Of a stretch of 64,000 nucleotides of DNA, positions 1 through 64,000 are shown one piece after another (positions within the stretch are counted from its first letter, which is position 1; each line of letters begins with the position of its first letter). Origin of the DNA: an uncultured delta proteobacterium. GTDB lineage: Bacteria; Myxococcota_A; Polyangia; Polyangiales; Polyangiaceae. The notes beneath the pieces were generated by a model. It had not been told where the DNA came from, did no database searches, and saw only the letters and a list, made by a program, of their open reading frames with translations. Made by a program: the position numbers and the translations under genes. The stretch covers positions 1,280,001-1,344,000 of the forward strand of contig CAWJCS010000003.1 of the NCBI GenBank assembly GCA_963841435.1, read 5' to 3'.

Positions 1-163
1 CGGCGCGGAGTTCGCGCTGCCGCCTGCAGCGTGGCTCCCGTCGGCGCGCGTCACGCTCGTGGACGCGGGGCACTGGCCGCACCTCGATCGGCCCGACTTC
101 GTGAACGCGGAGCTCGAGCGCCTGGTTCGGAGCGTGAGAGACGGTTTGCAGAGCGGGCCCTGA
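1..163 (+). CDS. Alpha/beta hydrolase, C-terminal fragment (runs off window start)
   Basis: Frame from base 2 reads ...ARVTLVDAGHWPHLDRPDFVNAELERL...GP*; GH-x-P-H motif typical of the catalytic His region; TGA at 161-163. Confidence 0.6.
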   Translation, partial: GAEFALPPAAWLPSARVTLVDAGHWPHLDRPDFVNAELERLVRSVRDGLQSGP

Positions 164-175
164 CGCCCGCCACGC

Positions 176-950
176 TCAGGCGCCACGCGCCCAGGTGACG
201 AGCCGCTGCGCGAGCTCCGGGCCGGCATCCTCCTGAACGAAGTGGCCGCCACGAATGCGAGCGTGAGGCTGCCCGGCCGCGCCCGGCACGTGCTCGATCA
301 GCGGGCGATCGGCGCGCCCGAGGATCGGGTCGTCCCGACCGAACACGCAGAGGAATGGCTTGTCGAACCGACCGAGCGCATCCCAGGCGCGCTGGTTCGC
401 GGCTGCGGCTGGGTCATCCTCGCTCGTCGGCACGAGCCTCGGGAACGCGCGCGCTCCCGCCTCGTAGGCCGCGCCGGGAAACGGCGCGTCGTACGCGCTC
501 AGCTCCGCCGCACCGAGCGAGCGAAGGGTGGCGGCGCGAACGATGCGAGCGATGGGAAACCACGGCGAGTAGCGGGCGAAGGCGCGCCACACGAGAAAAC
601 TCGGCGGCATGCGCCCCCGCCCCGTCGGCAAGAACCCATTCGACACCATGATGCGCGCGAACCGCTCGGGTTCTTCGCCCGCGAGGCGCAGCGCGAGCAA
701 CGCGCCCCAGTCCTGGCAGAAGACCGTAACGTTCGTCAGACTCACGGCATCGAGGAACGTGCGCAGCCAAGCGAGGTGCGAGGCATAGCTGTAGTCCGAA
801 ATGCTCGCCGGCTTGTCCGAGCGACCAAAACCGATGAAGTCGGGCGCGACGACGCGAAACCCGGCGGCCGCGAGCGGGCCTATCATCTTGCGATAGAGTA
901 GCTCCAGGTGGGCTCGCCGTGGAGCAGCAGCACCGGACTTTCATGCCCAG
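176..950 (-). pseudogene. Haloalkane dehalogenase-like alpha/beta hydrolase, frameshifted and apparently 5'-truncated
   Basis: Motifs [17 protein letters not shown] (nucleophile) and GGHFVQED in ORF 176..886. [13 protein letters not shown] lies in another frame just upstream; a 1-nt deletion near 898 breaks SYLYRKM. No recognisable N-terminal segment before the divergent gene at 1040. Confidence 0.6.
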
Positions 951-1039
951 ATCTCCCGCTTCCGTCGCCCGGGCGGGCGCCTGCGTGCGCGGTCCTGGAC
1001 CACGCCTGGCCGCCGGCCCAAGATCGACGGCGGCCCATC

Positions 1040-2293
1040 GTGCTCCCTTTGTTGCTCGCCTACATCACGGTTTGTGTCGCCTCGCTCGGACTCAAGTGGC
1101 TCAATCTGCGCTACGCCGAGCGCAAGGGCGACCGGGTACCACCCGAGCTCGCCTTCGTGGTGGACGCCGAGCGCCTGCGCCACATCGGAGCCTACACGCG
1201 CGATCGCGCCCGCTTCGGCATCGTCGGCGCGCTGCTGCGTGACGCGGCCATCGGCGTGTTCCTCTTCGGCGGTCCGCTCGGCACCTACGACCGCCTGACC
1301 TCCGGCCTGACGACCTCACCCGTGTCCGCGGGCGTGCTCTTTTTCGTCGGGCTATCGGCAGCGAGCGCCGTGCTCGGCATCCCCTTCGCTGCCTACTCGA
1401 GCTTCGTCATCGAGGCGCGCCATGGCTTCAACCGCACGTCCGCAGGCCTTTTCCTGGCGGACTGGCTCAAAAGCACGTTGCTCTCGCTCGTGTTCGTCGC
1501 GGGAATGTCGGCCGCGGCGCTTGGGCTCGTGATGCGCGCCCCCGAGCTCTGGTGGCTCTGGGCGTGGGCCGTCTTCGTTCTCGTGAGCGTGGTCCTCACG
1601 TACCTTTCGCCCTACCTGATCGAGCCGCTGTTCTTCAAAATGCGGCCGCTAGCGGTGGCGGGGCTCGAAACCGAGGTGCGCTCGCTCGCCGAAAAAGCGG
1701 GCGTGCACGTGAGTCGCGTGCTCGAGGTCGACGCCTCGCGACGCAGCTCGCACAGCAACGCGTACTTCACGGGCATTGGCCACGTGAAGCGTGTCGTGTT
1801 GTTCGACACGTTGCTCGGCCAGATGAACCACGCCGAGATCCTCGCCGTGCTCGCGCACGAGCTCGGCCATTGGAAGAAGAAGCACGTGCTGAGCCGCACG
1901 TTGCTGTCGTACGGCGTCGCGCTCGTCGCCTTCTACCTCGCGGCGCGGTTCGCGCCGGCGAGCTTCGTGCCCGAGCTGGTCGGGCTCGACGCTGCCTCGC
2001 TGCCGGCGCGCTGGCTCGTGCTCGCAACGCTCGGGTCGATCGTCACCTTTCCGCTCACTCCGCTCGCCTCGTACTGGTCGCGCCGTCACGAGTGGCAGGC
2101 CGACGAGTTCGCCACCGAGCTCCAGGGCCAGCCCGCCGCTCTCGCCAGCGCCCTCGCGAAGCTCGCCAGCGAGAACCTCTCGAACCTGCACCCCCACCCG
2201 CTCTACGCCGCCTACTACTACTCGCACCCGCCCATGGCGGAGAGGATCAAAAGGCTCGTGGGCGGCGCCACCGAGGGCCAAACGCCCGCGTAA
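1040..2293 (+). CDS. M48 family (Ste24-like) membrane zinc metallopeptidase
   Basis: Multiple TM segments, SNAYFTG, HELGH (HExxH), EWQADEFA, YSHPP. GTG at 1040 chosen as start. Confidence 0.9.
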   Translation: MLPLLLAYITVCVASLGLKWLNLRYAERKGDRVPPELAFVVDAERLRHIGAYTRDRARFGIVGALLRDAAIGVFLFGGPLGTYDRLTSGLTTSPVSAGVLFFVGLSAASAVLGIPFAAYSSFVIEARHGFNRTSAGLFLADWLKSTLLSLVFVAGMSAAALGLVMRAPELWWLWAWAVFVLVSVVLTYLSPYLIEPLFFKMRPLAVAGLETEVRSLAEKAGVHVSRVLEVDASRRSSHSNAYFTGIGHVKRVVLFDTLLGQMNHAEILAVLAHELGHWKKKHVLSRTLLSYGVALVAFYLAARFAPASFVPELVGLDAASLPARWLVLATLGSIVTFPLTPLASYWSRRHEWQADEFATELQGQPAALASALAKLASENLSNLHPHPLYAAYYYSHPPMAERIKRLVGGATEGQTPA

Positions 2294-2388
2294 CGGGCAC
2301 CGCGTGCGGGGCGCGTGCGGGGGAGAAAAACCGCGGGGCTGCGCGGCACGACGGGCGTATGATGTTCGCTTCCTCGAAGGGTGGCCTC

Positions 2389-3363
2389 ATGCGCGTGGTC
2401 GGGCTCTCTGCTTTGATGGCGGTCCTCCTGACGCTGGCGAGCCCGTGCTGGGCGGCCGATCCCCTGGAGCTCGTCTACGTTCGAGGGCCCGGCGCCGAGG
2501 CCTGCCCGGGCGAGATGTCGCTGAGGCTCGCGGTGACGCACCGCCTCGGCTACGACCCGTTCCAGTCCGGGCCACGGCGCCGCGCGGTCGTGTTGTTGGA
2601 GGTCGACGGCGAGCGCCTGCTCGCGCGCTTCGACATGGTCGACGAGCTCGGTGTCTCGAGCGGCGCCAGAAGTCTCACCGGGACGACCGAGCTCTGCGCC
2701 GAGCTCGTCCGCGCGCTGGCCCTCTCGATCAGTATCGCGATCGACGCCGACCGGAACGAGGCCGTCAGCGACGAGCCACCGAGTGCCTGGCGCTTCGCGC
2801 GCTCCGACACGGCCGCCGAGCACGATGCGGGCTCTTCTGCCGGTGGGCTTGCCCTCGATCGAGACGCGATGCCGCGCTTTTCGTTCCGCTTGGGTCTCGG
2901 GGGCCAAGCGGCGGTCGGGGTCGCGCCAGGAGTGGCGTGGGGCGCGCTGGTCTCGGGGTCGGTGCGCCACACCTGGTATTCCGTGGGCGTAGAGCTTCGG
3001 GCGGACGCGCCGACTTCCGAGGCGATCACCGGGGGCGGGGAATTTTCGTCGCGCCTGCTCGCCGGTACGGTGGCACCCTGCCTGCACCTCAACGTCGCGA
3101 TGGCGTGCGCCCTCGGATCGGTCGGGGCCGTACGAGCCGCGTCGCATGGGATTGCCCAACCACGGAGCGACAGCGGGCTCTACGCCGCCCTGGGCCTCCG
3201 TGCCGGCGCCGAGTGGCAGCTAGGAGCGGTGGCCCTGCAGGCCAACATCGACGCGCGGAAACCGCTCAAGGTGCTCCACATCGCCGTCGACGACCATTCC
3301 GTCTGGACCTCCCCACCACTGTCGTTCGCAGGCGGCGGCAGCGTCCTCTGGCAGTTCCTGTGA
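2389..3363 (+). CDS. Secreted / putative outer-membrane protein associated with the ECF cluster
   Basis: Signal peptide MRVVGLSALMAVLLTLASPCWA; beta-strand-like C-terminal half ending WQFL; stop overlaps the sigma factor ATG (TGATG). Confidence 0.65.
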   Translation: MRVVGLSALMAVLLTLASPCWAADPLELVYVRGPGAEACPGEMSLRLAVTHRLGYDPFQSGPRRRAVVLLEVDGERLLARFDMVDELGVSSGARSLTGTTELCAELVRALALSISIAIDADRNEAVSDEPPSAWRFARSDTAAEHDAGSSAGGLALDRDAMPRFSFRLGLGGQAAVGVAPGVAWGALVSGSVRHTWYSVGVELRADAPTSEAITGGGEFSSRLLAGTVAPCLHLNVAMACALGSVGAVRAASHGIAQPRSDSGLYAALGLRAGAEWQLGAVALQANIDARKPLKVLHIAVDDHSVWTSPPLSFAGGGSVLWQFL

Positions 3364-3990
3364 TGGAAGCCCCGCCCGTCAACCAAGTCTTTGTCGTGCA
3401 GCCGGCGGAGACCATCGAGGGTGTCATGGGGGCGGCCCCCGAGGCACCGACTGCGAACGAGGTCGTCCCGCGCGTGCCTGCGCCGGGCGAGTTTCGCGCG
3501 CTGTTCGAGCTCTACTTCCGGTACGTGTGGCACACCCTCGCGCGGCTCGGGGTGCCCGCGCGCGACCTCGAGGACGTGACGCACGACGTATTCCTCGAAA
3601 TCCACCGCCACCTGTCCGAGTTCGACCCTACTCGTAGCTTGCGCCCGTGGATTTTCGCGTTCGCCTTCCGGGTGGGGTCGCACTACCGGCGACGAGCGCG
3701 GCATCGGTACGAAACGCTCGGGGACGCCGAGGCTTTCGACGGCGCTCCGTCTGCGCTCGAGCGCGTGCTGACATCGGAGACGCTCGAAGTTGCCCATGCG
3801 GCGCTCGGCGCCATCGAGGTGGAGCGGCGCGCCGTGCTTCTCCTGCACGACGTTCAACGGGTGCTCGATGCCGGAGGTGGCAGAGGCCCTCGGCGTACCA
3901 CTCAACACCGCGTACTCGCGCCTGCGGCTCGCCCGGAAGGAATTTCGGGAACGCGTGGCCCGGCTGCGGCTCCGCCGGGGGGATCCGTGA
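3363..3990 (+). CDS. ECF-type RNA polymerase sigma factor (1-nt frameshift near 3853)
   Basis: Region 2 DLEDVTHDVFL...LRPWIF; region 4 CSMPEVAEALGVPLNTAYSRLRLAR continues in a shifted frame. Confidence 0.85.
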
Positions 3991-4775
3991 CGCCCGAGGT
4001 CGAAGGCTTGCCCGAGCTCGGCGCGCTACGCGACGAGTGCGCCCGATCGCCGGACGGTGCCACGGCGGATCGCGTGTTCGCTCGGCTCCGCACACACCTC
4101 GTCGCAGCCGCTGTTGCTCCGGAGCCCCGCCCGCAGACGCTCACCGACCAGCGACCGGCAAACACTCCCGAGGTGCTCCGTCCGACGAGTGGCCTCGCGG
4201 GGATCCTCCTCAGAGGCCCGACGCTGGCACTTTCCGCAGCGTTCTTGCTGGGGGGTGCAACTGGGGTCGCTTTGCACGCCGCGCTCGCACGAAGCTCTGC
4301 TCCGCGCGTCGTCTACGCCGACCGGCCGTCGCCCGGCTCCAGGATGCGATCCGAGCCCATGCTCGAAAACCAACCATCGCCCCGCCCTCCCGGCCTCCGT
4401 GGCGCGTTGCCGACCCCGATCCCGTCGGTAGAGGCAACCCCGCCGCCGGCGCGTGCACGCCGTCCACGGCCGGCCGTGGCGGCAGCTCGGAAAGTTGCGG
4501 GGTCGTCGCTTGCCGAAGAGCAGGTCGTGCTCGATCGAGCGCGGGCGGCGCTCGGCAGCGAAGACTTCGGCTCCGCGCTGCAGCTGACCCGTGTGCACGC
4601 CGCACAATTCGGCGCGAGCGTCCTCGAGGAGGAACGCGAGGCGATCGCCATCAAAGCGCTCGCCGGGGCACACCAGGACGCTGTCGCTCGAGCCCGGCTC
4701 GAGCAGTTCGAGCAGCGCTTTCCGCGCAGCCCGTCCCTGGCGTCGCTTCGACGCGCGGTCACGAAGATCCCGTGA
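3987..4775 (+). CDS. Putative single-TM anti-sigma factor with Pro-rich linker and helical C-terminal domain
   Basis: GTGA overlap with the sigma stop; TM LALSAAFLLGGATGVALHAAL; C-terminal LAEEQVVLDRARAAL...EEREAIAIKAL...FEQRFPRSP. Confidence 0.65.
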   Translation: MTPEVEGLPELGALRDECARSPDGATADRVFARLRTHLVAAAVAPEPRPQTLTDQRPANTPEVLRPTSGLAGILLRGPTLALSAAFLLGGATGVALHAALARSSAPRVVYADRPSPGSRMRSEPMLENQPSPRPPGLRGALPTPIPSVEATPPPARARRPRPAVAAARKVAGSSLAEEQVVLDRARAALGSEDFGSALQLTRVHAAQFGASVLEEEREAIAIKALAGAHQDAVARARLEQFEQRFPRSPSLASLRRAVTKIP

Positions 4776-4807
4776 CGGAAGCGGGCCGCGCCCGGCAATC
4801 TCAAGGT

Positions 4808-5611
4808 GTGACCAACACGGGCGTAACACGAGGTAGACCGATTTTCGGCGCGGGGCTCGCGGCAGCCGCGCTGCTCTTCACCGGCTGTGGCGACGACACC
4901 CTGGATGCCGGTTCGACGCGCGATGCGGGCGCTCAGGCCGAGCCGCCGAGCGGCGCCGCCCTTCCCGAATGGCCCGATGCCGCCGCCTGTGCGGCTTCGT
5001 CCGATTCGGACCTGGTAGGCCTGTGGGAGGGAGCGGTCCAGTCGGCCACGTTCGAGCGCCTCGCTAGGCTACGCGTCGAGGTTCTCGGCGCGAGCGAAAC
5101 CGGAGGTGTGTGCGGCACCGTGCACTTCGGCGAGGACGCCCCGCCGCTACCCGCGGCGACGGATCCGAACGAGCACTTTCCCGAAAGCTACCCGCCTGGC
5201 TGGGAAGGGTTCTACGACGGGGTCGCCTACACGATCCTCGAAGGCGCGATGCAGCGTGATCGCATCCACTTCGTCGTGTCGCGAGCCGAGCTCTTCAAGG
5301 GGTGGTGCGAGCTCCACGAGAGCTACTACGTCGGCCATTCGGAATGGTTCTGCATCCCCACGCGTAGTTACATGGCGGTCAGCGAAACGGTGTGTCGCTA
5401 CGTCGATCTTCGCAACGGGAGCACGCACAACGTCGACTTCGAACAGTGCAACGCCTGCATGGGGGGCACGTGCGCCTGCAACGACGAGGGCTGCACGGCC
5501 ACGGGCGACCCCAACGAGCGCCTCACCTTCGACCTGCAGCGTGAAGGCGACGAGATCCTCGGCAACCTCGACCCGCGGGACGACACGGTGCTCCTCGACC
5601 GGCAAAAGTAG
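4808..5611 (+). CDS. Cys-rich hypothetical lipoprotein
   Basis: Lipobox AALLFTGC; several Cys in the C-terminal part; directly follows the ECF/anti-sigma pair. Confidence 0.6.
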   Translation: MTNTGVTRGRPIFGAGLAAAALLFTGCGDDTLDAGSTRDAGAQAEPPSGAALPEWPDAAACAASSDSDLVGLWEGAVQSATFERLARLRVEVLGASETGGVCGTVHFGEDAPPLPAATDPNEHFPESYPPGWEGFYDGVAYTILEGAMQRDRIHFVVSRAELFKGWCELHESYYVGHSEWFCIPTRSYMAVSETVCRYVDLRNGSTHNVDFEQCNACMGGTCACNDEGCTATGDPNERLTFDLQREGDEILGNLDPRDDTVLLDRQK

Positions 5612-5723
5612 CCACTCGGGCGCACACGCCCTCGGCGGACGCCGCTCGGGCGGACTGGGTTGACGGGCCGTGGCGTGAGGCGGCCGACGGCCCCGCCGAG
5701 CGCGCTTCACGGCCGCCGAAGGG

Positions 5724-6047
5724 CTACTTCTTGCCCGGCGGCTTCTTGCCGCCTGGGGGGCCGCTCGGCGTGCCGCCGCCCTTCTTGTCGCCGGCATGGC
5801 CGTGGAAGGTGCGCGTCGGCGCGAACTCGCCGAGCTTGTGGCCGACCATGTTCTCGCTGACGAACACCGGCACGAACTTGCGACCGTTGTGGACGGCGAA
5901 AGTAAGGCCGACGGCCTCCGGGAAGATGGTCGAACGGCGTGACCAGGTTTTGATCACCTTCTTGGCGGCGCCCTGGCTATGCGCCTCTTCGATCTTCTTC
6001 AACAGATGCCCGTCGATGAACGGACCCTTTTTGATACTGCGTGCCAT
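5724..6047 (-). CDS. rpsS: 30S ribosomal protein S19
   Basis: [33 protein letters not shown]; Gly/Pro/Lys C-terminal tail. Confidence 0.97.
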
Positions 6048-6075
6048 CGAAAATCCTTCGAGCGCGAGCTGACGC

Positions 6076-6906
6076 TCAGCCCTTCGCCTTGCGGTGCTTG
6101 ATGATCATGCCGTCGGTCCGCTTGTTGTTACGGGTCTTGAGACCCTTGGAGAGTACGCCCCAGGGAGAGCAAGGATGGCGTCCGCCGCTCGTGCGGCCTT
6201 CACCACCGCCCATCGGGTGGTCCACCGGGTTCATCGTGACGCCGCGGTTGTGCGGACGGCGACCCAGCCAGCGGCTGCGACCCGCCTTGCCGAGACTGAT
6301 GTTCTGGTGCTCGAGGTTCGAGACCTGGCCCACCGTCGCCCGGCAGAGAATGTGCACCTTTCGCACCTCACCGCTCGGGAGCTTCACCTGGGCGTAGTCA
6401 CCGTCCTTCGCCATGAGCTGGGCGGCGCCGCCCGCGGAGCGCACGAGTTGTCCGCCGCGCCCACGCTTCATCTCGATGTTGTGGATCATCGTGCCGGCCG
6501 GGATCTCCCCGACGGGCATGCAATTGCCCGGCTGGATGTCAGCGTGCTTGCTCGACACGACGCTGTCGCCCTGCTTGAGACCGTCGGGCGCCAGGATGTA
6601 GCGCTTGTCGCCGTCCGCATAGAAGAGCAGCGCGATACGCGCCGTTCGGTTCGGATCGTACTCGATCTGCGCCACCTTGGCGGGCACGCCGACTTTGTCG
6701 CGACGAAAGTCGATCACGCGGTAGCGGCGCTTGTGCCCGCCGCCGCGGAAACGCGACGTGATGCGGCCGTAGTGGTTGCGGCCGCCGGTCGAAGGCTTCG
6801 CCTCGCAGAGCTTTCTGTGCGGCACGTCGGTCGTGATGCCGGCAAAATCGGACACTTCGTAGAAGCGACGGCCGGGGGAGGTCGGTTTGGAAGCTCGGAT
6901 GCCCAT
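6076..6906 (-). CDS. rplB: 50S ribosomal protein L2
   Basis: [40 protein letters not shown]. Confidence 0.98.
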
Positions 6907-6908
6907 GG

Positions 6909-7202
6909 TTACTCCTTCGACTCGTCGAAGAACTGGATGTCACTTCCCTCGGCCAGCGTCACCACCGCCTTCTTCCAGTTCGGGCGCTTGCCAGCCAGGC
7001 GCCCCAGGCGGCGCGGCTTGCCGCGCTGCACGAGGGTATTCACGTTTTGAACCTTGACGGCGAAGAGCGACTCGACGGCGCTCTTGATCTGGATCTTGTT
7101 CGCGTCCATCGCGACTTCGAACACGACCTGATTGCCTTCCTTGAGTCGCGCCGCCTTCTCGGTGAGCGCAATGGGGCGCTTGATGACTTCGGCGTTCTTC
7201 AT
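6909..7202 (-). CDS. rplW: 50S ribosomal protein L23
   Basis: TEKA...[11 protein letters not shown]...WKKAVVTL; position between rplD and rplB. Confidence 0.95.
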
Positions 7203-7834
7203 GACTTCTGCTCCAGACAGCGCGCCTCGAGCGCCTTGGCGGCGTTCTTGGAAACGACGAGGTGGTCGTGCCGCAAGAGGTCGTAGACGTTGACGCCTTC
7301 GGGCGGCAAAAACCGGCTGTGCTCGAGGTTGCGCATCGAGAGCCGGAGGTTCTCGTTCGACTTGTCGTCGACGAGGAGCGCCCCGGTCGGCGTCTTCAGC
7401 GTGTTCAGCACGCCGACGAGCTTCTTGGTCTTGATCTCGCCGAGATCGATGTTCTCGACGACGAGCACGCGCCCTTCCTTGAGCAGCAGGCTGAGCGCAC
7501 TCTTGAGCGCGCCCACACGCACCCGCCGCGGGGGGCGATACGAGAAATCCTGCGGCTTGGGGGGGTGAGCACGACCTCCACCCACGAAGATCGGCGCGCG
7601 AACCGAGCCGTGCCGCGCGCGGCCCGTGCCCTTCTGCTTGAAGATCTTCTTGCTGGAGCCCGACACCGCGGAGCGTTCCTTGGCGGCCTTCGTTCCAGCG
7701 CGGTGGGAAGCGAGCTGCGCGACGACGACCTCGTGGAGCAGGTGCTCCTTGACCTCGGCACCGAATACCTCGTCGGAGAGATCGACCTCACCGACCTTTT
7801 GGCGCTTCAAGTTGTAAACGTTGACTTTGGCCAT
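7199..7834 (-). CDS. rplD: 50S ribosomal protein L4
   Basis: [33 protein letters not shown] at 7834. Confidence 0.96.
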
Positions 7835-7841
7835 GGTGTCC

Positions 7842-8153
7842 TCAGCTCTTGATTTCGACGTCGACACCCGCTGAAAGGTCGAGCTTCATGAGCGCGTCCA
7901 GGGTCTGCGGCGTGGGCTCGAGAATGTCGATCAGGCGCTTGTGCGTGCGCACTTCGAACTGCTCTCGTGATTTCTTGTCAACGTGCGGGCCACGCAGCAC
8001 CGTGTAGCGGCGAATGGCCGTGGGTAGCGGCACGGGCCCCGCGACGCGCGCGCCCGTGCGTCGCGCCGTCTCGACGATGTCCGTGGTGGACTTGTCGAGC
8101 AGCTGGTGATCGAAAGCCTTGAGTCGAATTCTGATTTTCGTTGCGTCAGCCAT
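7842..8153 (-). CDS. rpsJ: 30S ribosomal protein S10
   Basis: [35 protein letters not shown]. Confidence 0.98.
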
Positions 8154-8209
8154 TAGTAGGCTCTCCGGATGGAAACGAGCGGGGTTGAGGCCCCGCGAGG
8201 GGCGTCGGG

Positions 8210-8300
8210 GCGGAGCCCCGACCGAAAGCTACTGGCGAGGCCTGCGCACCCTGCCTTCGACGAGCGAAGGTCGCGGGGCGCGCCCGGTCGATCCGAGAAA
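8210..8300. repeat. Dispersed intergenic repeat, copy C (partial), tuf-rpsJ spacer
   Basis: gagccccgaccgaaa..ctggcgaggcctgcgcaccctgc...gcgaaggtcgc...ggtcgatccg aligns with 44389-44465. Confidence 0.65.
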
Positions 8301-8334
8301 GTAAGGGAATGCATCGGCCTCTTCGGTCCTGGGA

Positions 8335-9525
<1,191 letters not shown>

Positions 9526-9596
9526 GGTCTTGATTCCCTCGTTCTACTGGGTGGTTCTGCGAGCTACTGGGGGGATCCCAGTCGCAAAATGGCGCA

Positions 9597-11720
<2,124 letters not shown>

Positions 11721-12013
11721 GGCGCGGCTCCCCAAAGAGGTGACCGCAGGCGCCGCTGAACGCAGCCGATCGCTCCGGGGGAAAGCCCGGGCTCGTTGCG
11801 GCTAGCGGTCGGTCACGGAACGTCATCTCTTTTTCCAGACTCTTCACGTACGAAACCCCCTCCGGACCCTGGCTCCCACCATCGGGGAGCGCTTTCGTTT
11901 CCGGAAGGGGCGTCGGGGTGCGGTGGCCGCCTGGTGAGGCGGGGCGCCCTTGCGAGGGCACCTTCACGCAACCCGTCCCTATGTCGTCTTCGTCATACGG
12001 TCGCTCGGATCTC

Positions 12014-12484
12014 CTACCAGCGGTAATGGGCGAAGGCCTTGTTGGCCTCGGCCATCTTGTGCGTATCGTCCTTCTTTTTCACGGCGTTGCCGCGCAGCTG
12101 CGAGGCGTCGACCAGCTCGGCGGCGAGGCGCTCACGCATGGTCTTTTCACCGCGATCGCGCGAATAGGCGACGAGCCAGCGCATGCCGAGGGCGACGCGG
12201 CGCTCGGGTCGGACCTCGACGGGGACCTGGTAGGTCGCGCCGCCGACGCGTCGGCTCTTGACCTCGAGCTTCGGCTTCACGTTGTCGAGCGCCTTGCGGA
12301 AGATCTCGAGCGGGTCCTCCTTGTGGCGGGCCTGGATGACATCGAACGCACCGTAGAGGATGCCTTCGGCGACCGACTTCTTGCCGCCGAGCATGAGGCA
12401 GTTCGTGAACTTCGTGACGAGCTTGTCCTTGAACTTCGGGTCCGGAATGATTTTGCGCTTGGGTACGTCTCGACGGCGGGGCAT
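12014..12484 (-). CDS. rpsG: 30S ribosomal protein S7
   Basis: [31 protein letters not shown]. Confidence 0.98.
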
Positions 12485-12496
12485 CGGCTTCTCCGT

Positions 12497-12895
12497 TTAT
12501 TGCTTGGGCCGCTTGACGCCGTACTTCGACCGGCTGCGATTGCGGTTGGCCTTGTTCGTGCTGCTCGGACCGATGGCACCGGACGCGTCGAGCGTGCCGC
12601 GAACCACGTGGTAGCGAACTCCCGGCAGATCCTTCACACGACCCCCACGGATGAGCACCACGCTGTGCTCCTGCAGGTTGTGCCCTTCACCTGGGATGTA
12701 GGTGATGACTTCCATGCTGTTGGTGAGCCGCACGCGGCACACCTTGCGCAGAGCCGAGTTCGGCTTCTTCGGAGTCACCGTGTAAACGCGAAGGCAGACG
12801 CCGCGCTTCTGCGGGCAATCGCGCAGCGCGGGTGACGCGGTGCGGGTCCCGATGGCGTGGCGACCGCGACGGATGAGCTGCTGGATCGTGGGCAT
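12497..12895 (-). CDS. rpsL: 30S ribosomal protein S12
   Basis: [31 protein letters not shown]. Confidence 0.98.
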
Positions 12896-12926
12896 GAATT
12901 GGGGTGCCGGCTTTTGAGGGACCGGG

Positions 12927-12954
12927 AGGGTAGCCGGGGAGGGTTTCCTGTCAA
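12927..12954 (-). promoter_or_regulatory. Putative sigma70-type promoter of the str operon
   Basis: Minus strand TTGACA-N16-TACCCT about 30 nt upstream of the rpsL ATG. Confidence 0.55.
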
Positions 12955-13044
12955 GCTCGCCGGAGGACCCCCCTCGTTGAGCGTGGGAAGGCGGCGGGCC
13001 GGCCCTGGGGTCCGGTCGCCGGGCGGGGTAGGGTCGAAGGGACA

Positions 13045-14370
13045 GTGCCCCATCGCGAGCTCAATTTCGACGGTCTCGTCGGGCCGAGCCACCACCATGC
13101 GGGCTTGAGCCCAGGCAATCTCGCTAGCGAGCAGCACCGCGGGGAAGTCGGGAACCCGCGGGCCGCTGCCCTGCAGGGGCTCCAGAAGATGCGCCTGCTC
13201 GCGGACCTCGGCGTCGGCCAGGCGGTGCTCCCTCCTCAACCACGGCCCGACCTCGGGTTCCTGCGACGCTTGGGGTTCGGCGGGGACGAGGGCGCGGCCC
13301 TCGGGCGGGCGCGGCGGGAGGCGCCCGAGCTGCTGTCGGCGGCTTGGAGCGCCAGCGCGATGTGGGCGGCAAACGCCGCCACCGTCGCCCCCTCGTGCGA
13401 CGCGCTCGACGGGCGCGTCCACCTCGTCCCCGCGAACCTCTGCGCCATGCTCCACCGTGGCATCGAGCCCGTCTACACGCGGCGCGCGCTCCTTGGGATC
13501 TTCCCCGATCCCGAGCGCTTCGTCGTGCACGAACCGCTGCCCGCGAGCGACGTGCTCGGCGACGAGGGCGCCGCGAACCACCTGGCGCTCCGAACGAAGG
13601 ACGCCACCGTGCACCTTTTCGGCTGGGGTCGCGCGCACGACGCTGACGAGCGGCCGCGGCGCTATCCCGCGCGCCAGACGCGCGAAGCGAGCGAGGCCGT
13701 GGCGCGACTGCTCGCGCTCGAGCCGCAGACGGCGCTCTTCTGGCAGCAGTCGCCGGAGGGCATCGACGCCGGCGCATTTCACAGCGACGTGCTCGCCGTC
13801 GGAAACCAGTCGTTTCTGATGCTGCACGAAGCGGCATTCCTCGAGAGCGAGCGCCTGCTCGAAACGCTGGAGCAGCGCCTCGGCCCGGGGTTTTCGTACT
13901 GCCTGGCGAGCGCGAGCGAGCTTCCTCTTCGTGACGCGATCGCTGCGTACCCGTACAACTCCCAGGTCGTGACGCTGCCGACGGGGTCGATGGCGATCGT
14001 GGCACCGCGCGAGGCCGAACGCTCGGCGACGGCGCGGCGCTTTCTCGAGCGCGTGGTCGCGGGCGACAACCCCGTGACGGCGCTCCACTACGTTGACGTG
14101 AACGATTCGATGCTAAACGGCGGCGGGCCGGCATGCCTCAGGGTGCGTGTCGCGCTCGAAAGCGCCGAGCAAGCGGCGCTCGGCGGCCGGGTGCTCTTCG
14201 ACGACGAGCTCGAGGCGAAGCTCAGAGCGTGCATCGAATCGCGCTATCGAGACCGGGTGACGCTCGACGACCTTGCGGACCCGAGCTTCGTCGAGGAGTG
14301 CCGCGCCGCGCTCGACGACGTGACGCAACTCCTCGAGCTCGGCTCGCTCTACGACTTTCAGCGAGCCTGA
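13045..14370 (+). CDS. astB: N-succinylarginine dihydrolase
   Basis: [57 protein letters not shown]. Confidence 0.9.
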
Positions 14371-17111
14371 ACGCCGGCTCGCGCCCCGGCCCAACGCGAC
14401 TTACGACGCCGGAGCCCCACGAGGCCGAGTAGGGCCGACAGCAGCGCGAGCGGGACGTCGTTGGTCGAGCCACCGGGCACGGCGCAGCCGCAGCCGCCGC
14501 TCTTCTTGCTGACCGAGGTCCTGCCAACCCCTGGCGCTTCGCCGGCTTGGCCCGCTTCGGGGCTCTCGCCGCCGACCGACGCGCCGCCCGTGCCGCTCCG
14601 ACCACCGCCTGGGGCAGCGCCACTGCCACCCGTCCCACCGCCCGTCGTCTCGTTGCCTGCCTCGCCGCCGGCGCCCGCCTCAACCGCGCCGGCCTCGCCG
14701 CCGCTCGCCGTGGTGCCACCCGTCCCACCCGTCTGCGTCGCCGAACCGCCGCGACCGCCCGACGTGCTGCCCGTGCCACCCGTCCCACCCGTCCCGCCCG
14801 TTCCACCCGTCCCGCCGCCGCCCGTGGCGGCACCGGCTCCACCCGTCCCGCCACCGCCGCTGCCGCTGCCGGCGCTGCCCGCCGTGCCGCCCGTGCCGCC
14901 CGTGCTGGGCTCGCACACCCCCGCGGAGCAGAGCCCACCCGTGCACGGGGTGTCGTCGGCGGCGCTCGGGTTCGAACAGGTGCCGCTCGCAGGATTGCAG
15001 GTTCCGGCGACGTGGCAGGCGTCACTCGCGGAGCACACGACGGGCGCGCCGGCGCAGACGCCGCCGCCGCAGGTGTCGCTCGCCGTGCAGGCGTCGCCGT
15101 CGTCGCAGGCGACGTTGTTGTTCGCGTGCACGCAGCCCGTCACCGTGTCGCACGAGTCCGTGGTGCAGGGGTTGGTATCGTCGCAGCTTAACGCCGAGCC
15201 CGGCTGGCAGCTCCCGCCGCTGCACTGGTCGCTCACCGTGCAGGCGTTACCGTCGTCGCAGGGCGTGGCGTTCGCGGCGCCGGCGCAGGTCGCCGTCGCG
15301 CGGTCGGCCATCACGATGCCGTATCCCGAGTCGCGGTCGACACCCGAGGCCGCGATGTCGAGCGACGTCGTCTGGAGCACGGTGCGCATCTGTGTGGGCG
15401 TGAGTGCCGGCTTCGACTGGAGCAGCAGCGCGGCGATGGCAGCGGCGTGAGGCGCGGCCGCCGACGTGCCCGTGAAGGTGGCGAACCCGGGCGTCGCCGT
15501 TGCCACGCGATCCGCGGCAACGAGGTCGGGCTTCTGGCGCACGATGCCGCCCGTCGCCGAGTAGTTGCCCGGCGTGAGAGGCGTGCCGTCCGCGGCGAAG
15601 AACATGCGGCGCGGGCCGTCCGCGCTGAACGTTTCGACGGAGTTCGTCGAGCCCCCGACGAACGCGCCACCACCCGCACCGAGGACGCTCGTCGCGCCGA
15701 CCGCGTAGGCGCTCGCAGCCGCGGCGTGGCCCCAGATTTGCCCCGGCGTGGCCGTGGAAAGCCCCCCGCCGGTGGCGATGACGCGCAGGAATCGATTCGC
15801 GCCCGAGTAGAGACCCACGACGAGGCGGCGCCCGGCGTCGTTCGTGCTCGAGCTGTCGAGGAACTCGAAACCGTCCTCCGTGCCCGCCTGAAGGTTGATG
15901 CTCGCATCGATCACCGTGGAGAGCGACCCGTCGAGCAAGAACAGGTCGTAGTCGTTGGCGGACGCCAGCATCGCGTCCGCCCATTGCAGCGTGATCCACG
16001 AGGTGGGATCGACGCTGATCAGGTCCGACACCTGGCCGCCGCCGAAGTCATGCAGTGCCGTGACCTGCATCTCCTGGGCATTGACGGGCGCGAGCGTGCT
16101 CGAGGCCAACGCAAAGTCGCCCTCCCAGACGCTCGCCGTGCCGGCGTCGAAGTTGCCGCCGTTGCCCGCCGAGGAAAAGTAGAGCACGCCCGTCGCCGTC
16201 ACGTTCTCGACCGCCTGAGCAACGAGGTCGTCCTGGAGAGCCGCTTCGTTGACGTAGACGACGTCGTCGACGATCACATCGGCGCCCCGCGACGCGAGCT
16301 CGGTGATGTTCTGTGCGAACTGGGCCATTCCGCCGCCGGCGGTCGCGAACAAGAGCTGTGCTCCCGGCGCGAGATCGTAGAGAACCTCGAGCATCGCCGT
16401 GCCCTCGTCGCCGCTTCCCGCCTGACCCGGCACGACCGTCACCGCGGGCAGATCGCCGGTGGCCTGCCGCGCGGCGAGCGAGTTGACACCGTTCGAGAGC
16501 AGGCCGATTTTGATGCCGGTTCCGTCGATGGAGTGGCTCGAACGCGCCACAGCGGCGCGGTGCGCGACGTCACCCTGCGAGGTGTTGGTCTTCTGCACCA
16601 ACGCGGGTGCGGCGCGCCGGATTGTGCGTACCCCAGGCTCGGCCGCCAGGCTCTCGAGACCAGAAAGCGGCATGGTCGCACGAAGCGCGCCGAAGCGCGG
16701 AACCCAGCTCTTGACCACGCCGCCGAGCGCGCGCAGGCGCTCGAGCACGCGCTCGCCATCGGTGACGCGGATATCGACGAGCACCGCGCCGTCATGGAGC
16801 TCGACGGTGGAGCGCAGATCCGGAAGCGCGCGAAACAGCTCGTCGCCACGCTGCCGCCGGACCTCGAGGAGGAGCGACGAATCGATCTTGCGTTGCGTGG
16901 CGGTGAAGGCGCGCTTTTCGGCCCCCAAGCGCCGCATTTGCTCGAGCGCGCTCGTCTGGATGCGCGAGCGGTCGGGCGGCGCGACGGGAGCTCTCGCCGT
17001 GTCATCGCCGAGCGGGCGCTCTTCGGACGGCGCGAGCTTGCCGCAGCCGAGAGCAAGCGCTCCGAGCGCGGCAAGGCTCAGGGCTCGCAACAGCTGCTTT
17101 TCAACAATCAT
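14358..17111 (-). CDS. S8 subtilase-like lipoprotein with Cys-rich repeats, Gly/Thr linker and MYXO-CTERM-like sorting signal
   Basis: Lipobox LALGC; GDEGTAMLE, SSAGNGG, FTGTSAAAPHAA; CDDGNACT repeats; C-terminal GGCGCAV...TM-RRRK. Confidence 0.88.
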   Translation of the reverse strand: MIVEKQLLRALSLAALGALALGCGKLAPSEERPLGDDTARAPVAPPDRSRIQTSALEQMRRLGAEKRAFTATQRKIDSSLLLEVRRQRGDELFRALPDLRSTVELHDGAVLVDIRVTDGERVLERLRALGGVVKSWVPRFGALRATMPLSGLESLAAEPGVRTIRRAAPALVQKTNTSQGDVAHRAAVARSSHSIDGTGIKIGLLSNGVNSLAARQATGDLPAVTVVPGQAGSGDEGTAMLEVLYDLAPGAQLLFATAGGGMAQFAQNITELASRGADVIVDDVVYVNEAALQDDLVAQAVENVTATGVLYFSSAGNGGNFDAGTASVWEGDFALASSTLAPVNAQEMQVTALHDFGGGQVSDLISVDPTSWITLQWADAMLASANDYDLFLLDGSLSTVIDASINLQAGTEDGFEFLDSSSTNDAGRRLVVGLYSGANRFLRVIATGGGLSTATPGQIWGHAAAASAYAVGATSVLGAGGGAFVGGSTNSVETFSADGPRRMFFAADGTPLTPGNYSATGGIVRQKPDLVAADRVATATPGFATFTGTSAAAPHAAAIAALLLQSKPALTPTQMRTVLQTTSLDIAASGVDRDSGYGIVMADRATATCAGAANATPCDDGNACTVSDQCSGGSCQPGSALSCDDTNPCTTDSCDTVTGCVHANNNVACDDGDACTASDTCGGGVCAGAPVVCSASDACHVAGTCNPASGTCSNPSAADDTPCTGGLCSAGVCEPSTGGTGGTAGSAGSGSGGGGTGGAGAATGGGGTGGTGGTGGTGGTGSTSGGRGGSATQTGGTGGTTASGGEAGAVEAGAGGEAGNETTGGGTGGSGAAPGGGRSGTGGASVGGESPEAGQAGEAPGVGRTSVSKKSGGCGCAVPGGSTNDVPLALLSALLGLVGLRRRKSRWAGARAGVQAR

Positions 17112-17257
17112 CGATTCCCCGACCGCACCTCATTTATATCCAGGTATCGGTGCCTCGTCTAGCGCTCTTTCACCCCGCCACTCGCCCCACCACTTCCGCC
17201 GCGACGGCGGCGCTCGGTCAGGCGCGCCCGGCCTCGAGCCATCGCCCGACTGTCGGC

Positions 17258-19043
17258 TCAGCGCTCGCCCTCGAGGTCCACGGTGCTGGCGAACTCGCGG
17301 TAAAGGGCCGCGTAGTGGCCACCCTTCGCCAAGAGCTCGTGATGGTCACCCCGCTCGACGATACGACCCTGATCGAGCACCAGGACCTGGTCGGCGTGGC
17401 GCACCGTGCTCAGCCGGTGGGCGACGACGAAGCTCGTGCGACCCGCGAGCAGTCGAACGAGAGCCGCCTGCACCCGTGCCTCCGTCACGGTGTCGACCGA
17501 GCTCGTCGCTTCGTCGAGCAAGAGGATGCGAGGATTGGCGAGCATGGCGCGCGCGAAGCAGACGATCTGGCGCTGCCCCAGCGAAAGGCCGCTCCCTCGC
17601 TCGCCGACCTGGGTTTCGAGACCGTCCGGCAAGCCCTCGAGCAGGTCGAGCACGTCGAGCGAGCGCGCCGCCTCACGGACCTCGGAAAGCGATGCTCCCG
17701 GCCTTCCGAGTCGGATGTTGTCCGCGACGCTGCCGGTGAACACGAAGTTTGCCTGCGTTACGCTCGCGATCTGGCGGCGTAGTGACCGGCTCGTCACGCC
17801 GGCGATGTCCCGCCCGTCGACCAGAATCGTGCCGCTCGTCGGTAGATAGAGCTTGGCGACGAGGCTCATGAGCGTGCTCTTGCCGCCGCCCGTCGGGCCG
17901 ACGAGTGCCAGCGTCTGACCGGGCCCTGCCGCGAGCGACACGTGGTCGAGCACGCGCCGACCGGGTTCGTACTCGAACACGACATCGCGAAGCTCGACGC
18001 GCCCCTCGACGGGCGGCAGCTCGGCGGCGCCCGGGGCGTCGCGGAAGTCGGGTGGCTGGTCGAGCAGGGCGAAGACCCGCTCGGCGCCGGCCATGGCCGC
18101 GAGCGCCTGGTTGTACTGGTTGCCGAGCATGGGAATCGCGCCGAAGAAGGCGTTCGACAGGAAGAGGAAGGCGATGAGCGCGTCGAGCGGCACGTGGCCG
18201 GCGAGCGCCTGGTAGCCGCCGACCACGAGCAAGATGGCCAAAAACAGTTGCCCATTGAGCTCGAGCAGCGGCTGGAACACGGCAGCCTGCTTGGCGGCGC
18301 CGAAGTTGTAGCGAGAATGGTCGAAAATGAGCTGGGCGAACAATTCGCCGTTGAGCCCCTGCCGCACGAAGCTCTGGATCTCGCGGATGCCGGTGACGCT
18401 CTCGGCGAGCCGCGCCGTCACACGGCTGAAGCTCTCCTGCTGCGCTCGGTAGGCGCGGCTGAGACCGAGCCGGAAGTAGCGCACGAGCCCCCAAAGGATG
18501 GGCGCCATCGCGAGCACCACCAGAAAGAGCTGCCAGTCGTAGTAAAGCATCATGGCCGCCGAGATCAGCAGATTGCCCAGCTGAACGGTGCTGACGAACG
18601 CCACGTCTTGCACGCCGACGCGCACAACGTCGACGTCAGAGGTGATGCGGCCGAGCAGGCGACCGATCGGCGTGCGCCGAAAGAACGCCATCTGCATCGT
18701 CAGCAGGTGCGCGTAGATCTCGTTTCTCAAGTCGTGGACGACGGCTTCTCCGAGCTCGAGCGCCAGTCGCGAGCGATACACGAAGCAGATCTCCGTCACG
18801 ACGACGAGGGCAAGGAGCCCCGTGACACCACGCACGATGCCGGGTGCGTCCTGGTGCGCGATGGGTCCGCTGATGACGCGGGCGGTCGCCCAGGTGACGA
18901 ACGGCAGCTGGATGGAGCGCACGACGACCAGAAAAAATAGCCAGTTTCGCAGCCGCCGGTGCGGGCGCGTGTAGCCGAGCAAGCGCCGGATGATGGCCGC
19001 TTCGAGCGGACGCTGGTTGAACGCTCCGGGGCGGGCGTTTCAC
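17258..19043 (-). CDS. ABC exporter subunit (TMD + NBD); start probably GTG 19043 with an extra A
   Basis: GPTGGGKST, LSLGQRQ, ILLLDEATS, AHRLST; the frame continues upstream (NQRPLEAAIIRRLL) to the preceding stop. Confidence 0.88.
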
Positions 19044-20900
19044 GCGCGCACCCCCCGGCCCTCGAGCAGGCTCTGGCTCTCGGGGTCCGCAATCTGTAGG
19101 GCGGCGTTTTCGAAGTACAGCCCTCGCCGTCGCATGAGCTGTTCGTGCGTGCCGTCCTCGACGAGCCGCCCCCGGTCGAGCACGACGATGCGCTCGGCGC
19201 GCCGGAGCGTCGACAGACGGTTGGCGACGAGGAGCGTCGTGCGACCGCGCCGCGCGCCGTCGATGGCATCGAGGATCTCCGTCTCGGTCCTCGCGTCCAC
19301 GGCCGTCGTGGGGTCGTCGAGCAGCAGGATGGGCGGATCGGCGAGCACGGCGCGCGCGATGGCGAGGCGCTGTCGTTGTCCCCCGGAAAGATTGCCCGCG
19401 CCCTCCTCGAGGAGCGTGTCGTAACCTTCGGGAAGGCGCGCCACGAATTCGTGAGCCCCGGCGAGCCGCGCTGCCGCCTCGATGCGCTCCCGGCTCGCGC
19501 CCGGCAGGCCGAACGCGACGTTTTCCGCCACCGTGGCGCGGAAAAGCAGGCTCTCTTGGAAGACCAGGCCCACCTGCCGCCGCAGGCAGTCGAGGTCGAG
19601 CGACCTCACGTCGAAGCCCCCGACTTTCACGCTGCCGGCGGTGGCGTCGAAGAAGCGCGGTACGAGCCCGAGCAGCGTGCTCTTGCCGGCGCCCGTCGCG
19701 CCGAGGATCGCGACGCAGGTCCCGGGCTCGATCCGAAGATCGATGTCGGAAAGCACGTCGCCTGAGCCATAGCGGAACGACACGTGCAATAGCTCGATGC
19801 TGCCCTCTAGGCGCTCACGCACGACCGGCGACGGCGGGCTCTTCACGTCGAGCGGCGCGTCGAGCACCTCGAACACGCGCTCTGCGCCACTCAGGCTCTG
19901 TTGCAGCGTATTGACGATGCCGGCCGCGCTCGCCACCTGCGCCGAGAACTGCTGCAGGAGCCCCGCGAACACGATGAGCTCACCCAGTGAGAGCACGCCG
20001 CGCACGACGAGCGTACCGCCGTACGAAAGCAGCACGGCAACGTTCAGCTGAGAAATGAAGCCGATCGTGGGACTGAAGCGCGAAACGCGCACGAACAGCG
20101 AGTGCTGCGCCGTGCGCACCTCGCGGTTGCGCTCGCGAAAGCGCGCCATCTCCTCCGGCTCGCGCCCGAACACCTTCACGACGAGCATGCCGCGGATGCC
20201 CTCGGCCATCGCCAGAAGCAGGCGGTCGGCGAGCTCGCGCACGTGGAGGTAGCCCGGGCGCACGAGCCGCGAGAAGCGCACCGTCACGAACCACAAGAGC
20301 GGGGTGAGCGCGAGGCACACGAACGTCAAAGCGACGTGCGTGCGCAGCATGTAGACGAGGTAGAGGCCCAGCGAGAGCACCATGATCAGCCCTTGCAGGA
20401 GCACCCCGTCGACGAACGAGCGCACGGACTGCACGTCGCCCGTGACGCGATTGATGATCGAGCCGCTCGCGTTGTCGTCGAAGAAGCGGAAGCTGAGACG
20501 CTGGAGCTTGTCGAACACCCGCGTGCGGAGCTCGGGCACGAGACGGAGGTGCACGAGCTTACCGACCGTGCTGGAATACGCGTACGAAAGCAGCGTACGC
20601 ACGAGCGCCATCCCCAGCACGGCCGCGCCGAGGGCGAGGAGCGTCCGCTCGACACCGAAGCTCTCGGGCGGCGCGACACCGAGCGGCCAGCGCGGAGCCG
20701 GAGAGCCGGGCCTGAGCGCTTTGCGGACGATGTCAACGGCGACGCCGCTCAGACCGAGACCCGTCACGCCGAGCGCGAGCAACGCGACCTGGGTCGCGAA
20801 AATCGTGATGCACTCGCGGGGATAGTCGAAAGCTCAGGGCGAGGAGGCGCCTCACGAGCCCGGCGCTTTCGCTTTCGCGGGGGGCTCCGGGGTCTGACAT
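19040..20900 (-). CDS. ABC exporter subunit (TMD + NBD), degenerate-site partner; frameshift near 20830
   Basis: GATGAGKST, LSGGQRQ, LLLDDPT (D in place of the catalytic E), ANRLST (N in place of H), the pattern of heterodimeric exporters. ATG at 20900 joins the ORF if one T is removed. Confidence 0.88.
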
Positions 20901-20960
20901 CGCGGGCGCTTCTTAGCACCGCTCTTCGGGTTCCCGCGCACCGGCTGAACCCGAAGGCAC

Positions 20961-20989
20961 TTGCCGAAGGTCGGGCGCTGGATTATTCT
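20961..20989 (+). promoter_or_regulatory. Putative sigma70-type promoter for the DAHP synthase leader
   Basis: TTGCCG-N17-TATTCT. Confidence 0.65.
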
Positions 20990-20996
20990 GAAGTTC

Positions 20997-21074
20997 GTGA
21001 GTTCGGTGCATCGTTTCTATTGGTTCGGCTATTGGCCCGCGGACACGCGGTGCCCAGGGTCGAGCCCCGGCTAG
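20997..21074 (+). CDS. Aromatic-amino-acid-rich attenuator leader peptide (MSSVHRFYWFGYWPADTRCPGSSPG)
   Basis: GTG-started 25-codon ORF with F-Y-W-F-G-Y-W, between a promoter and a terminator in front of DAHP synthase. Confidence 0.75.
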   Translation: MSSVHRFYWFGYWPADTRCPGSSPG

Positions 21075-21095
21075 AACACGAAGCTGCCGAAAGTC

Positions 21096-21136
21096 GAAAC
21101 CCCTGGTCGCCGCAAGCGCCCGGGGGTTTTTCGTTT
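21096..21136 (+). terminator. Intrinsic terminator / attenuator upstream of DAHP synthase
   Basis: AAACCCCTGG...CCGGGGGTTT hairpin followed by TTCGTTT; its 5' arm is complementary to CCAGGGT in the leader ORF. Confidence 0.75.
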
Positions 21137-21150
21137 AGGGACCCCTTTTC

Positions 21151-22222
21151 ATGCACGAAACCAAGAACCTTCGCATCGTCGATACCACCTTGCTTCAGAG
21201 CCCGGAGACCATCACGACCGAGATCCCCCTCACCCCGAGGGCGGCCGACGTCGTGGTGCGCGCGCGGCGCGAGGTCGAGGCGACAATCCTGGGCAAGAGC
21301 CCCAAGCCCATCGTGATCGTCGGGCCTTGCTCGATTCACGACCCCGAGGCCGCCATCGACTACGCCACGCGCCTGGTTCGACTGCGCGAGCGCGTTTCCG
21401 ACGCGCTCACCGTGATCATGCGCGTCTACTTCGAGAAGCCGCGCACCACGGTCGGCTGGAAGGGGCTCATCAACGATCCGCACCTGAACGGCACGTTCGA
21501 CATCCCGACGGGCATTCGGCGCGCCCGCTCGTTGCTACGCGATCTCGCCGAGCTCGGGATGCCCGCCGCCACGGAGCTGCTCGACCCAATCATCCCGCAG
21601 TACATCGCGGATCTCGGTTTCCTGGGCCGCCATCGGCGCGCGAACCACGGAGAGCCAGACCCACCGCGAGATGGCGAGCGGCCTCTCGATGCCGGTCGGC
21701 TTCAAGAATGGCACGGACGGCTCCTTCGGCGTCGCCATCAACGCCATGCTCGCGGCCGCGCAAGCCCACAGTTTTCTGGGCATCGACGCGCTCGGCCGCG
21801 TGAGCGTCGTACGAACGGCGGGCAACCCTCACACGCACCTCGTGCTGCGCGGCGGCGCGAGCGGACCGAACTACGACGCGGCAGCCGTGGCCCGGGCCGT
21901 GGAAGCGCTCGGCCGCGCGCACGTGACACCGCGCGTGCTCGTCGATGCGAGCCACGACAACAGCCAGAAAAATCACGAGCGCCAGACGGAGGTGTTGGCC
22001 GAGGTGGGTCGGCAGTGGCGCGCGCCGTCGCCCCACGTGATGGGCGTCATGATCGAGAGCAACCTCGTGGCCGGCCGTCAGGATCTCAGGCACGGCGAGC
22101 GGCTCGCCTACGGACAGAGCATCACGGATGCGTGCGTCAACTTTGCGACGACCGAGCAGGCGCTGCTCACCCTCGCCGAAGACGCGGCTCGGCGCAATCT
22201 TCCCGTGGCAGCGGCCGGCTGA
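21151..22222 (+). CDS. 3-deoxy-7-phosphoheptulonate (DAHP) synthase, class I-alpha (AroF/G/H type); frameshift near 21617
   Basis: VGPCSIHD, MRVYFEKPRTTVGWKGLINDP; after the shift AIGARTTESQTHREMASGLSMPVGFKN, DASHDNS, YGQSITDAC. Confidence 0.93.
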
Positions 22223-22268
22223 GCGGTTCCTGCTCGACTGGCGCGCCGTTTCGGGCCAAAAACCGGAG

Positions 22269-23795
22269 ATGCGCTGGAGCGCCCGGGCACGCCTCGTACC
22301 GCTTTGGCTTTGCGGCGCCCTCGCTGCGTGCGCCAACGACGCGAGCGAATCACCGGGCGGCTCGGGCGGCACGCCGAGCGGCGGAGCGGCGGGCACCGCG
22401 GCGGCGGGTACGGCGGGCGCGCCCGGTGGCGGCGCCGGAACCGCGAGCGGTGGCGGCGCGGGAGTAGGCGCCGCGGGCTCGAGCAGCGGCGGCAGCGCGG
22501 CGACGGGCGGCGCGGGTGCAGGCGGGGCAGGCGCGAGCGGCGGGGCGGGCGCAGGCGCCGCGGGCAGCGCGGGTCTCGGCGGCAACGCGGGCGGCGCGGG
22601 CACGGCGGGCGCGGGAGCTGGAACTGGTGGCGGCGCGGGAGACGCCGGAGCGGCCGGCATGCCGGGCATCGCGATCCCGCGGGCCGGGCGCTGTGCGGCG
22701 CCGAGCGGTGCGCTCGTGAGTGACGCACGCGCTGCGTACGACAAGTGGAAGGCCGATCTCGTGTGGTCGGACGGCGCGAACGGCGCGCTACGCGTGCGTC
22801 GCCCGGATTCGAACGGGGCCGAGGTCAATTCGACGGTCTCCGAAGGCATCGCGTACGGCATGCTCGCCGCGGTCACGATGGACGACCAGACGACCTTCGA
22901 CCAATTCTGGCGCTATTCCCAGCAGTGGCTCGACGGGAACGGTCTGATGAACTGGTACATCAACGCCGCCGGCACCCAGGCGCTCGGCACGGGTGCGGCG
23001 AGCGACGCCGACGAGGACATCGCGTTCGCACTGCTGCTCGCCGACGCGCGCTGGGGCGGCAGCGGCAGCCTTTCCGACAGCTATGCCACGCTCGCGGCAA
23101 AGCAGATCGACGCGATCTGGCAGCACGAGGTCGACCACGGCAGAAACGACGTGCTCACGCCCGGGGACCAGTTCGCCGACGGCTCGGTTATCAACATTTC
23201 CTACTTTGCCCCGGCGTTCTATCGGGCGTTCGGACGCGCGACGAACCAAGAGGCCAACTGGACGGGGGTCGTCAACGCGAGCTACGACGCCATCGAGGCG
23301 GCGCTCAACGCCACCAACGGGAATCAAGACAACGGGCTGGTCCCAGCCTGGTCCACGCCGGCCGGCGTCCCCCAGACTCCCCCGAACACGAGCCACCCGA
23401 TCCACCACCAGCTCGACTCCTGTCGGACGCCCTACCGTCTCGCGCAGGATTACTGCTGGAACGGCGAGCCACGCGCGCTTGCCTACCTCGAGAAGATTGG
23501 CTCGTTTTACGCCACGGTGGGCGCCATGAACATCGTGGACGGCTACGACCTCGACGGGACGCCGCACCCGCAGTTCGCGTCCGTCGGCAATCAGTCCGCC
23601 GCCTTCGTGGGCACGGCGGCAGTGGGCGCCATGGCGACGCCGGCGTTCGCCCAGCTGCGCGACGAAGCGTACGCCGAGGTGGCGACACTCACGCTCTTCG
23701 CGGGCAGCACGTACTACAACGAGTCGTGGACGGTGCTCTCGCTCGTCATGCTAACGGGCATGATGGACGACTTGACGCTCGGGCCCGAGCCCTGA
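22269..23795 (+). CDS. Glycoside hydrolase family 8 lipoprotein with Gly/Ala-rich linker
   Basis: Lipobox LAAC; TVSEGIAYGMLAAV, ASDADEDIAFALL, NISYFAP, YYNESW. Confidence 0.85.
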   Translation: MRWSARARLVPLWLCGALAACANDASESPGGSGGTPSGGAAGTAAAGTAGAPGGGAGTASGGGAGVGAAGSSSGGSAATGGAGAGGAGASGGAGAGAAGSAGLGGNAGGAGTAGAGAGTGGGAGDAGAAGMPGIAIPRAGRCAAPSGALVSDARAAYDKWKADLVWSDGANGALRVRRPDSNGAEVNSTVSEGIAYGMLAAVTMDDQTTFDQFWRYSQQWLDGNGLMNWYINAAGTQALGTGAASDADEDIAFALLLADARWGGSGSLSDSYATLAAKQIDAIWQHEVDHGRNDVLTPGDQFADGSVINISYFAPAFYRAFGRATNQEANWTGVVNASYDAIEAALNATNGNQDNGLVPAWSTPAGVPQTPPNTSHPIHHQLDSCRTPYRLAQDYCWNGEPRALAYLEKIGSFYATVGAMNIVDGYDLDGTPHPQFASVGNQSAAFVGTAAVGAMATPAFAQLRDEAYAEVATLTLFAGSTYYNESWTVLSLVMLTGMMDDLTLGPEP

Positions 23796-23854
23796 GCGGA
23801 CGGCGAGCCGGGGCACTCGCGCCGCCGAACGTCGCTCCGGGCGGCCGCGGCGCG

Positions 23855-25723
23855 TCACGCTCCGTCGAGCGCGGTCCGCACGGCACGCGCGAGGTCGTCG
23901 GGCAGGTAGGGTTTCGACAGGAAATTCACGCCGGCGTCGACGATACCGTGGTGCACGATGGTGTTCTCCGCGTAGCCCGACGTATAGAGCACCCGGAGCC
24001 CGGGGCGTACCTTGAGTAGGCGATCGGCGAGCTCCTTGCCGGTCATCCTCGGCATCACGAGGTCCGTGACGAGAAGCGCTACCTCGTTCTTCTCGAACAG
24101 GGAGAGCGCTTCGTGGGGGTCGCCCGTGTCGAGGACGCGATACCCGTGCGCAGCCAGGATTCGACCCGCAACCCGTCGCACCATCGCGTCGTCCTCGACC
24201 ATCAGGACGGTCTCTTGCCCGCCTGGCGAGGGCGCTTTCAGCTGAGCGGGTCGCGGCGCTTCGACCTTGATCACGCGCGGCAGGTACACCTTGAAACAAC
24301 TGCCCCTTCCGACCTCGCTGTACACGGAGATGGTGCCGCCACCTTGCTTCACGATGCCGTAGCAAGTGGCCAGTCCGAGACCGGTACCCTTGCCGGGCGC
24401 CTTCGTCGTGAAGAACGGCTCGAAGATGTGCTGCAGCGTCGCGGCGTCGATGCCGAGACCCGTGTCGCTGACACTCAGCATGACGTAGTCACCCGGCGCG
24501 ACCTCGGGATGCAACCCAACGTAGCTCTCGTCGAGCGTCACGTTGCGCGTCTCGAGCGTGAGCACGCCTCCACGTTCCATGGCGTCGCGCGCGTTCACGA
24601 TCAGGTTCACGACCACTTGCTCGATGCGACCGGGGTCGGCGCTCACGATGCCGAGGCCGGCGCCACACTCGGTGACGAGCTGGATGTGCTCGCCGATCAG
24701 GCGCCGCAACATCCGGTCGAGATTTTTGACGAGCTCGTTGAGGTCGAGGGGCCGGGGCTCCACGATCTGGCGTCGCGCAAACGCGAGGAGCTGTTGCGTG
24801 AGCTCGGAGGCCCGCTCGGCCGCCGAGCGGATTTGTCCGAGATCGTCACGTAGCTGGGCACTGGCGGCCGACAAACCCAGGAGATCGACCACGGACAAGA
24901 TCACGGTCAAGAGGTTGTTGAAGTCGTGCGCGACACCTCCCGCGAGCCGCCCGACGCTTTCCATGCGCTGTGCCTGCCGGAGCTGCTCTTCGAGGCTACG
25001 CCGAGCCGAAATGTCCCGGAGCGCCGTCACGCGCAGGCGGCGCTCACCGAGAAGGAGCGTCTTTCCCTGTGCCTCGACCGGGAACGTCGTGCCGTCGGCG
25101 CGGCGCGCCATGTGCTCGTACAAGCCCTCCGCTCCCGAGCGAATGTGCGCTTCCACCTTGCTTCGGCTTTCGGGTGCGACAAATTCCATCACCGGCTTGC
25201 CAATGAGATCCTCGCGCGACACGCCGAGGAGGCTGGCGAGCTGCTGGTTCACCTCGACGACGAGGCCCTGCTCGGTGATTCCGATCCCCTCGAATGCCGC
25301 TTCCGAGAGCTTGCGAAAACGCTCCTCGCTCTCCCTCAGCGACTGCTCGGCCGCCTGGCGCTCGCCGATGTCCCGCGCCACGACGCAGAGTAGCGTCCTT
25401 CCGTCAACCACTGTGCGCCCGATCCGCACGTCGACGCTGATGAGCGAGCCGTCGTGGCGCCGCAGCGGACGCGTTCCCAGTGCGATTTCACCCGTGCGCA
25501 GAACCTCGTCGGCGCGCGCCCGCATGACGTCGCTCGACAACGTCACGACCTGCTCGAGCGGAAGGTCGGCGACCTCCGCGGGCGAATACCCGAGCTGCTG
25601 GCAAAACGCCTGGTTCGCCGTGATGACGCTGAGCGTCGTGGGATCGACGAGGACCACGACATCGGTCTCCAGCGACATCACCGCCGCCCCCAGAAAGCGA
25701 AGATAGTCGTCCGCGCCGCTCAC
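23855..25723 (-). CDS. Hybrid sensor histidine kinase (2 PAS - HisKA - HATPase - receiver)
   Basis: GGVAHDFNNLL, NARDAM, FEPFFTTK, GTGLGL; receiver VEDD...TDLVMP...SKP. Confidence 0.93.
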   Translation of the reverse strand: MSGADDYLRFLGAAVMSLETDVVVLVDPTTLSVITANQAFCQQLGYSPAEVADLPLEQVVTLSSDVMRARADEVLRTGEIALGTRPLRRHDGSLISVDVRIGRTVVDGRTLLCVVARDIGERQAAEQSLRESEERFRKLSEAAFEGIGITEQGLVVEVNQQLASLLGVSREDLIGKPVMEFVAPESRSKVEAHIRSGAEGLYEHMARRADGTTFPVEAQGKTLLLGERRLRVTALRDISARRSLEEQLRQAQRMESVGRLAGGVAHDFNNLLTVILSVVDLLGLSAASAQLRDDLGQIRSAAERASELTQQLLAFARRQIVEPRPLDLNELVKNLDRMLRRLIGEHIQLVTECGAGLGIVSADPGRIEQVVVNLIVNARDAMERGGVLTLETRNVTLDESYVGLHPEVAPGDYVMLSVSDTGLGIDAATLQHIFEPFFTTKAPGKGTGLGLATCYGIVKQGGGTISVYSEVGRGSCFKVYLPRVIKVEAPRPAQLKAPSPGGQETVLMVEDDAMVRRVAGRILAAHGYRVLDTGDPHEALSLFEKNEVALLVTDLVMPRMTGKELADRLLKVRPGLRVLYTSGYAENTIVHHGIVDAGVNFLSKPYLPDDLARAVRTALDGA

Positions 25724-25777
25724 CGGGGCAGTGTCTTCTGCAGGTCCTCGGCGTCAAGCACGTGCCCCTCCTGTCGC

Positions 25778-28700
25778 TCAGTTCAGTCGGATCTCCGATC
25801 CCACCTCGGCACGCTGACGCCGCGCCCTGCTCACGGTTGCGGCGTGGATCGGATCGGCCCCGATCGTGCCCTCGAGCGCCGTCAGGTACTCCTCGGCGCT
25901 CACGCGCTCGAGCTCTCGCTCGGCGAAGACCAGGCGCTCCTCGATGCCGAGCCGCAGCGCTTCTTCGCGATGGCCTGGGCGCGTCAAGAACTCGCGCAGC
26001 GCGTGCACGTGGCGTGTCCAGAGCTCGAACGTCCCTCTCTTGCTTCACGAGTAACCGTTCAGCGTACCAGTCGCTGCCGAGCAATGCCTCGCGCATGAAC
26101 ATCGCGCGCACGTCCGGATGCCGCGCGTCTTTGCCCTCGAAATGGCCGTGAAGCATGATGTGGAGCAGCGCGCGTACCGGCGGACAAGCATCTTCGACAC
26201 TGCCGTCCTTGAAGTAGGCGGCGGCGACGCGGCGCTGAGCGTCGACGATGTTGTCGACGCCGTCGGCGAACACATCGAGGTCCTGCTGCTCCGGGCGCAG
26301 AATCTCTTCGCTGAAAACGCTGCCCGGGTTGTCGAACACTCGTCCGAAGAAGGTGTGCACGAACTTGTCGGTGATGCGATAGCCGAGCCGACTCGCGAGC
26401 ACGCGCCGTCCGCCATGGTCGAAATCCTCGACTCGCTCGAGATGCCCTTCGGCGATGAGCCGCTCGGGGTCGCGTTCGCGCGGGAACAGCCGGCACCAGA
26501 GCTCGGGCACGAGCAGGCTGATGTCGTGATCGAAACGATAGTGCGGGCCGATCCAGCCTGCCGCCGAGCTGAAGCCCGCGTAGTCGCACAGGATCATCGA
26601 AACGAGCGCGTTGTTGAGGTCGGCCGTCGCGCAGAGCGCGTTGAAGGGTCCCTTCGTGAGCGCGCCTTCCGTCCCCGCGCCGGTCGTGCTCGGGGACTTG
26701 CCCGTCACGGAACAGATGTAGTCCATGAAGAGCTCTGGCAGCTCCTGATAGTGAATCGGCCCGTACACGCAGAGCGGCTTGATGGCGCCGTCGGGCGGAT
26801 TGTTGCGCCGCCCCGAGAGCACGCTGATCACGGGGAACACCACGGGCTCCTCGATGGGGATCTTGCGGCTCAGGCGCGCGCCCATGTCCGCCACGTAGCG
26901 ATCGATCGGTCGCGACGCGTCCGGGCGCGTCTGCAGGTAGCGCGGGTTCTTGCTGGGCTTGCCGCCGACCAGGCGCGGCCGCGCGGAGCAGATCGAGTAG
27001 CCGGGACCGCGCGCACCGTTGTACCCGAGGTGCTTGCGCATCGGCTCCGTGAACGCGTCGAACAGGGCCACCTCCTCGACGATGTTCAGGACGTCAGCCT
27101 GCCCGAGCGGCTGGAAGTTCGAACAGAAGAGACCCGGCGAAGCCATGTCCGACTCCGTCTGCTTGTCGAAGCCCGGGTGAATGGCCTCGTCGGGGCGCTG
27201 GAACAGCCGCCACTCGCAATTTTCGGCAATTTTCAAGCTGGGATGGCCGTCGTACTCCTTGGGCAGCCCCAAGAGAGCCGTCGCGGGAACCACGGTCGAG
27301 GCACTGATGTCGTCCTCCATCTGCACCTTGTCGGCCGCGACGAAATCCTGGCGCAGCTTGTACGTGCGCCACGCACCGTTCTCCTCCAGACCGATCCGGA
27401 GGTAGCTGCCAACGAGCTTGCGCTTGTCGTACTTGAGCTCGTGGCCGGGAGCCCCGTTGATGATGTCGACGCTGAAGTGCCGCTGCCAGTCGTCGCCCCA
27501 ATCGGCGCGATAGAAGCGCTTGATCACGAACACGAGCGCGCGGATGTGCTGCGGCAGGCTCTCGACCCAAGCGTTGTGCTCTGCCGCGTAGTCCGAGCTC
27601 GGCGTGAGTAGCTTGATCACCGAGCCGAGCGAGCGCTCCTGCGAAAGAATCGGCCGACTGCTGCGCGAGTCCTCGTGCCCATCGGGGTAAAATTCCCGCT
27701 TCAAGATCGAGTTGACGAGCTCGAGATCAGCCTTCAAATTCTGTACGAGGATGGGTCCATAGAGCACGGCATCGCTCAGGCTCTTGCTGATCTCGGACTT
27801 TCCTCCACCCGACACCGTGCACGGCTTGTGACAGAACGTCCCCTCGGGCACGGTGCCCACGAGGCGGTAGCTCGGCGCCGCCGGGTGCTTCTCCAGGCGG
27901 ATTTTGTAGCCGTTCGGCAGGATGTACACGTGCCCCGGCAGGAGCTTCAGCCGCGCCTCGTCGTCGCCGCGCGCCCACTTCACCACCTGCTTCTTGACGT
28001 CGAAATCGGAGTCCTCGGGCACGTAGTGGATCTGGGGGTAGAGCCGGTCGGTGGCGTAGCCCGACGCGTGAAGATCCACCCGATCTCCGAGAAGCTCGAG
28101 CGCGTCGGTGAAACGGTGCTCGGCGGCGATGTGACGGCCGTCCGGCGCGTAGCCGTCGCCGTGGCTCACGGTCGAGAACGCGAGGGCCCCACCGGCGTGC
28201 TCCTCCTCGGCGAGACCGTAGAGGTTCGCGCTGTAGCTGATCTGCGTCTTTACCTCTTTCTTGCAGTAGCCGAAGTAGTTGTCAGCGAGGATCGTCACCA
28301 TCACGCCGCGCTCGCTACGCGCCGTGATCTTGAAGGGGCTGCCGCCGTTGTACGGCTCGCTCTCGTCCGACCAGCACATGCCGTTCGCGCGCTGCTCTTC
28401 GGTTGCCTCGCTCGCGTGAGGCAGGCCGAGATCCTTCTTCTTGAGGCGCGTGAGATGCGGCGCGAGGATCACGCAGCCGGTGTGTCCGGTCCACCTCTCG
28501 ACGTCGAGGCCCGCATCGTTCTCGGGTAGGTACGGATCGCCCCAATTGCCGAAGATGCTCTCGACGAAATCGAGATTCGACACGAGGCCGCCCGGCGCAA
28601 AAAAGCGCACTTCGAGCCGTTTCTCGCTCGAGAGCCGCGGCACGGCGGGGCAGACGAGCGGGCGCAAGAGCAGCGAAACCATGGTCTCCACGGGCTCGTC

Positions 28701-29279
28701 CCAGCCGGAGCTGAACGGCAGGCGCAAAAGATGCGCCGGCGGCCTGAACGCCTCCCGCAGCATGCGCGCGTACGCCACGAGCGGCACGGCCACCTTGTCC
28801 CCCGGTACCGGCAGGCCCACCTGTGCGACGTGGAAGACACCCTGCGTCGTGCGTCTGTCGTTGAGCGGATTGTGGAGCACGCCGTTGTCGAGGCGGTAGC
28901 TCGTGACGACCTCGTTGTGCCAGTGGTCCGCGTCGATCGGCAGCGAGAGCTCGCGCGCGAGCCCGTAGCGATCGAGAATGAAGGTCCCGGAAGGAATGCG
29001 GAGCTCGGGCTCGTCCGGAAGCTCTCTAAACAGGTCGTCGAGAAAATCTTTGACGCGGCGATCGGTGGGGCAGAGGTGATCGCTGAGCAAGCGGCTCTGC
29101 TCGCGAAAACGCGCGAACAGATCGCGCCCCAGATCGAGCACCTCGGTATCGCCGACGTGCCTCGGCACGCGAAATCCCATCGCCGCGAGCTTGAGCACGA
29201 TGGAGCGGATGACCACGCGGCGGTCGGGGACCGCCATTTGCCCGTCCCCCCTGAGACCAACCTGTCGCTCGAGATCCAT
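25778..29279 (-). CDS. Probable PPi-dependent phosphoenolpyruvate carboxykinase; frameshift near 26028
   Basis: ~1160 aa after correction; LHNPLNDRRTTQGVFH, NYFGYCKKEVKTQISY, EEEHAGGA, HKPCTVSGGGKSEISK, GKSPSTTGAGTEGALTKGPFN. The C-terminus continues in ORF 25778..26008. Confidence 0.8.
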
Positions 29280-29412
29280 GGGGCCTCCTTCGCCGGACTT
29301 TTGCCGGAGCGGGACGATATCAAGAACGGGAACCCGGGACCACCGGGCGGGCGCCGATCCCCCCGTTTTCCCGGGGACGGTGCGGCCCGCGTGACGCGGC
29401 TATGATCGGGTC

Positions 29413-29934
29413 GTGCCGGATCTCGTCGCCCCCGCCCCGAGCGCTCGTGCCAAATGCCGCGGTTGCGGCAAGCCGATCGAGAAGGGCTCGCTACGTTTCG
29501 GCGAAGCGGATCAGAATCCGTTCGGCGAGGGCGAGACGCATCGCTGGTTCCACCTCTTGTGTGCGGCCCTGCGGCGCCCGGAGCGCTTCGAGGCCCTGCT
29601 CGAAACGGGCGTCGAGGTCCCCGATGCCGAGCATCTACTCACGCTCGCCGCAGAGGGCATCGAGCACCACCGCTTGCCGCGCATCGCCGGCGCCGCGCGC
29701 GCCACATCGGGACGCGCTCATTGCCGTCATTGCCGCGAGCTCATCGACAAGGGCAGCCTACGCATCGTGCTCGAGATCTGGGAGGAGGGTCGCTTCTCGC
29801 CGATGGGCTTCATCCACACACGCTGCGCGCGCGACTACTTCGGTGCTACCGGCACCTTCGAACGCGTCGAGCTCATCGGTACCTCGCTCGCGCCCGACGA
29901 GCTCGCCGCGCTCGCGCAAGAGCTCGGCGGCTAG
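29413..29934 (+). CDS. Tandem PARP-type zinc-finger protein
   Basis: Two units: APSARAKCRGC..I.KG.LR...WFHLLC and ATSGRAHCRHC..I.KG.LR...FIHTRC. Confidence 0.75.
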   Translation: MPDLVAPAPSARAKCRGCGKPIEKGSLRFGEADQNPFGEGETHRWFHLLCAALRRPERFEALLETGVEVPDAEHLLTLAAEGIEHHRLPRIAGAARATSGRAHCRHCRELIDKGSLRIVLEIWEEGRFSPMGFIHTRCARDYFGATGTFERVELIGTSLAPDELAALAQELGG

Positions 29935-29980
29935 ACTCGGATCCCGGCCCTGGGCCCAAGCGCCGACGCCGGTGGCGTAC

Positions 29981-30020
29981 AAAAAGGCGACGGCGGCGCT
30001 CGTGGAACGCCGCCGTCACC
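29981..30020 (-). terminator. Intrinsic terminator after rpoC
   Basis: Minus strand GGTGACGGCGGCG-loop-CGCCGCCGTCGCC-TTTTT. Confidence 0.8.
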
Positions 30021-30042
30021 GGGCCGAAGGAAGCCTTCGCGC

Positions 30043-34307
<4,265 letters not shown>

Positions 34308-34321
34308 TTATCCTCCTTCGC

Positions 34322-38465
<4,144 letters not shown>

Positions 38466-38656
38466 CGCGGTCACTGCCTCCACGGACGATGCGGCGCCCG
38501 GCCCTTGGGGCCGGGCATCGGGGCAAACGGAGCCGTGCCCGCGATGCTCGGGGAGCTCGCAGGCGCGACTTTGGCTGAATCACGGACGAATCGATCGCGC
38601 CGGAACCCTTGGGTCCCGTCGACGGGTGCTTGAGCGTTGAGGGCGGGCAAGGGGGC

Positions 38657-39037
38657 CTACTTGACCTCCACTTTGGCGCCCGCCGCTTCGAGCTTCTTCT
38701 TGATGTCCTCGGACTCTTCCTTGCCGATGCCTTCCTTGATGGCCTTCGGCGCGCCCTCGACGAGATCCTTCGCCTCCTTGAGCCCGAGCGCGGTGATCTC
38801 GCGCACTGCCTTGATGACGTTGATCTTGTTGGGGCCGGCGTCGGCGAGGATGACGTTGAACTCCGTCTTCTCCTCTGCTGCCGGAGCCGCGGCCGCCCCA
38901 CCGCCCACGGCGGCAACCGCCACCGGCGCGGCGCTGACGCCCCACTTCGTCTCGAGCTCCTTCACCAGCTCGGCGAGCTGAATGACGGGCATGTTTGAAA
39001 GGAAATCGACGACCTGCTCACGAGTGATATCAGCCAT
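38657..39037 (-). CDS. rplL: 50S ribosomal protein L7/L12
   Basis: [32 protein letters not shown]. Confidence 0.97.
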
Positions 39038-39090
39038 GACTAACGTCTCCTGCACTTATTCAAAATACGTTCTTGGGTTTCAGGCGGGGC

Positions 39091-39615
39091 TCAACCGCCG
39101 TCTTTGCGCTCTTTGGCCGCGAGCACACCGACGAACTCGCGGGCCGGAGCATTGAGCAACATTACGAAGCGCTGCGCGGGCGCCATCAGCGTCGCGAGGA
39201 ACCGCGCCCGCATCTCGTCCTTGCTGGGCAAGGTCGCGAGCTGGTTTTCGACCGCGCTCGCGTCGAGCACCTCGCCGTCGAGGACGCCCGCCTTGATCTT
39301 GAGCTTCTCGTTCTCCCTCGAGGCGTCGCGCAAGAGGCGCGCCGCGGCGCTCGGCTCCTCGAAGCTCCACGCGATGCCCGTCATGCCGCGCAGGGCGGAT
39401 CCGAGCTTGTCGACGTAGGAGAGGTCGGAGAGCGCCTTTTCGACGAGCGTGTTCTTGACGACCTTGTAGGCGATGCCCTGGGCGCGGAAGGTGTCGCGAA
39501 GCTTCGTGACCTCTTCCACCGTCATCCCGGTGAAGTCGACGAACACCGCCGACGTCATCCGGTCGAAGTTCGAGCGGATGTCTTTGACGAGCTCTGCTTT
39601 TTGCGCGCGGTCCAT
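39091..39615 (-). CDS. rplJ: 50S ribosomal protein L10
   Basis: DFTGMTVEEVTKLR, VVKNTL, LATLPSKDE; start overlaps the rplA stop. Confidence 0.95.
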   Translation of the reverse strand: MDRAQKAELVKDIRSNFDRMTSAVFVDFTGMTVEEVTKLRDTFRAQGIAYKVVKNTLVEKALSDLSYVDKLGSALRGMTGIAWSFEEPSAAARLLRDASRENEKLKIKAGVLDGEVLDASAVENQLATLPSKDEMRARFLATLMAPAQRFVMLLNAPAREFVGVLAAKERKDGG

Positions 39616-40331
39616 CAGTGCTCCTCCTCGCTCTCCGACACGACGCTGCTCGTGTCGACGCGGATCCCGGGGCCCATGGTGCTCGTCAGCGTGATGCTGC
39701 GAATGTAGATGCCCTTGGCCGTCGAGGGCTTCTTGGCGACGAGCTCGCGAAGGAGCGCCGTCGCGTTCTCGGAGAGCTTCAGCGGATCGAACGACCTTCG
39801 GCCGACGCGGCAGTGCACGATGCCCGCCTTATCGACGCGGTACTCGACCTTGCCTGCCTTGGCCTCGCGGACGGCCGTCTTGACGTCGAAGGTGACGGTG
39901 CCGACCTTGGGGTTCGGCATCAGACCGCGCGGGCCGAGCACGCGACCGAGCTTGCCGACGGCGCCCATCATGTCAGGCGTCGCGATCACGCGGTCGAACT
40001 CCATGAAGCCCTCTTGCACGCGCTGCACGAGCTCGTCCGAGCCCGCGTGGTCGGCGCCGGCCTCGAGCGCCTCCTTCTCCTTTTCGCCGCGCGCAAACAC
40101 GAGCACGCGAATGCTCTTGCCCGTGCCGTGCGGCAGCACGATGGCGCCACGCACCATCTGATCGGCGTGCTTGGGGTTGACCCCCAGGCGCACCGCCAGG
40201 TCCACGCTTTCGTCGAACTTCGCGAAAGCGCTCGCCTTCAACACCGCGACGGCTTCGTCGACGGTGTGCCGCTTGGCGCGGTCCACTTTCGAGACCGCCG
40301 CGGTCATGTTCTTGGATAGCTTCGTTGCCAT
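39615..40331 (-). CDS. rplA: 50S ribosomal protein L1
   Basis: [38 protein letters not shown]. Confidence 0.97.
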
Positions 40332-40411
40332 TTGTTTCGTCTTTCGACTCCTGGGATACGGTCGAAACGAGCTCGTCGCTCGCCGCCGCTCCAGTACCTA
40401 CGAGACCCCCA

Positions 40412-40858
40412 TCAACCGACGTCGACCCCCATGCTCCTCGCCGTGCCCGCGATGCTCCGCGCGGCCGCTTCGAGGTCGGTCGTGTTCATGTCCTTGATCT
40501 TCTCCTTGGCGATCGTGCGCACCTGATCCCAAGTGAGGCTGCCCACCTTGGTCTTGTTCGGCTCCTTCGAGCCCGAGCCCGGCTTCTTCGACGAGGACAG
40601 GCCGCAAGCCTGCTTGACCAGCACGCTCGCCGGCGGGGACTTCATCACGAACGAGTAAGAGCGATCCGCGTACACCGTGATGACGACCGGGAGGATCGTC
40701 TCGCCGAGCGGCGCGCTGCGGGCGTTGAAGTCCTTGCAGAACTGCATGATGTTCACGCCGTGCTGGCCCAGGGCGGGGCCAACGGGCGGCGACGGATTCG
40801 CCTTCCCGGCGGGAAGCTGCAGCTTGATGTAGGCGGAGATTTTTTTCTTGGAGCTCAT
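40412..40858 (-). CDS. rplK: 50S ribosomal protein L11
   Basis: [35 protein letters not shown]. Confidence 0.97.
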
Positions 40859-40934
40859 TCGGGATTTCCTCGAGCCTGGACCGTCAGAGAGGCCGGAGAG
40901 AGCTGGTCTTGCCGGTGAGGCGCGCGCAAAGGTT

Positions 40935-41036
40935 GCGGCGTCCATCGCGGTCGGCAAGGAGGCCGGTGCTGGCCTCGCCAGTTCTTCGGTTCGGGGTGTG
41001 GTCTCTCATGACGATCGTGATTTGGTGTTCCAAGAC
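40935..41036. repeat. Dispersed intergenic repeat, copy D (inverted relative to A-C), nusG-rplK spacer
   Basis: aggccggtgctggcctcgccagttcttcggttcgggg...cgatcgtgatttggtgttccaagac matches the reverse complement of copies A, B and C. Confidence 0.7.
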
Positions 41037-41069
41037 TTTCTGGGTTGAGCCGGGGCGCTGCGCGCCGCC

Positions 41070-41624
41070 CTACCGCTTCTCCACGTGGGAGAAATCCAGC
41101 TCCACGGGGGTGGGCCGGCCGAAGATGCTCACCATGACCTTGAGCTTCTGCTTGTCGGGCTTGACCTCTTGAACGGTGCCCGAGAAGTTCGCGAATGCGC
41201 CCACCACCACACGGACCTCGTCGCCCTCCTGGAACTGGTGGCGCGGCTTGGGCTTGACGGCCCCTTCGACGATCCCCTTGCGAAGGTTCTCGATGTGCGG
41301 GGACTTCACCTCTTGCGGGCGCTGGTTGCCGATGAAGCCCGTCACCTTGGGCGTGTCCTTGACGAGGTGCCAGGCGTGCTCGCTCATTTCCATCTCGACG
41401 AAGAGATAGCCAGGGAAGCTCGTCTTGGTCCGGACGCGCTGCTTGCCGTCCTTGCTCGTGTCGGTGACCGTTTCGGAGGGGATCAGGATCTCCCCGAACT
41501 TCTCCTCCATCTTGTACTGCCGGATCCGCTCCAAGAGGGCAGACTTCACCTTGCTCTCGTAGCCAGAGTAGGTGGTCACGACGTACCACTTCTTTTCGGA
41601 AACCTGGACTTCTGCCTCGTTCAT
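41070..41624 (-). CDS. nusG: Transcription elongation factor NusG
   Basis: KWYVVTTYSGYE, FPGYLFVEM, KOW domain, IFGRPTPVEL. Confidence 0.97.
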   Translation of the reverse strand: MNEAEVQVSEKKWYVVTTYSGYESKVKSALLERIRQYKMEEKFGEILIPSETVTDTSKDGKQRVRTKTSFPGYLFVEMEMSEHAWHLVKDTPKVTGFIGNQRPQEVKSPHIENLRKGIVEGAVKPKPRHQFQEGDEVRVVVGAFANFSGTVQEVKPDKQKLKVMVSIFGRPTPVELDFSHVEKR

Positions 41625-42178
41625 ACGCCGTACACCAGGGTGGTGAGGAAGCTCCAAAATCGGTCCAGCAGGGCGACGTAGACGGTTGCGATGGTGCTCG
41701 CCACGATCACCACCACCGTCCCGTTCACCGTCGTCTCGCGCGAGGGCCAGGTGACGCGCGAGAGCTCGCTCGCGACGTCGTCCGCCCAACGGCGCACTTT
41801 TTCCTTACGGTAAGATTGAATCACCATCACCGTGCCGATGGCGGCGCCGATGACGAGCGCGATGCCTTCACGCTGCTCCTCGCCGTAGGCGACGAGCTGC
41901 GGCACGGCGGTGACAGCCGCGGGCCACTCCGCAATCGTGCCCCAGCCGAGCACGATGAGCTTGCTCGAGATGTAGGCGCCGATGATCGCGGCGAGGAAGA
42001 ACGCGGCGTGGACGTAGCGAGCCGCGCCGAGCGAACCGGTGGCGGTCGCCTCGATCTCGTCCTGCTCGTCGACGCTCACCTCCTCGGTCGCGGACCGTTC
42101 CACGATCGCGTCGGCGGACGTCTCCGTCGAGGTCTCTTCCTCGGACGGATTCAACTTGTCGTCGTCGTCGCTTGCCAT
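41621..42178 (-). CDS. secE: Preprotein translocase subunit SecE (long form, acidic N-terminus, about 3 TM)
   Basis: ELSRVTWPSRETT motif followed by a TM; position between tRNA-Trp and nusG. Confidence 0.9.
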   Translation of the reverse strand: MASDDDDKLNPSEEETSTETSADAIVERSATEEVSVDEQDEIEATATGSLGAARYVHAAFFLAAIIGAYISSKLIVLGWGTIAEWPAAVTAVPQLVAYGEEQREGIALVIGAAIGTVMVIQSYRKEKVRRWADDVASELSRVTWPSRETTVNGTVVVIVASTIATVYVALLDRFWSFLTTLVYGV

Positions 42179-42195
42179 CGTTCTACTCGTCACAG

Positions 42196-42268
42196 CAGGG
42201 GCGGAGAGACTCGAACTCCCGGCCCGCGGATTTGGAATCCGCTGCTCTACCAACTGAGCTACGCCCCT
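42196..42268 (-). tRNA. tRNA-Trp(CCA)
   Basis: Cloverleaf AGGGGCG...GCGGA-TTCCAAA-TCCGC...GTTCGAGT; 3' CCA not encoded. Confidence 0.95.
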
Positions 42269-42311
42269 GGAGCCGGGTCGCATGAATTGCCCGGAGATTC
42301 CTCAGGCTGAC

Positions 42312-42494
42312 TTACCTTCCTTCGATGTGCACCGTGTGGTGATTACAACCGCTACAGAATTTCTTGAGCTTCAGAACCGTGCCCCCGTCGCGGGGGATCT
42401 TCTTGGTCGGATAATTTCGCTTGCCGCACACCGTGCAGGCCAAGACGACCCGGATGCGGCGCCCGTGGGGGGCTGCCGGCTCGCGGGACGCCAT
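42312..42494 (-). CDS. rpmG: 50S ribosomal protein L33 (zinc-binding CxxC...CxxC form)
   Basis: LACTVCGKRNY...LKKFCSGCNHHTVH; canonical position after tuf. Confidence 0.9.
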   Translation of the reverse strand: MASREPAAPHGRRIRVVLACTVCGKRNYPTKKIPRDGGTVLKLKKFCSGCNHHTVHIEGR

Positions 42495-42498
42495 CGGC

Positions 42499-43689
<1,191 letters not shown>

Positions 43690-43756
43690 GGCTGCTTCCG
43701 GGTTCCTTCCTAAGCGTTGCGAGACGGTTGTTGGGTTCGATCGGACGATGACTTCG

Positions 43757-43829
<73 letters not shown>

Positions 43830-43907
43830 GAGCTTGGGAGCCGTGCACGCGCACCGCGAAGCGGCGGCTGCTAGCACCGGCCGCGGCCCTCGGCCGCGGC
43901 CCGCGAA

Positions 43908-44036
43908 GACCTGGCGGTCTTGGAGGACCAGATCACGATCGGCAATAGCGGCCACGCGCCCCACAAAAGGCCGGCGAGGCCGGAGCGCGCTGCTCGGAGC
44001 CCGCAACTGACGCACGCTGCCAGGGGCCGCCGAACA
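43908..44036. repeat. Dispersed intergenic repeat, copy A (3' of tRNA-Gly)
   Basis: gacct..gtcttggaggaccagatcacgatcggc...gcccca...ccggcgaggccgg...ctgctc aligns with 44341-44468. Confidence 0.8.
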
Positions 44037-44051
44037 GACTCAACAAACCAG

Positions 44052-44124
44052 AGCGGGAGATGGGACTCGAACCCACGACGTTCAGCTTGGAAGGCTGATG
44101 CTCTACCAATTGAGCTACTCCCGC
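44052..44124 (-). tRNA. tRNA-Gly(TCC)
   Basis: GCGGGAG...TCAGC-CTTCCAA-GCTGA...GGTTCGAGTCCC. Confidence 0.95.
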
Positions 44125-44135
44125 GAGATCGTTGC

Positions 44136-44209
44136 GGCGGGAGACGGGACTCGAAACCGGAGCCACGGACCGCACGTGCCCGCAACGTGCCGCACCCGAC
44201 GCACCCCGC
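44136..44209 (-). pseudogene. Degenerate tRNA-like element
   Basis: 74 nt; 3' end GGTTTCGAGTCCCGTCTCCCGC closely matches the neighbouring tRNA-Gly 3' end; 5' GCGGGG can close an acceptor stem; D-arm and anticodon loop are non-canonical. Confidence 0.55.
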
Positions 44210-44250
44210 CGGTACGCCAGGTAGCGCAGGCCGCCCTCGCGGCCGCCCAG

Positions 44251-44330
44251 TGCCGTCGACGCGCAAGCGCTCACTGCCGTCGGCGCGCAAGCAACCAGCG
44301 CCGTCGACTCTGCCCGCGGCGCGCAAGCGC
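44251..44330. repeat. Short imperfect direct repeats (tgccgtcgacgcgcaagc-like, about 3 copies)
   Basis: tgccgtcgacgcgcaagcgc / tgccgtcggcgcgcaagcaa / tgcccgcggcgcgcaagcgc. Confidence 0.6.
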
Positions 44331-44340
44331 CGCCCACCAC

Positions 44341-44468
44341 GACCTCTGAGTCTTGGAAGAACAGATCACGATCGGCGTGAGCGGCGACGAGCCCCAACGA
44401 AACCCGGCGAGGCCGGCGCGGCCTGCTCAGCCCTTGCGAAGGTCGCAGAGCCTGGTGATCCGCCGAAA
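44341..44468. repeat. Dispersed intergenic repeat, copy B (3' of tRNA-Tyr)
   Basis: gacctctgagtcttggaagaacagatcacgatcggc...gagccccaacgaaacccggcgaggccggcgcggcctgctc...gcgaaggtcgc. Confidence 0.8.
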
Positions 44469-44480
44469 CCCCAGAACTAG

Positions 44481-44563
44481 TGGAGGGTGTTGGATTCGAA
44501 CCAACGTAGGCAAACGCCGGCAGGTTTACAGCCTGCTCCCTTTGGCCACTCGGGCAACCCTCC
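44481..44563 (-). tRNA. tRNA-Tyr(GTA)
   Basis: GGAGGGT...GCAGG-CTGTAAA-CCTGC, long variable arm, GGTTCGAATCC. Confidence 0.95.
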
Positions 44564-44585
44564 GGGGTCAGGTGCGACGAAGTCG

Positions 44586-44658
44586 AGCTGGCGGGGGGAC
44601 TCGAACCCCCAACCACCTGTTTACAAAACAGGTGCTCTGCCGGTTGAGCTACGCCAGC
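44586..44658 (-). tRNA. tRNA-Thr(TGT)
   Basis: GCTGGCG...CCTGT-TTTGTAA-ACAGG...GGTTCGAGTCC. Confidence 0.95.
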
Positions 44659-44872
44659 CGAGAGCATGCGTTCGCGCGCGCGCCGCGATGTGCGGCACGA
44701 GAGCATCGGCACTGAAGGGCGAGGGCGTCGATCGTGCATCGGCAGGTCGGACGTTGGCGCGCGGAATCGGGAAGCGACGTGCGCCGGAAAAAAGGGGCAC
44801 CCCACCCGTTGCCTCCCCCTCGAGGACCATGTAACGGGGAAGGGACGCGGCGGGGTCGACGAGAACCGGGGC

Positions 44873-44901
44873 CTCTTAGCGCCGGGTACGGGGACCGTCA
44901 A
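44873..44901 (-). promoter_or_regulatory. Putative promoter of the tRNA-tuf operon
   Basis: Minus strand TTGACG-N17-TAAGAG with a GC-rich discriminator and an AT-rich upstream tract (44940-44985). Confidence 0.5.
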
Positions 44902-44984
44902 GCATAATTCATACCGCTTTTTCGCGGCGCAAGGGCCCTAGGCTGCGAAAGAGAATTATTTTGACATTTTGTGGGTTTATTGAG

Positions 44985-46142
44985 TCATTTCGGGGTCGGG
45001 GCCTGAGCTTTGCTGCGGGCTTGGGCGCGCTTCTTGATCTCCGCGAGGGCCTCCTCCAGGTCGGCGCGGCTATACGGCAAACGGTCGAGCGCCGCGAGCT
45101 CCGCTTGTTCTGCTGCACGTATGTCCAGGAGCGACTGGCGGGCGCGGTCAACCCAGAGCGAGCGCTCGCCCTCGCGCTCGGCCATCGCCATCGTGTGCTC
45201 CATCATGCCGCGCGCCTTTTCGAGCAAAACCTCGTAGCGCAGGCGCATGGCGCCCTCGAACAGCTGCCGACGCGCGTCGGTGTCGGCCGGGGCCGGCGCG
45301 GGCATCGCCATGAGATCGCGATGCAGGCTCTCGTACATCTCGCCGAGCCGGTAGCCCGCTAGCGTGGACCAGTGGGCATCGTAGGCCCGCCAGGTCTCCG
45401 AGTAGGCGTGCTGTGCATCGAGGATGAGCTGACAACGCCGTTCGAGGACCGCAGAAAAGTCGGCGGGGATTGGGTCGAAGCGGATGCGCTCGGCCCTGAG
45501 CCGCTGTGCCTCGCCGAGTGCGTAATAGAGCGGGGCGAGGTCACGCGGCAGCTTTCCGGCCAGATCTAGCCTTTCGCGCTCGACGATGTCGCGTCCCCGC
45601 TCGACGTAGGAGCTGGCGCGAGCGTCGTCCCCCTCGTCGACGAGCGCGAGGGCTTTGCCGCCGTAGGCGACGATGGACTCCATGGGCCGGAGGTCGGGCT
45701 CGGCGAGAAGCCGATCGGCGAAGCGTCCCGCCCACGCGAAGTCGTCGACGTAGGTGAGCAGCCGCACGAGCCGGAGCATCGAGAGCCGCGAGCGGGGATG
45801 CCCAAGGTGATGCTCGACGATGCCACGATAGCGCTCGATGGCAGCCTGGTGGTGGCCGAGGCGGTCGTGAATGTCGCCGGAGCGAAACAGCGCCTCGCCG
45901 GCAAGCTCACCGGCGGGCTCGAGCTCGGCGACCCTGTCGAAGCCGCCGGTTGCGAGCGCGAGCTCACCGGCGCGCTCGTGGCGCTCGGCTTCCGCGAAAA
46001 GCTCCTCGAGCGTTGCCGTTCGCGTCGGCGTGACCACGACGCGCGGCACCTCGATGAGCCGCTCGGGCGAGGCGGGGACAGGCGCCTCTGCCCGCGGGAC
46101 CGCGGCACAACCCGTGAGCAGCACGAAGGCCAGCGCGCGCAT
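44985..46142 (-). CDS. TPR-repeat lipoprotein
   Basis: Lipobox MRALAFVLLTGC; TPR-like helices (ALFRSGDI...AAIERY; LYYALGEA). Confidence 0.75.
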   Translation of the reverse strand: MRALAFVLLTGCAAVPRAEAPVPASPERLIEVPRVVVTPTRTATLEELFAEAERHERAGELALATGGFDRVAELEPAGELAGEALFRSGDIHDRLGHHQAAIERYRGIVEHHLGHPRSRLSMLRLVRLLTYVDDFAWAGRFADRLLAEPDLRPMESIVAYGGKALALVDEGDDARASSYVERGRDIVERERLDLAGKLPRDLAPLYYALGEAQRLRAERIRFDPIPADFSAVLERRCQLILDAQHAYSETWRAYDAHWSTLAGYRLGEMYESLHRDLMAMPAPAPADTDARRQLFEGAMRLRYEVLLEKARGMMEHTMAMAEREGERSLWVDRARQSLLDIRAAEQAELAALDRLPYSRADLEEALAEIKKRAQARSKAQAPTPK

Positions 46143-46321
46143 CCGAGGAAGCGTACCGCTACCTGACGGAGCCCGCCGCCGGGGCGCAGCTCGATCGGAA
46201 TTTGCCGCTCGGAGTGGGCTCTGTTTCGGCAACAGAGCAATCTGACCACGCTGGCGTTTCGGGCTTGGGGAAGCACGATTCTTGCGAGCGTCGCCAGGGT
46301 GCTTTCGGGTGAAGAGCACCA

Positions 46322-46349
46322 TTGACGGCCATGGCCCGTCGCTTACCCT
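46322..46349 (+). promoter_or_regulatory. Putative sigma70-type promoter
   Basis: TTGACG-N16-TACCCT upstream of 46454; same -10 hexamer as the rpsL promoter candidate. Confidence 0.4.
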
Positions 46350-46453
46350 AAAAGGCGCATGGCGCGATCGACCGCGGTGGGGAATGACGCGACGGGACGG
46401 GGCGTCATGCAAGGTGCCCGCCGCCCGGGCAATGACGAAGGAGGCAGAGTGCG

Positions 46454-46654
46454 ATGAAGCAAGTCGTCGTCGAGCAGTACCTCACGAATCTCGAGGCTCG
46501 CCACAAGGATCTGGCCACGGCAGTCGCCGAGCTCGGCCGGCGCGCCTACCTCACACCGAGCGAGCAGCGCGAGGTTGCCGATCTGAAGAAGGAGAAGCTA
46601 TTGACGAAGGACCGCATCGTCGCCCTGCGGCGCTCCGACCCTCCACTTGGTTGA
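46454..46654 (+). CDS. Small coiled-coil protein (YdcH/DUF465-like)
   Basis: RBS GGAGG; LEARHKDL...YLTPSEQREVADLKKEKLLTKDRI. Confidence 0.75.
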   Translation: MKQVVVEQYLTNLEARHKDLATAVAELGRRAYLTPSEQREVADLKKEKLLTKDRIVALRRSDPPLG

Positions 46655-46668
46655 GCGGCGCGCTCGCG

Positions 46669-47094
46669 CTACGGCGCGGCGTGTGCGCTTCCCGACCCTG
46701 ACTCGGCGGACTTGTCGACGAACTCGGCCGAGTCCTTGTCGAAGCGCTCCGACCCTCCGTACACGTCGTTGTTCAGATCGGTGAGCGACTTCTCGAGGCG
46801 GTCGCGCCATTCCTGATTGAGCCCACCGGGCTGCGCGTGATCGATGGCGCGCGCGACGGCGAGCCAGTGGCGAGCATAGGGGCGGAAGCCTAGGCGGTAG
46901 TCGGTCATACCGCGGAGGTAGGCGTAGCGCGCCTGATCGTTGACGGTGAGGGAGTCCGTGTCGGGCTCGAGGACGCGCCAGATCGCGAGCGCGTGCTCGT
47001 ACTGGTTCTCCTCGTAGAGGCGCTGGCCGCGGTTCAAATCCTCGCGGTAGGTCGAGCACCCGAGCAGGGCGAGAGCGAGAAGGGCGTACCGCAT
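46669..47094 (-). CDS. Hypothetical lipoprotein with TPR-like helix pair
   Basis: Lipobox MRYALLALALLGC; coding-like codon usage. Confidence 0.7.
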   Translation of the reverse strand: MRYALLALALLGCSTYREDLNRGQRLYEENQYEHALAIWRVLEPDTDSLTVNDQARYAYLRGMTDYRLGFRPYARHWLAVARAIDHAQPGGLNQEWRDRLEKSLTDLNNDVYGGSERFDKDSAEFVDKSAESGSGSAHAAP

Positions 47095-47168
47095 GATCGG
47101 GAGGGGAGGGTACCCTGCCCCGAGCCCGGGGAGCAAGACACGAGCCCCAGCGGCGGGCGCAGGGGGTC

Positions 47169-47786
47169 TCACCCGAGCCTCCGGTAGTGAAGGCGCGTGA
47201 TCGGCAAGCCGTCGGCCAGCGCCCGCCGCTCGCGGGGGCTTCGCGCGCCGAAGGGGTTCTCGGCGACGCGCGGGGCCTCGTTCACGGGGGCGAAGGCGGC
47301 ATGCGCGTCCAAGAGCGACTGGTACCCGGCGGCGCGCTCCTCGACGTCGGTCTGGATGAAGAGCTCGCCGCCGGGCAAGAGGACCCGCGCGAGCTCGTCG
47401 AGCACGAAGGCGGACAGCACGAGTCGCTTGGTGTGGCGCTTCTTCCACCAGGGATCGGGAAAGTGAACGAAGACGGCACCCACGCAGCCGTCGACGAAGC
47501 GGGGAAGAGCGTCCCGCGCATCCTCCGCGAACACGCGAGCCCTTGCCCCGTGACCGAGCGCCGCGAGCTTCTGGTTGACGAGCGTCGCCCATTTTCGCCG
47601 GATCTCGAGCCCGAGGATCCGTACGTCCGGGCCCAGAGTGACGCGCTCCAGCATGAACCCGCCGCGCCCCGGACCAATCTCGAGCTCGACCGGGGTGCCC
47701 GGGGCGCCGAGCAGCACCCGGGGGTCGACGGGGGGACCCTCCGGTAGGCGCGGGGCGTCGGCGTAGGGTCGAGGAGCGCGGGTCAC
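47169..47786 (-). CDS. trmB: tRNA (guanine-N7)-methyltransferase
   Basis: LEIGPGRGGF, LGLEI, HFPDPWWKKRHTKR, FIQTDV. Confidence 0.9.
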   Translation of the reverse strand: MTRAPRPYADAPRLPEGPPVDPRVLLGAPGTPVELEIGPGRGGFMLERVTLGPDVRILGLEIRRKWATLVNQKLAALGHGARARVFAEDARDALPRFVDGCVGAVFVHFPDPWWKKRHTKRLVLSAFVLDELARVLLPGGELFIQTDVEERAAGYQSLLDAHAAFAPVNEAPRVAENPFGARSPRERRALADGLPITRLHYRRLG

Positions 47787-47843
47787 GGGGGGGCGCCGGT
47801 CCTCGGCGGGCCGGCTCGAGGCCCCTCTAGTATAGAAGCCACC

Positions 47844-49907
47844 GTGCAGCGAGCGATCGAGGTGCCCGAAAGCCTCGCGAGCGTCGGTCCGGCGCTCGCC
47901 CGCGCACTTCGTCGCCATGGGTTGCGCCTCGCCGTGACGGGCACTCTCGCCGTCGTCGCGACGCGCGCCATCCTGCACGCGACCGGTGGCGAACCGGCAG
48001 TGCCGCTCGACGATGCCTTCATCCACTTTCAGTACGCGCGCTCGTTCTGGGAGGGACACGGGCTCGCCTACGCGCCGGGCGGAGCGCCGGTCCCGGGCGC
48101 AACCAGCCTACTCTGGCCGTTCCTCTTGTCCGTGCCGTACGGGCTCGGCCTGCGTGGCACGTCAATCATCTGGGCCGCGTGGGCGTTCGGATGGGTGTCG
48201 CTCGGGCTTCTCGGCTACGAGACTCGACGCGTCGCCGAGCGGCTCGTGAGCGCCGACGGCGCGCTCGCGGCCGAGCTCATGGTGCTCTGCTTCGGTGGCC
48301 ACGTCTGGTTCGCCGCGAGCGGCATGGAGGTCGTGCCGCTGGCCTTTCTGCTCATGCGCACCGCAAGGCGCGCCGCCGAGCTCGCCGAGGCCCCCGAGCG
48401 TCGCGCGCCACCGTGGGAACTGCTCGCCCTCGCGACACTCGGACCGCTCTTGCGCCCGGAAGGCGCCCTCGCCGCGCTCATGGTCGCTGGCACGCTCGGG
48501 GTGCGCGCTCGCGGGCGAAAGAAGGCCTGGGCACTCGTCGCCCTCGCCGCGCTCCTGCTGCCGGGCCTCGTGAACTGGCTTTTGTCCGGCTCGGCGACGA
48601 CCACGACGGCGGCCGTGAAGTGGCTCTTGCTCAGCCCGTACCTCGAGGGTCGCGAGCTGTTCGCGGCGGTGCTCGACAATGTCAGGCTCCTTTTTCGCAC
48701 GTTGCTCGACGGTGAGGTGTGGAGCGCGGTGTTCTTGCCCAAGGGCTCGGCGGTCGTGCTCTGGCCTGCGGTGCCTGCGCTGATCATCGCGGGCGTTCGG
48801 CGCGGAGCGCGCGCGCGAGCGCTGCTCGTCGCGGTCGTGGCGCTCGGGATGCTCATGCCGACGACGTACGACAGCTTCCTCTGGAACCGGCTGCGCTACC
48901 TCTGGCCGTTCACCGCGGCCTGGTTCGTCGGTGTCGCCGCACTCGGCGATGCGGTCGGCGCGCTCGCTGCGCGGCTCGACCCGTCCCTCGCGAGGTTCCG
49001 CCTGCTCGCGTCGGGCGTCGTGATTGGCTGCTTGCTCAGCCACCTCGGCTGGACGATCGACGATCTGTCGACGAGCGCGAACGCGATTCGGTCGCAGCAA
49101 GTCGCGCTGGGGCGCTGGGCCCGGGACAACCTCCCCGACGACGCGGTGATCGGCGTGAACGACACGGGGGCGATTGCGTATCTCTCGGGGCACCGCACGT
49201 TCGACGTCGTCGGGCTCACGACGCGCGGCGAGGCCCGCTACTGGGTCGCGGGCGCCGGCTCTCGTTTCGAACACTACGAGCGGCTCGGAGCAGCGCACCT
49301 GCCGACTCACTTCTTCGTGTACGAAGGTTGGTTCGGGCTCCGCCCGCTGCTCGGCGAGCTCCTGACCCAGCGCACCGTTCCGGGCGCGACGATCCTCGGC
49401 GGCGAAACCATGGTCGCGCGGCGCGCGAGCTACGCGGCGCTCGGCAGCGGCGCGCGGCCGAGCGATGCGGCGTTCTCCGGCTGTCCTCTCGTCGACGAGC
49501 TCGACGTTTCGGACCTCGAGAGCGAGGCCGCCCACGACTACGCCCTCTTCGACGCCGTGGCCGCCGAGAACGTCGCGCTCGAGGAGAACGGCCGCGTGGA
49601 CGGGGCACGCGAGGAGCGCACGCTCGAGCAGTTCGTGCTCCGACACGCGCCGGGGGGGCGATGGGTCGCGCGCATCGCGCTCGACGAGGCGCGAACCGTC
49701 GAGGTCCGCGCGGCGGGGCACGTGGTGTTTCGCGCGGAGGTCCAGCCGGACGCCTGGCGCGAGCTCGTCGTCCCCGTCCCTTCCGGTCTCCCGGCTGGCG
49801 CGGTCGGGCTCACGCTCGAGGCGGGCGGCGCGCCCTTCACGGCGCTCCACTACTGGTCGTTCGGCGCGTGCGGCCACGGGCACCCCGAGCGAGCTCTGGC
49901 TGAGTAG
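47844..49907 (+). CDS. Polytopic membrane protein, putative GT-C-fold glycosyltransferase
   Basis: DDAFIHFQYARS after TM1, GATSLLWP, SGME, RPEG, D.GAIAY...DVVGL; many TM segments. Confidence 0.6.
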   Translation: MQRAIEVPESLASVGPALARALRRHGLRLAVTGTLAVVATRAILHATGGEPAVPLDDAFIHFQYARSFWEGHGLAYAPGGAPVPGATSLLWPFLLSVPYGLGLRGTSIIWAAWAFGWVSLGLLGYETRRVAERLVSADGALAAELMVLCFGGHVWFAASGMEVVPLAFLLMRTARRAAELAEAPERRAPPWELLALATLGPLLRPEGALAALMVAGTLGVRARGRKKAWALVALAALLLPGLVNWLLSGSATTTTAAVKWLLLSPYLEGRELFAAVLDNVRLLFRTLLDGEVWSAVFLPKGSAVVLWPAVPALIIAGVRRGARARALLVAVVALGMLMPTTYDSFLWNRLRYLWPFTAAWFVGVAALGDAVGALAARLDPSLARFRLLASGVVIGCLLSHLGWTIDDLSTSANAIRSQQVALGRWARDNLPDDAVIGVNDTGAIAYLSGHRTFDVVGLTTRGEARYWVAGAGSRFEHYERLGAAHLPTHFFVYEGWFGLRPLLGELLTQRTVPGATILGGETMVARRASYAALGSGARPSDAAFSGCPLVDELDVSDLESEAAHDYALFDAVAAENVALEENGRVDGAREERTLEQFVLRHAPGGRWVARIALDEARTVEVRAAGHVVFRAEVQPDAWRELVVPVPSGLPAGAVGLTLEAGGAPFTALHYWSFGACGHGHPERALAE

Positions 49908-49949
49908 CGCGAGGGTCTCGGGAGGGTTCGGCGTGGTATATCGTTCTGG

Positions 49950-50891
49950 ATGCGCCAGCGCGATCTCGGCAACACGGGCCTCAAGGTGAGCGAGCTCTCG
50001 CTCGGGACCTGGGGCCTCAGCGGCGACGGATACGGCACGGTCGCCGAGAGCGATCAGGATGCCGTCATCGAGCGCGCGCTCGCCACGGGCATCACGCTGT
50101 TCGAAACCGCCGACAGCTACGCCGAGGGGAAGATGGAGGCGCGGCTCGGCCAACGCTTGCCGAAAGAGGGCGTCTTGGTCGCCACCAAGCTCGGCACCGA
50201 GGGCGAGGGCGGCTCGCGCCGCAAGGATTTCGGCGCCGAGCACCTGAAAGCGTCGGCTGAGCGCTCTCGCGAGCGGCTCGCGCGCGAAGCGATCGACATC
50301 GTGCTGCTCCACAACCCCTCGCCACGGACGGTGGCGCGGGGTGAGGCCACGGGCGCACTCGCCGAGCTCGTTTCGAGCGGCGTCGCGCGAGCATGGGGCG
50401 TGAGCGCAGGGTCAGTCGAGGTGGCGGCCGCCGCCGTCACGGCGGGCGCGCCGGTCATCGAGGTGCCGTACAACGCGTACCACCCGCGCGTGCTCGACCG
50501 CATCGCCGCTGACGTCACCGAGAAGAAGGTCGGCATCCTTGGGCACTCGGTGCTGGCGTACGGGCTGCTTTGCGGCGCCTGGCCCATGACGAAGGAATTT
50601 CCCCCCGCCGATCACCGGAGCGAACGCTGGACGACCGACGAGCTCAAGCGGCGCATCATGCAGCTCAACGCCATGCGGCCGAGCGTCACGGGGAGCGCGT
50701 CGAGCCTGCGCGCCGTCGCCCTGCGCTACGTGCTCTCGAACAAGCTCGTTTCGAGCGCCGTGCTCGGGCCGCGCAAAGTGGCACAGCTCGACCAGCTGGT
50801 GCGTGACGCCGGCAAGGAGCGCCGCTACCTGCCGGAGGGCGGTCGCGAGGCGCTCGAGAACCGCTTGCGCAACCTCGGGGTCCGCCCGTGA
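49950..50891 (+). CDS. Aldo/keto reductase
   Basis: LGNTGLKVSELSLGTW, FETADSY, VATK, IDIVLLH. Confidence 0.9.
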   Translation: MRQRDLGNTGLKVSELSLGTWGLSGDGYGTVAESDQDAVIERALATGITLFETADSYAEGKMEARLGQRLPKEGVLVATKLGTEGEGGSRRKDFGAEHLKASAERSRERLAREAIDIVLLHNPSPRTVARGEATGALAELVSSGVARAWGVSAGSVEVAAAAVTAGAPVIEVPYNAYHPRVLDRIAADVTEKKVGILGHSVLAYGLLCGAWPMTKEFPPADHRSERWTTDELKRRIMQLNAMRPSVTGSASSLRAVALRYVLSNKLVSSAVLGPRKVAQLDQLVRDAGKERRYLPEGGREALENRLRNLGVRP

Positions 50892-51712
50892 AAGGGGCCA
50901 TACTCGACGCACTCGTCGCGATTGCGGCCGAGGCCGCACGCGTCGTGAAGGCCATCTACGCGACGCCGTTCGAGGTCGAGTACAAGGGGCCGGCCGACCC
51001 GGTGACGCTCGCCGACCGGCAAGCGAACGACCTCATCTGCGAACGCCTCCAACGGGATTTTCCTGGAATCCCGATCGTGGCCGAGGAGAGCCCCGTCGAG
51101 TCCTTCGCGGGATTCCGCGATTCACGCGAGATTTTCTTCGTCGACCCCGTGGACGGCACCAACGAGTTCATCGAACGGCGCCCCGAGTTCGTCGTGATGA
51201 TCGGGCTCGTCCAGGGCGACAGGCCGACGCATGCGGTGATCCACGCGCCCGTCTTCGACGAGGCCTGGGCCGGGGCCGTCGGCGACGGCGCGTTTCGGAT
51301 CGGGTCGGATGGAGCCAGGTCGCCCATTCGAGTCAGCGAAGTGACGACGCTCGCCGAGGCGAGGCTGGTCTCGTCGCGCTCCCACCGCAGCGAACGCCTG
51401 GAACGGTTGATCGCGGCGCTCGGCGTGAAGGGCACCGTGCCGCTCGGCAGCGCCGGCCTCAAGGGCGTGGAGGTGGCGCGAGGAGGTGCGGAGGCCTACG
51501 TCGCGCCGTTTCACGCCGGCAAGCGCTGGGACGTCTGTGCGGCCGAAGCAATCGTCAACGCGGCCGGGGGTCGCGTGACCGATGCCTCGGGTACGTTGCT
51601 CGACTATCGCGGTGCGAGCCTCTCGAACGACCTCGGCGTGGTCGCATCGAACGGCCACGTGCACGACCAGCTCGTCGCGCGACTCCACCAGATCCGCGCC
51701 TCCGGCGCGTGA
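50888..51712 (+). CDS. cysQ: CysQ / inositol monophosphatase family protein
   Basis: PVTLAD, AEES, VDPVDGTNEF, SRSH, GSAGLK, WDVCA. Confidence 0.85.
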   Translation: MKGAILDALVAIAAEAARVVKAIYATPFEVEYKGPADPVTLADRQANDLICERLQRDFPGIPIVAEESPVESFAGFRDSREIFFVDPVDGTNEFIERRPEFVVMIGLVQGDRPTHAVIHAPVFDEAWAGAVGDGAFRIGSDGARSPIRVSEVTTLAEARLVSSRSHRSERLERLIAALGVKGTVPLGSAGLKGVEVARGGAEAYVAPFHAGKRWDVCAAEAIVNAAGGRVTDASGTLLDYRGASLSNDLGVVASNGHVHDQLVARLHQIRASGA

Positions 51713-51883
51713 GCTCGCGACCGACTCACCCTTGCCTACATTCACCTACCCCCGCTGCCGTGTGTCGATGAACGGCGCGTGATCGCGACGGTCCCGTTTG
51801 ACAGGCCACGGACGAGCGGCCTACCGTCAGGGCCACAAAAAGCTAGGGCTTTTTTGGGGTCCCCGACCAGGAGAAACGCTCCC

Positions 51884-53644
51884 ATGCGAACGTCACGCGC
51901 CACCCTGTCTCTCGTCCGCTCCCTCTTGCTCGGCTCGAGCCTGACCACGGCGGTGCTCGTCACCCCCGTGCTCGTCGGCTGCAAAGACGAGAGCCAACCG
52001 GAGTACTGGGTCGACAAGCTCGACGACGCCACGTGGCGCGCCCGCGCCGTGACCCGCCTGGCGCAGTTCTTCGAGGACACGCTCACCCGCAAGAACAACG
52101 ACCTGAAGGCTCCCGAGGTGCAGGAGCTCATCAACAAGACGATCGAGCCGCTCACCAAGCTCTACACCGAGCAGTACGACAACATCGACTCGAAGACGCG
52201 CGTTGCGCTCATCAAGCTGCTCGCCGACTACCGTGACAAGCGCACGGAGCCCGCGCTCAAGAAGGCTTTCGAAGCGTTCGCAAAGCTCCCGAAAACCAGC
52301 CGAGACGAAACCGACATCAAATGGGCGGCTCGGGCCAACGAGGACCTCAAGCTCGAAGGCCTGGCGATGCCCATGCTCGAGGCGTTCATGAAGCTCCGCA
52401 CGAGCACGATGCTGGGCGGCGTCGCGTACCGCGACATGACCGAAGCCATGATCGCCCAGCCTCCCAACAAGGCGTGGGTCGGCCCGCTCATCAAGATGAT
52501 CGAGGTCCAGGTAACGCCGCCGAACGACAAGGACAAAACGTCGTTCGACGAATGGAAGGACCAGATCGTCTGGCAGGACACCGCCTCCAAGGTGCTCGGC
52601 AAGATCGGTGACGCGAGGGCAGTCGAACCGCTCATTCGCGCAATGCTCGACCCGACCAAGGGCATGAAGGAGTTTACGACCGTGCAGATCACGAGCGTGC
52701 TCGCGCTCGTGAAGATCGGAAAGCCCGCCGCCGATGCAGCCGGCAAGCTTCTGAAGAGCGACTACGAGAAGCTCCAGACCTTCCAACTCAGGCGCATCCG
52801 CGAGGTCACCGGGTCCGACGAGAAGGGTCGGCCGTGGGTGCAGACCGCCGCCATCATTCTCGGCACCATCGGTCGCCAGGACTCGATCCCGACGATGCTC
52901 GAGGCGCTCAAGGACGAGAAGGACGACTCGACGAAGGCCATCATCGCGCGCGAGCTCACGAAGATCCCGGCGACGCCCGCTTCGCTTGCGGGCTTCAAGG
53001 AAGCCTTCGAATCGCTGCCACTCAGCGCCGAGGTCCAAGGCGCCGGTGCGGTCGAAGCCCTCAGCGAGGCGGCGGGTCGCTTCGCCGACGCCGAGCTCGT
53101 ACCCTGGCTGCTCGAGGCGGCCGGCAAGCTGAAGGGTGACGCGGACGACCGTAAGGCCGCGCAGGCCGCCATCACGGTGACAGCGCTGAAGCTCTGCACG
53201 CCGGACCAGCTCGCCGACGTGCGTGGCGCCGTGAGCCGCTACGGCACGGATCTCGAAAAGGAGCTCTTGAAGAGCGTCGAGACGGTGCTCGGAGCCTGCA
53301 AGGTGGACGTGAGCTGTTACCTCGGAGTGATGCAGAAGCCCGAGGTGCAGAAGGTCGAAAATCAATTCCAGGGCATCAAGGCGGGCTACATGATCGCGGA
53401 GCTCGGCGACGAGCAGGCACGCGACAAGCTCGTCGTGGCCCTCGAGGGCAACATTCCGAACGCGGGCCTGCGCTACGTCGCGTCGCAGGCCATCGACCGG
53501 CTCTCGCCCAAGGGCTCGAAGTCCGCTGCCGAGAAGCTCGACGCGATCATCACCACCAACGCGAAGAGCCCCGACCGCGACAAGGCGGCCGGCGACTCGA
53601 GCCTGAAGGAAGTGATGTACCGGCTGAACGCGCGCGGCGGCTGA
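51884..53644 (+). CDS. HEAT-repeat lipoprotein
   Basis: Lipobox VLVGC; HEAT-like LGKIGDARAVEPLI, LGTIGRQDSIPTML; TTGACA-N18-TACCGT upstream. Confidence 0.75.
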   Translation: MRTSRATLSLVRSLLLGSSLTTAVLVTPVLVGCKDESQPEYWVDKLDDATWRARAVTRLAQFFEDTLTRKNNDLKAPEVQELINKTIEPLTKLYTEQYDNIDSKTRVALIKLLADYRDKRTEPALKKAFEAFAKLPKTSRDETDIKWAARANEDLKLEGLAMPMLEAFMKLRTSTMLGGVAYRDMTEAMIAQPPNKAWVGPLIKMIEVQVTPPNDKDKTSFDEWKDQIVWQDTASKVLGKIGDARAVEPLIRAMLDPTKGMKEFTTVQITSVLALVKIGKPAADAAGKLLKSDYEKLQTFQLRRIREVTGSDEKGRPWVQTAAIILGTIGRQDSIPTMLEALKDEKDDSTKAIIARELTKIPATPASLAGFKEAFESLPLSAEVQGAGAVEALSEAAGRFADAELVPWLLEAAGKLKGDADDRKAAQAAITVTALKLCTPDQLADVRGAVSRYGTDLEKELLKSVETVLGACKVDVSCYLGVMQKPEVQKVENQFQGIKAGYMIAELGDEQARDKLVVALEGNIPNAGLRYVASQAIDRLSPKGSKSAAEKLDAIITTNAKSPDRDKAAGDSSLKEVMYRLNARGG

Positions 53645-53655
53645 GACCCGCCCTG

Positions 53656-55587
53656 ATGGCGCGCATCGCGATCGAGATCCTGTCGGGCAACGAGGCGGGA
53701 CGGGTCGCGGAGCTCGACGCCGACTCCGTGCGCATCGGCCGCGGTGGGCAGGACGACTTCGTCCTCACCGACGAGCTCGTCTCGACCGGGCACGCCCGCA
53801 TCGTCGCGGGCGTCGAGGGCTTTCTCGTCGAGGATCTCGAGAGCGACGGGGGCACGACGCTCGAGCGCGATGGCACCACGAGCGCCGTAGTCGGGCTCGT
53901 GCCGCTCCACTCGGGTGACGTCCTATCGCTCGGCACCGACCCCGCGCGGGCGGTTCGGCTGAGGGTGCGGTTCGAGCCCGAGCCCGAGCCCGAGCAGATC
54001 GTCGAGCTCAGACCGCTCGGCGAGCTCGGGAGGCAGCTCGGGGCGCCCGACGAAGCCGCGGATCGCCTGCGGGCGCTGCTCTCGGCCCAGCGCGCGCTCG
54101 GAGCGAGCCTTGGGCTCGACAGCGTGGTCACCGTGCTAGCCGACGCGGCGCTCGAGCTCGTGCCACGCGCCACGCACGCCACGGTGTCGCTCTGCGAGAA
54201 CCCGAACGCCGGACGCGACGCGCCGCTCGTGACGGTCGTCACGCGCCTCCGCGGCGCGGACGGCAAGCCCACGGCGCCTTCCGGCACCGTTCCCGCGACG
54301 CGCAGCGTGGCGCGCAAGGTCGTACGCGAGCGCGCCGCCGTGCTGGCTGCCGATGCTCCGAGCGAGTCGTTCAGCTCGGAGTCGCTCCTCGGGGCCAGCA
54401 TCCGCAGCACTATCGGCGTGCCACTCTGGAAGGGCAACGAGATCCTCGGTGTGCTGCAGGTCGACAACCGCGCCGCCCCGGCCATGTTCGCCGCGCGCGA
54501 CGTCGATGCGCTCGGCGTGCTTGCGGCCGACGCCTCGCTCGCCGTCGCGAATGCGCGCCTCATTGCGCGGCTCGAGCTCGCCGAGCAGCGCCTCCAGGGC
54601 GAAAATCAGTTCCTGAAGGGCCGCGAACGGGCGCGTGCAGGTCGGGCGCGACTCGTGGGCGAGAGCAAGGCGATGAGCGAGCTGTTGCGACAGCTCGACA
54701 AGGTGGCGGACACGAAGGTCACGGTGCTCATCGAGGGTGAGACGGGCAGCGGCAAAGAGCTCGTGGCGTCCGCGCTCCACGAGCGCTCGCGACGCCGCGA
54801 CAAGCTCTTCGTGGCCCAAAACTGCGCGGCTTTCCCCGAGCAGCTACTCGAGAGCGAGCTTTTCGGCCACAAGCGCGGAGCCTTCACGGGTGCCGGCGAA
54901 GACCGTAAAGGCCTCTTCGAAGTGGCCGACGGCGGCACGCTGTTCCTCGACGAGATTGGCGAGATGCCGCTCGGCTTGCAGGCAAAGCTGCTTCGAGTGC
55001 TGCAGGAAGGCGAAATCCGACCGCTCGGCTCGAATCAGGTCAGGCAGGTCAACGTGCGCATCGTGACGGCGACCAATCGCACGCTCGAAGACGAGGTTGC
55101 CGCGGGGCGCTTCCGTCAGGACCTCTTTTATCGCCTGAAGGTATTCCCGATCCGCGTGCCTTCGCTACGCGAGCGCCGCGAGGACATTCCCACCCTCGCT
55201 GCGCACTTTCTCGGGCGCTACTCGAAGGAGATCGGCAAGTCGGTCGCTGGGTTTTCGGCGGAAACGCTCACGCTACTCAAGAGCTACGGCTGGCCGGGCA
55301 ACGTGCGCGAGCTCGAGAACGAGGTGCAGCGTCTGGTGATCCAGGTCGAGCCCGGAGCGTTCGTCACGCCCGATTTGTTGAGCCCGGCGGTCGCGGGCGG
55401 CACGCTGGCTCAGCCCGCGGTGGCGAGCGCGAGCGGCACGCTCAGGGATCGCGTGGACCAGGTCGAGCGTGTGATCGTGCTCGAGGTGCTAAAGGAGCAC
55501 GGCAACAACAAGACGAGCGCCGCGCGCGCGCTCGGCATCACGCGCGAAGGCTTGCACAAGAAGATGAAGCTACTCGGGATCGCCTGA
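53656..55587 (+). CDS. FHA-GAF sigma54-dependent transcriptional activator
   Basis: FHA (IGRG...VSTGHA), GAF, GETGSGKE, GAFTGA, LFLDEIGE, WPGNVREL, C-terminal HTH. Confidence 0.92.
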   Translation: MARIAIEILSGNEAGRVAELDADSVRIGRGGQDDFVLTDELVSTGHARIVAGVEGFLVEDLESDGGTTLERDGTTSAVVGLVPLHSGDVLSLGTDPARAVRLRVRFEPEPEPEQIVELRPLGELGRQLGAPDEAADRLRALLSAQRALGASLGLDSVVTVLADAALELVPRATHATVSLCENPNAGRDAPLVTVVTRLRGADGKPTAPSGTVPATRSVARKVVRERAAVLAADAPSESFSSESLLGASIRSTIGVPLWKGNEILGVLQVDNRAAPAMFAARDVDALGVLAADASLAVANARLIARLELAEQRLQGENQFLKGRERARAGRARLVGESKAMSELLRQLDKVADTKVTVLIEGETGSGKELVASALHERSRRRDKLFVAQNCAAFPEQLLESELFGHKRGAFTGAGEDRKGLFEVADGGTLFLDEIGEMPLGLQAKLLRVLQEGEIRPLGSNQVRQVNVRIVTATNRTLEDEVAAGRFRQDLFYRLKVFPIRVPSLRERREDIPTLAAHFLGRYSKEIGKSVAGFSAETLTLLKSYGWPGNVRELENEVQRLVIQVEPGAFVTPDLLSPAVAGGTLAQPAVASASGTLRDRVDQVERVIVLEVLKEHGNNKTSAARALGITREGLHKKMKLLGIA

Positions 55588-55608
55588 GCCGCGGCGTCCG
55601 CGGCGTTG

Positions 55609-58600
55609 CTATTGGATGCCGTACTCGCGCAGGCGACGATAAAACGTGCGCCGCGGAATGCCGCTCACCTCGGCGGCGCGCACGCGATTCCAGTTGCAGC
55701 GCTTCAGGGCGTCGAGGATGCGCTCGCGCTCCTCGCGGCGGTGCTCCGACACGGTCCCCTTGCGCGCTTGAGCGGCCCCAGGCTCGGGCTTCTGGCCGGC
55801 GTTCCCGGCCACCGGAGCGACCGGCTCCGAGCGCGACACCCAGCCGTCGGGCAGCTCGAGCTCGTCGGCTAGCAGCTCCGGCTCCTCGCTCATGACCCAC
55901 GCGTTGAGAAGCACGTTCTCGAGCTGCCGCACGTTGCCGGGCCAGTCGTATTCGCCGAGGCGGCGCATGGCGTCGCGCGACAGCGCCTTCTTGTCGCGCC
56001 GGTAGCGCGCCGCGAAAATCCCCAGAAAGTGATCGACGAGCTGGGGGATGTCCTCGAGGCGCTCGCGCAGCGAGGGCAGCCGCACCTCGACGACGTGGAT
56101 GCGATAGTAGAGGTCCTCGCGAAAGCTGCCGCTCTGGACGAGCTCGTTCAGATCGCGATTCGTGGCGAAGATCACGCGCGTGTCCACCGGCTCCTCGCGC
56201 GTGCCGCCGACGGATCGAACCGTGCGCTCCTGCAGCACGCGGAGCAGCCCCGCCTGCATCTTCTTGGGCGTCTCGCCGATCTCGTCGAGCAGAATCGTGC
56301 CGCCCTCGCACTCGCGGAACAGGCCCTTGCGCTCGCGGTCTGCTCCCGTGAAAGCGCCGCGCACGTGCCCGAAGAGCTCGCTCTCGAGCAGATTTTCCGG
56401 GATGGCGCCGCAGTTGACGCCGAGAAACTTCGCCGCGGCGCGGGGGGACGAGGTGTGGATGGCGCGTGCCACCATTTCCTTGCCGGTGCCGCTCTCACCC
56501 GTGATGAGAACGGGCACGTCGGTCTCCTTGAGACGGTCGATGAGGGCGTACACGCGACGCATCGCCGCGCTCGTGCCGACGAGACCCCGATAGCCGAAGT
56601 GCCCGTAGAGCGTGTCCCGGGCGTCGCGCAGGCGACGTCGCGTGCGGCGCAGCTGCTCGGTCCGATCGCCGAGCGTCTCCTCGAGCCTTTGCCGCGCCTC
56701 TTCGAGGCTCGCGTTTGCAACCTCGAGTGCCTCGGCTCGCTCGCGGTTCTCGCGAATCAGCCGCGCGTTCTCCAGCGCAATCGCGACTTGATCGGCGAAG
56801 GCGCGCAGCGTCCCGAGCTCGCGCTCGAAATGCGAGCCACGGCGCAGACGTGTCTCGACGTACAGGGCGCCGATGGCACCGCCCGAAGGGGCCAGGATGG
56901 GGACGCACGCCACCGACTCCAGCATCATCTGGTGCACGGATGCGTAGGCGCCCACCTGCGCATCGTCGCGGGCGTTCACGGCCACGACCGCCTCGCGCGT
57001 CTCGATCACGCGATGCGCGATGGAGCGGGAAAATTCGGCATGCGCTTCGTCGCCCCGGCGCGTACGCGAGGTGTGCACCGTGAGCGAGCCGTCGGGCTGG
57101 CTGAGCAGCACGAAGCCCCGCTCCGCGCGCGCGAGGTCGACGGCGTGATCGGTGACGCGCGCCGTCAGTTTCTCCAGGTCGAGCTCGCCCACGAGGTCGC
57201 TATTCACCTCGAGGATGCGCGCCAGGCGCTGCTCGAGCGGCGTCACGAGCTGAGACACCGTGCCGAGCCCCGTCAAGGTCGTCGCCGAGCGTACGGTCTG
57301 CACGGGAGCGCGCGTTCCTGGCCCGCTCCACGACACGAGCTCGGTCGCTGCCACGGCGGCCGCTCCCGGCACCTCGGCGCGGAGCTTCTTGCGTCTCGGG
57401 TCGTTCCAGTACACCTCGCGCAAATCGCGGGGCAGCCGAGCGCCAATCCCCTCGAGCACGGCGAGCGCCTCCTCGCGGTCGCGGCGCGCGAGCAGCGGTT
57501 GTCCGCCGAGCTCCTCGAGCTCGGCGCGCGCCTCGAGCGCCCGCCAGATCCAGTCCTTTTGCCCTGCCTCGCGGGCCGCGGCGATGGCGGCGTCGAAGCC
57601 CTCGCGCGCTCCCACCTCGTCGCCTGCGAGGTCGGCGACACGAGCGGTCGCGAGCAGGAAGAGCGGCTTGTGCGCGGGCGCCTCGCCGAGCGCCGCGCGC
57701 GCCTTGGTGAGCCGCTTTCGCTGTGCCGCGAGGTCCGGCGAGCCGCTGCGGGCCGACGCGAGCAGCGCTTCGAAGCGCGCCTCGGCGGCATCGACGCCGT
57801 GACCGATGCTCTCGAACGCGTCCGCGCACTGGTCGAACAGCTCGGCCGCCCTGCCGAGCTGACCCTGCTGCGCGAGGAGCTCCGCCTGCCGGCCGAGCAG
57901 CTGGGGCTTCATCATGGCGGGCAGCTCGTGCTTCTGCTCCTCGAGCGCTTCGATGCTCGCACGCGCCCGTGCGAGTCGTCCGAGGTAAAGGTCCGTGTTG
58001 GCGAGATTGAGAAGGGCTTGGCGCACCGTGGCGCGCCGGCCCGAGCGACGCCCCATGTCGACGGCGGCCGCGTACGAATCGATCGCTCCGGCCATGTCGC
58101 CCTGGATTTTGAGCAAGCCGGCGAGATTGAGCTGCACCGCTGCGAGCGTTCCGGCATCCCCCGCGCGCTCTGCGGCCTCGATGGCGCGCTGGTACGCCGC
58201 GCGCGCCGGGTCGCCCTGATCGGCGCGCTGCAGCGAAAGGCCGAGGCAGGCGAGCACGAGTGCCTCGACCCTGGGCGACCGTAGGCGCTCGGCAAGCAGA
58301 AGGGAGTGCTCGAGACGCGCGCGGGCCTCGTCGTGCCTCCCGAGCAGCGACAACGCGAGCCCGACGTAGGCTGCCGCTTCGGCGCCCACGAGGTCGTCGG
58401 CGCCGGCGAGGGGCTCGAGCAGCGCGAGTGCCTCCGGGTAGCTGCCGGTGCCCACTTGCGCGCGGCCGAGGTAGAGCGCGTGCCGGCGCCGGTCGTCCTC
58501 GCTCGAGGACTCGAGGGCCGCAGCCACCCGCTCGAGCTCCGCCCGAGCGTGCGCGGCCTCGCCCCAGCCGAGCTCGAGGCGTGCCCGTGCGATGCCGACG

Positions 58601-60057
58601 GCGACGCGTTCGTCGCCCGTCAGGAGCTCGAGCGCGGCCCTTGCGTCATTGAAGCGACCACGATCCAGGAAGTAGCTCGCGCGCAGGAGCGCGTCGTCCG
58701 GCACGGTCACGCGCACGGCGGAGGCCCCTAGCTTTTCCTCGATATCCTCGGCCGAAGCGACGGCGTCCGCGGCAATGAGGCGCACGAGACGCCTGAGCTC
58801 GCCGGGCCGTCCCCCCGAAAGCTCCACGACGCGCCGGAGCAGCTTGTCGGTGAGCGAAGGCACGACGCGCCGGACGAGCTCCATGGCGGCGCGTTCGTCG
58901 AGGGGCGGCACCGCGAAGTCTCGCGCGCCTTCCTGAAACCGTGTGCCGCCGACGAGCACGAGGCGTGCCCCCGCCTCCCGGGCGCGGGCGAGCCGCTCGA
59001 CGCTCTCGGCGTCGAGCGCGTCCGAGTCGTCAACGAGCACCACAACGTCGCGCAGCGCGGGATGCGCCTCGAGCTCGGCCTGCAGCGACAGCGCCGAGCT
59101 CGGATCGTCGACGGACGCGAGCGCGCGACCTTCGGCACCGAGCGACCACGCGAGCCGGCGCACGAGCGCGCTCCGCCCCGACGACGGTGGCCCCTGAATC
59201 CTGAGGACGCCGCCCTCGGGGAGCGCGAGGACGGCGTCCAAGAGCTGCGCCGACGTGGCGTCGATGCCCACGATCGGCCAGAGCGCTACGTCGCCGAGCG
59301 CCGCGGCGGGCTGCTGCGGCAGACCCGAGGCCCGGCGCACGGCGATGGCAACCTCGTCAACCGATGGGTAGCGGTCGTCGGGGCTCGGCGCCGTTGCCCG
59401 GGCCACGACGGCCGCGAGCTCGCGCGCGACGAGCGGCGCCCGCTGCGCGGCGCGCGTCGCCTCGAGGATTTCCCCGAGCGTCACGCCGAGGGCGTAGACT
59501 TCGGCGCGGACCGTGAGCGGGCGACCCTCGAAGAGCTCGGGAGCGGCGTAGCGGGGCGTGAGACCTTCCGCCGTCGTGCCGCCTTCGCGCCAGGGCGCGG
59601 CGAGGCCGAGGTCGACGAAGGTGACGCGACCGTCCGCCTCGACGATGACGTTCGCCGGCTTCACGTCGCCATGGAGCAGGCCCGCCCGGTGCACGAGCGT
59701 GAGCTGATCTGCCGCACGCGTCAGCGCGGAGAGCAGCGCCTCGAGCGACGAGCCGTCGCGCACGAGCTCCTCGAGGCTCTTGCCCTCGACGAGCTCACGC
59801 AGGAGGTAGGCGCGCCCAGACGCCGCGAGCCGGCCGAACCTGAGCACGCGCGGCACGCCGAGCCCTTCGAGACCCGACAGCGCCACGGCTTCGCGCACGA
59901 GGGCGGCGAGCTCGCGCGGGCCTGCCGAGCCCGCGAGCAGCTTGAGTGCGTAGCTCCTTCTCGTGAAGCGATCGCGGACCGACCAAACTTCCCCGCCCCC
60001 GCCCTGCCCGAGGCGCGTGAGCGGCTCGTAGCGCGACGGAAGCTCGGTGTCGCTCAC
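55609..60057 (-). CDS. Ser/Thr kinase - TPR - GAF - sigma54 activator fusion
   Basis: LGQGGGGEV, HGDVKPAN, DLGL, YAAPE; TPR region; GESGTGKE, GAFTGA, LLDEIGE, WPGNVRQL, HTH. Confidence 0.92.
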   Translation of the reverse strand: MSDTELPSRYEPLTRLGQGGGGEVWSVRDRFTRRSYALKLLAGSAGPRELAALVREAVALSGLEGLGVPRVLRFGRLAASGRAYLLRELVEGKSLEELVRDGSSLEALLSALTRAADQLTLVHRAGLLHGDVKPANVIVEADGRVTFVDLGLAAPWREGGTTAEGLTPRYAAPELFEGRPLTVRAEVYALGVTLGEILEATRAAQRAPLVARELAAVVARATAPSPDDRYPSVDEVAIAVRRASGLPQQPAAALGDVALWPIVGIDATSAQLLDAVLALPEGGVLRIQGPPSSGRSALVRRLAWSLGAEGRALASVDDPSSALSLQAELEAHPALRDVVVLVDDSDALDAESVERLARAREAGARLVLVGGTRFQEGARDFAVPPLDERAAMELVRRVVPSLTDKLLRRVVELSGGRPGELRRLVRLIAADAVASAEDIEEKLGASAVRVTVPDDALLRASYFLDRGRFNDARAALELLTGDERVAVGIARARLELGWGEAAHARAELERVAAALESSSEDDRRRHALYLGRAQVGTGSYPEALALLEPLAGADDLVGAEAAAYVGLALSLLGRHDEARARLEHSLLLAERLRSPRVEALVLACLGLSLQRADQGDPARAAYQRAIEAAERAGDAGTLAAVQLNLAGLLKIQGDMAGAIDSYAAAVDMGRRSGRRATVRQALLNLANTDLYLGRLARARASIEALEEQKHELPAMMKPQLLGRQAELLAQQGQLGRAAELFDQCADAFESIGHGVDAAEARFEALLASARSGSPDLAAQRKRLTKARAALGEAPAHKPLFLLATARVADLAGDEVGAREGFDAAIAAAREAGQKDWIWRALEARAELEELGGQPLLARRDREEALAVLEGIGARLPRDLREVYWNDPRRKKLRAEVPGAAAVAATELVSWSGPGTRAPVQTVRSATTLTGLGTVSQLVTPLEQRLARILEVNSDLVGELDLEKLTARVTDHAVDLARAERGFVLLSQPDGSLTVHTSRTRRGDEAHAEFSRSIAHRVIETREAVVAVNARDDAQVGAYASVHQMMLESVACVPILAPSGGAIGALYVETRLRRGSHFERELGTLRAFADQVAIALENARLIRENRERAEALEVANASLEEARQRLEETLGDRTEQLRRTRRRLRDARDTLYGHFGYRGLVGTSAAMRRVYALIDRLKETDVPVLITGESGTGKEMVARAIHTSSPRAAAKFLGVNCGAIPENLLESELFGHVRGAFTGADRERKGLFRECEGGTILLDEIGETPKKMQAGLLRVLQERTVRSVGGTREEPVDTRVIFATNRDLNELVQSGSFREDLYYRIHVVEVRLPSLRERLEDIPQLVDHFLGIFAARYRRDKKALSRDAMRRLGEYDWPGNVRQLENVLLNAWVMSEEPELLADELELPDGWVSRSEPVAPVAGNAGQKPEPGAAQARKGTVSEHRREERERILDALKRCNWNRVRAAEVSGIPRRTFYRRLREYGIQ

Positions 60058-60070
60058 GGCCGCGCTGTTC

Positions 60071-61018
60071 TCACAGGCCGTAGTCCGCGCCCAGCCCGAA
60101 GAACACCTGGCCGATACCGATACCGAAATCCAATCGTCCTACGAAGCGGCGATGGGGCTTGAAGCGAAGGCCCATCTGGAGCGCGAGCCACGGCATGATG
60201 ATCGGCTTGTTGCCGCCGTCGGCCCAGCTCGGCTCTTGGTAGTCACCGAAGTGCTGCTTGTCGCCGTGCTTGGGATCGGGGGCGCAGTAGTTCGGGTCGG
60301 GATTGCTCGGCCCGTTGCAGAGCGTCCAGGCGCCGTTGGGGCCGCGGTAGGCCTGCGCGCGGTAAAGCGCTCCCCACACGAATCCGAGCCCGGCGCTCCC
60401 ACCGTAGAGCAGACTTACCTGGGGGCTGAACTCCTTGCCCCACAAAAAGTCGGCCGTGAAATAGAGCACCTTGATGTGGCTCTCGACGAGCTCCATCGCC
60501 TCCGGGGGATTGGACGGCGCTTTGAACGGCGTCCGATCCATCGGGTAGGCGGTGTAGGTGATGGCAAAGTCGTATTCGAAGCCGTCCCGGCGGATGGTAA
60601 ACTCCGGGCCAATCGACGGGCCGAGCACGGTCTTGCCACCGTCGCCGAACGCTTCGATGATGAAGCTCGGGATCACGACAGCGCGCCCGCGGAGCCCCGC
60701 GAAGTAGTAGCTCTTGCCCTTCTTCTCGACCGGTGAGCCGTCCTCGCTGCCGCCGGACGATGCCTCGGACGCCTCGTCCTCGCCCTGGTCGCTCGCTTCC
60801 TTCGCCCCCTCCTCGGCGGGCTTGTCCTCCGCGGCCTCCGCGGAATCGCCCTCGGCGGGCTCGTCCTTTTTTTCGGAGCCCTCGTCGAGACTCACGTCTT
60901 CGGCCGCCGCCTCCTTTTCGGGCTCCGCCTTTTTTTCCTTGGCGAAAGCCAGGGATGGGGCGCCGAGCGCAAGCGACAGAATGAAAAGGAGCGGAAGAGA
61001 ACGAAAGGGGTGCGACAT
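60071..61018 (-). CDS. Secreted / putative outer-membrane beta-barrel protein with acidic linker
   Basis: Signal peptide ending ...PSLAFA; acidic low-complexity segment; amphipathic strands ending FFGLGADYGL. Confidence 0.65.
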   Translation of the reverse strand: MSHPFRSLPLLFILSLALGAPSLAFAKEKKAEPEKEAAAEDVSLDEGSEKKDEPAEGDSAEAAEDKPAEEGAKEASDQGEDEASEASSGGSEDGSPVEKKGKSYYFAGLRGRAVVIPSFIIEAFGDGGKTVLGPSIGPEFTIRRDGFEYDFAITYTAYPMDRTPFKAPSNPPEAMELVESHIKVLYFTADFLWGKEFSPQVSLLYGGSAGLGFVWGALYRAQAYRGPNGAWTLCNGPSNPDPNYCAPDPKHGDKQHFGDYQEPSWADGGNKPIIMPWLALQMGLRFKPHRRFVGRLDFGIGIGQVFFGLGADYGL

Positions 61019-61110
61019 GGCCTTTAGGTACCCGCTGCCCCGCGGGCGCCGGCATCGTGCCACGCCTGTGTGCCACGCCGCAAAGATGTTCGCATTTGTC
61101 TGTATTGAAT

Positions 61111-61126
61111 AGCTATTTTCGTGCCA
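61111..61126 (-). promoter_or_regulatory. Putative sigma54 (-24/-12) promoter
   Basis: Minus strand TGGCACGAAAATAGCT versus consensus TGGCAC-N5-TTGCW, with correct GG-GC spacing. Confidence 0.5.
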
Positions 61127-61187
61127 GTCCGTGGCACAGCGGCCGACTTGACCCCAAACTCAATGGCGGATATCGGGGTAAGATTCC

Positions 61188-64000
61188 ATGAGGTGTGAGG
61201 GCGCACAGGCTCGCGTGCGGGCATTCGTCCTGCTGGTCGCGCTCCTGCTCTCGCTCGTGGCCTGCGGCAGGCGGGAGGCGGCGCGCTCCGACGACAAAGG
61301 CCCGACGGGCGGTGCCGACCAGGTGACCGAAGCCGCGCAGCGGCAGATCGCGGCCCTGGTGCGGGACAAGGGCACGCGCCCGCCCGCGCAACGGAAGCTC
61401 GACTCGCAGCTCGTTTACGCGCTCAGGATGCGACGCGGCGAGCCGATCGCGGCGGGCATCGAGCGGCTCGAGACGTCGGTTTCCGTCGCGCCGGATGGCA
61501 GCGTCGCCGTCGAGATCGACACGCACGCGGTCGAGCCCGTCACGGCGCTCGTCGCGGACGTGGGAGGCGAGGTCATCGGGGTGTATCCGGGGTTCGGCGG
61601 CGTCACGGCCCGCGTTCCCCTCACCGCACTCGAACGATTCGGCGCCTTGCCCGACGTGAAGTTCGTGCGGGAGCTTCGGGCACCCGTTCTCAATCGCGAG
61701 GTGGGCGAACGCGCGCAGTCGCTCGCTGCCGTCGAGCGCGCGGAAGGGCTCGGCGGCGCCTACCCCACGCGCGAGCGCCTGCGCGAGGCGCTCGCCGAGG
61801 CGGAACGGCGGCGCTCGGACCTCACGGGCGCAGGCCACAACGCCGTCGGGGGCCAGACCAACCTCGTGAATACGTCGCAGGGCGTTACCGTGCACCGCGC
61901 GGACGTCGCACAGTCGACCTACGGGGCGCTCGGACAGGGCATCAAGGTCGGCGTCCTGTCGGACAGCGTCGATTACCTCGCCCAGGTGCAGGCGCAGGGA
62001 GACCTGCCGGCCGTCACGGTGCTGTCCGGCCAGAGCGGCGTCCCCGGCACGGGCGAGGGCACGGCGATGCTCGAGATCGTGCACGACATGGCGCCGAGCG
62101 CCGAGCTCTACTTCGCGACGGCCTTTGGCGGCGTTGCGAGCTTCGCCGCAAACATCGTCGCGCTCCGTGCGGCGGGCTGCGACATCATCGTCGACGACGT
62201 CTTTTACTTCAACGAGTCGCCGTTCCAGGACGGGCCGATCGCGGCGGCGGTCAGCACCGTCACCGCGGCGGGCGCCATCTATCTGTCGTCGGCGGGCAAC
62301 GCAGGCTCGCTCGGCAAGGGAACGGCGGGGGTCTACGAGGGAAACTTCGTCGACAGTGGCACGAGCATCGCGCCGCTCAGCGGATTCGGCGCCATCAACC
62401 AATTTACGGACGGAACCACGACACTCAACTACAACCGTGTCGCCGGGACGAACGGCAGCGCCCCCGTCACGCTTTTTTGGTCGGACAGGCTCGGTGGTTC
62501 GAGCAACGACTACGATCTCTTCATCCTGAACTCGACGCTCACGGCCGTCGTCAACGCGTCCACGAATTTCCAGACGGGCACGCAGGACCCGTACGAGCAG
62601 AGCGGCATCTCGCCCTCGGTGGGGCGCCGCATCGTCGTCGTCAAGGCCACGAGCGCGCAGACCCGCTACCTCCACCTCAACTCCAACCGCGGTCGGCTCG
62701 ACATCGTCACGACGGGCCAGAACAAGGGTCATTCGGCCGCCGCCGACGCGTTCGCCGTCGCGGCCACGCCGGCCGCAAACGCCATCGGAGCAGGGCAGCC
62801 CGCGGGGCCCTACCCGAGCGCATTCAGCGCAGCGAACGTCGTCGAGAATTTCTCGTCGGACGGTGCGCGGCGCATCTTCTACGACCAGGGCGGCACGCTG
62901 CTCAACACGACGAACCCGAGCCTGCTCGCCGACGGCGGCGTGCTGCGTCAGAAGCCGGACATCACGGCGGCGGACGGCGTGTCGACGGCGACGCCCGGCT
63001 TCGATCCGTTCTTCGGCACGAGCGCGGCCGCGCCGCACGCGGCGGGCATCGTGGCGCAGATGAAAAGCGCGGCGCCCGCGGCGACGCCCGCCGAGATCCG
63101 GCTCGCGCTCACGACGACGGCCATCGATATCGAGGGCGCGGGCGTCGAGGTGAACTCGGGAGCGGGTATCGTGATGTCCGACAAGGCCGTCGCCGCCATC
63201 GCGGGCTCGCCCGACGGCACGGTCTGCACCGATGCGAGCGAATGCTCGTCGGGCAACTGCATCGACGGGGTCTGCTGCGACGAACCGTGCGGCGGCGGCG
63301 ACCCGAACGACTGCCAGGCCTGCAGCGCCGCCGGCGTGTGCGGCGCCGCGCCTTCGAGCACGGTCTGCCGCGCGGCCGTCGGCGCCTGCGACGTCGAGGA
63401 GACGTGCGGGGGCGCGGGCGTGTGTCCAGCGGATGCCGCCGTGACGCCGGGCACGGCGTGCGGCGGAGCCCCGACGGGCGTCTGCGACGCGCAAGACACC
63501 TGCTCGGGCACGGTGGGCGCCACCGCGACGTGCGCCGCCAATTTCCAACCGAGCTCCGTGGAGTGTCGGCCGGCTGCCGGCGCCTGCGACGTTGCCGAGT
63601 CGTGCACGGGCACGGGCCCCAACTGTCCGAGCGACCTGCGCGTCGCTGCGGGGACGACCTGCCGCGGTGCCGCCGACACGTGCGACGCGGTAGAGACCTG
63701 CGACGGCGTCGGCGTCGACTGTCCGACCGACGCGCGGATCCCGGCGGGAACGACCTGCCGCCCCGCTGCGGGCGTCTGCGACGTCGCGGAAGCCTGCGAT
63801 GGACTGGGCGTGAGCTGCCCGGGCGACGCGCGCCTTGCGGCCGGGACCGTGTGTCGGCCGTCGTCCGGAGCGTGCGACCCCGCAGAGGCCTGCGACGGCT
63901 CGGTGGACTGCCCGGTCGATGCCGCCGCTCCCGTGGGCACGCCCTGCGGCGGCGCGCCGAGCGGTGTCTGCGACGCCCAGGACACCTGCTCGGGAACCGT
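61188..64000 (+). CDS. S8 subtilase-like lipoprotein with disintegrin-like Cys repeats (runs off window end; absent from the ORF track)
   Basis: ATG 61188, lipobox LVAC; GIKVGVLSDS, GEGTAMLE, SSAGNAG, FFGTSAAAPHAA; repeated CRxAAGxCDVxExC units from about 63360. Confidence 0.85.
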   Translation, partial: MRCEGAQARVRAFVLLVALLLSLVACGRREAARSDDKGPTGGADQVTEAAQRQIAALVRDKGTRPPAQRKLDSQLVYALRMRRGEPIAAGIERLETSVSVAPDGSVAVEIDTHAVEPVTALVADVGGEVIGVYPGFGGVTARVPLTALERFGALPDVKFVRELRAPVLNREVGERAQSLAAVERAEGLGGAYPTRERLREALAEAERRRSDLTGAGHNAVGGQTNLVNTSQGVTVHRADVAQSTYGALGQGIKVGVLSDSVDYLAQVQAQGDLPAVTVLSGQSGVPGTGEGTAMLEIVHDMAPSAELYFATAFGGVASFAANIVALRAAGCDIIVDDVFYFNESPFQDGPIAAAVSTVTAAGAIYLSSAGNAGSLGKGTAGVYEGNFVDSGTSIAPLSGFGAINQFTDGTTTLNYNRVAGTNGSAPVTLFWSDRLGGSSNDYDLFILNSTLTAVVNASTNFQTGTQDPYEQSGISPSVGRRIVVVKATSAQTRYLHLNSNRGRLDIVTTGQNKGHSAAADAFAVAATPAANAIGAGQPAGPYPSAFSAANVVENFSSDGARRIFYDQGGTLLNTTNPSLLADGGVLRQKPDITAADGVSTATPGFDPFFGTSAAAPHAAGIVAQMKSAAPAATPAEIRLALTTTAIDIEGAGVEVNSGAGIVMSDKAVAAIAGSPDGTVCTDASECSSGNCIDGVCCDEPCGGGDPNDCQACSAAGVCGAAPSSTVCRAAVGACDVEETCGGAGVCPADAAVTPGTACGGAPTGVCDAQDTCSGTVGATATCAANFQPSSVECRPAAGACDVAESCTGTGPNCPSDLRVAAGTTCRGAADTCDAVETCDGVGVDCPTDARIPAGTTCRPAAGVCDVAEACDGLGVSCPGDARLAAGTVCRPSSGACDPAEACDGSVDCPVDAAAPVGTPCGGAPSGVCDAQDTCSGT

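Follow-up and report, generated by a model that had tools for sequence, protein, structure and literature searches.

A predicted leader-peptide attenuator with phenylalanine, tyrosine and tryptophan codons upstream of a type Iα DAHP synthase gene in Polyangiales

The short region between a promoter and a type Iα DAHP synthase gene in an uncultured myxobacterium of the order Polyangiales very probably encodes an aromatic, ribosome-mediated attenuator of transcription, of the same type as trpL and pheL, which would control the enzyme gene. It lies within the window, a stretch of 64,000 nucleotides of contig CAWJCS010000003.1 whose numbering we use throughout. The original prediction, made from the letters of the window, had proposed such an attenuator, and this reading is now strongly supported by conservation among relatives, by variation at the level of codons and by the geometry of the ribosome footprint. 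Phenylalanine, tyrosine and tryptophan are the end products of the pathway that DAHP synthase opens, and the match between these end products and the codons of the leader counts in favour of the attenuator. The leader is a Polyangiales family missing from Rfam, where a search at E ≤ 10 gave five matches, the best of 17.6 bits and none of them to Phe_leader, Trp_leader, a T-box or a riboswitch. The features of the region are as follows.

20961..20966, plus strand: −35 box TTGCCG (family consensus TTGCG).
20984..20989, plus strand: −10 box TATTCT, with a 17-nt spacer from the −35 box.
20997..21074, plus strand: leader ORF of 25 codons, from GTG 20997 to TAG 21072-21074, with no room for a Shine-Dalgarno site.
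21015..21035, plus strand: control codons F-Y-W-F-G-Y-W, six of them aromatic and two of these Trp.
21034..21054, plus strand: 1:2 hairpin, 21034-21041 with 21046-21054, predicted by folding the window leader.
21047..21113, plus strand: antiterminator 2:3, 21047-21063 with 21094-21113, predicted by folding and duplex tests.
21068-21074 with 21084-21089, plus strand: inner antiterminator stem, spanning the leader stop codon.
21096..21136, plus strand: intrinsic-terminator-like hairpin 3:4 (21096-21130) with a T-tract (21127-21136).
21151..22222, plus strand: type Iα DAHP synthase gene (aroF/G/H family), ATG at 21151, frame split near 21616.

The promoter (TTGCCG-N17-TATTCT, 20961-20989), the 25-codon ORF with its aromatic cluster and the GC hairpin with a T-tract ahead of the DAHP synthase start were all borne out at the places first proposed for them. 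The antiterminator that had been drawn is also predicted, as a longer pairing than the one originally given. At the genomic aromatic frequency of 6.9%, at least six aromatic codons among seven would arise with P = 7e-7 per position. This genome has 1083 short ORFs preceded by TANNNT at a distance of 6-14 nt; 12 of them are rich in aromatic codons, and the DAHP synthase leader is the only one of the 12 with a terminator downstream. The leader region has a folding z of −3.8, and none of 200 shuffles folded as well; a strict consensus scanner for promoters and terminators returned 0 of each in the same region. Two other start codons were considered for the leader ORF and rejected. An in-frame TTG at 20961, which would give an ORF of 37 codons, coincides with the −35 box, and relatives show stops or other frames there; GTG 21006 was set aside because the first GTG, at 20997, is homologous in position to the leader starts of the nearest relatives.

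The aromatic-rich upstream ORF proposed from this one sequence proved to be conserved ahead of orthologous genes. Orthologues at 68% identity or more are held by 34 of 36 genomes of the same genus, and the other two, both incomplete, hold a distant paralogue only. The full leader precedes 33 of these 34 orthologues, and the remaining one (L021), cut by a contig end, keeps the 3′ half; counting a further member of the genus (L135), 34 of 35 same-genus orthologues have a complete leader. A search across the order was followed up at its 30 best loci; 23 of these were new and came from other genera, 15 with the leader ORF and eight lacking it, and two additional leaders (L036 and L049) came from family f3. 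The leader thereby ranges over 11 genera of Polyangiales, six of family f1 and five of family f3. Detection required four aromatics per ten codons and did not require Trp; the counts include one row from an unpublished genome (G033), on which no claim depends alone. In a FastTree phylogeny of 135 proteins, from which L049 was left out, one DAHP synthase clade (support 90) has 50 members, of which 47 carry the leader; the members without a counted leader are the contig-cut L021, L142 and the copy on contig C5 of this genome. These leader-bearing homologues are kin and not independent cases.

Within this genome, no further leader copies were found by blastn, and the next best match of model R1 scored 21.5 bits; the leader is absent before both type Iα paralogues (C5 and C6), and none was seen by eye before one anthranilate-synthase-like locus and three PDT loci. 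When R1 was run on 150 other genomes of the phylum, a sample containing few genomes with a leader-clade gene, 21 gave matches, all at or below 36.6 bits and mostly to the terminator only, and none of 29 match loci fetched from these genomes had a DAHP synthase match. An 18-nt codon pattern searched in 401 genomes of the class matched about as often as its reversed control; 30 of the matching loci were fetched, and no leader of the family was among them.

Of 52 leaders, 43 have an ORF of 23-26 codons. Every one of the 52 contains Tyr, and 49 contain all three aromatic residues, the other three having Phe and Tyr only; this retention of Trp in 49 of 52 compares with a genomic Trp frequency of 1.2%. 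Across 36 leaders anchored on a core motif, an anchor that makes the central Trp invariant by construction, the third positions of Arg and Tyr/Phe codons vary (47%) and the first positions are nearly fixed. Phe and Tyr interchange among relatives at the control-codon positions. Within the genus the motif R-x-F-W-F-G-Y-W is strongly conserved, whereas outside it the order and spacing of the aromatic codons are free to vary, and the C-terminal half of the ORF is kept as RNA pairing rather than as peptide. TTT makes up 98 of 145 leader Phe codons (68%) against 16% in the long genes of this genome, and TAT 42 of 84 leader Tyr codons (50%) against 13%, figures that are descriptive as the leaders are related. 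The wobble-read TTT and TAT codons may tune the sensitivity of the leader.

Covariation of the hairpins, which the original prediction had suggested as a check, was stronger for the terminator than for the antiterminator. In the terminator 87.9% of cells are paired and four of 11 pairs show two-sided changes, which beats all slid controls (best 54%). RNAalifold, applied to 46 leaders, returned just five terminator pairs because of one-base register shifts. In the antiterminator, compensation was counted for 15 of 34 deviant cells, chiefly from distant genera, and one subclade retains an uncompensated change; in a MAFFT alignment two of six pairs show two-sided change, and a slide of −3 yields 78% pairing with a covariation score above that of the unslid helix. 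Covariation of the antiterminator is only modest. At least four T among the eight bases past the G-run were found in 46 of 48 leaders, although the tracts are short, with 3-5 T of eight in 31 of 48. Two of the 52 leaders (L147 and L150) have no U-tailed terminator. These longer leaders, about 226 nt before the gene, contain two aromatic clusters as well as stable hairpins close to the start codon, and are possibly a translational or Rho-dependent variant.

The position of the control codons relative to the pairing segments was examined by simulation of the window leader, with a transcript ending at 21116 and a 12-nt mask from the A-site codon onwards. In silico, the antiterminator forms completely, at −34 kcal/mol or better, with the A-site on any aromatic codon from F21015 to W21033. 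Past the last Trp it falls away over the next four codons (−30, −22, −21 and −14 kcal/mol), reaching −2 kcal/mol at the stop. Partial transcripts without the terminator 3′ arm were compared over 35 leaders. With a ribosome placed on either the first or the last aromatic codon, segment 3 pairs mostly upstream in 33 of them; the count is nine with a ribosome at the stop, and with no ribosome it is already 19. Even when the ribosome is stalled, the full-length leader at equilibrium favours the terminator in 32-35 of 35, and the switch therefore has to be kinetic and co-transcriptional. Of 50 leaders, 40 have an antiterminator duplex that starts 12-16 nt past the first base of the final control codon, and in 40 the duplex outscores 95 or more of 100 shuffles. 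In 38 of the 50, the duplex with its own partner exceeds the mean obtained with partners from foreign species. The inner stem across the stop codon is better than shuffles in 27 of 48.

We propose that RNA polymerase would start at the leader start codon or a few bases before it, as the promoter spacing suggests, and that a ribosome would initiate without a Shine-Dalgarno site and trail the polymerase. A shortage of charged Phe-, Tyr- or Trp-tRNA would stall this ribosome in the seven-codon cluster, where it would cover segment 1 and leave segment 2 free. Segment 2 could then pair with the terminator 5′ arm before the 3′ arm is synthesised, allowing read-through into the DAHP synthase gene. 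With all three aromatics plentiful, the ribosome would move over segment 2 to the stop, the terminator would form and the transcript would end near 21136. The folding suggests that the 1:2 hairpin would mask the start of the antiterminator strand. The geometry of this scheme is computed in silico; the transcription start, translation, stalling, termination and the effective amino acids are what we infer. A search with PF01371 found no TrpR in this genome, which is 95% complete.

The enzyme gene was assigned through an intact orthologue (L003), which scores 478 bits against TIGR00034 (aroFGH; cut-off 173), also passes the PRK12755 cut-off and matches type Iα DAH7P synthases in the PDB. Both pieces of the window gene exceed the PF00793 cut-off. 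They are split by one extra base near 21616, a frameshift on which the original prediction was silent. Frame splits also affect the sole alanyl-tRNA synthetase match of the assembly (G000:C6:681085) and two PDT matches on C4, and on these grounds the frameshift is read as an assembly indel and is probably an assembly error. Among the sequencing runs listed as containing this genome none was of RNA; two soil DNA runs with small shares of it gave no listed piece across the frameshift or over the leader ORF, and an estimate of the frameshift rate from relatives' ORFs gave two of eight, from too few loci.

The alternatives to a three-amino-acid attenuator differ in how much of the scheme they keep. 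The nearest would retain the attenuator and make only one or two amino acids effective, most likely Phe or Phe with Trp, the other codons being passengers. It draws on the aroR leader of Corynebacterium glutamicum (F-Y-F), which in the available text of PMC11802643 answers Phe and not Tyr, and on the three leaders that do without Trp. Against it, all six aromatic codons of the window leader fall inside the computed antitermination window, Tyr is universal, and Trp is kept far above its genomic frequency. On this balance of sequence evidence we lean slightly towards a real response to each of Phe, Tyr and Trp, and regard the passenger-codon alternative as possible but less probable. Alternatively, the peptide itself might act, either as a ligand-dependent arrest peptide, of which TnaC is one, or in trans like peTrpL, with no sensing of tRNA. 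The strong conservation of the motif within the genus fits such a role, and leader peptides can work in trans according to the available part of PMC10117765. However, the aromatic order and spacing vary freely outside the genus, Phe and Tyr interchange, and the C-terminal half is conserved as pairing; moreover, a stalled ribosome would switch the gene on, as suits starvation rather than excess. An acting peptide is thus an improbable explanation of the family.

We judge it similarly improbable that the hairpins act on translation initiation of the enzyme gene or on mRNA decay instead of on termination. The short T-tracts would suit such a role, as would L147 and L150, but in 48 leaders the hairpin ends 20-87 nt upstream of the ATG (median 30) and SD-like sites lie downstream of the T-tract, a spacing that favours termination over occlusion of the ribosome-binding site. 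What would dispense with regulation altogether is a chance ORF followed by a constitutive terminator or a small RNA, in front of a decaying gene. The frameshift in this assembly and the second gene copy of the same clade that has no leader in this genome both point that way. Yet the leader is conserved over 11 genera with intact genes, and the frame-split alanyl-tRNA synthetase and PDT matches suggest assembly indels. This last explanation, the least credible of all, is largely refuted by conservation and coding-type substitution, and the attenuator of the trpL/pheL type stands as the preferred reading.

The leader had also been described as leaderless, and this was found to fit the window copy better than its relatives. 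A TTG-anchored promoter was located upstream of 45 of the 52 leaders. TTGC is present in 35 of 35 aligned leaders, although these had been excised with a TTGC pattern, and the T and A of the −10 box are kept at the constant 17-nt spacing in at least 90% of the 35. The usual distance from −10 to +1 is 6-8 nt, so that a strictly leaderless start lies about 6-8 nt past the −10 box. In the window copy the gap is 7 nt, with no room for a ribosome-binding site, whereas among the 45 promoter-bearing leaders it is 6-8 nt in six and 9-14 nt in 39; for most leaders, therefore, the predicted 5′ UTR is a few bases long. SD-like words within 16 nt of the leader start were found in five of 52, and the starts are 34 ATG and 18 GTG. 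Near-leaderless and SD-less would be the safer description of the family. TANNNT is enriched 6-12 nt ahead of ATG and GTG starts genome-wide. It often has TTG(C) 17 nt earlier, and a rough count puts several hundred ORFs above background. From these patterns, genes with no leader or a very short one look to be an ordinary and common class in this genome and lineage. The 52 leaders, with gaps of 6-14 nt, offer a natural series for studies of SD-less initiation.

This genome has three type Iα DAHP synthase genes, in the window, on C5 and on C6, which weakens the contrast that had been drawn with the three isoenzymes of E. coli. The C5 copy (L134, G000:C5:549548) belongs to the leader clade, has an upstream region free of the leader and follows ORFs resembling a small membrane protein and an oxidoreductase; it may be transcribed from another promoter. 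We compared the enzymes at positions that we take to be the feedback residues of E. coli AroG, numbered D6, S211 and K214. All 48 leader-clade enzymes compared have no Asp at D6, no Lys at K214 and Gly at S211, and the leader-free C6 paralogue keeps D, D, S and K. Gly at the S211 position is also present in 50 of 72 leader-less enzymes, and 15 leader-bearing enzymes of other phyla mostly retain D6 and K214; a loss of allosteric feedback in the leader-clade enzymes is thus offered only as a hypothesis. The wider proposal, that the near-leaderless leader acts as a three-input OR gate on the charging of Phe-, Tyr- and Trp-tRNA and replaces allosteric feedback of the enzyme, is speculative and in our view rather unlikely as a whole.

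Several neighbouring genes were noted in passing. Two ABC transporter permease/ATPase genes (17258-20782, minus strand) are divergent from the leader promoter, and such a divergent neighbour is also present at L003 at least. Downstream, an ORF with a Gly/Ala-rich linker (22128-23795, plus strand) weakly matches the BcsZ endoglucanase family, at E 2.5e-14 and under the cut-off. In an ORF of 1263 codons (25488-29279, minus strand) the last ~110 residues look out of frame, possibly through an assembly indel.

In E. coli, trpL and pheL sense one amino acid each, ahead of terminal-branch operons and with SD-led initiation. The Polyangiales leader differs in having control codons for three amino acids, the first enzyme of the pathway as its probable target and no Shine-Dalgarno site. 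Another attenuator leader without a ribosome-binding site is reportedly that of C. glutamicum ilvB. With trpL and pheL the Polyangiales leader shares the 1:2, 2:3 and 3:4 architecture, control codons placed just before segment 2 and a U-tailed terminator. The mechanism of trpL and pheL is summarised in PMC11802643. A close precedent is aroR, which attenuates aroF in C. glutamicum with a response to Phe and none to Tyr, according to the parts of PMC4046766 and PMC11802643 available. There too a short ORF of aromatic codons precedes a DAHP synthase gene and stalling raises transcription; the F-Y-F of aroR contains no Trp, and the F-Y-W-F-G-Y-W leader, with two, is set apart by its composition. 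In Acholeplasma the uORFC-13-1 motif (Brewer 2021, PMC8632094, available text) likewise consists of a predicted upstream ORF and intrinsic terminator before aroF, but it has a ribosome-binding site, is described with at least one Phe codon and belongs to another phylum. The predicted initiation without a Shine-Dalgarno site is shared with trpL/rnTrpL of Sinorhizobium meliloti, a leaderless attenuator ORF whose transcript starts exactly at the AUG (PMC10117765, available text); that leader has another amino acid and target, and most Polyangiales copies are predicted to carry a 5′ leader of a few bases.

Novelty, which the original prediction had implied, is therefore confined to part of the arrangement. 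Leader-peptide control of DAHP synthase had already been published for aroR-aroF and uORFC-13-1; what is new is the Polyangiales family with Trp added, which could read all three amino acids by a mechanism that is textbook. Full-text searches of the literature yielded no myxobacterial or Trp-containing DAHP synthase leader, although Vitreschak 2004, Lopatovskaya 2010 and supplements may list some, and there is no such leader in the available text of PMC10117765, PMC2965389, PMC11109978, PMC4833913 and PMC2659441.

Aromatic leader ORFs were also picked by eye at 15 of 77 DAHP synthase loci from outside Polyangiales, in Bradyrhizobium, Mesorhizobium, Dyella, Paenalcaligenes, Arthrobacter, Microbacterium and two MAGs. 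Thirteen of the 15 were scored with model R1, eight of them at 10-18 bits and five with no match. They sit on other enzyme clades and are therefore separate sequence families, which suggests a repeated origin of the device. One such second family (L081, L083, L098, L100, L105, L111, L125, L127, L117, L079 and L116), from Bradyrhizobium, Mesorhizobium, Dyella, Paenalcaligenes and two MAGs, lies about 180-220 nt before the gene and combines a Y/F/W cluster with a U-tract hairpin; it is testable in cultured model rhizobia. The Arthrobacter and Microbacterium loci (L070, L115, L112 and L119) share a conserved R-W-Y-A-Y-F leader ORF and hairpins, with no clear U-tract.

The aroR leader is the only experimentally tested DAHP synthase leader that we found in the literature, in the parts available, and it answers Phe alone. 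A leader that keeps Trp, Phe and Tyr over 11 genera would allow a clean experiment on whether a single attenuator integrates signals from three tRNAs, and the family, absent from Rfam, would be a useful addition to annotation. For the Polyangiales myxobacteria, it provides a concrete and testable candidate for where entry into the shikimate pathway may be controlled.
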